Shown here one piece after another: positions 1 through 64,000 of a stretch of 64,000 bases of DNA (position 1 is the stretch's first letter; each line of letters starts with the position of its first letter). The notes beneath the pieces are model-generated. The model had not been told where the DNA came from. It did no database searches and saw only the letters and a program-made list of their open reading frames with translations. Position numbers and translations under genes: made by a program. The stretch is from Scenedesmus sp. PABB004 (lineage: Eukaryota): positions 186,001-250,000 of the forward strand of contig JABVCE010000024.1 of the NCBI GenBank assembly GCA_014905635.1, given 5' to 3'.

Positions 1-2419
1 CGCTGACGTGCCGCGCCGCACGTGGTCTCGCCCAGGCACTCGACCGGCTCGATCTCACTGCTGCTCCTGGCCGCCGGGCGCCGTTGGGCGAGACCGTCGG
101 CCGTCGGCGCCGCAGCGTGCTTGGCCGGCTGGCCGCTGCCCGGGCCACTGGCCGCGCTGGCGGCGGCGGCGGCGTCGGGAGGCGCTGCCGCCGCGGGCGC
201 GGCGCCCGCCTCGGGCCAGCCCGGCAGCACGCCGCAGACGCTGCCGCGGCAGCCGCCGCAGTTGCCGCCTCCGCAGCCGGCCGCCGCCCTGGCCGCAAGG
301 CAGCCGCAGCAGCTGCCGCAGTGGCACGCCGCCGCCGCGGCCGCCGGCAGCTGCCACGCGTCGCCGTCGCCGTCGTCGTCGCGCGCGAGCCGCTGGTGCG
401 CAAAGACGCCGCCGAGCGCGTCCGGCGGCTCCTCCAGCGCGCCGTCAAACGGAATGGGCGGCCCCGGCAGCAGCACCTCGAGCCGCGGCAGGATGGCGTC
501 GCCGTATGGGCCCTGCCTGCTGCCGCCGACGACCACGCCGCACGTGGCGGTGCAGTCGACGGTGTCGAGTCCGGGCGGCCGCGCCCCGCGGCCTGCATCG
601 CCGCCGCCGGCGCCGAGCAGCAGCGGCGCGGGCTTCCAGGCGAGCGTGGGGAGGTGCAGGCGCTGCACGTCCCCGCGCGGCTGCCCGCGCGCGTCGACGC
701 CGCCAAGCAGCAGCAGCCAGTCGCGCGTGACGCGCATGAGCGCCGCCGCGTCGCGCGCGGCGGGCAGGTAGCCCAGCACGGGGCCCTTCACCCAGCTGCG
801 CCGCGGGCGGGCGCGCGGGCGTCGGCGCGGGGGTGCGGGCGTGGCGGGCACGGCGTGGCGCGGCGGCGCGGCCCCGACAGCGCGGCGGCGCGGCGCGGCG
901 CGGCACAGCGCGGCACAGCGCGGCGCGGCGCGGCACAGCGCGGCACAGCGCGGCACAGCGCGGCACAGCGCGGCGCAGCGCGGCAGCGGCGGCGCACATG
1001 AAGGTGGTGAGGTCGAGGGCGTACGGCACGTAGCTGGCCAGGCCGTCGGCGCCGCAGCCGCCGAGGACGACGAGCTCCTCGTGCCCCGTCACGGGGCTGG
1101 CCCGCGCGCAGCACATCGCCTGCTTGCGCGGCCCGGGGCAGGTCGAGGGGCCCGCCATGTCGTGCCCCGGCCGCGGCGGCTCGCCGAGCGGGCGCGTGGG
1201 CTCGCGGCGCCAGGTGAGGTCGTTGGCGTCCAGGACGTAGACACAGAGGAGCAAGTAGCCGCCCACCTCGCTCACGTCCGCCTCGACGATGCCCTCGAGG
1301 CTGCCGCCCACGCAGCCGCCGTACAGCAGCACGCGGCGCCCGCCCGACACGGCCTTGGCGCAGGCGTACGCGCGCGGCGCCGGCGGCGCGCCGCCCGCGG
1401 CCGCGCGGTGCCACACGCCCCAGCCGCCGCCGGGCGCGAGCCAGAGCGCATGCAGCTCGCCGCCGCCGGCCTCGGCGCCGTCGGGGCACAGGCCGCACAT
1501 TACGAGCAGCGTGCTGCCCGCGCACGCGGCGTCGTCGCGCTGCCCCGCCGCGCCCGCCGGCAGCGCCTCGCCGTGCGCCGCCGCCGCGGCGTGCACCGCG
1601 CCGAGCAGCTGCGCGTGCAGCGGCGAGCCCGGCTCGAGCGACACGGCGACGGTGCAGTGGTGCCGCCGCGGCGGCGGCGCGGGGCCGTGCATGCGCGGCT
1701 CGCCCACGCGGCGCGACACGACGTCCAGCACCGCCACGTTCATGCTGGCGCCCGCGGGGCCGTCGCGCAGCGCGCCGCCGACGAGCACGAGCAGCCGCCC
1801 CGCGGGCGTCGCGGTGTGCCCGGTCCGCGCGAGCAGCGCGCCCGGCGGCGACGCGTGGCACGCGCCGGCGCCGCCGGGCGCCCACGCCAGCTGCGACGGC
1901 GCGGGCGCGCCGGGGGACCAGTGCGCGGCGTCCATGGTGCGCGCGGAGCAGTAGAGGCGGTGCCAGGTGCCGGCGCGCGCCGCCGCGGCGCCCGCACGCG
2001 ACACAATCGCGACCGGCAGCTCGCCCAGCAGCGCCGCGCAGTGCGACCGCCTGCGTGCGCGCGCGCGGGCGGGGGCCGTCGCAGGGGGCGGCGCGCGCGC
2101 CGCGGGCGCGCGCCGGCGGCAGCAGCAGCGGCAGCAGCGGCGGCAGCGGCAGCGCCAGCTCCGCGTCCGCCGCACCACAGGTGCGCCGCGTGCTGCCCGG
2201 TTCGCGTTGCGCGCTGCAGGTGCCGGCAGGTGGCGGCCAGGCGGCCCACGTCCGCGGCGTCCAGCCGGCGGAGGACCTGCGAGCGCGGCGCAGCAGCAGC
2301 GTGATGCGCCCGCTCGCGCCGGCGCCGCTGCCGACCCCGCCGCGCCCCGCACGCACCAGGTCCAGCGCCTCCGCGTCCAGCCGCTCCAGGGCCGAACCCG
2401 CCGCGGCGCTGGCCGCCAT
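1..2419 (-). CDS. F-box/Kelch-repeat protein (multi-exon; 3' end runs off the left edge)
   Basis: ATG at 2417-2419 gives MAASAAAGSALERLDAEALDL, spliced to VLRRLDAADVGRLAATCRHL (F-box-like). Kelch-type motifs follow: ARTGHTATPAGRLLVLVGG, PPPRRHHCTV, PAPRAYACAK..RVLLYGG, ELVVLGG, WLLLLGGVD. Confidence 0.75.
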
Positions 2420-2933
2420 GGTGGCGGCGTGCGTGCGCCGCCCGCGCTCGGCGCCGCTGTCCGCCGCTTGCGCTGCTTTTGCCTGGCGGCCCCCGGGCGG
2501 CGCGCCGGCCGGCTGCCACGCACCGCCGCGCTCGGGCGGTCTGAGGGGCACCGCCCCGGGCGCTGGGGCGCTCGTCCGCGCACGAGTCGCCGCCGCTGCG
2601 CTTGCGTGCGCTGAACCCCTCTGTCAGGTTCAAACGCGGCCGCCTCGTCCTCAAATAACCCGGGGGCATCGCCACCGTCCACTCCAGGCCGGCCCCGCGC
2701 GACCAGACCGCACGCCCGCCTGCGCCCGCGCGAACAGCCCGCGCGCCCGCCCGCTGCCGCGCCTGCCGCCCCGCCGCTCGCGGCCCGCGCTCCTCCACGC
2801 CACCCCCGCCACCCCCGACACGACGGCCGCAGCAGCGCTGCGCGCCAGCGCCGCGGCCGCCGCCGTCGTTCGCGCGACCGGCGGCCTGCTCCCCGCCTGC
2901 GCAGCGCCCGCCGCGCGCCTGGCATGCCCCTCC

Positions 2934-3597
2934 ATGCGCGCTAGCCTCTTCGCCGCCACCTCCACCAAGCCCGCCCTCCCCCGCGGCCCCGCCGTCCGCG
3001 GCGCGGCGCCGCCGGCGCGCGCGCTCTTTTCGAGCACGGCGACGGCGCACCGCCAGCCCCGCTCCTCCTCCTCCTGTGCCGCCCGCGCGATGGCCGACCA
3101 GCGCGACGAGGTGGCGTGGGCCTACTCCGCCGACCGCGGCCTGCCGAGCCCCGCCGCGTCGGCCGCGGCGGCGCCGCCCAAGCGCGCGCCGGCGCTCCTC
3201 GAGCTGCCGCCGCCGCCGCCGGCCGACGCCGCCGCCGACGAGCTCACCGGCCTCCTGCTCGCCAGCCCCGCCAAGAAGCAGCGCGGCCCCGACGGCAAGC
3301 CCGCGCGCGCCGCGGCGCCCGGCTACAGCCCTGAGCTCACCAAGGCGCTGAAGTCTGTGGTCAAGGTCTTCACCACCGTCGCCAGGCGCGCGCGCGCGCG
3401 GGCCGCGCGGGGGCGGGGCCGCGCGGGGCGGGGGCCGCGCGGGCAGCGCGCGCCGCGCGCCGCGACCCGCACGCGCCGCGCCGGCGCCGCGCGGCGGCGT
3501 TCCAACCCAGACCCCCGCGCCGCCGCCCCGCGCGCCGCGCAGCCCCAACTTTGCGGCGCCGTGGCAGGTCAACCAGCAGACCAAGTGCACAGGTCCG

Positions 3598-3629
<32 letters not shown>

Positions 3630-5622
3630 TGCTGCGTCGCTGCCGCCGCTTCTGCTGCTGCTGCCGCCGCTGCCGCTGCCGCCGCTGCTGCTGCTGCGGC
3701 CGCGCGCCGCCCTGCTAGGCTCACGCCGCCGCCCGCCGCCGCCCCCCGCCGCGCCGCCAGCGACCGGCTTTGTGATCAGCCCGCTCGCCTCGCGCCGCAT
3801 CCTCACCAACGCCCAGTGAGCGGCGCGCCCGACACCGCGTCGGGCTGCTCTGCCAGCTGGCCGCCCGCCCCCGCCGCGCGCGCGCGCGCGCGTGCCCGAG
3901 CGCCGCCGCCCAACCCACCACGCCGCCGCCGCCGCCGCCGCAGCGCCGTGGCGGGGCAGATCTCGGTCAAGGTGCGGGGGCGGCGGCCCCGGCCCGCGCG
4001 CGCGTTTGCTTGCGCCGGCCGCGCCCACCGCGCCCCGCCCGCCCGCCCGCCCTGTGCCCCCGCGCAGGTGCGCAAGCACGGCAGCGCGCAGCGCTACAAC
4101 GCTCGCGTGCTCGCGGTCGGGCACGAGGTGCGGCGGCGCGCGCCCGTCCTGCAAGCGCTGCACGACCGTCCTGCGAGCGCCGCGCGCCCCGCGCCGCCCG
4201 CCGGGCTCACCCCGCATGCTCCCCCAACCCCCCTCACGCACACACCCCACCACCACCACCACCACCACCACCACCACCACCACCACCACCACCGCACGCA
4301 CGCACGCACAGTGCGACATCGCCATGCTGACGGTGGACGACGAGGAGTTCTGGGAGGACATGCAGGCGCGGGGGACGCACGGCGGGGGAGGACCGCCAGC
4401 GGGGCGCGCGCGCCGGCGCCAGGCCCCTGCGCAGCAGCCCAGCGCGCGCGCTCGCAGGACAGTAGCGCCGCGCGTGCGTCTCACGCGCACGCCGCGCGGC
4501 CGACCCCCACGCGGCCGACCCCGCGCCCGACCCCTTCGCGCCGCCGGCAGGCGCTGGACATCAACGGCCTGCCGGCCATGCAGGAGAGCGTGACCGTCGT
4601 CGGCTTCCCCACGGGCGGCGACAACGTGCGCCCCGCTGTGCCGCCGCCGCCTCAGGCCTCCCCGCCGCCGCGCCCCCGCCGCGCCGCGCCGCGCCCGAAC
4701 GACGGCCGCCCGCCGCCCATCGTGCCGCGCCGCGCGCGCGCCGCGCGCAGGTGTGCGTGACCAAGGGCGTCGTGAGCCGCATCGACCGCTCCAGCTACAG
4801 CCACGGCCGCACCACGCTGCTCGCGATCCAGGTCGACGCGGCGATCAACAGCGGCAACAGCGGCGGGCCCGTGCTGCTCGGGGACCACGTCGTCGGCATC
4901 GCGTTCCAGTGCCTCACGGTGTGACCCGCGCCGCCGTTGCTGCCCCGCGCGCGAACGCCCTCCCGGGCGCTTGCCCTCCCGGCGCGCCCTCCCGGGCGCC
5001 GCCTCACGCCACCGCCGCCGCTGCCGCCGCTGCCCCCGCAGAGCGGTGAGAACATCGGCTACATCATCCCCGTGCCAGTGGTGCGGCGGCAGGGCGCGAC
5101 GCGGCGCCGCTGGCTGACGACGCTTGAGCGCGGTGCGCGCGCGGGGCCGACGCCGCGCCTCCGCCCCCAACGCGGCCGCCGCCGCCGCCGACGCCGCGGG
5201 CGCAGGTGCAGCACTTCCTGGCCGACCTCGAGCGCCACGGCCACTACACCGGTGCGCGCGCGTGCGCTCACACTCACGCGCGCGTGCGCTCACGCTCACG
5301 CGCGCGTGCGCTCACGCTCACGCGCGCGCACTCACTCACACCCACCCGCTCACACGCACGCATGCCAACCTGGCTCACACCCACGCACTCAACCCCACCC
5401 CACGCACGCCAACGTGGCACACGCACACTCGCGCGCCGATGCGGCTCACGCCCACACGCGGCAGGGTTTTGCGAGCTGGGCGTGTCGTGGCAGAACCTGG
5501 AGAACCCTGACATGAAGGCCGCGCTGCGCATGCCGCGCGGCGTGACGGGCGTGTACGTCAGCAAGACCGAGCCGCTCTTCGACGCCGCGCGGTGCGCGCG
5601 CGCGCGTGTGTGCGTGCGTGTG

Positions 5623-5661
<39 letters not shown>

Positions 5662-7376
5662 AGGGGCTCGGGCCTCGAGGCCGCTCGTGGCGGCCCCCGC
5701 CGGTCTGCGCGCTGCGGCCGCCCGCCGGCCGAGCCCGCCCGCCGCCGCCTCTGCCGCCTCGCCGCCGCGCCGCGCCTGCGCGCCCCGCGGCGGCGGCGCA
5801 GGCAGCTGGCGCGGGGCGACGTGCTGACGCACTTCAACGGCGTGCCCATCGCCGACGACGGGACGTTCCTGTTCCGCGAGGCGGTGCGCATCAACTTTGG
5901 GCACCTCGTCAGCCAGGCCTTCCACGGCGACGTCGCGCAGGCGCGCCGCGGTCTGCTGCGCGGGGCAGAGGCCGGGCCGCGGGCGGGGGCTGCGCGCTGC
6001 CTCCGCGTCACGGCGGGGGCCGCGGCGTGCCCGAGACGCGCCGCCTGAGACGCGCCGCCGCGCCGTGCGTGCGCCGCCGTGCAGCTCAAGGTCTGGCGCG
6101 GCGGCGAGCACCTGAGCCTGCCGGTGCGCCTGAGCACGCCGCAGCAGCTCGTGCCGGTGCACAGCCACGACGTGCGGCCGAGCTACGCCATCTACGGCGG
6201 CCTCGTGTTCACGCCCCTCACCAGGCGCGCCACCATGCTGCGCCGCGGCACCCCGCGCCGTGCCGCGCCTGCGCCGCGCCTGCGCCGCCCCGCGCCCTCG
6301 CCCCCTCCACTCACGCGCACGCGCGCCCGTGCGTGCCGTGCCGGCGCGTGCCCGCAGCTGGTACCTGCGCGCCGTGTACGGGAGCGAGTGGTCGTGCAAG
6401 GCGCCGATCAAGCTCGTGGAGAAGGCCTTTGCGGCCAGCAAGGCCGCGGGCGACGAGGAGGTGGTCGTGCTCAGCAAGGCGCGGCGGGCGGCGGGGCAGT
6501 GGCGGGGCGCGCGGGCCGCGCGGCGTCGGGGCGCAGGGGCCGCGGTGCGGGGGCGGCGGCGCCGCGCGGCGGGGCGGGACGGGTAGGCAAGCGCCAGCGG
6601 CGGCGGGGCGGCTCCGCGCTTGCCGCCGCCCGACACCGCACGCGCCCCCGCGCCGCCGCCGCCGCCGCCGCGCCCAGGTGCTCGCGTCTGACATCAACAC
6701 CGGCTACCAGGACACCAGCAACATCCAGGCGCGCCGCCCCGCTGCGCCCGCTGCGGCCCGCGCGGCCCGCTGCGCCCGCGCACCCGCGTGCTGCGGGACC
6801 CGCCCGCCTGCTGCGCGCGCGCCCGCCGAACCGTGCGCCGCCCCCCCCCCCCCCCCCCCCGCCGCCGCCGCCGCCGCCGCGCAGGTGCTCGCGGTCAACG
6901 GCGTCGCGGTGCGGAACCTCGCGCACCTCGCGCACCTGCTGGCCACCGCGACCGAGCGCTTCACCAAGCTGGAGCTCGAGTGGAGCAAGGCGCGGCGCGG
7001 CGCGGCATGCGGCACGCAGCGCGGCAGCGGCGCTCGGGCCTCCCTCACACGCGCGCCTCGCCCCGCCCCGCCCCCCCCGCCGCCGCCGCCGCCCCCGCCG
7101 CCCCTGCAACGTGCAAAGGTGCTGTACATCGACCACGCCAAGGCGGTCGCGCAGCTGCCAGACATCCTGGAGCAAAACTCCATCCCCGCCGCGCACAGCC
7201 GCGACCTGCCCGCCAAGCTCGCCGCGCTCGCGGCGGCGGCGGCCGAGGCGGCGGCGGCGGCCGGCGCGCCGGCGCCGGTCGAGGCGATGCAGACCGACAG
7301 CGCCGCGTGCGCCGGCGGCGCCAGCGGCGCGAGCAGCGACGACGACGAGGCGGCGGTCGCCACGAGCCGGCTGTGA
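2934..7376 (+). CDS. Deg/HtrA (protease Do-like, Deg9/Deg10 type) serine protease with PDZ domains and N-terminal presequence, ~17 exons
   Basis: Spliced exons give [26 protein letters not shown] (His codon split CA|C by an intron), [51 protein letters not shown], then PDZ regions and stop TGA 7374-7376. An alternative start exists at 3090. Confidence 0.93.
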
Positions 7377-7856
7377 GCGCGGCGCCAGCGCGGGGCTGGC
7401 TGCGCGGGACTGGGGCCGTCCTGCCGGGCGGCAGGCGGCCGGCGTTATGGCCTGGGATTGGTCGCGTCGGGCTGCGCACGCGCAGCGCCACCATCAAGCC
7501 GCGGCGGCGGCGACGGCCCGCGACTCTGCGTCGGGCTTCTGCGCTGGACTGGACTGCGCAGGGCTGCTATTGACTGGTCTGGGGACTCACTCGCGATCGG
7601 CTCGCATTCACACCGCCGTGCACCAGCACGGCCCCCGACACTGATCTGATGGACTGAGCTAATCCCGTCAACGGGGCCACCCCGGCATCACCACCAACAC
7701 ACACTTGACTGCGCGCGCACGCGGGTGGACGCCTGCGCGGGCTTGGGCCAGGACTGCCTGCGTGCTGTGCTGTGCGGGGCGCGACTGCTGAGGGGGCACG
7801 CAAGTAAACGGAGCGATGCGGCACTCGCGCGCGACCGCGGCAGTTACTCAGGGCCC

Positions 7857-10800
7857 TCACTCAGCCCGCCCGCTCCCTTCCACATCGCTGCCGGCTGCCG
7901 CGAGGCGCCGCCGCAGCGCCTCGGCCCAGCCCCCGGCGCCGGCGCCGCCGCCGCCGCCGGCGCCGCGCAGCACGGCCGTGAGCGCAGCTGCCGCGGCGGC
8001 TCGGACATCGGCGTCCGCGTCGTCCAGCGCGGCGGCGAGCGCCGCCGCCGGCTGGGGCGCCTCTTCGGCCCCTCCAGCCCCGGGGAGCGCGGGCAGCAGG
8101 CAGCGCGCGCCCAGCTCGGCCGCCGCGGCGCGCGCCACGCAGCACGCCTGCAGCCGCACCGCCGCCGTGCCGCCGGATGCGAGCAGGGCGCACGCCGCCC
8201 CGCACAGGCCGCGCTCCCATGCCGCCACGAGCTCGCACGCGCCGTGCTCGCCGGGCCGCAGCAGCCCCCGCAGCAGCGCGGCCATCAGCGCGCGCAGGCC
8301 CGCCATGGCGGGCAGGCCGCGGCCACTGCCCAGCAGCGCTGGCGCCGTGTCGCGCAGCAGCTGCCGCAGCACGCCTGGCGCAAAGCCGGCGGCCGGCCAG
8401 GCCTGCAGGCACGCGTCCAGCGCCGCCAGAAGCGTCTGCACGTGCGGCGGCGTGTGCTGCGCGCTGGGGCCGCAGCGCCGCTCCGCCGCAGCGACCAGCG
8501 CCAGCAGCGCGCCCAGGTGCTCCGGCGCGCAGCCTGGCAGCGCGTCGGGCGCAAAGGGCGCCAGGCGGGGCTGCCCCTCCGCCGCGCCGCCCGGGCCGCC
8601 GAGGGCGGGGAGCTCGCGCAGCACGACGCTGAACGCCGGCTGCTGCGCGGTCAGCACCCAGGCGCAGCCGCTCGGCAGCAGCAGCCGGCACACCGCCGTG
8701 GCGGCGCCGGGCCTGGGCGGCTCGCCGTGTGGGCACAGCTGCGGGGCCGGCAGGGTGCAGCGGCGTGGGGCGGCGTCGGGCGGCGTCGGACGGCGCCGCG
8801 CGGCGCGCGTCACTGCGCGGCGTGCCCGCCCGCCCGCTGGGCGCGCTCGGCTCGCTCACCCTGGCCAGCAGGCCGCCCGCGCAGCAGTGAGCAAGCAGGC
8901 CGTCGGTGCTGGCGAACCCGGCGGCGCAGGCGAGGCTGCCGAGCAGCGCCTCGGCGCGCACTGCCTGCGCCCGCGCGGCGTCAACGAGCGCGGCAGCCGC
9001 GCCCGCGTCGCCGCCGGCCAGTTGGCCCTCCCACGCGCCGAGCTGCAGAAGCAGCTGCGCGAGCAGGAGCACGGCGCGCTGCGGCGGCGCGGCCGGGCAC
9101 GCGGGCGCCTCGGCGCCCGGCGCCTCGCCCTCGGCGCGCGCGCCGGCCAGCATCTGCGCTGCTGGGCCCGGCGCCAGCAGCTGCTGCGCCACCGCCGTGG
9201 CAGCCGCCCGGACCCCGCTGTCGGCGCTGTCTCCCACGCCCGGGGCAAGCAGCAGCTCCAGCAGCGGCAGCACGTGCCCCTGCAGCCGCCCCACGGGCAC
9301 GGCGCCCCTGCCAGCGGCGGCGAGGGCCGGCGGACGTCCGTGTGGGGCGCTGCGCGGTGCGGGCGCGGCAGCGTGCACGCGGCTGCAGCCGCCGGCGCGG
9401 CGCGCACCTGAGCACGGCCGCAAGCACCAGCAGCGCGTCCGCCTGCCGCCGCGCGTCGCCCGCGCCGTCAGTCACGCGCGGCGCCAGCAGCTCCAGCACC
9501 AGCCCGAAGCTGCAGTGCACGCCCAGCAGCGCCGCGCAGTCGGCCACCGCGCCGCCCGCGTCGGCGTCGCGCACGGCGGCGCACAGCGCGGGCAGCAGCA
9601 CCTGCGGCGCGGCGGCAGCGGCGGCGGCGCCGGGGTCGCGCGCACGCCTCCAGCCCCCGAGCGCTCTCGTGCCGGCTCGCGGCTCTCGCCACGACCGCTG
9701 CCCCGCACAGCCCCCACCTGCAGGTGGCGCTCCGCCGCCGACTCGACCAGCGCGAGGCTGACGAGCAGCAGCCGCGCCGCCATGCCGCGCGGCGCGCTCT
9801 GCCAGCTGCCCAGCTCCGCGCACAGCGCGGGCAGCGAGGACCCAAAGTTGTTGCGCGCCAGCAGACGCGCGCCGAGGCGGGGCCGCGCCGCAAAGGGCCC
9901 CGGCAGCCGGAACGCCGCCGGCGGCGCCGCGGCGGGCTCGGCCTCGGCGCCGCCCTCGGCGCTGCCGCCGGCATAGGCGAGCGCGCCCGCGCCCACCGCC
10001 GCCACGAGCGCCGCCTCGTCCTCGTCCGCGGCCGCGGCGCCAAAGCGCAGCGCGTCGGCGAGGTCCGCGGCGTGCTCGGCCTCGTACAGCGCGCCGGCGT
10101 CGTCCAGCAGGCCCAGCGCCGCGGACACGACGCACGGCGCGTCGTCGGCCAGCCCGCTGATGAGGTACGGCAGCAGCCGCGCCTCGTGGTCGCGCCGCTC
10201 CGGCAGGCGCAGCAGCCAGGCGCCCACCGCCTGCACGAACGCCAGGCGCACCTGCGCGGCGCGGCAGCGGCCTGTCTGCGACGGCCGGCGCGCGTGTGCG
10301 CAGCGCCGCCCTCTCTCTCTCTCTCTCTCTCCCTCCCTCCCTCGCGCGCCGCCAGCGCCGCGCCTGCGCGTGGCGGTCGCCGGCAAGCTTGGCCGCATAG
10401 TTGACTTTCACGTCCGGCTCATAGAACGCCCGCACGGGCACCAGGTTGGGGTCGCGCCAGCCTACCAGCCCCAGCAGCGCCTCGTGCGCGCCCGCCTGCG
10501 GCGCCGGCGGCAGCGCGGCGCGGCCGGCCGGCGGCGGTGGGGCGCCCGGCGCGAGGCACGGGCGCGACGGGCCGGGGGCGAGCCGTCTGCAGGCGGCCGC
10601 GGTGCGCGTCCCCCGCACCAGCTGCACCACGTCCCGCACCGCCTCCACCGCGGCGACGCGGACGCGGTGCCGGCTGTGCGTCGTCAGCGGCAGCAGCGCC
10701 GCGACGACTTCCTTTGCGGTGCCGCCCAGCCGCAGGCCCAGCGTCGCTGCGGCGGCGGTCGCAGGCTGGGCGCAGCGCCGCGCGGTGCGCTGCGTGGGGG

Positions 10801-11821
10801 GCAGCGCGCCGCTGGCGGCGCGCGCCCGCGCACCTGCGAGCTGCTGCGCGATCGCGCAGCCGCGGAGCGCCACCTCGTGGTAGGGATCGGCCAGCGCGGC
10901 GGCCAGCATGCTCCACACCTCCGACGCGTACGCCGCGACCGCCGAGCCCGCGGCGGCGATCAGCGCGCCCAGGAGGCGCGCGAGCGCGAGCCTGATCTCC
11001 TCGCTCGGCTCGGCGGGCGCGCCGCTGGCCTGCGGCGTGCAGCGTACGGCTTTGCATGACGGCGGCGGCGCACGCTGGGCGTGGCGGGCAAAGCACCTCG
11101 TCAGCGTGCAGGCGCTCCTCCAGCACGGGCATGGCGTAGGGCAACAGGGGCAGCACGCCGTCGCCGGCCGCGGCGGCCAGCAGCGACGCAAACGCAGCCA
11201 CCGCCGCCTCGCGGCACGCCTCGCTCGCGTCCTCAAAGCGCCGCAGCAGCGCCTTGCCCAGCTGCGTGCTGGCCGCGGCGACCGAGGCCGCGGCGGCCTC
11301 GGCACCGGGCGCCGCCGCGCAGTCGAGAGCGGCCTGGGCGCGCGGGCCCGGAAAGGCCGGGCGTCAGCGCTGGCGGTGGCGGCGCCGCCACCCGCAGCGG
11401 CCGTGCACACACCCACACCCGGGCCGCCGCGCCGCACCTGGATCTGCGCCAGCGCCGCGCGCCGCGCGCCGGCCGCCGGGCTCAGCAGCGCCTGCAGCAC
11501 GCGCTCGAGCCCGCCGCCCTCCAGGCAGCCGCCGCCGAGCGCCGCGGGCACCGACGCGGGCGCGGCTGCACCGAAGACGGGGGTGCCACCGGTCTCCTGC
11601 TGTCCGGCGGGCTGCCGCGGCAGCAGGCGCGAGAGGTAGGGGTCCAGCTTGGCCGCGCGCCGCCGCGCCGGCGCAGCGGCGCCGCCGTCCCGGGCGCGCC
11701 GCGCCGCGTCGCTGGCCCACGGGCGGTCGACGTCCACGGCCTTGGCCGATCGGCCGGGCGGCACGCCGGCGTTCAGCTGCGCCCACAGCGCCTCCGCGCG
11801 CGTTTTGGCGGGCTCCGCCAT
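7857..11821 (-). CDS. DNAAF5: HEAT-repeat protein, dynein axonemal assembly factor 5 (HEATR2)-like
   Basis: Motifs LLRRFEDASEACRE, EPSEEIRL, LADPYHEV, LTTHSRHRVRVAAV, WLLRLPERRDHEARLLPYLISGLADD and PFAARPRLGARLL match my recollection of the HEATR2/DNAAF5 family. Exons join at GT/GC-AG sites. Confidence 0.78.
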
Positions 11822-12149
11822 TCCGCGGCCTGGCCTGGCGCCGGCGGCAGTTGGCACTGGGCGGGAGCAGTGGAGAGAGTCAGGCGTGGGTCCGGGCGTC
11901 TCTCTTTGGCGGCAGGGGCGGGGCGCCAGCGCAGGGCTGGAGCGGCGGGGCTCTGCGACACCGACCACGCGCCGCCGCCACTGGCCCCGCCCGCCCCTCC
12001 CGCGGTCCCAGTGCGTGCCGCTTCGTGCGTGCCACAGGCTACCCTCCCCGCCCTGTGGGGCCTTGCGCGCAGCCGCCGCAACCGCGCGCGAGCAGCAGCG
12101 CCGACGCGTGCACCCGCCGCCGCAGCAGTGCCGGTCGCGCGCACACTTC

Positions 12150-13107
12150 ATGGCCCAGGAGCTGCTGCCGCAGCTGGAGGAGGTCTTGCGCCTGCAGGCG
12201 CTGTCGGCGATGGCGCTGCTGGAGCAGGGTGCGCGCCAACCGCCGCGACGGCGCGATCAGCGCTGGCTCGCCCGGCTGCCCACGGCCGCCGCCGCCGCCA
12301 GGCATCCATGCCACGCAGGGCACGCTGGATGCCTGTCTGGACGAGCTCCGCCGCGCGCAGGCGGCGGCGGACGACGCTTGCGCGGCCAAAGTGCTCGCGG
12401 CCCGCAGCGAGTACGAGCGAGAACTGAGCGCGCTCACCGCGGCGTTTGAACAGCGCGTAGCGGCGCTGGAAGCGGAGGCCGCAAAGCGCGTCGCGGCGGC
12501 GCACGCCGACGCCGAGGCGGCCGTCACCCAGGCGGCGGCCGCGCTCATGCAGAGCCTGCAGCAGTCGCCGCTCACCTCGCGCGCGGCCACGCCGGCTCCG
12601 GCGCAGCAGCAGCTGGCGTCGGCAGCGCTGCCGGCGAGCGGGCGGCACGGCGGCAGCGGCGGCAGCGCAAGCGCGCCCGCCAGCCGCAGGGCGAGCGGCG
12701 GCCAGACCGTGGCGGGCGCGGAGGGCGCAGACGCGGCGCCCCGGCGGGAGGCGCGCGAGGGCGGGGGCCAGCCGGGCCCTGCGCTGCTGCGCGCGCTGTC
12801 GGCGGCGTCCGAGCCGCGCACGTGCGGCAGCAGCAGGCAGCGCGGGCGGGACCTGGCGGGCCTGGACGCGCCACCACGAACGGAGCGCTGCCTGCCGCCG
12901 ACCTCGGCGCTCCTCTTCCTGCAGCGCGGCCGGCTGCAGGACGCGCCGCAGCGGCGCGCCGACCAGGCGGCGCCGCACTCGCGGGCGCCCGCGCCGGGCG
13001 CGCCAGCCCCCGCGCGGCCGCGCCGCGCGCCCAGCAAAGCGCTGGACCTGCTGGACGACGAGGGCAGTAGCAGCGGCAGCGAGGGGTCGCTGAGCACTGA
13101 GCGCTGA
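12150..13107 (+). CDS. Hypothetical protein with N-terminal coiled coil (2 exons)
   Basis: MAQELLPQLEEVLRLQALSAMALLEQ, a GT-AG intron, then GIHATQGTLDACLDELRRAQ...EYERELSALTAAFEQRVAALEAE (heptad-like) to TGA 13105-13107. Divergent from DNAAF5, ~330 bp apart. Confidence 0.6.
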
Positions 13108-13562
13108 GCGTGGTCCGCGCCGACGGAGCGGTCTCGCGCGCCGCGGCGGCTGTGCGCGCCGGCCGCGGAGTAATTCACTGGCCGTCGCGCGTGGCGCCTG
13201 GCGCGGTGTAGCGGGCCGAGCGGCCGGCGCCGGCCGCCGCGCGTGCGTGGCGGCGGCGCCAGGGCGGCGCCGGCGCCGCCGGGCGCGGCCTGCCGCCGGG
13301 CGGCGCGCGTGCGGGCGGCGAGCTCCGGGCGCGGCTCGCGGCGTCCGCGCGGGCACACTTGAGCCCGGGCGGTCGCGGTGCAGGGCTGGGCGGGGCGCGC
13401 GCCGATCCCCCGACCGCTCCCGCCCCGCTGCCGCTTCTCGCCTCGGCGGACGGTCGCAGGCGGCGCGCGCGCTCGCGGCCCGCACCTGCCCGCGCGCCAT
13501 CGCCGCGGCCGGCGCCCGCTGCGCCGCGTGGGGTGCCCCTGGGGCCGCGTCGAGGGCCTCCC

Positions 13563-15778
13563 ATGGCCCACGGCATGGATATGCAGCCGGACGAGGAAAG
13601 CGAGTGGCTAGAGGTGCGCCGGCGGCCGGCGGCCGCTCGCCGCCACGCCGGCGCAGCCGGCGCCGCCGCCGGCGCCGCCGCCGCACGCGCCCCAGCGCGC
13701 CCCGCCTCCGCTCCAGACGGTGCTGGGCGAGGAGGAGTTCATGGCGCTGGCGCAGAAGCTGCGGGCGTGGAACACGGGCAAGGACTTCCTCCAGCTCGTC
13801 GCCGACGGCCGGCGGCCGGACGTGGTCTTCCTCACCGAGGGGTGCGCCCGGACCAGCGGGCGCGCTCGAAATGGGGGCCGCCGGCCCGCGTGCAGCGGCG
13901 GCGTGGCGGGCGCGCCGGCGCCGCTGCCGCAGCGCCGCCGCCGCCGCGGCCCCGCGCGGGACGCGGCGCGGCCGCCCTGGCGCCGCGCCCCACGCGTCGC
14001 GCCGCGCGTCGCCGCGCCCGCCGTGGCGCCACCGCGCAGGTACCACAAGCAGCAGTCGCTCGCGTTCAACGCGCAGCTGCCCGACATGCTGCGCCTCGCC
14101 GACGCGGACGACGTCGACCCGCCGCCCTGGCCGCACTGGCACGCCGCCGAGCAGGGGCACGCGCACGGCGGGGCGGACGAGCACGACGAGCACCCGGAGC
14201 CGTTTGGTGCGCGCGCGCCGCAGCAGCAGCGCGACGCCGCCGCTGCGCGTGATGCCGTCGCCGCCGCGGCCCCGCCGGGCCCCGCCCACGCGCGCGCGCC
14301 GCCGCGCCCGCGCGCGCGCGCGCAGGCGTGGTGGAGCGCTGCCGCGTGCTCGACGTGGCGTTCCTGCTGAAGCAGCACCCGGAGGAGCTGGAGAGCCCCG
14401 AAATCATGGCGCACCCGCGCCCGCCGGTGCTCTCGGTGCGCCTGATGCTGCAGCAGCTCAGCCCGCCGCCGGAGCTCGCGCCGCCGCCGCCGCCGCCGGC
14501 GCGGCGCCGCGGCAGCGGCAGCGGCAGCGACAGCGACGCCGACAGCGACGCCGACGCCGACGACGCGGCGGCCGCGGCGGCGCGGCCCGCGGCGCCGCCG
14601 CCGGCGCCGGCAGCGCCCGCCGCGCCGGCGGCGCCCGCCGCGCCGGCGCCGCGGCGCGTGGCGAGCGTTGAGTACCCTGTGTTTCACCTCGACAGCAGCG
14701 ACTACATCGTCGCGGCGCCGCTCTTTGAGCGCGGCCTGCGCGCCTGGTCGGCGCTCGTGCGGCGCGACGCGTTTGACATGGTCTGGGACGGCCGACCCTA
14801 CACGTGAGCGCGGTCGCGGCGCGGCAGGCAGCTGCGCGGCGCGGCGCGGCGCGGCAAGGCGCGCGGGCGGCAGCGGCGCGCCGGGCGCGGCGCGCCGACG
14901 CGCGCCCGCGGCGCCGACGCGCGCGCCTCGCGCAGGGGCGCGGTGGCGGGCTACCGGCGGCGCGAGCTCGGGGACCCCTTCCACGCCTCGCCGTGGCGCA
15001 GCATCGTCGTGGAGGCGTGGGACGGCGAGCGCGTGGACAGGCGCGCCCGCGGCCGCGCGGCCCCGCGCGCGCCTGCGCCGCGCGCGGCGGGCACCCGCAA
15101 CCGACGCGCGCCCCGCGACCGACGCGCGGCTGCGTTCCTGCGACCGACGCGTGCCCCGTGACGGACGCACGCCCGCACGCCCGCACGCCCGCACGCCCGC
15201 GCGCCCCGCAGGGACAACGACCCCGAGGACTGGATTTACGGCAACCCCTGGGAGATGCAGCGCCCGCAGGGCTACGTCCCGCCGCCCGCCGCCGCGCCGC
15301 GCGCCGCGCCGTCGGACAGCGCCGGCGGCGGCGCCGGCGGCGCGCCGAGCGAGCCCGAGGGCGTGCGCACGCGCGGGCTACACATCATGCACGCGCCCTG
15401 GACGGCAGAGGGCGCGGCCGCGGCCGCGCGCGCGCGCGCGCGCGCCAACAACAAGCGCCGGCGCGACAGGTGCGCGCGGGCGCACGTCGCGCGGGCGCAC
15501 GCGCACGCTCGCCTCGCGTCCGCGCGCCGCGCCGCCCACGCTCTGCCCGCCCGCTGGTCCGCCCGCGCCCGCCGGGCCCGCCGCCGCCGCGCAGCCGCTC
15601 GCTGAGCGATGACTACATGTACAGTGACGACGACGGCGACGACGGCAGCACGTTTGGGGGCGAGCCCTCCAGCGACTACTGGGCGGACGACCCCGACGAC
15701 CCCGACGCGTTTGGGCGCGCGAGCAAGCAGCGCCGCGGCGCGGCGCGCTCGGCCGGCGCGTCGCGCTCCGCCGCCGGC

Positions 15779-15834
<56 letters not shown>

Positions 15835-18800
15835 GGCAGCGGCGGCGGGCAGCGCGGGCGGCGGCCGCCGCGCAGCGCGGGCGGGCGCGGCCGCGGCCGC
15901 GGCGGCGAGGGCGGCGCCGCGCCCGGCGAGCCGGGCGAGCCGAGCCACAACTACGGGCGCGACATGTTCGGCGTCGGCGAGGGCGTGTGCCTCGTGTGCC
16001 GGCGCGGCGAGGAGGCGGGGCAGCTGCTCAGCGGGCACAGCGGCGTCGCGGGGCAGAAGTGCGCGCGGCGCTACCACCTGGGGTGCCTGCTGCTGCTCAA
16101 CGCGGCGGGCATCCGCTCCGTGGCGTTCTCCAAGACGCAGCTCACGGCGCTGCAGCGCCGCGGCGCGGCGGCGCCGCCGCCGCCGCCCGCGGCGGCAGCG
16201 GGGCCGCAGCCGGCGCAAGACCGAGGCGGCGGCGGCGGCCGAGACGGAGTGCGACGGCCTGCTCGCGGAGCTGCAGCAGCAGCTGGAGCAGCAGGCGGCG
16301 TCCGGCGACGGCGCGGCGGAGCAGGACCAGCGCGGCGGCGACGGCCCGCCGCGCCGCGGCGGCGGTTCGCTGAGCCGCACCGTCGCGGCGGCGGTCGGCG
16401 AGGCTGCCGAGTCGGTCGCGGCGCACCGGCGGGGCGCGTTCAACCTCTGCTGCCCCGCGCACGCGTGCAGCGGCTGCGGGCTGAACGGCAAGCACGAGAT
16501 CATGGTCTGGTGCGCCTGCTGCTGGGTGCGCACCTACCACGGGCGCAACTGCGTGCCGCCGAGCGCCGAGTGGGTTCAGATTGGCGGCAAGGACTACGTG
16601 CGCTGCCCCTACTGCGTGGCCGCGGGCGAGGCGCTGCCCGCGGCGACGCCCGCGCCGGCGGGCGCGGCCGCGGCGTGCGCCGGCGGCGGCGCGCCGGCGG
16701 CGGCGAACGGGGCCGCCGAGCCCGAGGCCACGCCCGAGCCGGCGGCGGCGGAGGCCGGCGACGCGGCGCGGCACGAGGACGCGGCGGACTCTGCCGCCGC
16801 GGCGAGCCTCGCCGCGCTCGCCGCCGCTGCCGAGTGGGCAGACTTCCAGGAGCCGCCCGCGGCGGCGGGCGCCAACGGCGCCACGCCCGAGGCCTCGCCC
16901 GCGCCGGTGGCGGCGGCGGCGGCAGCGGCGCAGGGCGGCGCCGCGGAGGGCTTGGCGCCCGCGCCCGCGCAGCAGGAGCAGCCTGCTGCTGCCGCGCCCG
17001 CGCCGGCGGAGGCGCAGGCCAGCCCGGAGGCCGCACCCGTCGCAGACGCGCCCATGGAGGACGCGCCCGCGGCAGACGCGCCCGCGGCGGCCGAGGCCGC
17101 TGCAGACGCGCCCGTGGCAGACGCGCCAATGGCGGCCGAGCCCGTTGCAGCCGAGCCCGCGGCGGAGGCGGCCGCGGCGGAGGCGCCCGCGGCGGCCGAG
17201 CCTGCGGCAGACACGGCTGCGGCAGACGCGCCTATGGCAGCCGAGCCCGCGGCGGCTGAGCCCGCGGCGGCCGAGCCCGCAGCGGAGGCGCCCGCTGCCG
17301 AGCAGCAGCCGCAGGTCAAGGAGGAGCCGGCTGCGGCGGCGGAGGAGGAGCAGCCTGATGCGGCCGCTGGCAACGCCGACAGCGGCGCCAAGCCCGAGCC
17401 CATGGCCTGCGATGAGGAGCAGGCGCCGGCGGCGCCCGAGGCCGCAGCGGCGACCGCCAACGGCCCGCTGCCGTGCGCGGGCGGCGGCGCGGCGGAGGTC
17501 AAGGCGGAGGCGGAGGCCGAGGCGGGCAGGGCCGAGGCCGACGCCGAGGCGGCTGGCAAGGCCAGCCTGGCGGCCATCCTCGCGGCGCTCACGAACAGCG
17601 CCGGCGGGGTGCACGCGCTCGCGGCGGCGCTGAAGCCGGAGGAGCGCCAGCCCGCGGCGGACGCGGCGCTCGGCGGCGCCATGCTCGCCGCCGCGCTCGC
17701 GGCGGCAGGCTTCCGGGCGCCGGTGGTGCCGGGCGGCGGCGACGTGGACATGCGCGACGCGGCGCCGCTCAGCGACGCCGCGCACAGCCGCGCGCCGTCC
17801 ACGCTGCCGCCCGCGCCGCTGACGTCGTTTGGCTGGGACACCGCCGCGCTGGCGGCCGCGGCGACGGTCCTCCCGCACGCCGCGCCCCTGCAGCTGAGCG
17901 GCAGCGGCGCGCTGTCGTCCGCCGCGTTTGCGGCGCCCGCGGCCAGCACGCCCGCGACGCCCTCCAGCGCGCCCGGCGCGGCGCGGCCGCCCGCGGCGCC
18001 GCGCCCGCCGACCGGCGGCGGCGCCCCGGTGGCGCGCGGCGCGAGCGCCGGCGCGGCCGCCGCGCGCGGCTCGAGCGGCGGCGGCGCCGGCGCCGCCAAG
18101 GCGGGCACGCCGCGCGGCGGCCGCTCCGGCGCGCCGCGCGCGCCGGGCATGCCGGCGTGGCTGCGGCTGAGCCTGGAGGATCAGGAGGTGCGCGCGCCGA
18201 GCTGGCGGCTGGTCGCCGTGCCCGACAGCGACGCCGCGGCCGCGGCCGCGGCGTGGGAGCCGGCCGACGCCGCGGCCGGCGCGGCGGCGGCGGCGGCCGC
18301 GGGGCGCTCGCTCGAGCACATGGCCGCCGCGGTGGAGCGCCTCCCGCCCGCGCTGCTCAAGGCGGCCGCGGCCGCGGCCGACGGCGACGGCGACGCCGCC
18401 GGCGGCGGCGCCGACGGCGGCGGCCTGCCGCTCGCGAGCCCGCACACACACTGGCTCATCGGCAGCCTGAGCAAGGCCGAGTCGGCACGGTTCAAGATCT
18501 CCGGCAGCTGGGCGGGCTGCCCCATCATCGACGTGCCCACGCCCGACGACGGCGTGTTTGGCGTCGCGCTGGTGCTCGACCTGCCGCCAAAGGGCCTCGG
18601 CGCGAGCGGCGGCGGCGGCGGCGCTGGCGCGGGGGGCGAGCCCGCCGCCGCCGGCGAGCCGCCGGCGGCGCGGCAGCGCCCCGCGGTGTACCTGCGCTGC
18701 TGGAAGCCGGTCGTGGAGGGCAGCCGGGGGCAGCAGCGCGTCATGCGGCGCGGCGAGGGCGGCGAGCGGCAGCCCGCGCCCGAGTGGCAGGTGCTGGTCA

Positions 18801-18922
18801 ACGGCCGGCCCTACCCTGGCATGCTGGGCAAGCGCGGCCTGCGCCTGCGCGACGGCGACGAGCTGTACGTGCAGGGGCGGCGCTTCAAGCTGCTCGCGAC
18901 GCGCGCCGGCGGCGAGGCGTGA
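13563..18922 (+). CDS. Putative chromatin protein: BRWD/PHIP ancillary (Tudor-like) domain, PHD-type zinc fingers, Ala/Glu/Pro linker, C-terminal FHA-like domain
   Basis: DVVFLTEG|YH, DYIVAAPLFERGL..W, DPFHASPWRSIVVEAWD and GNPWEM resemble the BRWD/ARF ancillary domain. CLVC..KCARRYHLGCL and CPAHACSGC..WCACC..YH..C..CPYC are PHD-like. VLVNGRP..LRDGDELYVQGRRFK is FHA-like. Two frame changes near 15715-15840 and 16150-16210 are unresolved. Confidence 0.65.
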
Positions 18923-19205
18923 GCACGGCGGCGCGCGCCGGCGGGGGCGGCGGGGCGGGGCGGGGAGGGGAGGCGCGGGGGTTGGGTCGTGCGCGCCACT
19001 TGCCTTTGCCTTTGCCCTGCCTGCGCGCCGGGGACGGCGGCGCGGCGGCCTGACACACTTGCTGCTCTGCGACACCGACACGCGCCCCCGCGAGCGGGCC
19101 GACCCGACGACGACGCTTTTGACGCGCGGCGGGGCACGGGGTTTTGGGAAATGACGGGGACGCAAGGCTGTTGTTGGCAATTCTGCATGCCGCGCGGCCG
19201 CCCCA

Positions 19206-20834
19206 ATGGACGCCCGGCTGCTCGGCGCCGCGCTCCTCGCTGCGGTCGCCGCCGCGCTCGCGCGCCACGCCGCACGCTCGCCCGCGCTCATGCGGGCGCT
19301 GGCCGGCTCCGGCGCCGCTCAGCGGCTGCACATCTTGGCAGGGCAAGGTGCGCGCAGCAGGGCTTGCCGCGCTACGGGCCGAGCAGGGCCACGCGCCGCT
19401 TAGCGACCGCCCGCCGTGCGCGGCGCCGCAGTGCACTCCGGCCTGCAGCGTCGCCTGCCCGGCACGTTCGGGTGCGGGGCCCGCTGCGCCGCGGGGCTGG
19501 CCGCCCCACGCGTCGGGATCGCGAGCGCGGCCGCCGCGCGGATGGCATCGCTCGGCGGCAGGGCTGCGCCGCTGCGGCACCTGCGCTGCTGCTCCCCGCC
19601 GCCTGCCGGCCGCTCAGCGCCAGCTGCAGCGCTCCTCTGCGGGCCGCTGCGGCCCCCTGGCGCGCTCACAGCCTGAATCACCCGCAGCCCGCCCACGCAC
19701 GCGACGCGCGCCGCTGCCACGGCCTCGGCGGCGGGCGCGGCGATGGAGGTGGTCCGCGTGCCGGCGCTGTCGGACAACTACGTCTGGCTCCTGCACGAGC
19801 CGACCGCGGGCGTGACCGCGGTGGTCGACCCCGCGGAGGCGGCGCCCGTCGAGGCCGCGCTGCGCGAGCGGTGCGGCGCCGCGCCGCGCGCCGGGGGAGG
19901 GCTGACTGCGCGCCAGCGCCCGCGCCGCGCCGCGCGCCTCCGAGCCACCTGCGGTGCCCGCCCGCAGCGGCTGGTCGCTGCAGTACGTGCTCAACACCCA
20001 CCACCACCACGACCACACCGGCGGCAACCTGGCGCTCAAGCGGCAGCACCCCGGCCTGCAGGCGCGCGCACACGGCGGCGCGCGCGCCGGGGACGTGGCC
20101 AGGCCCAGGCCGCCGCGCCGCGCGCTCGGGCCCACTTGCCCGCGCCGCCCGTGCCGCGCAGGTCGTCGGGCCGCGAGCTGACGCCGCGCGCATTCCTGGC
20201 ATCGACGTGCAGCTCGGCGACGGCGACCGCTGGGCGCTCGGGGGGCAGGAGATGCGGGTGAGTGCGAGCGAGGCGCGGCTCGCAGCAGACGCGAAAGCAG
20301 GGACAGCACGCCACGCGCGCGCCGCGCCGGCAGGCGGCCAAGAGCGCCGCGCGCGCCCCTCCTCACCGGCCCGCCGTCCGTCGCAGGTGTTTGACACGCC
20401 CGGCCACACGCGGGGGCACATCAGCCTCTGGTTCCCTGGGGCCAAGGCGCTGTTCTGCGGTGCGGCGCGCGCGGCGCGGCCGCTGTGCGCGGTGGGGCGT
20501 CGGCCGGCCGCGGCGCCCGCGCGCCAGCGTTGCCTACCCCCACACGCGGCGCCCGCCGCCGCCGGCCCTCGATGCGCAGGCGACACACTGTTTGCGCTCG
20601 GGTGCGGGCGCCTGTTTGAGGGCGACCCGCAGACGATGTGGGCGTCGCTGTCCAAGCTCACGCCGCTGCCGCGCGACACGTTGGTGTACTGCGCGCACGA
20701 GTACACCCAGGTGGGTCGCACCGCCGGCGCTGGCTGCGCGCGCGCGCGCTTGTGTCTGCATCTGGGACTGGCTGCGGGCGCACGCGCGCGCTCGCCCGCC
20801 GCGCGCTCGCTGGCCCGCCGCCCCCGCCCAGGCA

Positions 20835-20886
<52 letters not shown>

Positions 20887-21302
20887 GGCCGCCGCGGCGG
20901 CCGCCGCCGCCGCGCAGTCCAACGCGCGCTTTGCTGTGACCGTGGACCCGCACAACGCGGCGCTCGCGGCACGCAAGGCGGCCATCGACGAGGCGCGCGC
21001 ACGGGTGCGTGCGGCGGCGGCGGCGGCGCGCAACGGCCGCGCCCGGCGCGTGCGGCTGTGCCGCGCGGCCAGAGCGCGCTGCGCGGCGCCGGCGGCCCGC
21101 CCCCGACGCGCGCACCGCCGTCCGCCGCATGCGCGCCGCGCAGGGCGAGGCGACGGTGCCAAGCCTGCTGGGCGAGGAGCTCGACACCAACCCCTTTCTG
21201 CGTCCACACGACGCGGGCGTGCGCACGGGCGTGGGCGCGGCGCCGGGCGCGGCCGACTGGGAGGTCTTTGGCGCGGTCCGCGCCGCCAAGGACCGCTTCT
21301 GA
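19206..21302 (+). CDS. GLX2: Hydroxyacylglutathione hydrolase (glyoxalase II, metallo-beta-lactamase fold) with N-terminal extension
   Basis: [96 protein letters not shown]. Two upstream exons splice in frame from ATG 19206; the catalytic-domain Met is at 19743. Confidence 0.95.
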
Positions 21303-21658
21303 GGCGGCCGATTATCCCCAGGGCGCGCTGCGCCGCCTCCAGGCTGTGGGGAGAGCGCACAGTGTCACCGGGGGCGCCGCGACGACACTAGCAGACGAGC
21401 GCGCGGGGCGGCAGGCGCGCCGGCGCTCGGCCGGCGAGTGCGCGCGTGCGCAGGCCGGCGCGGGGACGACCGGAGGTGCCGGGGCGGCCGGCAGGAGGCC
21501 GGGGGCTGTGTTGTCGTTGCGCCCTGCACCTGGAACCCGCAACGTCGCGCGCCCAGCGCTTCGGCCGCCGCCCAGCCCGCGCAGGCAGCCCCGTGCCGCG
21601 CACCCCCACGCGTCTCGTCACCCCGCTTCATCCGCCAGTTGCACCCCGCGGCCACGCG

Positions 21659-22257
21659 ATGGCGTTCCAGCTCTCCGCGACGATGCCCCGCGCCTGCGGG
21701 GCCCGCCCGGGCGCGCGCGCCGCGATCGCGGCGCGCCCTGGCGCTCTCGCGGGACCCCGTTGCGCTTATAAGCCGCTGGGCATGCGTGCAAGCGCTCCCG
21801 CGGCCCCCTCGCGCGGGCGCCTGCAGGTGAGCAGCAGGCTGGACATCTCGCGCCCCGCAGCCGCGCCCCAATCGCGCGCGCCCCGTGGGCTCGGCAAGTC
21901 TCGCAGACTGCGCAGCGCGTGATCGGCCGGCGCTGGCCGGGCGCGAGCCAGCGGCGGCGCGGCGCGGCGCAGCAGCGGGGGCCACTCCGCTCACCGTCGC
22001 GTCCGTGCCCGCCGCGGCCGCCGCCCAGGTCGCCGCTAGCGCGTCGGGCGACCTGCCCATCTCCGCCGACACGCTCGGTGCGTCGGCGTCGACCGTGCGC
22101 AACTTTGCGTTTGCGAGCTTCTGGGTGCAGCTGCCGCTGACGGTCGTGTCGGCGTGCGTGCTGTTCTTCGCCATCATGTTCAGCAAAGCGGTGCGCGAGC
22201 AGTTGATCTGATCCGACTGCGGGGAGCGTGGACAGCGGGAGGACGGCGCGCCAGCGG

Positions 22258-22288
<31 letters not shown>

Positions 22289-23378
22289 GCGCCAGCGGCG
22301 GCAGCGAGCACGCGCTCGCGGCACGCCCCACCACACCCACTCACGCACACCCGTCCGTCCACGCGCACACACACACGCACACAATGCACCACACCACGCA
22401 GCCGGGCGACGTGTCGCGCTGGTTCACGCTTGTCGGCATCGCCGCGTCGCTGCTGTCGACCTTCTTTGCCCACGGCTTCCTCACACTCGCCAAGCGCGCG
22501 ATCAACGAGGGCAAGCAGGTCGGCCAGTCCACTGGGGCAGTCGGACCGGGGCAGCCAGCCCGGGGGGCCAGCCCGGGTGAAGGCCGGGGGGAGCGGGCGG
22601 CGCGCGGGCGGGCCCGCAGCGGGCGCAGCATGGCAGCGGGCGCAGCGCGCCAGCAGGCGGCGGCGTGCGGCGGCGCGCAGCCCCAGCGGCAGCCCCCCTT
22701 GACCTCGCCTGCGCCCCACGCCACCGCTGCGCCGCGCCGTGCGCCCGCCCGCGCCGCGCGCCGCGTCCAGGTGAGCCGCAGCTTCCTGGTGCAGAACCTG
22801 GTGCGCAACACCAACATCAACCTCGCCGGCATCGGTATCACCCTCATCGGCCTGCAGGCCTCGGGTGAGCCCAGGCCAGGCGCCGCGCCAGCAGCCGCCG
22901 CAGCAGCCGTCGCAGCAGCCGCCGCGGGCGCCGCAGCCGACGCGGGACGCGCCCTCCGCGCCCCGCCCGCCGCCGCGCGCGCCCCGCGCTCACGGCCCCC
23001 GCCGCGCCGCGCGCCGCGCCGCGCTGCGCGCAGTCGGCACGCTGGTGAGCAAGACGATGCTCGCCGCGACCAACGCGCCCTACGCCGCGCCCGCGCCGGG
23101 CGGCACGCTGATCTCGCTCGACGTCTTCAGCCTGCAGGCGCGCACCGCGGGGGCCAAGCTGCCGCGGCCCGCCCGCCCCGCTCCCTCCCCTCGCTCCCTC
23201 TCTCCCTGCGCGCGCCGCGCCGCGCGTGACCGTCACCGCCGCGCCGTGCGCCGCGCCGCGTGCTCGCCACGCGCAGGCGTCGACCAACACGCTGCTCGCG
23301 CACTTCCTGAGCGTGGTGTTTGCGAACTTCATCATCGGCGCGGTCAACCGTGCCGGCGCCAAGCCCGCGGCCGCGTGA
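21659..23378 (+). CDS. TIC21: Chloroplast inner-envelope TIC21/PIC1 (DUF3611) family protein
   Basis: Transit-peptide-like N-terminus followed by SFWVQLPLTVVSACVLFFA, NLAGIGITLIGLQAS|VGTLVSK and SLDVFSLQ|ASTNTLLAHF, the typical DUF3611 motifs. Confidence 0.88.
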
Positions 23379-23931
23379 GCGGCCAAAGCGCGGCGGGCTC
23401 GCGGCGGCCGAGGGGCGGGCAGCAGCCGCGGCGCGCGGCTGCCGCGGGCGCCCGGCGCGGCGGCGGGGGGAACGGACGAGCCTGTTGTGTGCCCGGCGAC
23501 GTGCGTGGGCGTCGCCGTGTGTTGCTGCTGCTGCTGCGGGTCGCCGCGTGACCACCCCGGTGTTTGTGACCGCGCGCACGCTGCACGCGCCCCCGGCGCC
23601 CGCCAACGACCGCGGGGCACGCGGCCGGCCGCGCGCGCACTTACGATCTGACGACCCGTCTGTGGTGAGGCCGCACTGAACTTCTTTTATGTGGCGAGCT
23701 CCGTTGGTGAAATACACGCCGAATGGGGCGCCGCGGCGCCGCCCGGCTGGACCGCGCAGCTGCGACGCGGCGCGCCCACTCAGCAGCCCGTCCTGCGCGC
23801 TCCACCCGACATCACCGCGCAGCCCCCCACGACCCACCAGCCGCGCAGGCAGCGCCGATCGCCCCACCCGCCGCCCGCGAGCCTCCCAGACGCCCGCGCC
23901 ACCCGCCGCGCGCTGAGCCTTCCGCGCCCCC

Positions 23932-26878
23932 ATGGCGCTCGTGCTGCGCCGCACCGCGGTCCTGGGGCGTGTCGGGCGCGCCCGGGCGGGCGCGGGCACC
24001 TGGCGCCCGCTCGCCGCGGCGGCGGGGGCCGGCGCCGGCGAGCCCGAGTTCCCCTTCTCGCGCCCGTCGGGCGCGGAGCCGCCGGCCGAGTACAAGGACC
24101 TGCGCGCGCGCTGCCCCGTGTCGCGTGCGCGCCTGTTCGACGGCACGCCGATCGTGCGCGCGCCGCGCCCGCGTCTGCCGCTGCGCGCTGCGCAGTCGAC
24201 GCTGGCCGCGCGGCTGAGCCGCTGCGCGCTGCGGCGGTGGCCGTCGACTGTTAGCCCCACTCACATCGCATGCCGCCCGCTCGCTGCCCCCGCCCAGGTG
24301 CTGCTGACCAAGATGGCCGACGTGCGCGCCGCGCTGAGCGAGCCGCGCCTGAGCAAGGTCGGTTGGCTCAGCGGCGGGCGCCGGCGCCGGCCGCGCGCTC
24401 GCGCCGCGCCGCGCCGGCTGCGCGCCCACGCGCGCCCCCGCGCCGCCAGGTGCGCACGCACCCCGGCTTCCCCGAGCTCTCGCCGGGCGCCAAGGCAGCC
24501 GTGGAGGGGCGCGAGGCGACGTTCGTCGACCTCGATTCGCCGGAGCACACCCACTTCAGGCGCGCGCGCGGCCGCCGCCGCTGCCGCCGCCGCCCGAGCA
24601 CGCCCCGCCGCCGCCGCCCCACACGCCCCCGCCGCCGCCCCAAACCCCACCCCGCCCGCTGCATGCAGGTCCATCTTCGAGCCGGGGTTCACCAAGGAGC
24701 GCGTCGACGCGCTGCGCCCCGCCATCACCGCGCACGCGGACGCCCTGCTGGACGAAATGAAGCTCCGCCGCTGGGCTGGCGGTGCGCTGCCGCGCCTGCA
24801 CGCTGCGCGCGCGCAGCTACACGCCGCGCGCGCGGGGCCTGCACGCCGCGGCCGCGGCGCCGCGCGCGCCGCAACGAGCGTGCCTCGCCGCGCCGCCGCC
24901 GCGCCGCCGCCGCGCAGGCGGCGACGCGGCCGACCTGCACGAGGGCTTCAGCCTGCCGCTGGCCTTCAAGGTCATATACGACCTCTTGGGCATCCCCAAC
25001 GAGGCGCGCTGGCTCGGCGGCAGCGCGCCGACACGCGGCCAGCGCGCCAGCGCGGCCAGCGCCGCTCTGCCGGCGCTGGCCCGGCGCCGCGCCGCGCCGC
25101 GCCGCGAGCTGCCCTCCTCTTGCGCGCCGCGCGCCCCGCGTCGCACGCGCCGCCGCGTGCCGCTGCCAGGACTACGCGTTCCTGTCGGGCAACGTCGCGG
25201 TGCGGGCGAGCGGGTCGTCCACCGCGCGCGACGCGGCGGCGGCGCAGGAGGCGCTGACAGACTACATGCGCAGGCGCGCGGGCGCGGCTTAAAGGGTTGA
25301 GGGGCTCAGAGCGCGGCGGGTCATCAGCGGCCGGCCCGGCCTGCCCCGGCGCCGCCACCCCGCGCCGCCGCGCCCGCCGCCGCGCCCGCCGCCGCGCCCG
25401 CCGCCGCGCCCGGTGCAGGCTGGTGGCGGCCAAGGTGGAGCGGCCCGACGGCGGGCTCATCAGCGAGGTCGCGGCGCGCGACCTGCAGGCCGGGCGCATC
25501 AGCCGCGACCAGCTCGAGGCGCACGCGTTTCTGCTGCTCGTCGCCGGTGCGGCGGCGCGCGCACTGCCGTCGCGCGACGGCGGCTGCTGCCGCCGCCGGC
25601 GCGCCGGGCGCGAGCCGGAGCCCACGCGCGCGCGGGCCGCCGCGGCGCCGCCGCGCCGTGCTGCGTGCGGCCAGGCAACGCGACGCTGGCGTCGATGATC
25701 AACCTGGGCGTCATCACGCTGCTGCAGGCGCGCTGTGCGCGCTGTGCGCGCACAGCGCTGTGCGAGCTGTGTGCCGTGCGCGCTGTGCGCCGTGCACGCA
25801 GCACGCAGCCCGGTCCCGCCCGCGCGCGCAGCCAACGCCGCGCCGCTGCCGTGCGGTGCGCCGCCGCAGCACCCCGGCGCGCTGGCCGAGATTCAGGCCG
25901 ACCCCTCGCTCTGGCCCCGCGCGGTCGCTGAGATCTGCCGCCTGCACACCGCCTCGGCCTACGCGCTGCGCCGCGTCGCGCTCGAGGCACGGCGCCGCCG
26001 CCCCGCGCGCCCGGCGGCGCCGCCGCCGCCGCTGCCGCCGCCGAGCCGCTGACCCGTCGCGCCGCCGCGCCGCGCGCCGGGCCGCCGCCGCCGCCGCCGC
26101 CGCCGCCGCAGGACGTGGAGCTCGGCGGCGCGGCCATCGCGGCGGGCGAGGGCGTGATCGCACTCAACCAGTCGGCCAACCGCGACGAGGTTGTTCGCGC
26201 CGCCGCCGCGGCGCGCGCCGCGCGCCGCCGCCCGGCTCGGCGAATGCGCTCGCGCGCGCGGGGTTGCGAGCCGCCGCCGCGGCGCCGCGCCGCGCGCGTG
26301 GCGCCTGCCCACACCCGCGTGCGCCCCGCGCGCACGCCGCGCGCCGCGTGCCGCCGGGCGCAGGATGTGTTCCCCGACCCCGACGCCTTTGATATGCGGC
26401 GCGACCCCAGCCTGCACGTGCGCGGCGCGGCGCGCGGCGCGCGGCGCGCCAGCTGTGGGTCGGCCGACGTCGGGGCGCGCGCTCAGCACCCAGCGCGCGC
26501 TCTGCATGCTGCCGCGGTGCGCGCGGGGCCGGCACCGCAGGTCGCGTACGGCGACGGCACGCACCGCTGCATCGGCGAGTACCTCAGCAACACCGAGCTG
26601 GAGGTCGGCCTGGAGCGCCTGTTCAGCAGGCAGGCCGCCGGGGCCGCGGCGGCGCCGCACCGGGGAAAGCCGCGGGCGCGCTGCCACGCGGCGGGCGCGC
26701 CCGAGTCTGCGCCCGCGCCCGCGCCGCGCGCAGGCTGCCGGGGCTGCGCCTGGCGGTGCCGGAGGCGGAGATCGCGTGGAGCCCGGCCGACAAGGACGTC
26801 GGCGTCGCGCGCCTGCCGGTCACGTGGCGCGTCGGCGAGACCAAGGCGGCAGACATCCGCTACAACCGCGCGTCGTGA
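23932..26878 (+). CDS. CYP55: Cytochrome P450 CYP55 (P450nor, nitric oxide reductase), 13 exons, with presequence
   Basis: FPFSRPSGAEPPAEY, VRTHPGFPELSPGAKAA, TFVDLDSPEH, I-helix FLLLVA|GNAT, EICRLHTASAYALRRVA, NQSANRDE and heme motif YGDGTHRCIG. Confidence 0.93.
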
Positions 26879-27349
26879 GAGGCGGCCTCGGGCGCAGGCG
26901 GCGTGGCGGTCGCGCGAGGCGTGCGAGTTGCGCGTGCCTTGACCGTGCAGGAGTGCTGGCAGGCGGGGCAAGTGCGTTGCGGCGGCCCACAGCCGCCGGC
27001 CCAGGCCGCACCGGGCACACCGCCGCCGCCGCCGCCACCGCCGCATCGAGCGGTCGGCGGCCAGCGCGCGTCGTCAGGGCTCAACCGGAGCGGCGGCTGG
27101 AGCACGCAGCGGCGGCCGGTCCTAGGGATCGCTGGCCGGGCCTAGCGTCACTCACCGGGCGCCCGGGCCGGCGCTCACGGCACGCCCAGGACGCGCAGCA
27201 GTCCCCCCCGCCGGCACCGCACTGCTGCGCGGGCGGTGGCGGCCGGGCGGCCTTCGTTTGGTGCTGATCGATCGGCCCGTGACTCAGAGCGCGCCCGGCG
27301 TCGGCGTCCGGCATCGGGCGGGCTCGGAGGGCGCGGAGCAGCAGCAGTG

Positions 27350-30300
27350 ATGTTGCGCCTGCTGCCGTGCGCGGCCGGCCCGCGCGCCCTGGGCCACCGC
27401 CCAGGGGGCGCAGGGGCGGCCACTGGCATCGCGACGATGCCCGTCGGCCAGCCGGCCCCGCGCTGGCGCGCCCAGCCGGGCAGGCGGCGCGGCGCGGCGG
27501 CTGCGGCGGCAGCAGCGGCTGCGCCGGAGGCCGACCGCAAGGCCCGGCTGAAGCGCCCCGCCCGCAAGCGGTCGGACGAGGAGGAGGTCGGCGAGGAGGG
27601 CATGCCGGAGCTGCCGCAGGTGCGTGCTGGGCGCGCGGCACGGCGGCGGCCCGTGCGCCGCCCTGGTCGGCGGCTCGCGCGTGCGTGCGGCAGCCCACGG
27701 CCGGCCGCGCCGCCCGTCCGCCGCCCCAGCCCCTGGACTACCAGCAGACGCTGGTCAAGTCGTTCACGCTCGGCGGCATCGGCCTGCACAGCGCCGAGTA
27801 CGGTGAGAGCGCGGTCGCGCACGCAGCGCGCCGCGCCGCGCGGCGTGCAGCGCCGCGCCCGCGCGCCCGCGCGGCCGCCGACGCGCCGCCCGCCGCGCCG
27901 CCGCGCCCGCAGCCGTGGTGCGCGTGCGCCCCGCGTACGCCGGCGAGGGCCGATACTTCGTGCGCGTGCCGCCGGGTGCGCCGCCGCCGCCGCAGCAGCA
28001 GCAGCAGCGGCCGCGGCCGCCGGCGCGCCGGCGCCGCGCTGGCGCGCTGCCGTGCGCCGCCGCGCGGGCCGTCCTGCGAGCCCCCAGCGCCCCGCCCTGA
28101 ACCCAGTCGTCAGCCCAGCCCTAAACCCTGAACCCTGCGGCCCCGCGCAGGCACCAACGGGGGGCGCTTTGTCTTTGACGGCGGCAACCTGCTCGACGAC
28201 GCGCCGGTCGACGAGGCGCTCGCGGTCGCGCCGGTGCCGGACGAGGTCGAGGACCTCAAGGTGCGTGGGTGTGTGCGTGGTTGGTTGGGGGGCTTGGTGC
28301 GCGCGGCTGGGTGTGTTTTTTTTCCTGCGTGTGCGTGGCTGCATGTGGGCTGGGCTGGTCGGGGGGCGTGGTGCGTGTGGCTCGGTGTGTTTTCTATGGC
28401 CGAGGGGGCGCGCGCCGCGCCCGTGCGCTGCCGGCCACCTCACCCGGCGCCGCGCCGCCGCGCCGCCGCGGCGCCACGCTGTGCAGGTCGAGTGGTTCTC
28501 GGCCTACCTGGCCGCCCAGGAGGACGAGGGATTCATCGGGACGTTCTCAGAGTTCCTGGAGGCGCAGGTGCGTCAGGTCTTTGGTTTGGTTTTTGGGGTC
28601 GAGGATCAGACAGCCAGCGCCGCGGCGCGCGTCACCTCCGACGCGCGGCCCGCCGCCGCCGCCGCCGCGCCGCAGGTGCGCGCGGGCGGCCTGGAGCGGT
28701 CGCTGCGCGCGCGGATGCTGGGCATTGACGCTGCGGCGGAGGAGGACGCGCTGGACGTGGAGCCAGAGTGAGCGCTGGGGCAGCGGCGCGCCGGCGCGGC
28801 GCAGCGCGAAAGGGCTGGGCGCGCGCGCGCCCGGGCCCGCGCACGCAGCCCACGCAGCAGCCTCCCGCCTTCCGTCCCGGCGCTGCGCGCCGACCGCGCG
28901 GCCGCCCGCCTGCCCCGCCCCGCCCCGCCGCGCGCGCGCAGCCTGTCGCTGGAGCCGGAGGACATAGTGGCGCTGGACCCGACCGACCCCACGCTCGTGC
29001 GCGCGGCCGTCGGCAGCGTGGCCACCACGGACCTGCCCTACACGCAGCTGGGCGAGGGCGACACGCGGGTGCGCGGCCACGGCGGCGGTGGCGGCAGCGT
29101 TGTTGTTGTTGGCTGCTGCGCCGGCGGCGCGCTTGGTCAGAAAATGCGCGGCGCGCGCCGGCGCGGCCCTCACGCAGCGCCGCCGCCGCCGCCGCCGCGG
29201 CCGCGCCGGCCGGCAGGTGATGACGGTCGAGCTGCTGCTGGCGGCGCTGGAGGCGAGCGGCGTCGACAACGCGCGGTGCGGCGCCGCTGGCGCGCTCTGC
29301 CGCGCTCTGCCGCGCTCTGCCGCGCTCTGCCGGCCACGGCCTCTTACCGGCGACGCTCACCGCCCCGCCGCCCCGGCCCCGCCTCCCGCGCGCCGCGCGC
29401 GCAGCATCGAGATCGAGGGCGGGCACGAGGTCCCGGTGTTGGATAACAGCGCGCTGGGGTGGTGCATCGACATCCAGTGCGCCCAGCTGCGCCCTGCGCC
29501 GCTCGCGCCGGGCGGCGGCGCGCCGGTCGCCGCCGAGGGCCAGGTCGCGCTCGGCCGGCGCGACCTGCTGCGCCCGCGCCAGGCCGTCGCGGTGCGCGCA
29601 CGCGCCGTCGCGCGCGCCGCGCAGCCGGCCGCCGCCGCCGCCGCGCTGGGTCGCTGATGTGAAGAGCCAGAATCAGACTCTGAACCTCGCCTTTTGAATC
29701 CGCGATTCAAACCGCCGCAGGTCCAGGACGACGAGGGCTGGATATCTTTTTTCCCGGGGCCCTTCCAGCGCCTCACCGCCGGCGTGGACCACAGCCGCGT
29801 CGCGCCCGTCATCGGCTGCCAGTGGCACACCTGGAACGCGGACGACGTGCACTTCAGGCGCGCGGCCGCCGCCCCCGCCGCACCGCGCGCCGCCGCCGCC
29901 GCCGCTGTGAACGCCGCGCGTCCCCGCTCACTCCCCCGCTCGCTCCGCCGCCCACTCCCCCGCTCGCTGCCCCTGCTCCCCCTCCCCTGCTCGCTCCCCG
30001 CGGCGCAGGTACTCGCTCGCGCCGGCGCGGGGCTACGCCGAGTCGCTCGACGCGCTGCTCGCGCTGCGCGACGCGGGGCACGTGCAGGCGGGGGCGGAGT
30101 CGCTCTACATCATCGCCGCGGGCGACCGCTGGTGCGGCGGCGCGCGGGCGCGCGGGCGCGCGGGCGCAGCGCGCAGGCGCGTGCAGCGGCGCGTGCAGCG
30201 GCGCGTGCAGCGCGCGGGCATGCGTGCAGCGCGCGACGGCGTGCGGGCGGGGCGGGGCGGGGTGCCGCCGCCGGCCGGCCGCCTCCCCTTCCAACCATGC

Positions 30301-30821
30301 TGCCGCCTCCAACCGCCCCCCCCCCCCCCAAAGGTGGGACCCGAGCATGCTGCGCATGGCGGCGGACGAGCCGGTGCGGCACAAGCTCGTCACGCTCGTC
30401 GGCAACCTCGCCCTGCTCGGCGGCCCCGGCGGGCAGGGGCTGCCGGTGGGCCACGTGACCGCTTACAACGCGAGCCCGGGGCTGCAGCTCCAGTTTGTGC
30501 AGACGCTCGCGGAGAGCCTGGCCGGGCCGGAGGACTTTGCCTCGTTCGGCGACGTCCTGTCGGCGCAGGACGCGTGGCTGCGCTGGAGGTACGGCACAGG
30601 TGAGGAGGAGGCGTGGCGCGCGCGGGCAGGGCTGAGGGTTGTGGCGGCGGCCGCGGGGCGCGCGGGCGCACGGCAGCGGACGCACGGCGGCAGCGTGGCA
30701 GCACGGGGCTGCGCTCAGCTCGCGCCGCCCTCGCCCACCGGCGCGCGCGCGCGCAGGCCTGGTGGAGGAGCTGGAGGAGCTGGAGGAGCTGGAGGGCGAC
30801 GACGAGGGGGGCGCGGAGTGA
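27350..30821 (+). CDS. LpxC (UDP-3-O-acyl-GlcNAc deacetylase)-like protein, probably catalytically inactive
   Basis: [73 protein letters not shown] and DEPVRHKLVTLVGNLALLG follow the LpxC motif order. Several Zn/catalytic residues are substituted. Confidence 0.85.
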
Positions 30822-30998
30822 CGGCGGCGCGCGCGCGCCGTGCCCGGTCTGGCCCTCGCGCAGGCTGGTCCGGCGGTCGGGCGCCAGGTGGGGCTCGCTC
30901 GGCAACCGCAACTTACACACAACGGACGCATGACCGCCGCGCGCCAGCCTGCCGGCCGAGCCTAGCGCAGCGGCGGCGCCGGCGGCATCAGCGAGCGC
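30360..30998 (+). repeat. 639-bp direct duplication, copy 1 (LpxC last exons, 3' UTR, last codons of the convergent ankyrin gene)
   Basis: Matches 37820-38458 at a constant offset of 7460, with about six substitutions seen by eye. Confidence 0.97.
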
Positions 30999-31354
30999 TC
31001 ACAGGGTGGCGATCGCTTCACCTGACCGAGAGCGACAGTGGCGCATTCAGCCGGCGATCCTGTCGCGATCAGATCGTTGTGAACGCTATCGGCAAGAGCT
31101 CGGGCCGGTTCACAGCGTTCGTACGGGCGCCAGGCGGTGGAGACGTGTAGCAGCAAATTGATGGACCGGTGCGCTCTCTTCCCCGGGCGTCGCCGAGCTC
31201 ACGCAGGCACTGCGAAGTCCGTAAGTCATTCAATCGGCATCGAAATCAGCACCGCACAGCCCCCAGCGCGCCCTGCGGCCCGCGACCCGCGTCGAAGCGC
31301 CCGTCCCGCAGCGCTTAGGGCCTCCGCGCCCCCCTCTTCTGTGAGCCTGGAGGC

Positions 31355-34300
31355 ATGAAACCGCCCGTCATGGTCGCGGTGAGCCGCTGCGAGCCGCCCG
31401 TCACGCTTTTGGAGCGAGCACGATCGAGCGTTCCGGCCGGCCAGCCCGTGGCCAGGAGCACGCTGGTCGCAGTCGCAACATTACGTTCTGACCTCTAGCG
31501 TCAGCCTTCGCTTGCGAGACGGGCTGCACTGAGGCGTCACTGCCCGCCCCTGCTGACACGCAGGTCGTGGCCGTGCTGGTGCTTCTCACCCACTGCGCAC
31601 GCCCAGGTGCGCAGGCGCCTGCCTGTAGGCGCTGCCCATTGCGCCAGGAATCTGACGCCCTGCGCGCCCGCAGCCGCCGCAGCGGTGTGCCGCCAGGTGC
31701 ACGACCCTGCCGGCGCCCCGGTCTACACATCGAAGTGTGGCGCTGGCTCCTTCGTGCAACAGATGCCTTTCTGCACTCGTGTGCAATACACGCAGAGCGG
31801 CGCGCAGACCTGCTCCGACGGCTCGCTGTGGATCGAGATTGAGCTGGGCGGCACGCGACCCTGGCTGCGCCTCGCGACGCCCGGTGGCCAGAGCTCGGTG
31901 GCCGAGTGTCCCGCCAACCTCTGCCCCAACCCCACGTCCGGTGCGGCTGGTGCTGCGCGCAGGCGTCGCTCAAGCGCCGCGCTTTGAGCTGCTCTCTCAC
32001 CCACCGCTCTCACTGCTGTTGCGTGCTGTGCCCTGGCCGCGCCCGCAGACGGCACGGGCTGCCGCCAAGTGCACGACCCGTATGGATCGCCGCTGCAGGA
32101 GCAGCCCTGCGCCTCCGGCAGGGCGCTGTCGACCGTGGGCTTCTGCCAGGAGGTCCGCGCAGTGCTTGCATCGGGGAGTTCCATCAAGTACAGCTGCCCT
32201 GATGGCTCCTGCTGGGTCGAGGTCACAAGCAATGGCGCGAGAGGCTACTGGCAGCGCATTGGCGGCAGCAGCACCGCCTGCAACAACGCCGACTACTCCA
32301 GCCTGGCCAACTGCCCAGCGGATCGTTGCACAGGTGCGCCTGCCTTGGGTGCTCGGCACGACCTGCGCCGGCGACGCGGCGCGACGGGCCCGTGGCGCGG
32401 AGCGCCGGGCCCGCGGCGGCGCGCCAGACGGGCAAGGTTTGACGCTGCGCACCCGCACGGGCGGGTGCGTGCTGCCGCCGACGCTGCACGTCCCTGACAG
32501 GAACGCAAAAGCACGGCAACAATGGTGCCGTGAGCTGCACCACCTTCTGCCAGGGCGCGCAGTGGGGCCAGGCCTACGCACGATGCGTGTCGGCGTACGA
32601 CACGGCGGCGCGCAAGGGGGTGTCCTGCGATACCGCGGTCGGTGTGACTAGCTCTGAGCTCACATGCTTCTGCAAGGGTGGGTGCGGGAGCAGCAGGCTT
32701 GCCAAGGCCATTGGCAAACACTCAAACGCCCCCCCCCCTGCCCCCCCCCTCTCACGCACACACATGACCACAACTCACGCGCCCCACTCTTGACCGCTCT
32801 GCAGATGCCATCAGCGACCCCTGCGCTGGCAACAGCTGCAGCGGCCACGGCACCTGCTCCAACGGTGTGTGCCAGTGCACGGGCGGCTGGAGCGGCAGCC
32901 GGTGCGAGACGGCATCAGACCCGTGCGCTGGCATCAGTTGCAGCGGCCACGGCACCTGCTCCAACGGTGTGTGCCAGTGCACGGGCGGCTGGAGCGGCAG
33001 CCGGTGCGAGACGGCATCAGACCCGTGCGCTGGCAACAGCTGCAGCGGCCACGGCACCTGCTCCAACGGTGTGTGCCAGTGCACGGGCGGCTGGAGCGGC
33101 AGCCGGTGTGAGACGGCATCAGACCCTTGCGCTGGCAACAGTTGCAGCGGCCACGGCACCTGCTCCAACGGTGTGTGCCAATGCACGGGCGGCTGGAGCG
33201 GCAGCCGGTGTGAGACGGCATCAGACCCTTGCGCTGGCATCAGTTGCAGCGGCCACGGCACCTGCTCCAACGGTGTGTGCCAGTGCACGGGCGGCTGGAG
33301 CGGCAGCCGGTGCGAGACAGCGCCAGGTGAGCTTGCGGAGTGTTGCCTGGGCTTTCCGCAGCTGATATCAGTTGCGTAGTGGAGCAACCGTCGTTGCTGC
33401 CGCCTGCCTTGCAGTTGCAGGCTCTGCTGGCTGCCGCCAGGTGCACGACCCTGCCGGCGCCCCGGTCTACACATCAAAGTGTGGCGCTGGCTCCTTCGTG
33501 CAACAGATGCCTTTCTGCACTCGTGTGCAATACACGCAGAGCGGCGCGCAGACCTGCTCCGACGGCTCGCTGTGGATCGAGATTGAGCTGGGCGGCACGC
33601 GACCCTGGCTGCGCCTCGCGACGCCCGGTGGCCAGAGCTCGGTGGCCGAGTGTCCCGCCAACCTCTGCCCCAACCCCACGTCCGGTGCGGCTGGTGCTGC
33701 GCGCAGGCGTCGCTCAAGCGCCGCGCTTTGAGCTGCTCTCTCACCCACCGCTCTCACTGCTGTTGCGTGCTGTGCCCTGGCCGCGCCCGCAGACGGCACG
33801 GGCTGCCGCCAAGTGCACGACCCGTATGGATCGCCGCTGCAGGAGCAGCCCTGCGCCTCCGGCAGGGCGCTGTCGACCGTGGGCTTCTGCCAGGAGGTCC
33901 GCGCAGTGCTTGCATCGGGGAGTTCCATCAAGTACAGCTGCCCTGATGGCTCCTGCTGGGTCGAGGTCACAAGCAATGGCGCGAGAGGCTACTGGCAGCG
34001 CATTGGCGGCAGCAGCACCGCCTGCAACAACGCCGACTACTCCAGCCTGGCCAACTGCCCAGCGGATCGTTGCACAGGTGCGCCTGCCTTGGGTGCTCGG
34101 CACGACCTGCGCCGGCGACGCGGCGCGACGGGCCCGTGGCGCGGAGCGCCGGGCCCGCGGCGGCGCGCCAGACGGGCAAGGTTTGACGCTGCGCACCCGC
34201 ACGGGCGGGTGCGTGCTGCCGCCGACGCTGCACGTCCCTGACAGGAACGCAAAAGCACGGCAACAATGGTGCCGTGAGCTGCACCACCTTCTGCCAGGGC

Positions 34301-37300
34301 GCGCAGTGGGGCCAGGCCTACGCACGATGCGTGTCGGCGTACGACACGGCGGCGCGCAAGGGGGTGTCCTGCGATACCGCGGTCGGTGTGACTAGCTCTG
34401 AGCTCACATGCTTCTGCAAGGGTGGGTGCGGGAGCAGCAGGCTTGCCAAGGCCATTGGCAAACACTCAAACGCCCCCCCCCCCCTGCCCCCCCTCCCTCT
34501 CACGCACACACGTGACCACAACTCACGCGCCCCACTCTTGACCGCTCTGCAGATGCCATCAGCGACCCCTGCGCTGGCAACAGCTGCAGCGGCCACGGCA
34601 CCTGCTCCAACGGTGTGTGCCAGTGCACGGGCGGCTGGAGCGGCAGCCGGTGCGAGACAGCGCCAGGTGGCTGCGTGGCCAGCGGCCAGCCTGTCAGTTG
34701 TGAAGGAGGGTCTGTCTTCCAAGCAAGCCAAGGTGACACCCTAGCGCAGATCGCTGCAACCCTGTGCCAGGCTGACCTCACGAGCGTGGCGGCTGCAAAC
34801 ACGCACATCCACGACGCGGGCCATCTGTGCGCTGGCGACGGCGTGTGCTGCCCTCCTACTGAGACCCTGCCTGGTGACCTGCGGGCTGCGGCGGGCGGCG
34901 CGACGGGTGCAGAGCACGCGCCGCAGCTCCCAACGGCGCTGCCGCACGCTGCGCGCGCGCCGCAGTTGAGCAACTCTACACCGAGTGTCGCCAGGTGGCG
35001 CCAAGCGTTAGCCTCATGGTGAGCAGCGCCCCATGTGGTAAGGGGATGACCCTGTCCAAGGTGCTGCCGGCATGCACCCGCTTTGAATACGTGGTGGGCG
35101 TGAGGATTGATGACTGCCGCTTAAGCTTCGGAGTTGCCAACTACTGCACGTGGGTGAAAATTCGCTACGCTGCCGGCACAGGCGCGCTGCAGACCGGCTG
35201 GGTGACAGCAGCCTGCATGGGATCAGCCCAAGTCACGTACTGCCCTGCCACCGGCTGCCCGGCCCAAGGTGGGCGTGTGTGCATGCGAAGGTTGTCGCCC
35301 GCGCCACACGCGCGCACATGCACCCTCTACAAACACGCCGCCGCGCGCTGCCGCCACAGCGCCCGCGAGCACCTGCCGCCAGGTGACCACGGGAGAGGAG
35401 CTGACGCTGCGGGAGAAGCCTTGCTTCGGCTCAAACCCCGTGACGCTCGGCGGCGCTGGTGTCGTGCTCCATCGCGATGACACCTTCACCGTCTCCAACA
35501 CCGACTCCAAGCAGGTCTCCACGTGCGGCACCACCACCCCGCCCGACCCGCCGGGGCGCGCGCTGTGCTGGGTGCAGGCCGCCGCCAAGGGCGCCACCGG
35601 CTGGCTGCCCGTTGGGCGCGGCACGTTCAAGGACGCGTTCTGCGCCGGCGGCGCGGCGGGCGCGCCGCAGCCCGAGTCGTTTGTGACCGAAACGTGCGCT
35701 GCAGCGTCGACGTCAACGCAACTGGCCATGCCGGTGGCTGACTTGTACTACGTCTCGTCGTGCTTCGGCAAGCGGTCGATAAGCTATGGCAGCAAGGATC
35801 ACAAGGGCCTCGACCTCGCTGTCTACATGGTCCCGGTCTTTGCGGCCGCGGCGGGCGTCGTCACGCTGGGCTCGCAGCCCTGCCTGGGCTCGACCGCCGG
35901 CGGGGGAAACTACGTGACCATCAAGCACTCTGACACACTCTCCACTCTCTATATGCATCTGGACAGCTTCTCCGTGGCAAACGGCGCAACGGTGGCCCAG
36001 GGCCAGCAGGTGGGGGTGTCGGGCACGAGCGGCATGTGCGGCGGCAGCAGCTACCACCTGCACTTTGAGGTCCGGGCGGGCGGGACGGCCATCAACCCCC
36101 TGGCCTGCCTCCCGGAGCTCAAGACCAAGTCCACCAGAGACGCGGGCTACAAAAACTGCGCCGATTCCAAGCCCGACGCGCGGTGCACCAAGCCCGCGCA
36201 GCCCACGCAACCGCCAGTTGGTGAGTGTGCACGAGCTGGTCAGGCGCCAAGCCTTGCCAACCGCGCCCATTTGCTTGCTTGCATATGCTCGTTCTGGTTT
36301 AGGCTGTGCCCGCGTGATGCGGCCGCGTGCTCACCATCCCCGCGCTGCCCCGCAGGGTCGCTGGACAGCGTGGACCAGGCGCAGCTCACCAGGGCGTTCC
36401 TGGCCAACCAGGCGGACGGCGTGTGCCCCTCCCAGGACCCGAGATACTTCCAGGCGGCGTTCAACGCGTTGCTGGTCAGGCAAGACCGCTACGACGGCAA
36501 GCGCGGCGTCGACGTCGCCGGCGTCACGACGCCGCGCGAGCTGGCCATGATGCTCGCGCACGTGATCTCCGAGACCAGCTGCCTTAGCTTGCGGCGGGAG
36601 TCCAACTGCTACCAGGCCAACTACCAAAATGGCAATGCGCAAGGGGGTTGCCCGGCGAGCAATTACTACTGCGGCCGCGGGTACCTGCAGCTGACCAACT
36701 GCGGCCTCTACCAGGCGTTCCAGGGCGCGCTGACCAGCGACGCGCGCCTCGCGCGCCTCTTCCCCGGCGTCGACGTCGTGCAGCGCCCCGACGCCATCTC
36801 CGACAGCGAGGACCTTTCCTGGGAGGCGGCCTTCTTTTTCTGGCGGACGCGGATCAGGGGCGCCGCCAACGTCGGCCTGCTCGACGCCGGCGGCTTTGGC
36901 GCGACGCTGTGCACGCTCAACGGCGGCGAGTGCGGCGACGGTGGGCACAGCCAGAACAGCCTCGGCCTCACGCAGCCGTCCGGCTGCGCCGCCGTCGCGC
37001 GCTTCCGGTGGTATCGCAACATACTGGCCGTGCTCGCGCCCGGCGTGCCCGCGATCGGGGACGGCTGCTACGCGTTTGTGCACAGCAGGTGCCAGGGCCT
37101 GCTCGACCCCCCCGGCGGCACGGGCCTGTCCGCCGGCGCCGCCGCCAACGCGTGCGCGACGGCGCGGTGCACGATACAGCGCCCCCCTGCCAAGGCAGGC
37201 GCCTGGACTTGCGTCAACCGCGCCACCTGCACGCGCGCGGGTGGCGCCCCGGTCGTTGGCAAGTGCCCAAACGATCGGTTCGGGCTGTGCTGCGCTGGCA

Positions 37301-37356
37301 TGCGGCTGAACCCAACCGAGTTCCAGGGGCTTCCTGGTGACACGACCCGGCCGTGA
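31355..37356 (+). CDS. Secreted 1509-aa mosaic hydrolase: signal peptide, SH3b-like x2, Cys domain, EGF x5, SH3b-like x2, Cys domain, EGF, LysM, SH3b-like x2, M23 peptidase, GH19, Cys-rich tail
   Basis: Exons 31355-31378, 31564-31606, 31674-31940, 32049-32333, 32501-32677, 32805-33326, 33421-33684, 33793-34077, 34245-34421, 34553-34873, 34966-35268, 35360-36220 and 36356-37356 join via GT-AG introns into one open frame (4530 nt). Signal MKPPVMVAVVAVLVLLTHC; LysM QGDTLAQIA..VAAAN..LCAGDGVCCP; M23 HKGLD, GNYVTIKH, YMHL, HLHFEVR..INP; GH19 ELAMMLAHVISETS..RE, YCGRGYLQLT, AAFFFW, FGAT..LNGGEC. Confidence 0.9.
31688..34668 (+). repeat. Intragenic tandem duplication (period ~1744 bp) covering exons and introns of the SH3b-SH3b-Cys-EGF block
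   Basis: 31688-~32910 is nearly identical to 33432-~34660, introns included. The two units differ mainly in EGF copy number (5 vs 1). Confidence 0.97.
32816..33325 (+). repeat. Five tandem 102-bp coding repeats encoding EGF-like modules (DPCAG[NI]SCSGHGTCSNGVCQCTGGWSGSRCETA[SP])
   Basis: Units start at 32816, 32918, 33020, 33122 and 33224 and show six-Cys EGF spacing. Confidence 0.97.
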
Positions 37357-37819
37357 CTAAGGTTGGCGCTACTGCACCGCACTGCATCGCTCCGCACTGC
37401 AATGCGCTGCGCTGTGTTTTGAAGTATCACCGTCTGCTAGCTCAACACAATCACCGCTGCATCAGCCGCCTGGGGCGCGAGCCAGGTCAGCGATGTCATG
37501 CACATGTTGTCCAAGCGTCCATAGCTGCAATCATTGCCAAGTTGTTTTCTTGAAGGGAAGCTTTTCCTCGTTTCCGCGCTCAGTGTCCATTTCCAACTGA
37601 AGTCCTCTACGTGCGAACTACTGTCCCTGAGCACTTCACGGCATCGCTGCGCTGCATCAGCCACCTGGGGCGCGAGATCCAGGTCAGCGCACAGAGGCAG
37701 GTTTCGTGCGTGGTGGTGTTTGTCGTGGGCAACGTTTTGGTTGACGAGGGGGGGGGGGGCGCAGAGCAACGGCAGCCCTCGCGCGTGAGGCGGGCTAGTT
37801 TGCAACCGCAACTTACACA

Positions 37820-38458
37820 CGGCGGACGAGCCGGTGCGGCACAAGCGCGTCACGCTCGTCGGCAACCTCGCCCTGCTCGGCGGCCCCGGCGGGCAGGGGC
37901 TGCCGGTGGGCCACGTGACCGCTTACAACGCGAGCCCGGGGCTGCAGCTCCAGTTTGTGCAGACGCTCGCGGAGAGCCTGGCCGGGCCGGAGGACTTTGC
38001 CTCGTTCGGCGACGTCCTGTCGGCGCAGGACGCGTGGCTGTGCTGGAGGTACGGCACAGGTGAGGAGGAGGCGTGGCGCGCGCGGGCAGGGCTGAGGGTT
38101 GTGGCGGCGGCCGCGGGGCGCGCGGGCGCACGGCGGCAGACGCACGGCGGCAGCGTGGCAGCGCGGGGCTGCGCTCAGCTCGCGCCGCCCTCGCCCACCG
38201 GCGCGCGCGCGCGCAGGCCTGGTGGAGGAGCTGGAGGAGCTGGAGGAGCTGGAGGGCGACGACGAGGGGGGCGCGGAGTGACGGCGGCGCGCGCGCGCCG
38301 TGCCCGGTCTGGCCCTCGCGCAGGCTGGTCCGGCGGTCGGGCGCCAGGTGGGGCTCGCTCGGCAACCGCAACTTACACACAACGGACGCACGACCGCCGC
38401 GCGCCAGCCTGCCGGCCGAGCCTAGCGCAGCGGCGGCGCCGGCGGCATCAGCGAGCGC
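37820..38458 (+). repeat. 639-bp direct duplication, copy 2; contains an orphan 3' fragment of the LpxC-like gene (37820-38281) and the true 3' end of the ankyrin gene
   Basis: Near-identical to 30360-30998. It starts mid-exon (ADEPVRHKRVTLVGNL) with no upstream LpxC exons. Confidence 0.95.
38373..38377 (-). promoter_or_regulatory. Candidate TGTAA polyadenylation signal of the ankyrin gene
   Basis: TTACA on the + strand, ~45 nt past the minus-strand stop at 38422-38424. UGUAA is the established chlorophycean poly(A) signal. Confidence 0.5.
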
Positions 38459-41400
38459 GCAACAGCACGCAGCAGCTCGGCCGCCTGCTCGTGCGCCGGC
38501 GTCAGCGCGGCGCACTGCGCCGGCTGCTGCTGCTGCACGGCGCCGACCGGCGGCAGTGGCGCACAGGCGCTGGCAAAGCCCGCGCGCAGGTGGGGCGGCA
38601 GCGCCGCGAGCGCCGCAGGCGAGGGCCGCGCGGCGGGCGCCGCGCCGGCTGGCGCGGCGGTGGCGGTGCCGCCGGCGGCAACGCCCCCGCGCAGGTGCGG
38701 CGGCAGCGCCGCCTGCGCGGCCGCAACGTGCACCGCCGAGGCGGCGCGGGGCTCGGCCGCTGCCGGCCCATCGCGGCCGCGCAGCGGCGAGCTCCGCCGC
38801 GGCGCCGCCGGTTGCGCTGCAGGCGTCGGCTGCTGCTGCTGCTGCTGCTGCTGCCACTCCTGCTGCGGCTCCTGCTGCGCCGCGTGCTGCTCCTGCTGCT
38901 CCTGCCCCAGCTGCCCGCCCTGCTGCGGCGCCTCCTCGCCCTCCTCCTCGTCCGGGGTGCCCTCACCCAACGACCGCCGGGCCAGCCGCTCCTTCTCGTG
39001 CTGGCGGCGCCGCTGCGCCGCCTCCTGCTCGCGGCGCTGCCGCTCCTTGGCTGCCTTGGCCGCCTTGGCTGCCTTGCCGCTCGGCTTGGCCGCCGCCGGC
39101 GCGCCCCCCGGCGAGCCCAGCGCCTCGATCATAGCGGCCAGCGCGTCGACGTCGTCCGCCGGCGCCGCCGCCGCCGCGCGGCCGCGCCGCCCGCGTCGCC
39201 CGCGTCGCCCGCGCCGCCGTCGTCCGCGGCCGCGCCGCCCAGCGCGCCCGCGCCCCCGCGCAGCTGCCTGCCCCGCTTCTCGGCGGCCTTGAGTCGCCAC
39301 TCGATGTAGGAGGCCTGCGAGACCAAGGGTGGTGGGGGCGGTGCCGGCGTGAGGGGCGGGGGCGGCGCCCGAGGCCCGCGGCTGCGCGCGGGCGCGGGCG
39401 ACGCGGACGCGCCAGCGCGCGCGGCTGTGCGCGGCGGGCGGCGCACGCTCTGGCCCAGCTTGGTCGCGAGCAGCCTGGCCACGCTGTGGAAGCCCTGGCC
39501 CTGCCGCCATGGCGCGCCGGCCTCGACGAGGAGCAGCACCGACTCCATGTGCCCAGACTGCGCCGCTGCGGCGGCGGCGGGCTGGCGCGCGCGGGCGCGC
39601 GTCGGCTGGAGCACGGCGCCGCGGCGCTGCGCGCGCCGCCCCGCCCGGCCCCTGCCCCCGCCAACCTGTCTGGACGGCTCCGAAGCCGGCGCGCGAGGGC
39701 CGGGGGTCGGTCTCTGTCAGGTCCGCGCCCGCGTCTGCGCGCCGCGGCGCGGCGCGGCGCGGCGCAGCGGGGGTGTATCGGCTGGGCAGCCTCCGAGCGC
39801 GCGCGCGCGCGCAGGCAGGCAGGCGGCTGGCGCGCGCCGCTCCCACGCGTCCGCCAGGCCACCCGCGCCGCGCCGCGCCACGCGCCGGGCCGCCAGCGCC
39901 GCGCGCACCGATGAGGATGCGCAGCGTCTCTGGTTTGGGCCGCATCGCTGCAGCGAGCAGGGGCGTCAGCCCCGCTTACTTGGGGTCACTGCCGGTCCAG
40001 GGCAGGCTGACATCGGCGCTGCACTTGACGAGCGCGCGGACGAGCTGCGGCGCCGGCGGCGCGCCGCGGGCGCGGCGTCAGCGCCGCGCGGCGCCAGCGG
40101 TGTGCGCGGGGCGGCAGGGGCGCGGCGGGGCGGGGGATGACCAGGGCAAGGGGCCCGGGGGCGCAGGGGCGCGGCGAGGGGGGGATGGCAAGGGCAGCGC
40201 ACCTCCACCTTGTCCGTCAACGCACACGTCAGCAGCGCCGTGCAGCCGCAGGGCGACGGCACGTTGAGCGGGCAGCCTGCCGCCGCGAGCGCCCGCAGCA
40301 GCGACGGCTGCACGCCCGGGCCGTGCACCACATTCCAGACGAGCTGAGCCGGCGCGAGCGCCGCCGCGTCGGGCGCCGGCCCAGCCGCGAGCAGCGGCCG
40401 CCGGCCGCCGCGGCCGGCAGCCGGCGGCGCGCCGCCCGGGCGCGGCGGCGCGGCGCGCGCGCTGGCGGCGAGCAGCGCCGCCACGCACGCGGTGTGGCCC
40501 TGGTGGGCAGCGATGTCGATCGCTCGCGCCCTGTCCGCGGCGCGCGGCGCGTCGAGATCAATGCCGGGGCAGCGCGCGAGCGCGGCCAGCGAGACCTCCG
40601 CGCCGTTGCGGGCCGCCAGAGTGAGCGGCGTCTCCCCGTTCCACGCCAGGCCAGGGTTGGGGCCGCCCGCCGCGCCCGCCAGCAGCTCGATGATCGCACA
40701 CTGCTCCAGAGCCGTGCCCAGCGTGTCGCCCGGCGCGGCGCCGCCGGCGGGCAGGCTGCCGTCCACGCACGGCGCGCGCCGGAGCTCGGCCAGCGCGTCG
40801 GCCAGCGCCTGCCCCTGGGGCAGCGCCGCGTCGTGGTTCGGCACGACGTTGCAGGCCGCGAGGTGCAGCGGCGTGGCGCCGGCGAGCGTCCATTCGGCGC
40901 CGCCGTCGCCCGCGCCGCCCTCGTCGCCCGGCGGCGGCCCCGCCTCGGCGCCGGGGTCCGCGCCGTGCTCCAGCAGCAGCCGCACCGCCGCGAGGCACCC
41001 CGCGCCGCCGGGGTCGACGCCGCGCCCCTGGGCGGCGTAGAGGCCACGATACGCCTCGGCGAGCGCGGCGTGCTGCGCCGGCGTCGAGACCTCGGCCCGG
41101 GGCGCCACAGCGAGGTGCAGCGGCGCGATGCCCGTGCGCGGCGTGCGCGCGTCGGGGCACGCGCCGGCGGCGAGCAGCTGCAACACCGCCGCGGCGTTGT
41201 GCGCGATGGCAGCGTAGTGCAGCGGCGTCCAGCTCAGCGCGGCGTCACGAGTGCAGAGCACGTCTGCGTGGTCGCGCAGCAGGCCCGCGTCCAGCGGCTG
41301 CGGGCGCGGCGGCGGGGCGCGGGGCGCGGGGCGGGGGTCGGCCGGCGCCACGCACGGGGCGGCGCAGCGGGCGCCGCGGCTGTCGGCACGCCGGGCCCAC

Positions 41401-41903
41401 GCTGCCTCCGCGGCCGCACCTGGTCCGGCTGCGCCCACAGCGCCGCGTGCAGCGGCGTGTCGTGCGCGCGGCCCGCGCAGGCTGCCGGCGCCGCGGGCTG
41501 CTTGGCGTCCGCGGGCTGCGAGGCGTCCGCGGGCTGCTTGGCCGCCGCGGGCTGCTTGGCGTCCGCGGGCGCGGCCGCTGGGGCGGCCGCCTCGCCGACG
41601 CCGCGGCTGCGCGGCCTGCCGCCGCCGGAGGCCGCCTCGCCGCCGGCCGCCCCGCCGCCGGCCGGGCGAGCGGCACCCGCACTGCTGCTGCTGCCCGCCC
41701 GCTCGCCCGGCCCCGGCCGCTGCGCCGCGCGCGCGCCGCGTGCGGCACGGCCGAGCAGAGCCCCAGACATGAACTGCAAGCCGGACGAGGCGCCGCCGCC
41801 GCCGCCGCCGCCGCTGGCGGGCGGCGCGCGCTCGCGGGTGGGTGCGCCGCCGCCGCCGCCGCCGCTGCCGCCGCTGGCGGGCGGCGCGCGCTCGCGGGTG
41901 GGT

Positions 41904-41943
<40 letters not shown>

Positions 41944-42342
41944 GCGGCGCGCGCTCGCGCGTGGGCGCGCCGCCCGCGAGCGTCTTTGTGAGAAACTCGG
42001 CGAGCACCTGAGTGGACCGCGCGTCCGTACCTTCAAACCGCACACCGCCCATCGTCGCCGCCAGCGCCTCCCCTGTCACGGTGCACACACGCCCGTCGCG
42101 CGTGAACATCACTGCCAGCGCGGCGGCGGCGGCGGGCGGCGGCCGTCAGGGGGCCGCGGCAGCGCGCGCGCGAGCGCGGCGGCGGCGCTCGGGAGCTCCC
42201 GCTGGCCGCATGCAGCGCGCGCCCGCCACGCTGCGCGGGAGCTGCCGCGCTCACAGCCAACGGCGGCAACCATGCGCTGCTCGCCCGGCGGCGGCTCGTC
42301 GGCGCCGCCGCCCCGGTCGCGCGTCTGCTGCTGCTGCGCCAT
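38422..42342 (-). pseudogene. Ankyrin-repeat gene, paralogue of the neighbouring ANK-RING gene, with an in-frame stop and an apparent frameshift
   Basis: Ankyrin motifs DTPLHAA, WTPLHYAA, IAPLHLAV, ATPLHLAA, GETPLTLAA. An in-frame TAA at 39976-39978 interrupts DPK*AGLTPLLAAAM, the frame changes near 39180, and there is no RING at the C-terminus. Confidence 0.65.
41790..41980 (-). repeat. Three ~60-bp coding repeats (GGAPTRERAPP + poly-Gly)
   Basis: gcggcgcgcgctcgcg(g/c)gtggg recurs near 41821, 41881 and 41944. Confidence 0.85.
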
Positions 42343-42665
42343 CGCCGGCGCCGCAGCGCGTCCCCTGCTGCTGCTGCTGCTGCGCCGCCACTGCCGCGGG
42401 ACAGCGCCTGCGGGCGAGCAGCGCCTGGCCACGCGGCCGCTGCGTGCGCCGCTGCTGCTGGCGCGGCCCGCTGCTGTCAGAGCGCGCGCGCAGCCCGCAG
42501 CGCGCGGGGTCGCGTGCCAGCTTGCCGTGTGCGGGGCTTGATCGATCGGGCGTGGTCCCTTTTGTCGCGTTCGAGCGGCAAACCCGGGGCGTCGCGCCGC
42601 CGTTCGAGCGAGCCCCACGACCCGCCGGCCGGCGCCCCGCCCACCCGCGTGCGCCGCCGCGTCAG

Positions 42666-43806
42666 CTAGCTGTGCACCTTCACGCTCCTTTCCACGGGCG
42701 TGCGGCAGTAGGGGCACGAGGCCAGCGCGCCGCGCGTGCTCAGCGTGTCGGCGCACTTCTCGCACAGCACGAGGTGCTTGCAGGGCAGGAGCAGCACGCG
42801 GCGCGGGCCCTCAAAGCAGATGACGCAGGGTTTCGAGCGTCGAACGGGCGCCTCGCCCGCGCCCGCGCTCGCGCCCGAGCCGCCCACAGGCGCAGGCGAC
42901 GGCCGCCCCGGCGGCGCGGCAGGCGCCGCCGCGGCCACGGCCCGGGCCGGGCCAGGCGGCGCCTGCGCCTGCCCCAGCGGCACGGCCACCGGCACCGCGA
43001 CCGGCACGGCAATCGGCACGCGCGCCTGCGCAGGCGCCGGCGGCGTGCCCGCGAGGGGCGCGGGCGCCCCGCCGCCGCCAGCGCCGGGCCGGGTGTGCAT
43101 GAAAATCGGGTTCAGGCTCCCCCGCCACTGCTCAAGCAGCGCCACGGCCGCCGGCGCGCTGCCGCCGGCGGCAGGCGCCGGCGGCGCGGCCGGCGGCGGC
43201 TGCCGCAGCTGCTGCGGCGGCGCCACCACGGCCGGCGGCGCCTGCCGCTGCGGCGGCGCCGGCGACGGGAGCGCCGCAGTCGCCGCCGGCGGCTGCTGCT
43301 GTTGCCGCGCCTGCTGCGGCGGCTGCTTGCCTGGCCGCTGCGCGCCGCTGTCTGCGGCGGCCGGCTGCTGGGCGCCGGCCGGCGACTGCGGCGCCTGGGC
43401 GCTGCCCGGCCTGCTGCTGCTCGCGCTGCTGCCACCGCTCGCGCCCACACGGGCGTCCACTGCCGGCTTTTGCTTGCGCTTGGGCTCCAGCTGCTGCCAG
43501 CTCTCCGCCTCGTCCGGCTCCGCCTGCTGCTGCCACTCGAGCTTTAACAGGTCAATGGCCGGGAGGGCCTCCTGCGGCGCCTGCTCCCCCGACGGCAACG
43601 CCTGGCGCTGCTGCTCCGCCGCCTGCTCCGCCCGCCCCTCCTCGCCGTCCTCCCCGTCGGTGCCGCTCCCAGAGGAGCCGCTGCCGCTGCCGCGCGCCGC
43701 CGCCGCGCGCGCTTGCCGGCGCGCCGCCTCGGCCTGCTGCTGCTTCTGCCGCTGCTTTTCCCGCTCCTTGTCCTTCTTGCTCTTGGCCTTGCTGCTCTGT
43801 TTGGCC

Positions 43807-43844
<38 letters not shown>

Positions 43845-46800
43845 GAGGCCCTCGATCGCCGCCGCCAGCGCCTCAATGTCCAGGTCGGGCGACGCCGCGG
43901 CGGCGGCGGCCGCGGCCGGCCGCGGCTGCTGCGGCCCCGCGCCGCGCTGCTTCGCGGCGCCCGCGCCCGCGGGCGCGGGGCCGAGGCCCGCGACCGCCGC
44001 GACCGCGATCGTCGCCGCCGCGACGTCGGGCGCCGCGCCGGCGAGGTGCGGCTGCAGCAGCGCGGCCGCGTTGGCGCGCCGCTGCTTGTGCGTCTTCTCG
44101 GCCAGCTTCAGCCGCCCCTCGACGAAGCTCAGCTGCGGCCGCGGGACGCGCGGCGGCGGAATGAACAACGCCGCGCGTGCTGAAGCGCGCGCGGCGCCGG
44201 CGTCCGCGCCGCGGGGCGTGCCACGGCGCCGGCCGCACCTTGAGGTTGTGGGCGTTGATGGCGAGCATCTCTGGGACATAGAACACGTTGCCGTCGCGGA
44301 TGCGCGCGACGCCCTGCGGCAGCCGCCACGACCCGCCCGCCTGCACGAGGCGCACGACCGCTTCCAGGTTCGCGCAATTGGCGGCTGCGCCGCGCGGCGG
44401 CGGCGGCGGCGCCGGCGGCGGCGGCGCGTGGGCGCGTGGGCTGGCAGCTCGGGCGCGGGCCGGCCGGCAGCAGGGGGCGCGGGCGCGCCGCACCGGTCTG
44501 CACGACGTCGTAGTCGGTGCGGGGGTCAATGAAGCTCTCCAGGTCGGCGCCCGCGTCTGCCGCGCGGCGGCGGCGGCGGCACGCAGTGGTGCTGCGGCAG
44601 CGGCGCGCAGTGCAGCGCGGCACGCGCCGCGCTGGTGCTCGGCGCGGCGGCGCACCGAGCAAGATCTGGATGATGTCCACGTTGCCGTCCATCGCGGCGG
44701 CGGCGAGCGGCGGCGGCCTGGTCGGCGTCGGCGCGTGGTTGACGCACGCGCCGGCGCGCACCAGCACCTCCACGAGCTGCGCGGGCGGGCGGCGCGGCGG
44801 GGGGCGCGGTGGAGGCGGCACGGCGCTCGGCCGCGCGGCGCTCGGCGGTGCAGTGCGCCCAGCGCTGCCAGCGCGGGCCGCGGCGCCGCCTGCGCATGGC
44901 TGCCAGCGCACCGCCGCGTCTTTGTATGACAGCGCGATCGAGAGCGCCGTCTCGTCGGTGTCGGGCTTCACCTCTTCAAGCCAAATGTCGCCACCCTGTT
45001 ACGAGAGCGGCGGGCGGACGTGGACGCGGATGCGGGGGGGGGGGGGGAGGGGGGTGTCGCCGTCACGCGCGAGAGGCGCGGGGTGCCGCCGCCGCGCGGC
45101 GCAGCGCGCGGCCGCCGCGGCGCGCGCGCCTGCGAGAGTATGGCCTGCAGCAGCACGACGGTTTTCTGGCTGTCCTCGCACTGCAGCGCGTTGATGACCA
45201 TGGCTTCAGGGCGCAGCCCCCACTCCGTGGCACCGTCATACAGCTCAGCTTGCTTGTGCGGCGGCACCACGTCGGCGCGCAGCGCGGGCGGCGCGTCGAC
45301 GAGCAGCTGGCACGCGGTGCTGAGGTTGGAGCGGTGCAGCGCGAGGTCGACGGGCCGCACGCCGTCGTACATGCGCGGCAGGTTGGGGTCGGCGCCTGCC
45401 GCGAGCAGCGGGGCTGCGCGGCGCGGCGCGGCGGCGCGGCGGCGGGGGGTCGGCGTGCCCGCCACGGGCGGCGCCACCATGCTGCGGCGGCTGCGGCGGC
45501 TGCGGCGGCTGCGGCGGCGGTGGCGGCGGCGGCGCCCGCGGCGGGGTCGGGACGCACCCACGAGGTGCCAGGCGTCTGCATACGCGGCGCAGGTCAGGGG
45601 CGTCTCGTCGGTCTTGTCCTCGTCGGCGTTGGGGTCTGCGCCGGCGGCGAGCAGGAGCTCCATGCACTCCAGGCTCCTGGCGCAGCAGGCGCTGCCCGGG
45701 CAGCTGGGGTGGCTGGCCAGCAGGTGCAGCGGCGTCACGCCCGCAAACGCGCCGCCGCGCACGGGCGCCGGCTCCGCGCCGTGCGCGAGCAGCAGCTCCA
45801 CCAGCTCAGGGTTGTCGCAGCCGGTGACGTTGGACACGTACAACTGCGCGCGCCGCGGCGGCGCGCGGCGTCGGCCCGGCAGCACGCGTCGCGGCGCGGC
45901 GCGGCGCGCGGCGAAGCGAGCGCGGCACCTGCAGGACGCGGAAGGAGACGGGGCCGGTGAAGTTGCGCCACTCCTTCTCGCTGCACAGGTCTGGCAGGCA
46001 CGCCAGGTGCAGCGGCGTCAGCCCGCACTTCGGCTCGGGCGCGACCGGCGACGCGCCGGCCGCGAGCAGCTGCCGCGCGAGCGGCACGTTGCCGGCCGCC
46101 GCAGCAAAGTGCAGCGCGGTCCAGCCGTGCGTGAGGTGTTCGAAGTCGTCGCCGGCGCCGTCGCAGTGCAGCCGCAGCTTCATGATGCCCACCAGCTCCT
46201 CGGCGGTCGCCCAGCTCTGCGCGGCGCGCCCGCCGGCGCGGCTGAGCGCTGCCGGCCGGCCGGCACGCGGCGCGCGCCGGAGGGGGGGCAGCGGCGCGCG
46301 CACCTCCGGCAGGCGTCGCAGCTTCCCGGCACCGTCCGCGGTGCAGAACTTCAGCACCAGCCGCTTGCGCTCTGCCGCCTGCGGCCCGGCGGCGGCAGCG
46401 GCGGCGGTGGCAGCAGCGTCGGCTGCGGTCGCGGCGCAGCCGGGCGCACGGGCGGCAGCAGCGGCGCCGCGCGCGCTGGCTCACGCTCGGCTTGGGCTGC
46501 ACCCGGGCCGCATCCAGCGCGGCGGCCGCGACCGCGGCCTCCACCGTCGGCACGCCGCCGGCGCCGCTCGGCTCGGCCTGCGGCTTGCGCGCGCCCGGGG
46601 TCCTCGCCGCCTCAGCGGCCGCCGCCTCCTGCGCGGCTGCACCCGCGGCTGCCCTGCTGCAGTAGCTGTCGGCGCTGGCGGCGCCGGCGCTGGCGCCGCT
46701 GCCCGTGGCGGGCGCCGCGGGGCCTCGCTTGCTGAAGGCGCCCCTCAGCCCCGCGAGGCTCTTCAGGCCGGCGCCGCCGGCGCGCCGGCCGTCGCCGCCC

Positions 46801-47084
46801 TGCGCCTCGGCGGCGGCAGCGACCAGCTCCCTCGGGCCGGTCGCAGCCGCCGGCTCCCTGGGGCCGGTCGCTGCCGCCGGCTCCCTGGGGCCGGCCGCGG
46901 CCGCCGGCTCCCTCGGGCCGGTCGCTGCCGCCGGCTCCCTTGGGCCGGTCGCTGCCGCTGGCTCCCTGGGGCCGGCCTCTCGGCCGGCCTGCAACGACTC
47001 GGACTTGGCTCGCATCGTGTCGCTCAACATCTGCACCATCTGCTGCGGCGTCGTGCCCGACGACTGCGGGCCGGGCGCGGACAT
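42666..47084 (-). CDS. Ankyrin-repeat protein with C-terminal C3HC4 RING finger (putative E3 ubiquitin ligase)
   Basis: GWTALHFAA, GLTPLHLAC, GVTPLHLLA, DETPLTCAA, DETALSIAL. The terminal CVICFEGPRRVLLLPCKHLVLCEKCA..CPYCRTPV is a RING. Confidence 0.88.
46826..46975 (-). repeat. 27-bp coding tandem repeat (GPREPAAA[TA]) x5-6
   Basis: The unit ggctccc(t/c)..gggccgg(t/c)cgc.gccgc repeats in tandem and is visible in the translation. Confidence 0.9.
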
Positions 47085-47781
47085 GGCTGGCGCCGGCGCC
47101 GGCCGCCTGCGGCGGCGCCGGGGCGGGCGCGGCGGGCGCGGCAGCAGCGGCGGCAGCAGCAGCGCGGCGCGAGCGGGTGAGGCCTCACAGCGGCGCTCCG
47201 CTGCTGCCACATGCCCCCAGAGGCGGCCGCTGGTGCGGGCGCTGGGGGCGGCGTGCCCCCCCCCCCCCCCCCCCCCCACGCGCCCTGAGCACCGGCTGCA
47301 GCCGTTCGGTTGGTGATGGCGCCCGCCGCCGCTCACCGCCGCGCCCGAGCTGCGGGGGCCCGACGGCCCACGCTACAGCGCTCTCGTGTGGCTTCCCGCG
47401 CGCCAGCACCCGGAACAGCCCCGCCTGCTGGCTCGGAGGCGGCAGCAGCAGCTGCTCGCCGCTGCCGACCGTCGACCTAAGCGCTGCGCCGGACCTGCAC
47501 TGCCGGCCTGTCGATGGCCGGTCGGCATGCCACAGTTGCACACGCGCAGGGCCCCAGCCGCCGTTGCGTTACACGCGCCCGCGCGGCTGCCCGCGCCGCC
47601 GCGCGCGTCACGATGCTCAAGCCGCCGCAGTGCCGTCGCCGCCGCCCGGATGATGATGGTACACCCGCCCCGCCGCCGCCCCCCTCAGCCCTCCGCCATG
47701 TGCACGACCGGCGCCCGCCCCTGCCGCTGCAGGGCCGCCGGCGCGCCGCCGCCGTGCGCCGCCGCGCCGCCCGCTCGCATT

Positions 47782-48520
47782 TTACTCGCCGGGCTCCGAG
47801 AGCACGACGGTGGTGCCGGCCCAGACAACGGAGACGATGCCGGTCCCGAAGAAGGCGAGCGGAATGGCCTTGCTCCACAGCCCCGCGCCTGCGCCCGGGG
47901 CGGCGGCGGCGGCGCGCGCGGGGGCGTCGGCGCGCGGAGCGGCGCGCGGCGCGGCGCGGCAGCCTCGGCGCCAGCGGCCCCCGGGCAGGCAGCCGCGGCG
48001 GCGGCGCCTGCGCGCGCCTGCGCCCGTCTGCCAAACGAAGGGCGCCGCCTCGTGGCCGTGGCCCGCGGCGGGCGCGCTCGTGGAGATGCTCTGCGGCGGC
48101 GTGTGGCGGCGACGGCGGCGTGCGGCGGCGGGCGGGCGGGTGGGCGGGCGGGCGCAGGTGCTCCAGCTGCTGCCGCATCGCGGGTTGCGGGAGAGGCGGG
48201 CCCCGCCGCTCCTTCGACAGCAGCAGCAGCAGCAGCAGCGGCGGGCTCGCCGACGCCGCTGCCGGGGCCGCCGCCGGGCTCGCGGCGCCCGGATCTGGCG
48301 CTCTTCCGGTCTCGAGAGCGGCTCGGGCGCCGGGCCGCGCCCCGGGCGGCCTCGCAGGCCGCGGGGGAGGGCCCCGCAGCAGGCTCGGCGCCCCTACCGC
48401 GCCAGGGCGGCGCTGCTGCTGCTGCTGCTGGCCCACCCGACCCGGCACGAGCCCGCGCAAGCTCACCCGCCGGCCGGCAGACAGCAGCGGGCGCGCCAGG
48501 CGCGCCAGGCCTCCGGACAT
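47782..48520 (-). CDS. Small (~77 aa) single-TM protein with mitochondrial-type presequence; possibly a COX7c/COX8-like subunit
   Basis: Exons 48467-48520, 48018-48090 and 47782-47888 splice (GT-AG, GC-AG) in frame to MSGGLARLARPLLSAGRR SISTSAPAAGHGHEAAPFVWQTGA GAGLWSKAIPLAFFGTGIVSVVWAGTTVVLSEPGE*. A TGTAA lies downstream at 47569-47573 (-). Confidence 0.75.
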
Positions 48521-48885
48521 CTTGTCGATCGACCCTGCTGTCTGGGGGCGCGGGGGGCGTGGGCGGCTCGGCTCGCTGGTGGGCGGGGGGAGTGGCGAGT
48601 GCGCGTCGGCGGCGGCGACCGCGCCGGCGGAGGCGGAGGCGCGCGCAGAGGCCTGGGCCCTGCGCAGCGCCGCTGTTGCCGCCGCCGCCGCGCGCCGCGC
48701 GCGGCCCGCATTGTCGTGGCCCCGACCCAGAGCGCCGCTTCCCAGTGGCCGCAGCAGCTCCCGGCAGTCCAGGCGCGGCGGCCACCGGCGGCAGCAGCAG
48801 CGCGTGGCGTCCTGGCGATGGCTGCGTGAGCGGCGCGGGGCCGCAGCAGCAGCGCGCCGCCGGTCCGGCAAGCCCCCAGGGCGCC

Positions 48886-49426
48886 ATGGAGCAGCCGGTG
48901 CGCCACTGCGCTGCGCCGCCGCCGCGCCGCGCCGCCGCGCCGCCGCGCCGCGCCGCCGCCGCCGCCGGCGGCCTCACGCTCGCCCGCGCGGCCGCGCGCC
49001 GCCGCGCAGGCGGCGGCGGGGCAGCAGCGGCTGTCGCCGTGCGACGTCGCCGCGCTGCAGCGCTGCCTCAAGGAGAACCGGGGCGACCGCCACAAGGCGC
49101 GCGCGCGGCGGGAGCGGGGAAGGCGCACGGCGGCGCGCCGCGGCCGGCGGTGGCGCTCACGCCGACCCGCCGCCGCCGCCCGGCAGTGCGAAAAGGAGGT
49201 GCTGGCCTTCCAGCAGGCGTGCAGCGCAGCGCCGGCGGCGCAGCAGCAGTGCGTGCCGGCGCGGCGGGGGCCGGCAGCCGCTGCTGGCGCGCCGGCGCCC
49301 CGCGCTGCCCAGGGGCGGCGCCGGCAGCCGCTGCTCCCGTCGGCCGCTGTCCGCAACGCGCGCCGCCGCCGCCGCCGCCGCCGCCACCGCCATTGCAGGC
49401 AGCCGGCGGCGGGCAGCAAGCGCTAG
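48886..49426 (+). CDS. Small cysteine alpha-hairpin (CHCH-like) protein
   Basis: MEQP|AAAGQQRLSPCDVAALQRCLKENRGDRHK|CEKEVLAFQQACSAAPAAQQ|..PAAGSKR*, with four Cys in helix-hairpin spacing (CX7C and CX10C). Confidence 0.75.
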
Positions 49427-49600
49427 CCGGGCTGCGGGGCGCGGGCCGGGGCGCTGAGACAGCGCGCCGGCGGCTGGCGCCGCGCGGCCGGGCCATGGAT
49501 TCGCGTTACTTGCAAAAAGAAGCGACCCCCCCCCCCTGGCCCGCGGCGCGCGAGGCCACAAAATCGGGCCCCCCGCCCCCGCGCCGCCGCCGGCAGCAGC

Positions 49601-51004
49601 TCACTCTGCGAGCTCTGGCTTGCGCAGCGCAAAGCGCCCGATCTTCACCTCCAGCTTCTCGCCCCACTCGCCCTGCGGCGGCGGCACAGGGGGGCGTCCG
49701 CGCGCTGCGCTGCGCGGCGCGGTGCGACGCGGCGCGGCGCGGCGCCTGCGGCCAGCCCGTCAGCCCAGCCCAGCCGGTCAGCCCGGGCGGCTGCCAGCGC
49801 TCGCCTGGTCGTCGAGCACCACCATCTCATACTCCCCCTCCATCGTGCCGACCGTGGTGAAGAGGGGGCAGGCCGACTGGTACTCGAAGCGCCGCCCCGG
49901 CTCCAGCACCGGCTGCTCGCCCACCACGCCCGGCCCGCTGCGGCGGCGGCGCGGCGGCGGCGTCGGCGGGCTGCCGCGCCGCACCCACCGCGTGCGCTGC
50001 GCCTGCCACGCGCGCCGCGCGCCGCGTGCCGCGGGGCGAGGCTCACCGCACGTGGTCGACCTTGCCCGTGCCGTCGGTGATGACCCAGTGCCGCGCGCTG
50101 AGCATGACGGGCCGGGGGCCCTCGTTCGCGATGCTCACGCTGTAAGCAAAGAAATACTGCCCCAGCTCGGGGCGGCTCTGCGCCGGGACGTAGTAGCTGG
50201 GGCGCGGCCGCGGACGCGGACGCGGGCGGGCGGGCGGCGGACGCGGCGGACGCGGCGCTGTTGGTTGGTTGACCAGGCGCTCGGCCGGCGGCGCGCGCCG
50301 GCGGCGGTCGGCGCGCGCGTCGCCCCGGCAGGGGCGGCGCACGCCGCGGGCGCGCGCACCTGCGCACTTTCACGCGCACGCCGGCCGTGAGCGTGTCGCT
50401 CGACGTCGGCAGGCCGTCGAGCTCGGGCGGCGCCGGCCGCGCCGCGTCGGCGAGCTCCCGGATCTGGTCGCGCAGCCGCGCCGCGTCCGCGTAGCGCTCC
50501 TCCGCCACGGCCTGGCGGCGGCGGCACGGGGCGCGCGACCGGCCGCGCGCGTGAGCGGCCGGTCCTCGTAGCGGCTGCGACCTGCCCCGCCGCCGCGCCG
50601 CGCCGCCGTGCCGCGCCGCCGCGCCGCCGCGCCTGCTCGAGCGCGAACTTGAGCCCCGTCAGCGGGTCGGCGAGCTCCAGCTCGCGCAGCTGCGCCTTGA
50701 GCGCCGCGGCCGCGGCATAGTCCTCCGCCGCGACCGCGGCCTTGAGCGCGGCGCGCAGCTCCGCCTTGGCCGCCGCCGCGTCGCCGCCGGGCTGCGCCGC
50801 CGCGCTCGCGCTGGCGCTGCTGGCGCCGCTGCTGCTGCTGCTGCTGCTGCTGGCGCCACTGCTGCTGTCGCGCGCAGCCACGGCGCGCCGGCGGCGCGGC
50901 TCGCAGCAGCAGCGGCGCGGCGCCGGCGCCGCGGGCGGCGCAGGTCGCGCGCGCGCCGCCGGCGCTGGTTGCGCGACGACGCGGCCGCTGAAGCCGGCCA
51001 GCAT
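49601..51004 (-). CDS. Plastid-type presequence, two UVR (UvrB/UvrC) motifs and an ApaG domain
   Basis: UVR motifs [20 protein letters not shown] and [17 protein letters not shown]. ApaG motifs [53 protein letters not shown]. Confidence 0.92.
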
Positions 51005-51118
51005 GGCGCGCGTCCGAAGCGGGTGTGGCAGTGCCGGCTGCTGCTGCCGGCGCCCGGCTGCAGAGAGAGAGAGCCGCCCGCGTCGATCCCACCGCCAGCG
51101 ATCGTTCAGTGCCGCGAG

Positions 51119-54100
51119 ATGCGAGGCGGTGCGAGCGAGGAGGTTGACAAAACCGCGGCGGCGCGCAAACCGCCTGTCGCCGCGCACGGCTCGCCCCACG
51201 GCCGTGCCCTCCGTGCCTCCACACCGCAAGCTCTGCACTCCCCCGGCCGCGAGCGGGCGGCCGCGGCAGGTCGGCGGCGCAGCGGAGGACGCGCGGCGAG
51301 CCGCGGCGCCAGCGGCAGCTGGCCTCCGGCCTCCCGGGCGTTCCCCGGGCTGATCCCTCCACCGGCGGCCGCCGATGAACTCGCTCCGCAGCTGGCAGGC
51401 GCTGCTGCAGACGCTCGGGGCAGCGCCGCCGGCACCGGCGGGTCGCCGCAGCCGGCCGAGCCCTGGTTCACGCCCGCGCCTGCACCGCCGAGCCCCAGCG
51501 GCGGCGGCGGGGCGGCCACGCCGGTCGAGGCGTGGTACAGCGTGCTGTCGACCATCCAGGGCGGCGGCGCCGGCGCGGCGCGGCGCGGCAGCCCGGGCAG
51601 CAGCGCGGGCGGCAGCCCCGGCGCGGCGCGCGTGCTGTTCCAGAGCGCCGCCAAGCCGGCGGGTGAGGGGGCGGCGCGCGCGGCGCGCGCCGTGAGCGCC
51701 CGCCGCTGGCGCGCGCACCTCACGACGCGCGCCCGCGCCGCCGCCGCAGGCGCAGGGGGGAGCGCGCAGTCGCCCGGGCCCGGCGCCAGCACCGCCCGCG
51801 CTGCTGCGGCGGCGCGGTCGCCCGCGCGGGGCTCGCCGCAGCAGCTGCTGGCGGCGCGGCTCGGCGAGCTGCGCAGCGCCGCGGCGGGCACAGCCGGGCG
51901 CGGCGGCGGCGGCGCGTCGCCGGCGTCGGGCGGGCGGGCTGCGGCCGACGGCCCTGCCAGCGCGCGGCGGCGGCAGCAGGGCTCGCCGCTGTCGCGGCGG
52001 CTGTTCAGCGACTCGCCGGCGCGCGGCGGGGGCGCCGCGCCGCTCCCGCGCTCCCCGGGCGCCGCCGCGCTCGGCGGCCGCCCGGCCGGGGGGCTGCCGC
52101 CCGCGCCGGCCCGCGCGCCAGCCGCGGGTGCGCTGCCAGCAGCGCTGCCTGCAGCACTGCCGCCGCCGTCGCCGCCGCAGCAGCAGCAGCAGGACCAGCT
52201 GACGGGCGTGCTTGGCCGGATGGAAGAGCTGCTGGAGGCGCTCAAGGTGCAGCAGCAGCAGGCAGCGGTGACGACGCAGCGCCGGCCAGGCGTGGGCGGC
52301 GAGGGCGTGCTGCCGCCGGAGCGCACGGCCGCGGCGGCGCCTGACGCGCCACAGGCGCAGGCGCAGCAGCAGCTGGAGGAGGCCGCGCTGCAGGCGCTCC
52401 TGGCGCAGCAGCAGGCGCTGCTGCAGCAGGCGCTGCGGCGCGGCGCGCCGGCCAGCCCGGCCGGGGCCAAGCCGCCCCCGTCGCCGCGCGAGCGGGGCGC
52501 CGAGGCAGCTAGCGCGCCCGGCGAGCCTGCCGTGACGTGCGTCGCTGGCGCTCCCGGCGCGCTGCTGGCTGGCGGCCAGCAGGCTGGCGACCGGGGCAGC
52601 AGCCCCCTGGCCAGCCGGGCGCAGCCCACGCAGGCGCAGCTGGGCAGCAGCTCGCCGGGCGCTGTGGCTGGGGGCGGCGACGCACCTGCCGCGGCAACGC
52701 CGTGCGCCAGCCCGCCGCGCTCGCCTGCCATTCGCCTGGGCGGCGGCCGCGTGCGCGCTGTGGGGGCTGGCAGCCCACAGGGGTCCTACGCCCAGCGCCT
52801 GCACGCCCAGAAGCGGCAGGCAGCGAGCCAGGCCAGCTCGCCGGTCAGCAGCCCCAAGAGCGCCGCCGGCAAGCTGCGGCGCCACTGGACGCTGCCGGCC
52901 CGCGGCGGGGCCGCTGGGATGCCTGGCCAGCCGGCGCCCGCTGCCGGTGAGCGCGAGTCGTCGCCCGAGGCGGCGGAGGGCACGGCGGGCAGCGAGGCCG
53001 GTGCCGGCTCGCCGACTGGCGACAGCCCCGCGAGCAGCCCGGCGACGCCGACGGCGGCGCCGGGCGGGGCCGGGCAGCCGCCCGACGAGTGCACGCCCGC
53101 CGCGGCGCTGCCGCGCGTGCGCACGCCCGGCAAGGCTGCGGCCGAGGCGGCGGCGGACCTGGCGACGCCGCTGCTCGCCAACAGCGCGGCCGCCGTGCTG
53201 CACGTCAGTGAGGCGTGGCGCGACGAGAGCACGCGCACGCAGGCCAGGTGGCGGCAGCTGCTGGACGAGTGGAGCGCGGAGGAGCTGCTGCCAGACGGCA
53301 GCGCCGCCGCGCGGCAGGCCTCGACCGACCTCTGCAGCAGCTCGGAGGTGCTGCCGGCCGCCATCGACGGCGCGGCGGTCGCAGCGGCGCCGGCGGCATA
53401 CGGCGCGCTGGGCGCCGACGCGGCCGCCGTCGCGGATGGGCGCGCGGCGGGCCGCCAACCGCCGGAGGAGCCCCGCGAGGGCGCAGCTGCGCCGACGGCA
53501 GGCGCGCCCGCGGCGGCGGCCCTGGCCGCCGCCCAGGCGCTCGCGGCGCAGATGGCGCTGCTGGAGCGGCTGCTTGAGGCGGAGCAGCAGGCGCAGCAGC
53601 AGCCGCCCGGCGCCACGGCCGCGCCAGCGGCTGCCGAGTGCGGGGCAGGCGCCGAGGGCGCGCAGCAGGCCCAAGCGGCATCGCCCGAGCGCGCAGCCGC
53701 GGTGCATCTGGCGTGCGCGCTGTCGCCAGGTGAGCAGCGCAGGGGCCACGGGTGGGCGCCGCTGTGGAGGGTGTCAGCGCGTGGCCCGCCGCCCATCTCT
53801 GCCCGCGCCGCTGCGCTGCCCGCAGCCTCTGCCATTGACAGCGAGGTGTCTGAGCTGTCCCTGGCGTGTCTTGAAGTCAAGGCGGCGGGGCAGCAGCAGG
53901 CGCGCCAGCCGCCGCCGCCGCAGGAGAGCCAGCAGCGGCCGCCTAGCCCAGCAGGCGTCCAGGCGGCACCGGCGGCGGCGGCGGCGGCGGGATGGGCTCC
54001 GAGCCTGAGGCGCCCACGCCGGCAGACGCGGGCGCGCCGGCGGGCGGCGCGCCTGCCCCCAGCGAGGCGCCGGGCGGCGGCGCGGCGGCGCCGCTGCCGC

Positions 54101-55782
54101 GGGAGGCCAGCTTTGAGCGGCTGCTGCGCGGCCTGCAGGACGTGCACGACAGGCTGGACGCGCTCAGGCGCCAGCCCGAGGCCCCGCCGCCGGGGCCAGG
54201 CGGCGGGGCCGCCGCGGGCGCCGCGCCGGCAGGCACCGCGCCGCCTGGCAGCCGCAGCCCGCCGCGCCGGCCGACCGCTGCACCCGGGGCGTCCGGGCTC
54301 GCGCCAGGGGAGGGCAGCTTTGCAGGCCTGCGCGCACGGCTGCAGCAGAGCCGGGCGGCGCTGGCCGCGATCGGCACGCCAGGCGGCGGCGCGGCCGCGT
54401 CGCCCCCAGCCGCGGCGGCCGGCCAGACGGCGGTGGCGGCGGCGACGCCCGGCAGCGCGGTGACGCCGGGCGACGGCAGCAGGGACGTCTCGCCACTCGC
54501 GCTGCCCCCCTCGGCCTGGCTGTGCGCCACGCCGCTGCAGCAGTACCTCCAGCGCAGCCAGGCGCGGCAGGCGGAGGCGCTGCAGGGCGGCCAGCGGCAG
54601 GCGCAGCGGCGCCCCAGCGACGGCGACGGCGGTCCGGCGGGCGGCGGCGGGCGGGCGGGCGGCGGCTCGCTCGTCGCGGCGCTGGCTGACAAGTGGCGCG
54701 CCGAGGCGGCGGCGCGGGCGGCGGCGGGCGCGTCGCCGCTCGCTGGCGGCGGCGGGGCCGACGGCGGCGCGACGCCCGCCGCCACGCTGCGGGCGGCCCG
54801 CACGCCGGCGACCGCCGCCGCGCCCTGGCCGCCGCAGCCTGGGGCCGCCCCGTCCGTGCAGCCGCTGCTGTTTGCGATGTCGCCCCTGCACAGCACAGGC
54901 GGCGCCGCCGGCAGCGGGGGGCCAGCCAGCTCCGCTGGCGGCGGCCGCGCGGCGCCCGGGCTGTCGCCGCTGGGCGCGCTGTCGCCGCTGCTGCTGTCTG
55001 GCGGCCAGGCGCAGCCGGAGCTGCCCCGCCAGCGGCGCCGCTGGCAGCAGGACGCCGCCGGCCCAGCTGCAGCCGGCCCGCCGCCGGCGGCCCTGCTGCA
55101 GCGCTGGGCGCGGGACGGCTCGCCCACGCGCCAGCGCCAGGCGGCCACACAGGCGGCGGCGGCGGCGCTGCAGCGGGAGGAGGAGGGCCGGCAGGCGCAG
55201 GAGGCGCAGGCGGCGCAGGACGAGCCCGCGCGCAGCCAGGCGCGCTGCCGCGCGGCCATGCAGGCGGCCGGCGCGTGGCCGGGCGAGGCGGCGCCGCGCG
55301 CCCTGCCGGGCCGTGACGCCAGCCCGCCGGCGGACCAGGCGGGCGGCTTGCCGCCGGCTGGCCGCGGCGGAGCCGCCGCGGCGCTCGCGGCGGCGGCGGC
55401 GGCGGCCGAGGCGGCCGCCGCGGCGCTGGCAGTGCCGCCGGGCGACGGCCGTGGCTCGCCCACGCGCGCGCTCAGGGCGGCGCGCCTGCGGCAGGCGCTC
55501 GGCGGCGGTGGCACGGCGCCGAGCTGGGCGCAGCGCGACCTGCTGCGCGTGGCGCCCGCGCGCGCGGAGAGCCCCGCCACGCCGCTGTCGGCCCTGAGCA
55601 GCACGCCGCGGGCCGCCGACGACGCGCCCGGGACGTGGCTCGGGTGCAGCTCGGCGCCGCGCTTCATCGCCGACCAGGGCGGCGGTAGCGCGACGGGCCG
55701 GCGCCTCGCGGCGGCGACGGCAGACCTGGCCGGCGTGCGCGCGCGGCTGGCCGAGTTGCGCGCGGGCGCGGGCGGGCGTTGA
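51119..55782 (+). CDS. Large low-complexity Ala/Pro/Gly/Gln-rich hypothetical protein with short coiled-coil patches
   Basis: Long frames with coding-like codon use (cag/gag/ctg-rich) and plausible GT-AG introns near 51663 and 53730. One unresolved frame change lies near 53950-54060. No domain recognised. Confidence 0.5.
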
Positions 55783-55952
55783 TCGGCGTTGATCGGCGCG
55801 GCGGTTTCGGCGGGGCGCGGCGGCGGCGGGCGCGGCAAGCGTGGCGGCGGCGGCGGCTCCGGGCTGTCCCCACTCGCCTCGCCTCGCGCAGCCGGCCTCT
55901 CAGCCCGAGCACGGACGCCCCGCGGCCGCAGCAGCCCCGACACACCTCCACG

Positions 55953-58054
55953 ATGCTGCTCGCCCGCGCCCTGTCCCGGCTGCCGGTGCTGGCGGCTCTC
56001 GCGCCGACCTCGTCGCGGGTGCGTGACAGGCCGCGCGCAAGGGCCGCGAAGCGCGCAGGCCGATGTCGGGATGCGACGAGTGCAGCCCTAGGCGCGCTGC
56101 GGCCCCGCCTGCCCCAGGCGCGGCGGTTTGATCGTTCGGTAGACATGAAGGAGCCGGGGGGCAGCCGTACTGGCCGGCAGCGGCCCTGGAGCGCGGATGC
56201 GGCCGAAGGGCCCCGCTGGCGCCCAGCCTGGCGCAGCGCGTGGGCGGCGGCAGGCCCTGCGCGCTGGGACCCGGCCCGCCGACACGGCCGCCGGCAGATC
56301 GCCGGCGCCTGGGTGGCCGCGGGAGCAGCATTCGGGCGGGGGCGCACGAGGGATGCCGCGCCAGCCTGGCGGGGGGCCCCAGCGAGCCGTGCACCTCCCT
56401 GGCGCCCCCGCGTGGCCGTCGGCGGCGGCACCGCGCCCCGCCGGTCCCGGGGGCGGCAGCCGCAGAGATCCCGGCGCCCGCCCGCGCCCACGCCCGGGCG
56501 CGCCGCCGCGCCCGCGCAGGCCATCGCGACGACGGCGCCGCTGCGCAAGGCGTCCGAGCCGGCGTTCGAGCACCGGGAGGACGACGACGGCTGCGCCTTC
56601 CAGACCAAGATCCACGAGGTCCTGCAGGTCAAGAAGGACGAGTGCATGTGGGTCAGCGACGAGTGCATGGTCCTCGACGCCGTGCGCCGGGTGCGCGCCG
56701 CCGCCGCCGCCGCGCCCGCGCCCGCGCCCGCGCGCCCGCCGCCGCCGCGCGCGGCCCGCCCGCGCGCCCTTCCCTGGCCGCCCCTGACCGGGCACGCCTT
56801 CCGGTGCGCCGCGCCGCGCCGCGCGCCCTCCATGATGCGATGCATCATCGTATCTTATATCTTGGTCAGATGGCGGAGAACAATGCGGGCAGCCTGCTCG
56901 TGTACGACAAGGACAAGGCCGGCCCCGGCGGCGCCATCCCGACGAGCGTCGACGCGTGCGTCGGCATCATCACCGAGCGCGGTGCGCGCCGCCGCGCCCG
57001 CGCGCCCGCCGCGCCGCCCGCCCTTGCGTCCCCGCGCCGCCGCCCCACACGCCCGCGCCCGCGCCGCCGCCCCGCGCCGCCGCGTGCCGCCCGCGCCGCC
57101 CGCGCGCCGCCCCGACTGCTCTGCAGACTACCTGAAGAAGATTGTGGTCAAGGGCCTCACCAGCGCGACGACGCCCGTGCGCGCGATCATGACGCCGCAG
57201 GCGCGCCGCCGCACCGTCGCCGCGCGCCGCCCGCGCCGCGTCGCGCGCCGCCGCCGCGCCCGCGCCGCGTCGCGCGCCGCCGCCGCGCCCGCGCCGCGTC
57301 GCGCGCCGCCCGCGCCGCCGCGCGCCGCGACGCGCCGCGTGCCAGCCGCCGCGTGCCAGCCGCCGCGCAACAACATACCAGCTGCGCCGCCGCGCCGTGC
57401 GCCGCGCGCCGCGCGGTCGCCGCCGCGCCGCGCAGGAGGTGATGGCGGTGCTCACGCCCAACCACACGGTGCTGGAGGCGATGCAGCTCATGGTCCAGCT
57501 CAACGTGCGCCACGTCCCCGTGGTGAGCGCCCGCGCCCGACGGCGCCCGACGGCGCTCCCTGCCCGCGCGCCCCCGCGCGCCGCCGCGCGGCGCGCGCGG
57601 CGCGCGTCGCCCGCCGACTCGCGCCGCGCCGCGCCGCCGCTCTCTGCCCGCGCGCCCTGTGTGCGTCGCGCAGACCGACGCCAACGCGATGGCGGGCGTG
57701 CTGAGCATGAAGGACGTAATGAAGGTGCGCAGCACACAGCACACAGCACACAGCACACAGCACACAGCACACGGCACACGGCACACAGCACACAGCACAC
57801 GGCACACGGCACACAGCACACAGCACACAGCACTGCTGCCGCTGCCGCTGCCGCTGCCGCTGCCGCTGCGGTTGCGGCTGCCGCGCGTTGCGCCGCACGA
57901 CGGCAGCGCGCCGCCGCCGCCGCGCCGCTGCCAACAAAACGCTCGCCGCCGCGTGTCGCCGCCGCCGCCCGCCGCGTGCGATCAGGTGCTGCTGGAGGAC
58001 CAGAAGCATGAGATCGATTCGCTCAAGGACTACATCCACGGCACGGTGTGGTGA
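55953..58054 (+). CDS. CBS-domain-pair protein (CBSX3-like, mitochondrial-type presequence)
   Basis: MVLDAVRR|MAENNAGSLLV, GIITER|DYLKKIVVKG, VRAIMTP, TVLEAMQLM..VRHVPV, GVLSMKDV, EIDSLKDYIHG. Confidence 0.92.
57730..57833 (+). repeat. Intronic 7-mer minisatellite (CACA[G/C]CA / CACGGCA)n
   Basis: Direct inspection; lies within the last intron of the CBS gene. Confidence 0.9.
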
Positions 58055-59524
58055 TTGATGAGTGCACGCAGACAGCGGTCTGCACACGCCGTGCCGCGGA
58101 GCACACCCACACACGGGCACGGCGTGGCGAGGGCTGCAGGCAGGGCTGGCCCTGCTCGTGATGAGGGCTGCCCGCACGCGTGCGTGTGTGCATCCGGCGC
58201 GGCACGCCGCGAGGCGGGGCTGCCGCCGGGGCGCCGGCCCGCGCGGCGGCGGATGGGGCCGGCGTCGGCAGGCCGGTGAGCTTGTTGCCTCTGCGTATGA
58301 GCTTGCGAGCGTTGCTGGGGAGGAGAACGGTGGGTGGGTGGGCGGCGCGGGGCGTGAGGGAGCCTCGCCGCCAAGGCGCTCCCGTGCAGCCGCACGCGGG
58401 CCCGGCGGCGTGTGTACGTTATGGTTGCAGCCCCGCGGAGCGCGCGAGCGCCTGCTCAGCCTTTTGTGTGTGTGTGTGTGTGGGGGGGGGGCGCTCGGGT
58501 GTACAGTACAGTGCGTGGCCGGTTTTTGTGTGTTGCTGTTCGGCCGCCGCGGTGTGTCTTTTGTCTGTGTGCCACCACCACCAGCAGCATCACCACCACA
58601 CTTCACACTTCTGCGAGAAAGCGCGTTGTGTCTCGCCGGCGTATGCGGGGCGGCGGGCGGCCGCCGCTGCGAGTAACCACCCGAGTTTACTCGCCGCGCA
58701 GAGCCCCAGAGCACCCACACCCACAGCCGTCGGCGGCGCGCCGAAACCACCCAGCTTCCGCGCCCGCTGATCGCAAGAGTGCTTGCAGCACAACGACGTG
58801 CGCCCGGGAGCACCGCCGCCGCAGCGGCCGCTCGCGCGGCTGGATCCGTTGACGGGACTTGGTCTGACCAAGTTGGTCAGTCGCGCGCGCCGCAGCCACT
58901 GATTAGCCACTGATCAATATTGATCGCACAGCCACGCGTTGCAGAGCGCATACCGTGCCGTCATCGTCAAATCCTCCACTCATTCAATTGATTGCAACGG
59001 GCGCCCGCCCGGCCTTGCTAGTCGCTTGCAGCCTGCTTGCGCTTCCGAGTTGTGTTCTGCTGACTGCCTCTGCACAGGCCTGCCCCTTGCCGCATCGCTG
59101 CTGCGGCAGGGCGGAGTGCAGCAAGGTCCCCCTTGCTGTCTCCCCTTGCTGGGAAAGCTGCCGGCTCACCTCAGGCGCGCAGCGGCGCGCGCGCGCTGCT
59201 GCGCACGCGCGCGCCGCCGCGCTGCCGACACACGGCGAGGCCCGGCTCATCATGGGGTTTTCAGACCCAATCAATGCGTGCAGTTCATCCATCAGCGATG
59301 CCACAGAGAGAGAGCCCGCAGTGCCACCCGGCCAATCAGCACACAGCACGCCCACGCAACAGCACGCCGCCGCGCAGCGGTGCGCCGCCTCACCCCACCA
59401 CCAGCCAGCCCCGCGCGGGTGCGCGCCGAGCGCGCGCGGGGCTGCCGCCCCGCCCCTGCCGCGGTGCGCGGCACGCCCTGCGGCGGGCGGGCGCCCGCGC
59501 GCGCGCGGGCGGCCGCGCCGCCCG

Positions 59525-61693
59525 TCAGGCCCCGCCCCCGCCGGCGCCGCCGGCGCCGCCGCCGGTGCCGGCGCCGGCGCGGCGCTCGCACACAAACTCT
59601 TGCGCCGCATAGCACCAGTAGTCGTCCCAGCGCCGCTCGTTGTCGAGCAGCAGCGCGCCGCAGCGGCCCTGCCGGCCGTAGAAGTTGTCGGGCTGGCCGT
59701 TCATGAAATTCACAAAGCGCCCGTACGGCGCGCCGCCGTACCACGCCCTGCGCCGCGGGCACGGCGGCGGGGGCCGCGGCGGGGTGCGACACGCTCGGCG
59801 TGGGCCGGCCGGCCGACGCGACGGCCACCGGCGGCGGCGGCCCCCGCCCTGGCTGGGCTATTCGCCCGTCGCGCCGCGCCGCGCCGTGCAGCGCGCAGCG
59901 CGCGCACCAGGGCCCGTCCCGCGCGGCGGTGGGCGTGTCGGAGTGCAGGCCGGTCCAGAGGACGTTGAACAGGTGCAGCACGGGGAACGGCGGGCGGCCC
60001 GTGTCATCTCCCTTGACCGTCGCCGCCAGCAGGTCGTTCGTCGCCTGCGGCGATGCACACGGGGCGCGCGGGGGCGGCGCTCCCGCTCGGTCGGGCGCGC
60101 TCGGCGGCGCGCGGGCGCGGGGCAGCGTGGAGCGGCTCCCTGTTCGCGCGCCGCGCGATCGCGGCGGCGCCCCGCCGCGCCCCGCCACGCGCCTGCGACT
60201 CCAGCGTGGGCAGGTGCCCGCCGCGCGCGACGCACACGTCCTCGGCCTGCGCCTGCGCCAGCGGCGTGCGCCAGAACAGCTCCCAGTGCCAGTGGCTGCC
60301 GTCGGCGCGCGTGATGTTCCAGGCGACGTCCGGCTCGGCGGCGTGGCAGTCGTCCGGGCTGTCGTGGTTTGCCGGGTCGCGCACGGCCGGGGTGCCGCTG
60401 GCCGCGACGGTGGCGCGCGGGCAGGGCGTGCAGGGGCCCGGGCCGCTGTCAGGCTTGAACGTGTGGTCCGGGCAGACGTAGCACCCCATGCCAGCCGCCC
60501 ACCAGCCGGGCGGGCAGTCTGCAAAGGCAGAGCGGGGACCGAGGGACGAGCGTCAGCAGAGCCGCGCCCCGGAGGCGCGGCGCACTCCCGTGTCGCCTCC
60601 CGCGCCGCCCGCCCCGGCCGCCGCACTCCCCGGTCGCGGCCGCCGCTCACCCGCGGGCGCGGCCGCGCGGCCGCGCACGTAGACGGCGTGCCGCACGGGC
60701 ATGCCGAGCGCGGCGAGGCCAAACAGGTACGGCGCCTCCCAGCCGCCCTCGCCGTCAATTGGAAAGAAGTAGTTGTGCCCCGGCAGCGGGGTGTAGCTGG
60801 AGCGGATCGCGATGACGCTCAGCGGGCCAGCGGAGGTGCGCATGTAGTTCAGCGCCTGGGGGTCGGCCGTCTTGAGCGCCGCCGTCCAGGTGCCGGCGCC
60901 GCCGCCGGGCGGGCGTGTCTCGAAGACCCACATCACCTCCCCGAGGTTGGGGACCTCGCCGAGCGCGCTCGAGGACATGTGGCCCCACGTGCCGCGCGCG
61001 CCCGCCTCGGTCACGCCGAGCGGGTTGGCGCTCAGCAGCGGCCAGCCGTCCGAGAGCGAGCGCGACCACGGCGCGAGCGGCTCGCCGCCCGGCCCCGACG
61101 TCGTGCCGGCCGCCACGTTGTAGCTCGCGATCAGCGTCCAGCCGCCGCCGTCGGTCTCCATCTCGCAGTAAACCTGCGCGGCGTCGCGGCGACGGCGGGT
61201 GGCGGGCGGCGGCCGCGGCGGCGGCGCGCGGTGCTGAGCGGGCGGCGGGTGGCAAGGTGTGCCCGGCGGCAGCGTGCGTCCCTGGCGCGCGGCGCCGCAG
61301 CGCGCCGTGTAGTTGCGGCAGCGCAGCGTCACGTTGTAGGGCCCGCTCGGCGCGCCGCGGCCCCGGAACTGCTCACACATCGAGTGCTCCTCGGCTGCGC
61401 GGCGGCGGCGGCGGCGGCGGCGCGCGCGCGCGCGCGCGCGCGCGTGGGCGCGGCCGCGCCCACGCGGCGGAGGGCAAGGCGCCGGAGCTGCAGGTGCGCC
61501 TGCGCCGCGCGGCCCGCCCACCTGGCGTGCAGTCGTCGGCCGCGTCGTGCCCCGCGGCGCCGCAGCCGACGGCGACGGTGCCCTCGGGGCAGGGCGTGCA
61601 GGCTGCGGCGCCGGGGTCTGGTTTGAAGCTGTCGCCGGGGCACGGCTGGCAGCCGGCGTCGCCCGCCTGCGTCTCGCCCGGCGGACAGTCTGG

Positions 61694-61728
<35 letters not shown>

Positions 61729-63976
61729 GGTTCAAGGCGTGCGCAGGTTCCGGCGTGGGCCGCGCGGGCCGGGCCGGCGCGCGCGCTCACCCAGCGCGGC
61801 GACCTCGGACAGCGGCGCGCCGACGCCACACACCAGCAGCTGCTTGCCGGCCAGCGGCGTGGTGAGGTCGGGCAGGCCGCTGGGGAGCGTCGCAAAGACG
61901 CCGCGCGGCGCGTTGGCCCTGACCAGGCCGACCAGGTCCAGGCCAAGGTGCTCAGCAACGCCCGCGAGGTCGTCGCCGGGCTGCGCCGTGTAGAGGTAGC
62001 AGGGCGGCTCCCTGCCCCGTTTCCCGCCCACCCCGCCGCCGCCGCTGCCACCGCCGCGGCCGCGGCCGCCGCCGTGCGGCAGCGCGCGCAGGCGCCACCT
62101 GCGCCGCGGGCTGCGCGGTGCCACGCCGCTGACGGCGCAGTCGAGCGCCCACGTGTCGCTCGGGCTGGCCGCGCCCGCGGCGCCATAGGCCAGGCGAAAC
62201 GCGCCGCCGTCGCCAAAGCGGCGGCCGTACGAGTTCTGCGTGCGCGGCGCGGCAGCGGGGAGCGGCGAGCTTCGTCACGCGGCCGCTCTCGGCAGGCGCT
62301 CTGCGCCGCGCGGCGCGGGTGCCGCCCGGGCGTGCAGGGCGGCGCCCGCGCCCGCAGCGCACCTGGGCGATCCAGAACGAGCCGGTGTTGTTGTATCCGA
62401 TCTGCGGCGCGGCGGGGCGGCGGCGGGGCCGCGGCGTGGCGACGCCGGCCGCGCGGCATCGCGGCCACGCAGAGGCCCGGCGGTGCGGCGCGGCCCCGCC
62501 GCGCCGCGCGCACCAGGATGACGGCGTGGGGGAACGCGCCGCGGCGGGTCGGCCCCGCGAACACGCCAGTGGCGTTGGCGGCAAAGAAGTCCAGGAGGTT
62601 GGAGTCGATTGACACCTGCGGCCCCCCGGCCGGCCGACCACGGGCTGAGCAGTCGCTCGGCTGGCTGGCCGCAGCAGCGCGCACGCCGGCGGCGCTCGCG
62701 GCGGCGCACCCGCGTGAGCACCGCGCCGCGCGTGCGGATGGCGCGCTGGACCTCCCAAAACTCGGACAGCGGCCGATGGGCGCAGCCGGAGAGCGGCTGC
62801 CGCGCCGCGCCGCACGCGTCGACGTCGGCGCACACGCCCGCCATGCCGAACAGCGCCGTCCCCCGCGCGTCCTCCAGCGCCGCCGCGCAGCCGGACGGCG
62901 GCATCGCGCGCCCGCCGGCGGCGGCGACCGCGGCGAGCGCCTCGCGGAAGCTCCAGCCGCTCGCGCACGAGCGCTCGCCCGGCGGCAAGCAGTAGTGGGC
63001 GTACGTGCCAGAGAGCTCAAAGCCAGCGGCCGCCAGCCCGCTCGCCGCGCCGGCAGCGGCCTCGGCGGCGCTCGCGAGCGCCGCGTTCACGCACGTGCCG
63101 CACTGGCCCTGGTCCCGCACGCGCGGTCTGCGGGCGCGCGCGGGGCGGCCGCGGGAGGCGGCGTGCTCTGCGCTCTGCGCGCGCGCACGCGGGCGCACGC
63201 GGGCGCGCACGCGCGTGCGCGCTGCGCGCGCCCGTGGGGGCCCCGCACGCGCGCGCGAGCCTGCGCGCGCGCGCCGCGCCTGAGGGGCGGCAGCCGCAGC
63301 CGGCCCTGCGCCGACCAGAACGCCTGCGGTGCGGACGCCAGGGACGCCGCGGCCTCCGACAGCGAGCCGCGCTCCGCCGCCGGGACGCCGTCGCTGACGG
63401 GCGCCGCCTCGCCGCCGCCGGCGGACGCCATGAAGCGCCGCGCTGCCGCGAGCTGGCGCCGGAACAGCGCGAGGCGTGGCGGCGCGGGCTCGCCGCCGCC
63501 GACCGACATGCCGCCTGCGAGGTACGCACAGCGTCCCGGCCAAGGTCGGCGCGCGCCGCCGCGCGGGCGGTCACTGTGTGCGGTGCCGCCGGCTCACCGG
63601 GCGTGCAGCGCGCGGGCCCGTCGTGGTCGCGCGCGCGGTCGCCGCCGGTGAACGTTCCGTCGGGGCAAGGGCTGCACGGCCCCGGCCCCGGGGTCGCCTT
63701 GTACGTGTTGGGCGGGCAGACCGCGCATCTCCGGCCGTCCCCTGGGCTGGGCGCCTCGCCAGGGCCGCAGGCTCGCCCCGAGCGCACGCAGTTCGAGCCC
63801 AGCGCCTCGTAGCCGGCGATGCAGGTCGGCACGCAGCGCCCCGCGTCGCAGGTGGCGCCGAGCGCGTGCGACCTGGCCGCGCAGCCTGGCAGCCCAGGGC
63901 CGCATGGTTCGCCGTCCGGCGCGGCGCTGCAGGTGGAGGCGGCCGCGACGAGCAGCCCCAGCAGGCGCCACATCAC
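59525..63976 (-). CDS. Secreted mosaic protein: signal peptide, Cys-rich (GCC2/GCC3-like) repeat, papain-family C1A protease, LysM, Cys repeat, fibrinogen-C-like, Cys repeat, C-type lectin
   Basis: Signal (M)WRLLGLLVAAASTCSA; three CP..(T/S)(Y/F)K...GPC.PCP-type repeats; C1A motifs VRDQGQCGTCV, PHAVIL|IGY, WIAQ|NSYG; LysM YTAQPGDDLAGVAEHLGLDLVGLVRAN; VYCEMETDGGGWTLI; CTL AEDVCVARGGHLPTLES, LWTGL, NGQPDN..C..WDDYWC..EFVCE. Confidence 0.85.
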
Positions 63977-64000
63977 GCTGCTGCGGCCACGGCGGGTCGG

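Follow-up and report, generated by a model that had tools for sequence, protein, structure and literature searches.

The transposon-free insertion of whole intron-containing genes is poorly resolved in eukaryotes. For the transposed genes of Arabidopsis, an anatomy has been described in which an intron-containing, non-transposon gene is bracketed by direct repeats of genic sequence, with tabulated repeat lengths of 35–287 bp (Woodhouse et al., 2010; PMC2869330). In the part of that report drawn on here, defence-type families were over-represented among these genes, and excision as a circle followed by re-insertion was proposed as their mode of movement. A green-algal example of several hundred bp of host sequence being duplicated around an insertion is provided by the Dualen LINEs of Chlamydomonas reinhardtii, where the duplications flanking Dualen-4b have a median length of 900 bp (PMC9977147). 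In yeast, template switching during break-induced replication and gene conversion has been studied experimentally; it involves invasion at limited or diverged homology, a jump at microhomology and a resulting duplication, and switches between diverged sequences were described as robust (PMC4215184).

The locus analyzed here was found in Scenedesmus sp. PABB004 within a stretch of 64,000 nucleotides, in the following called the window (C18:186001-250000 of an assembly of 39.97 Mb in 80 contigs), which has a GC content of about 80% and genes with short GT-AG introns, a composition and intron style that would fit a chlorophyte green alga. Its anatomy is that of the transposed genes, since repeats of host genic sequence flank an intron-containing gene. 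Judged from the sequence, what appears to be new is how long the repeats are (639 bp here and about 1 kb in a second case), a junction with homology of two ages, the recurrence between convergent gene ends in both cases and the architecture of the cargo; in addition, no parental site was found. In contrast to the Dualen duplications, the sequence inserted here is no LINE, lacks a tail and kept its introns, and no Dualen-like element was found in the genome. Template switching, which is experimental in yeast, was here inferred from one natural junction. Table 1 lists the coordinates of all features.

Table 1. Features of the focal locus (positions refer to the window).
Feature	Position	Strand	Remarks
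LpxC-like host gene	27700..30821 (5′ limit approximate)	+	Stop at 30819-30821, within the left repeat copy
Left copy of the 639-bp repeat	30360..30998	+	Working LpxC-like 3′ exons and stop; dead copy of the ankyrin end
Imperfect microhomology	30920..30928	+	7/9 identical to the repeat start (30360-30368)
Insert, 6,821 bp	30999..37819	.	GC 0.68 compared with ~80% around; single-copy in the genome
Predicted hydrolase gene, 1,501 aa	31370..37356	+	Hand-built model; 13 exons, 12 GT-AG introns
Internal repeat copy 1	31688..32913	+	Two SH3-like units (by eye), Cys-rich unit, one EGF
Five 102-bp EGF-like repeats	32803..33321	+	PF07974, E 4e-22
Internal repeat copy 2	33432..34661	+	Flanking intron unlike that of copy 1
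SH3-like domain	35362..35703	+	Six metagenomic relatives, 43-56% identity; paralogue on contig C12
M23 peptidase domain	35797..36099	+	E 4e-22; HxxxD and HxH zinc motifs
GH19 chitinase/lysozyme-like domain	36409..36948	+	20 bits compared with a Pfam cut-off of 25.5
Older diverged copy of LpxC tail and 3′ flank	37727..37801	+	Matches about 30800-30901
19-bp identity block	37802..37820	+	Equals 30902-30920, inside the duplicated target
Right copy of the 639-bp repeat	37820..38458	+	Working last 11 ankyrin codons, stop and 3′ flank; dead LpxC fragment
Ankyrin-repeat host gene	38422..41438 (5′ limit approximate)	-	Convergent with the LpxC-like gene

The initial annotation of the window had described 639-bp direct copies with about six substitutions, of which the left completes the LpxC-like gene and the right the ankyrin gene. 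The borders proved to be exact, and the stops of both genes were located in the respective copies; 38422-38458 comprises the ankyrin gene's stop and its final 11 whole codons. The copies are offset by 7,460 bp and differ by six substitutions (30387, 30581, 30675, 30678, 30703 and 30931; five transitions and one transversion) with no gaps, which corresponds to an identity of 99.1%. Two of the six differences affect the coding part of LpxC, where each replaces an amino acid (from the left to the right copy, L to R in one case and R to C in the other). They would fit changes derived in the dead right copy, with the polarity read without an outgroup. The further claim that deletion of one copy plus the insert restores a simple tail-to-tail locus was also borne out: after removal of 7,460 bp in silico, the stops of the LpxC-like and the ankyrin gene are 140 bp apart. 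The geometry of the repeat would permit the same 7,460 bp to loop out.

For LpxC (PF03331), two matches were obtained genome-wide, corresponding to the two repeat copies, and, the dead right-copy fragment aside, the LpxC-like host gene is the sole match. In its protein, the ELLLAAL motif seems to be without His and HKLVT without Asp, so that two zinc ligands would be missing; despite being the only LpxC match of the genome, it may be non-catalytic. When the LpxC exon was searched against metagenome contigs, none of 596 pattern matches was confirmed as a related locus. A public protein model, P0161 (2,432 aa, labelled lpxC), was found to fuse an upstream gene and the LpxC-like gene with the greater part of the hydrolase and with the right copy's LpxC tail. 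Its source label names a green alga, and the protein is near-identical and apparently from the same locus. It is probably a mis-annotation, with read-through splicing as a further possibility, and illustrates how the arrangement of the cassette misleads annotation. Being a fusion of these genes, it provides no independent evidence for the architecture of the hydrolase.

Two other genes of the window were noted beside the locus. The intron-rich gene at 23932-26700 we take, by eye, to resemble a cytochrome P450, either of bacterial type or of the type of the fungal nitric-oxide reductases. A second ankyrin gene (42666-45885, minus strand) lies in tandem with the one that borders the repeat and ends in a RING-like motif (by eye), which is absent from the bordering gene.

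The right junction, overlooked in the initial annotation, consists of a diverged tail, followed by 19 bp of identity and then by a jump back to 30360. The tail aligns over 57 columns at an identity of about 85%. Two deletions, each of about 25 bp, are present in it, as are insertions of 6 and 9 bp, and its GC content is 0.69 compared with 0.83 in its LpxC-tail counterpart. It was spotted by eye and tested afterwards, in GC-rich sequence and with an alignment that needs four or five gaps; whichever of the two scoring schemes was used, its anchored score exceeded those of all 778 background anchors (32 compared with 30.75 for the best of these, and 36.25 compared with 28.0). The unanchored score was reached by 5 of 1,232 sequence windows, which is a moderate result. 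The changes in the tail are mostly transitions (7/8 or 6/9 depending on the scheme; p 0.003 or 0.04). Together with the loss of GC, this is what decay over time would give, and it would be unlike repair filler.

For an 18-mer of the identity block, three matches were found in the genome with up to one mismatch, all of them at this locus. The 7/9 match to the start of the repeat was reached by 2 of 1,000 upstream positions. On the minus strand, the 18-mer contains TGTAA at a place where the poly(A) signal of the ankyrin gene could lie, and UGUAA signals were reported to peak near −17 in chlorophytes (PMC1868727). As a cause of the conservation of the 18-mer this signal was rejected, since the frequency of TGTAA in 350 kb of the genome did not exceed that of control pentamers. 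At the left junction, the same anchored and unanchored tests gave no comparable trace of diverged homology. The flank of the insert holds two ages of homology to the locus, with a divergence of about 15% and 0.9%, respectively. Since the 639-bp copies are only 0.9% diverged, the tail is older than these, and the junction preserves two time layers.

A search of the genome with the whole insert returned two short weak extra matches only, and both non-coding ends matched only themselves. The donor copy that the initial annotation had suggested looking for was not found in the genome; the only paralogous sequence is a distant SH3-like domain on contig C12. In the right non-coding part of the insert (59% GC), a 40-bp direct repeat with 92.5% identity was observed (37455-37492 / 37650-37689). 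A minus-strand frame of 142 codons (37437-37865) gave no Pfam match.

The predicted hydrolase gene has no internal stop and encodes 121 Cys residues; the N-terminus is hydrophobic by eye and represents a putative signal peptide. Its GC3 is 0.84, compared with 0.93-0.96 in three host exons, and the GC content of its introns is 0.71 compared with about 0.82. The two copies of the 1.23-kb internal repeat are 99.4% identical, introns included, and lie between unlike flanks, which suggests an older duplication that was subjected to conversion. For the SH3-like domain, Atlas neighbours carry PF08239 (scores 0.93-0.94), the relative P0069 matches PF08239 with an E of 0.016, and the fold matches listed for a model with a pLDDT of 61 all contain SH3, at E 0.31 or worse. 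These concordant results weakly suggest that the repeated domain is SH3-like. Folding of the SH3-M23 exon from its sequence alone gave a model of too low confidence for use (pLDDT 36), and with the SH3-like alignment as query, related loci were confirmed in none of 49 pattern matches from metagenome contigs and none of 21 from viral contigs.

The M23 domain scored 78.7 bits against a cut-off of 28.7, with the zinc motifs visible in the alignment. These motifs are also present in the known M23 peptidases of the LytM and ShyA type. The core of the GH19-like domain aligns with GH19 chitinases (Streptomyces-type, and plant class IV by the best solved-structure matches), with an E of 2e-10 for the solved chitinase 2cjl, and includes the first glutamate in an HET-like motif. 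With the GH19 exon alone, no homologue was obtained at E ≤ 0.001 among 7,152 candidates. The segment at about 34715-34860, which by eye we take to resemble LysM, had no Pfam match to LysM at E up to 1. In contrast to known M23 and GH19 proteins, both domains are here fused in one spliced, Cys-rich protein of 1,501 aa with EGF and SH3-like repeats. No full-length relative with the same architecture was found except P0161, and no description of it was found in the literature, of which the coverage was thin for subscription journals. From the domain content we infer a secreted enzyme that would bind and cut bacterial or fungal walls, and the cargo is a candidate algal defence enzyme uniting bacterial-type wall-cutting domains.

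By following the SH3-like paralogue, a second cassette was reached at C12:292198-297980. Its direct repeat (292198-293226 / 296963-297980) comprises 917 matches, 39 transitions and 23 transversions, which is 94% identity excluding gaps, and this repeat of about 1 kb is a mosaic of a near-identical central tract and diverged tracts. The duplicated sequence is the 3′ end of a gene on the minus strand, which faces a plus-strand gene that is FKBP-TPR-like by eye. The repeats bracket a single-copy stretch of 3.7 kb (GC 0.68) with an eight-exon gene of about 300 aa, for which one intron border is approximate. The gene has a hydrophobic N-terminus and a GC3 of 0.82, and one exon gave an NMT1/THI5-like lead. 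Nearby, at C12:299000-304000, a paralogue with SH3-like and RCC1-like parts was observed, which has a host-level GC content (about 0.79) and a make-up like that of P0001.

The focal cassette is outside every transposon family tested. The initial annotation had seen neither transposase nor terminal repeats, and this was confirmed: no terminal inverted repeat was found in the insert, three candidate ends giving 5, 9 and 2 matches of 20, and Pfam scans of the insert frames, which covered most but not all exons, found no mobility domain. Terminal inverted repeats, a short target duplication and other copies of the ends, by which a cut-and-paste DNA transposon is recognized, were not found. For tyrosine-recombinase elements (Crypton, DIRS), there was no recombinase in the insert and no match to PF00589 in the genome, a search that is weak for absence; the 18-mer is confined to the locus. 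As a LINE, the insert had no significant match to 30 RT loci, no RT domain in the scanned frames and no tail at either end.

An autonomous Dualen element would combine APE, RT, RNase H and RLE. From 33 RT matches, three LINE families were read, and these consist of APE and RT and have no RNase H; a PF00075 search, which scores only the best candidates, had no match either. No long flanking duplication was present around LINE family B in the five copies read, and family A lies in satellite arrays, which makes it uninformative on target duplications. A young 6.5-kb APE+RT LINE family (L057:5309-10000, with relatives on C12, C24, C44, C77 and C5) was found near contig ends; its protein begins with a Tudor-like domain (N-terminal), and the element has a short tandem-repeat tail. 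Another retroelement (L046:4087-9390, on C31) encodes a polyprotein with RT, RNase H-like, integrase, C-5 cytosine methylase and PHD finger parts, and an RT region near-identical to it (99.97%) is located on C21.

For the origin of the locus we propose, with about even confidence, a two-step scar without a transposon, in which template-switching repair later enlarged an old insertion that had a short duplication at its flanks. In the old step, the intron-containing hydrolase gene would have entered the 140-bp gap between the tail-to-tail host genes, and its arrival would have duplicated a short target of at least about 30800-30998, since only with such a duplication are the 3′ ends of both neighbours retained. 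What was not needed of the right copy would then have decayed to the present 37727-37801. In the recent step, a break would have been repaired by a 3′ end from the right flank that invaded the intact target at the 19-bp block, the template being the left copy, a sister or an empty haplotype. Copying would have proceeded to about 30928, slipped back by 560 bp at the 7/9 microhomology to 30360 and continued forward again, leaving the 639-bp repeat of today with its 99.1% identity. The order of these events is read from one sequence, and the repair pathway is likewise deduced from it. As the left junction has no diverged trace, the two-step model must assume that the block there stayed homogenised. 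The mosaic repeat on C12 and the internal repeat that is 99.4% identical between unlike flanks suggest that local repeats are re-copied in this genome.

The initial annotation had named single-crossover integration of a circular DNA or a template-switch duplication as possible origins. Template switching stands as the likeliest maker of the 639-bp copy, whereas an origin in one step is not supported, since older diverged homology of the kind found at the right end of the insert arises neither from a simple duplication of the target nor from a simple single crossover. Nevertheless, a more elaborate single event can be formulated, in which a loose linear fragment was end-joined at a long staggered break, the 639-bp copy being the filled-in overhang and 37727-37820 patchwork filler. 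Every piece of the junction does map within the duplicated target, with order and orientation unchanged, and the left junction is sharp; a paper on POLQ in Chlamydomonas exists (PMC8495919), which would count in the same direction. Such a capture is unlikely in view of the tail, which is older than the 639-bp copies and shows five transitions and no transversion in its first 35 aligned bases. This is a far larger number of changes than the error rates of repair polymerases would give.

A 7.46-kb circle of one target copy and the insert, entering the empty site by a single crossover, would yield exactly the final geometry seen, and this is the model that was proposed for the Arabidopsis genes with genic direct repeats (PMC2869330). 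The composite junction must already have been present in such a circle, which would therefore account for a spread between haplotypes and not for the origin. With no donor copy in the genome and no match to a tyrosine recombinase in an exon-by-exon search that is weak for absence, we regard the circle as an improbable source.

The lower GC3, the lower intron GC and the diverged tail would be explained together if DNA of a diverged relative, with the gene already at the locus, had invaded via the tail of about 85% homology, slipped and integrated in one event. The 6- and 9-bp indels keep the frame of the LpxC tail, which speaks for the same reading. A low GC content is, however, no proof of a foreign donor, since an equally low GC content is found in tandem arrays of Cys-rich secreted-type genes that are resident in the genome, and the gene in the second cassette has a GC3 of 0.82. 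The left end also has no diverged host-like sequence, and introgression is thus distinctly improbable.

That 639 bp is far longer than a target-site duplication, as initially claimed, is too strong a statement in view of the median of 900 bp for Dualen-4b in C. reinhardtii (PMC9977147). A Dualen-type LINE that made a long target-site duplication and carried or primed the insert is nevertheless very improbable and largely refuted: young LINEs with 97-99% identity between copies do occur in the genome, but nothing beyond APE and RT was seen in the three families read, the search for RNase H (PF00075) among the best candidates had no match, and neither LINE sequence nor a tail is contained in the insert, which retains 12 introns. 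An assembly artefact by haplotype mis-join or chimera is likewise very improbable. The copies differ by substitutions only and mostly by transitions, the older homology ties the insert to the locus, and the insert shares the splice style of the host and has a paralogue of one of its domains elsewhere in the genome. In addition, C12 carries an older cassette with this anatomy, and multi-kb satellite arrays were resolved by the assembly. Of the sequencing runs, none contained over 7% of the words of the stretch (the one listed was a freshwater metagenome, with no RNA run listed), a share that is evidentially neutral.

A survey of 470 kb (310 kb around the window and 160 kb of C12), which is a non-random sample, yielded 19 low-GC islands and 14 direct-repeat rows. 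Two clear cassettes were among these, including the focal one; apart from one unclear case, the rest were tandem or internal repeats, or islands without repeats. A candidate third and older cassette is located at C12:309211-313652, where a 361-bp direct repeat with 87% identity surrounds 3.7 kb with a GC content of 0.76. One further case in 406 kb corresponds to about 100 cassettes per genome, with a 95% interval of 2-550 for this non-random sample. The second cassette suggests that the process recurs in this genome and makes it testable by PCR and population reads.

A wider reading is tentative and rather doubtful. It would see here a recurring, transposase-free gain of accessory secreted genes, which land between tail-to-tail neighbours and survive only with a long duplication that restores both 3′ ends. 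Such genes would then be kept over long times as presence/absence cassettes, which loop out and enter empty alleles again, perhaps tens to hundreds per genome, the present one being a wall-cutting antibacterial or antifungal enzyme of undescribed architecture.

Two further regions were considered as cassettes and rejected. The region at C12:346-362 kb, with a 3.9-kb repeat of 99.5% identity, is an ordinary tandem triplication, and 58-59 kb of the window is a low-GC intergenic stretch. The triplication (C12:346159-361663) contains a Cys-rich secreted-type gene with a GC content near 0.70, of which the middle copy appears to be frameshifted. On C18, inverted repeats of 200-550 bp with 95-99% identity were observed at 176147-179552 and 345002-350821, where they surround about 2-5 kb of sequence with host GC content.
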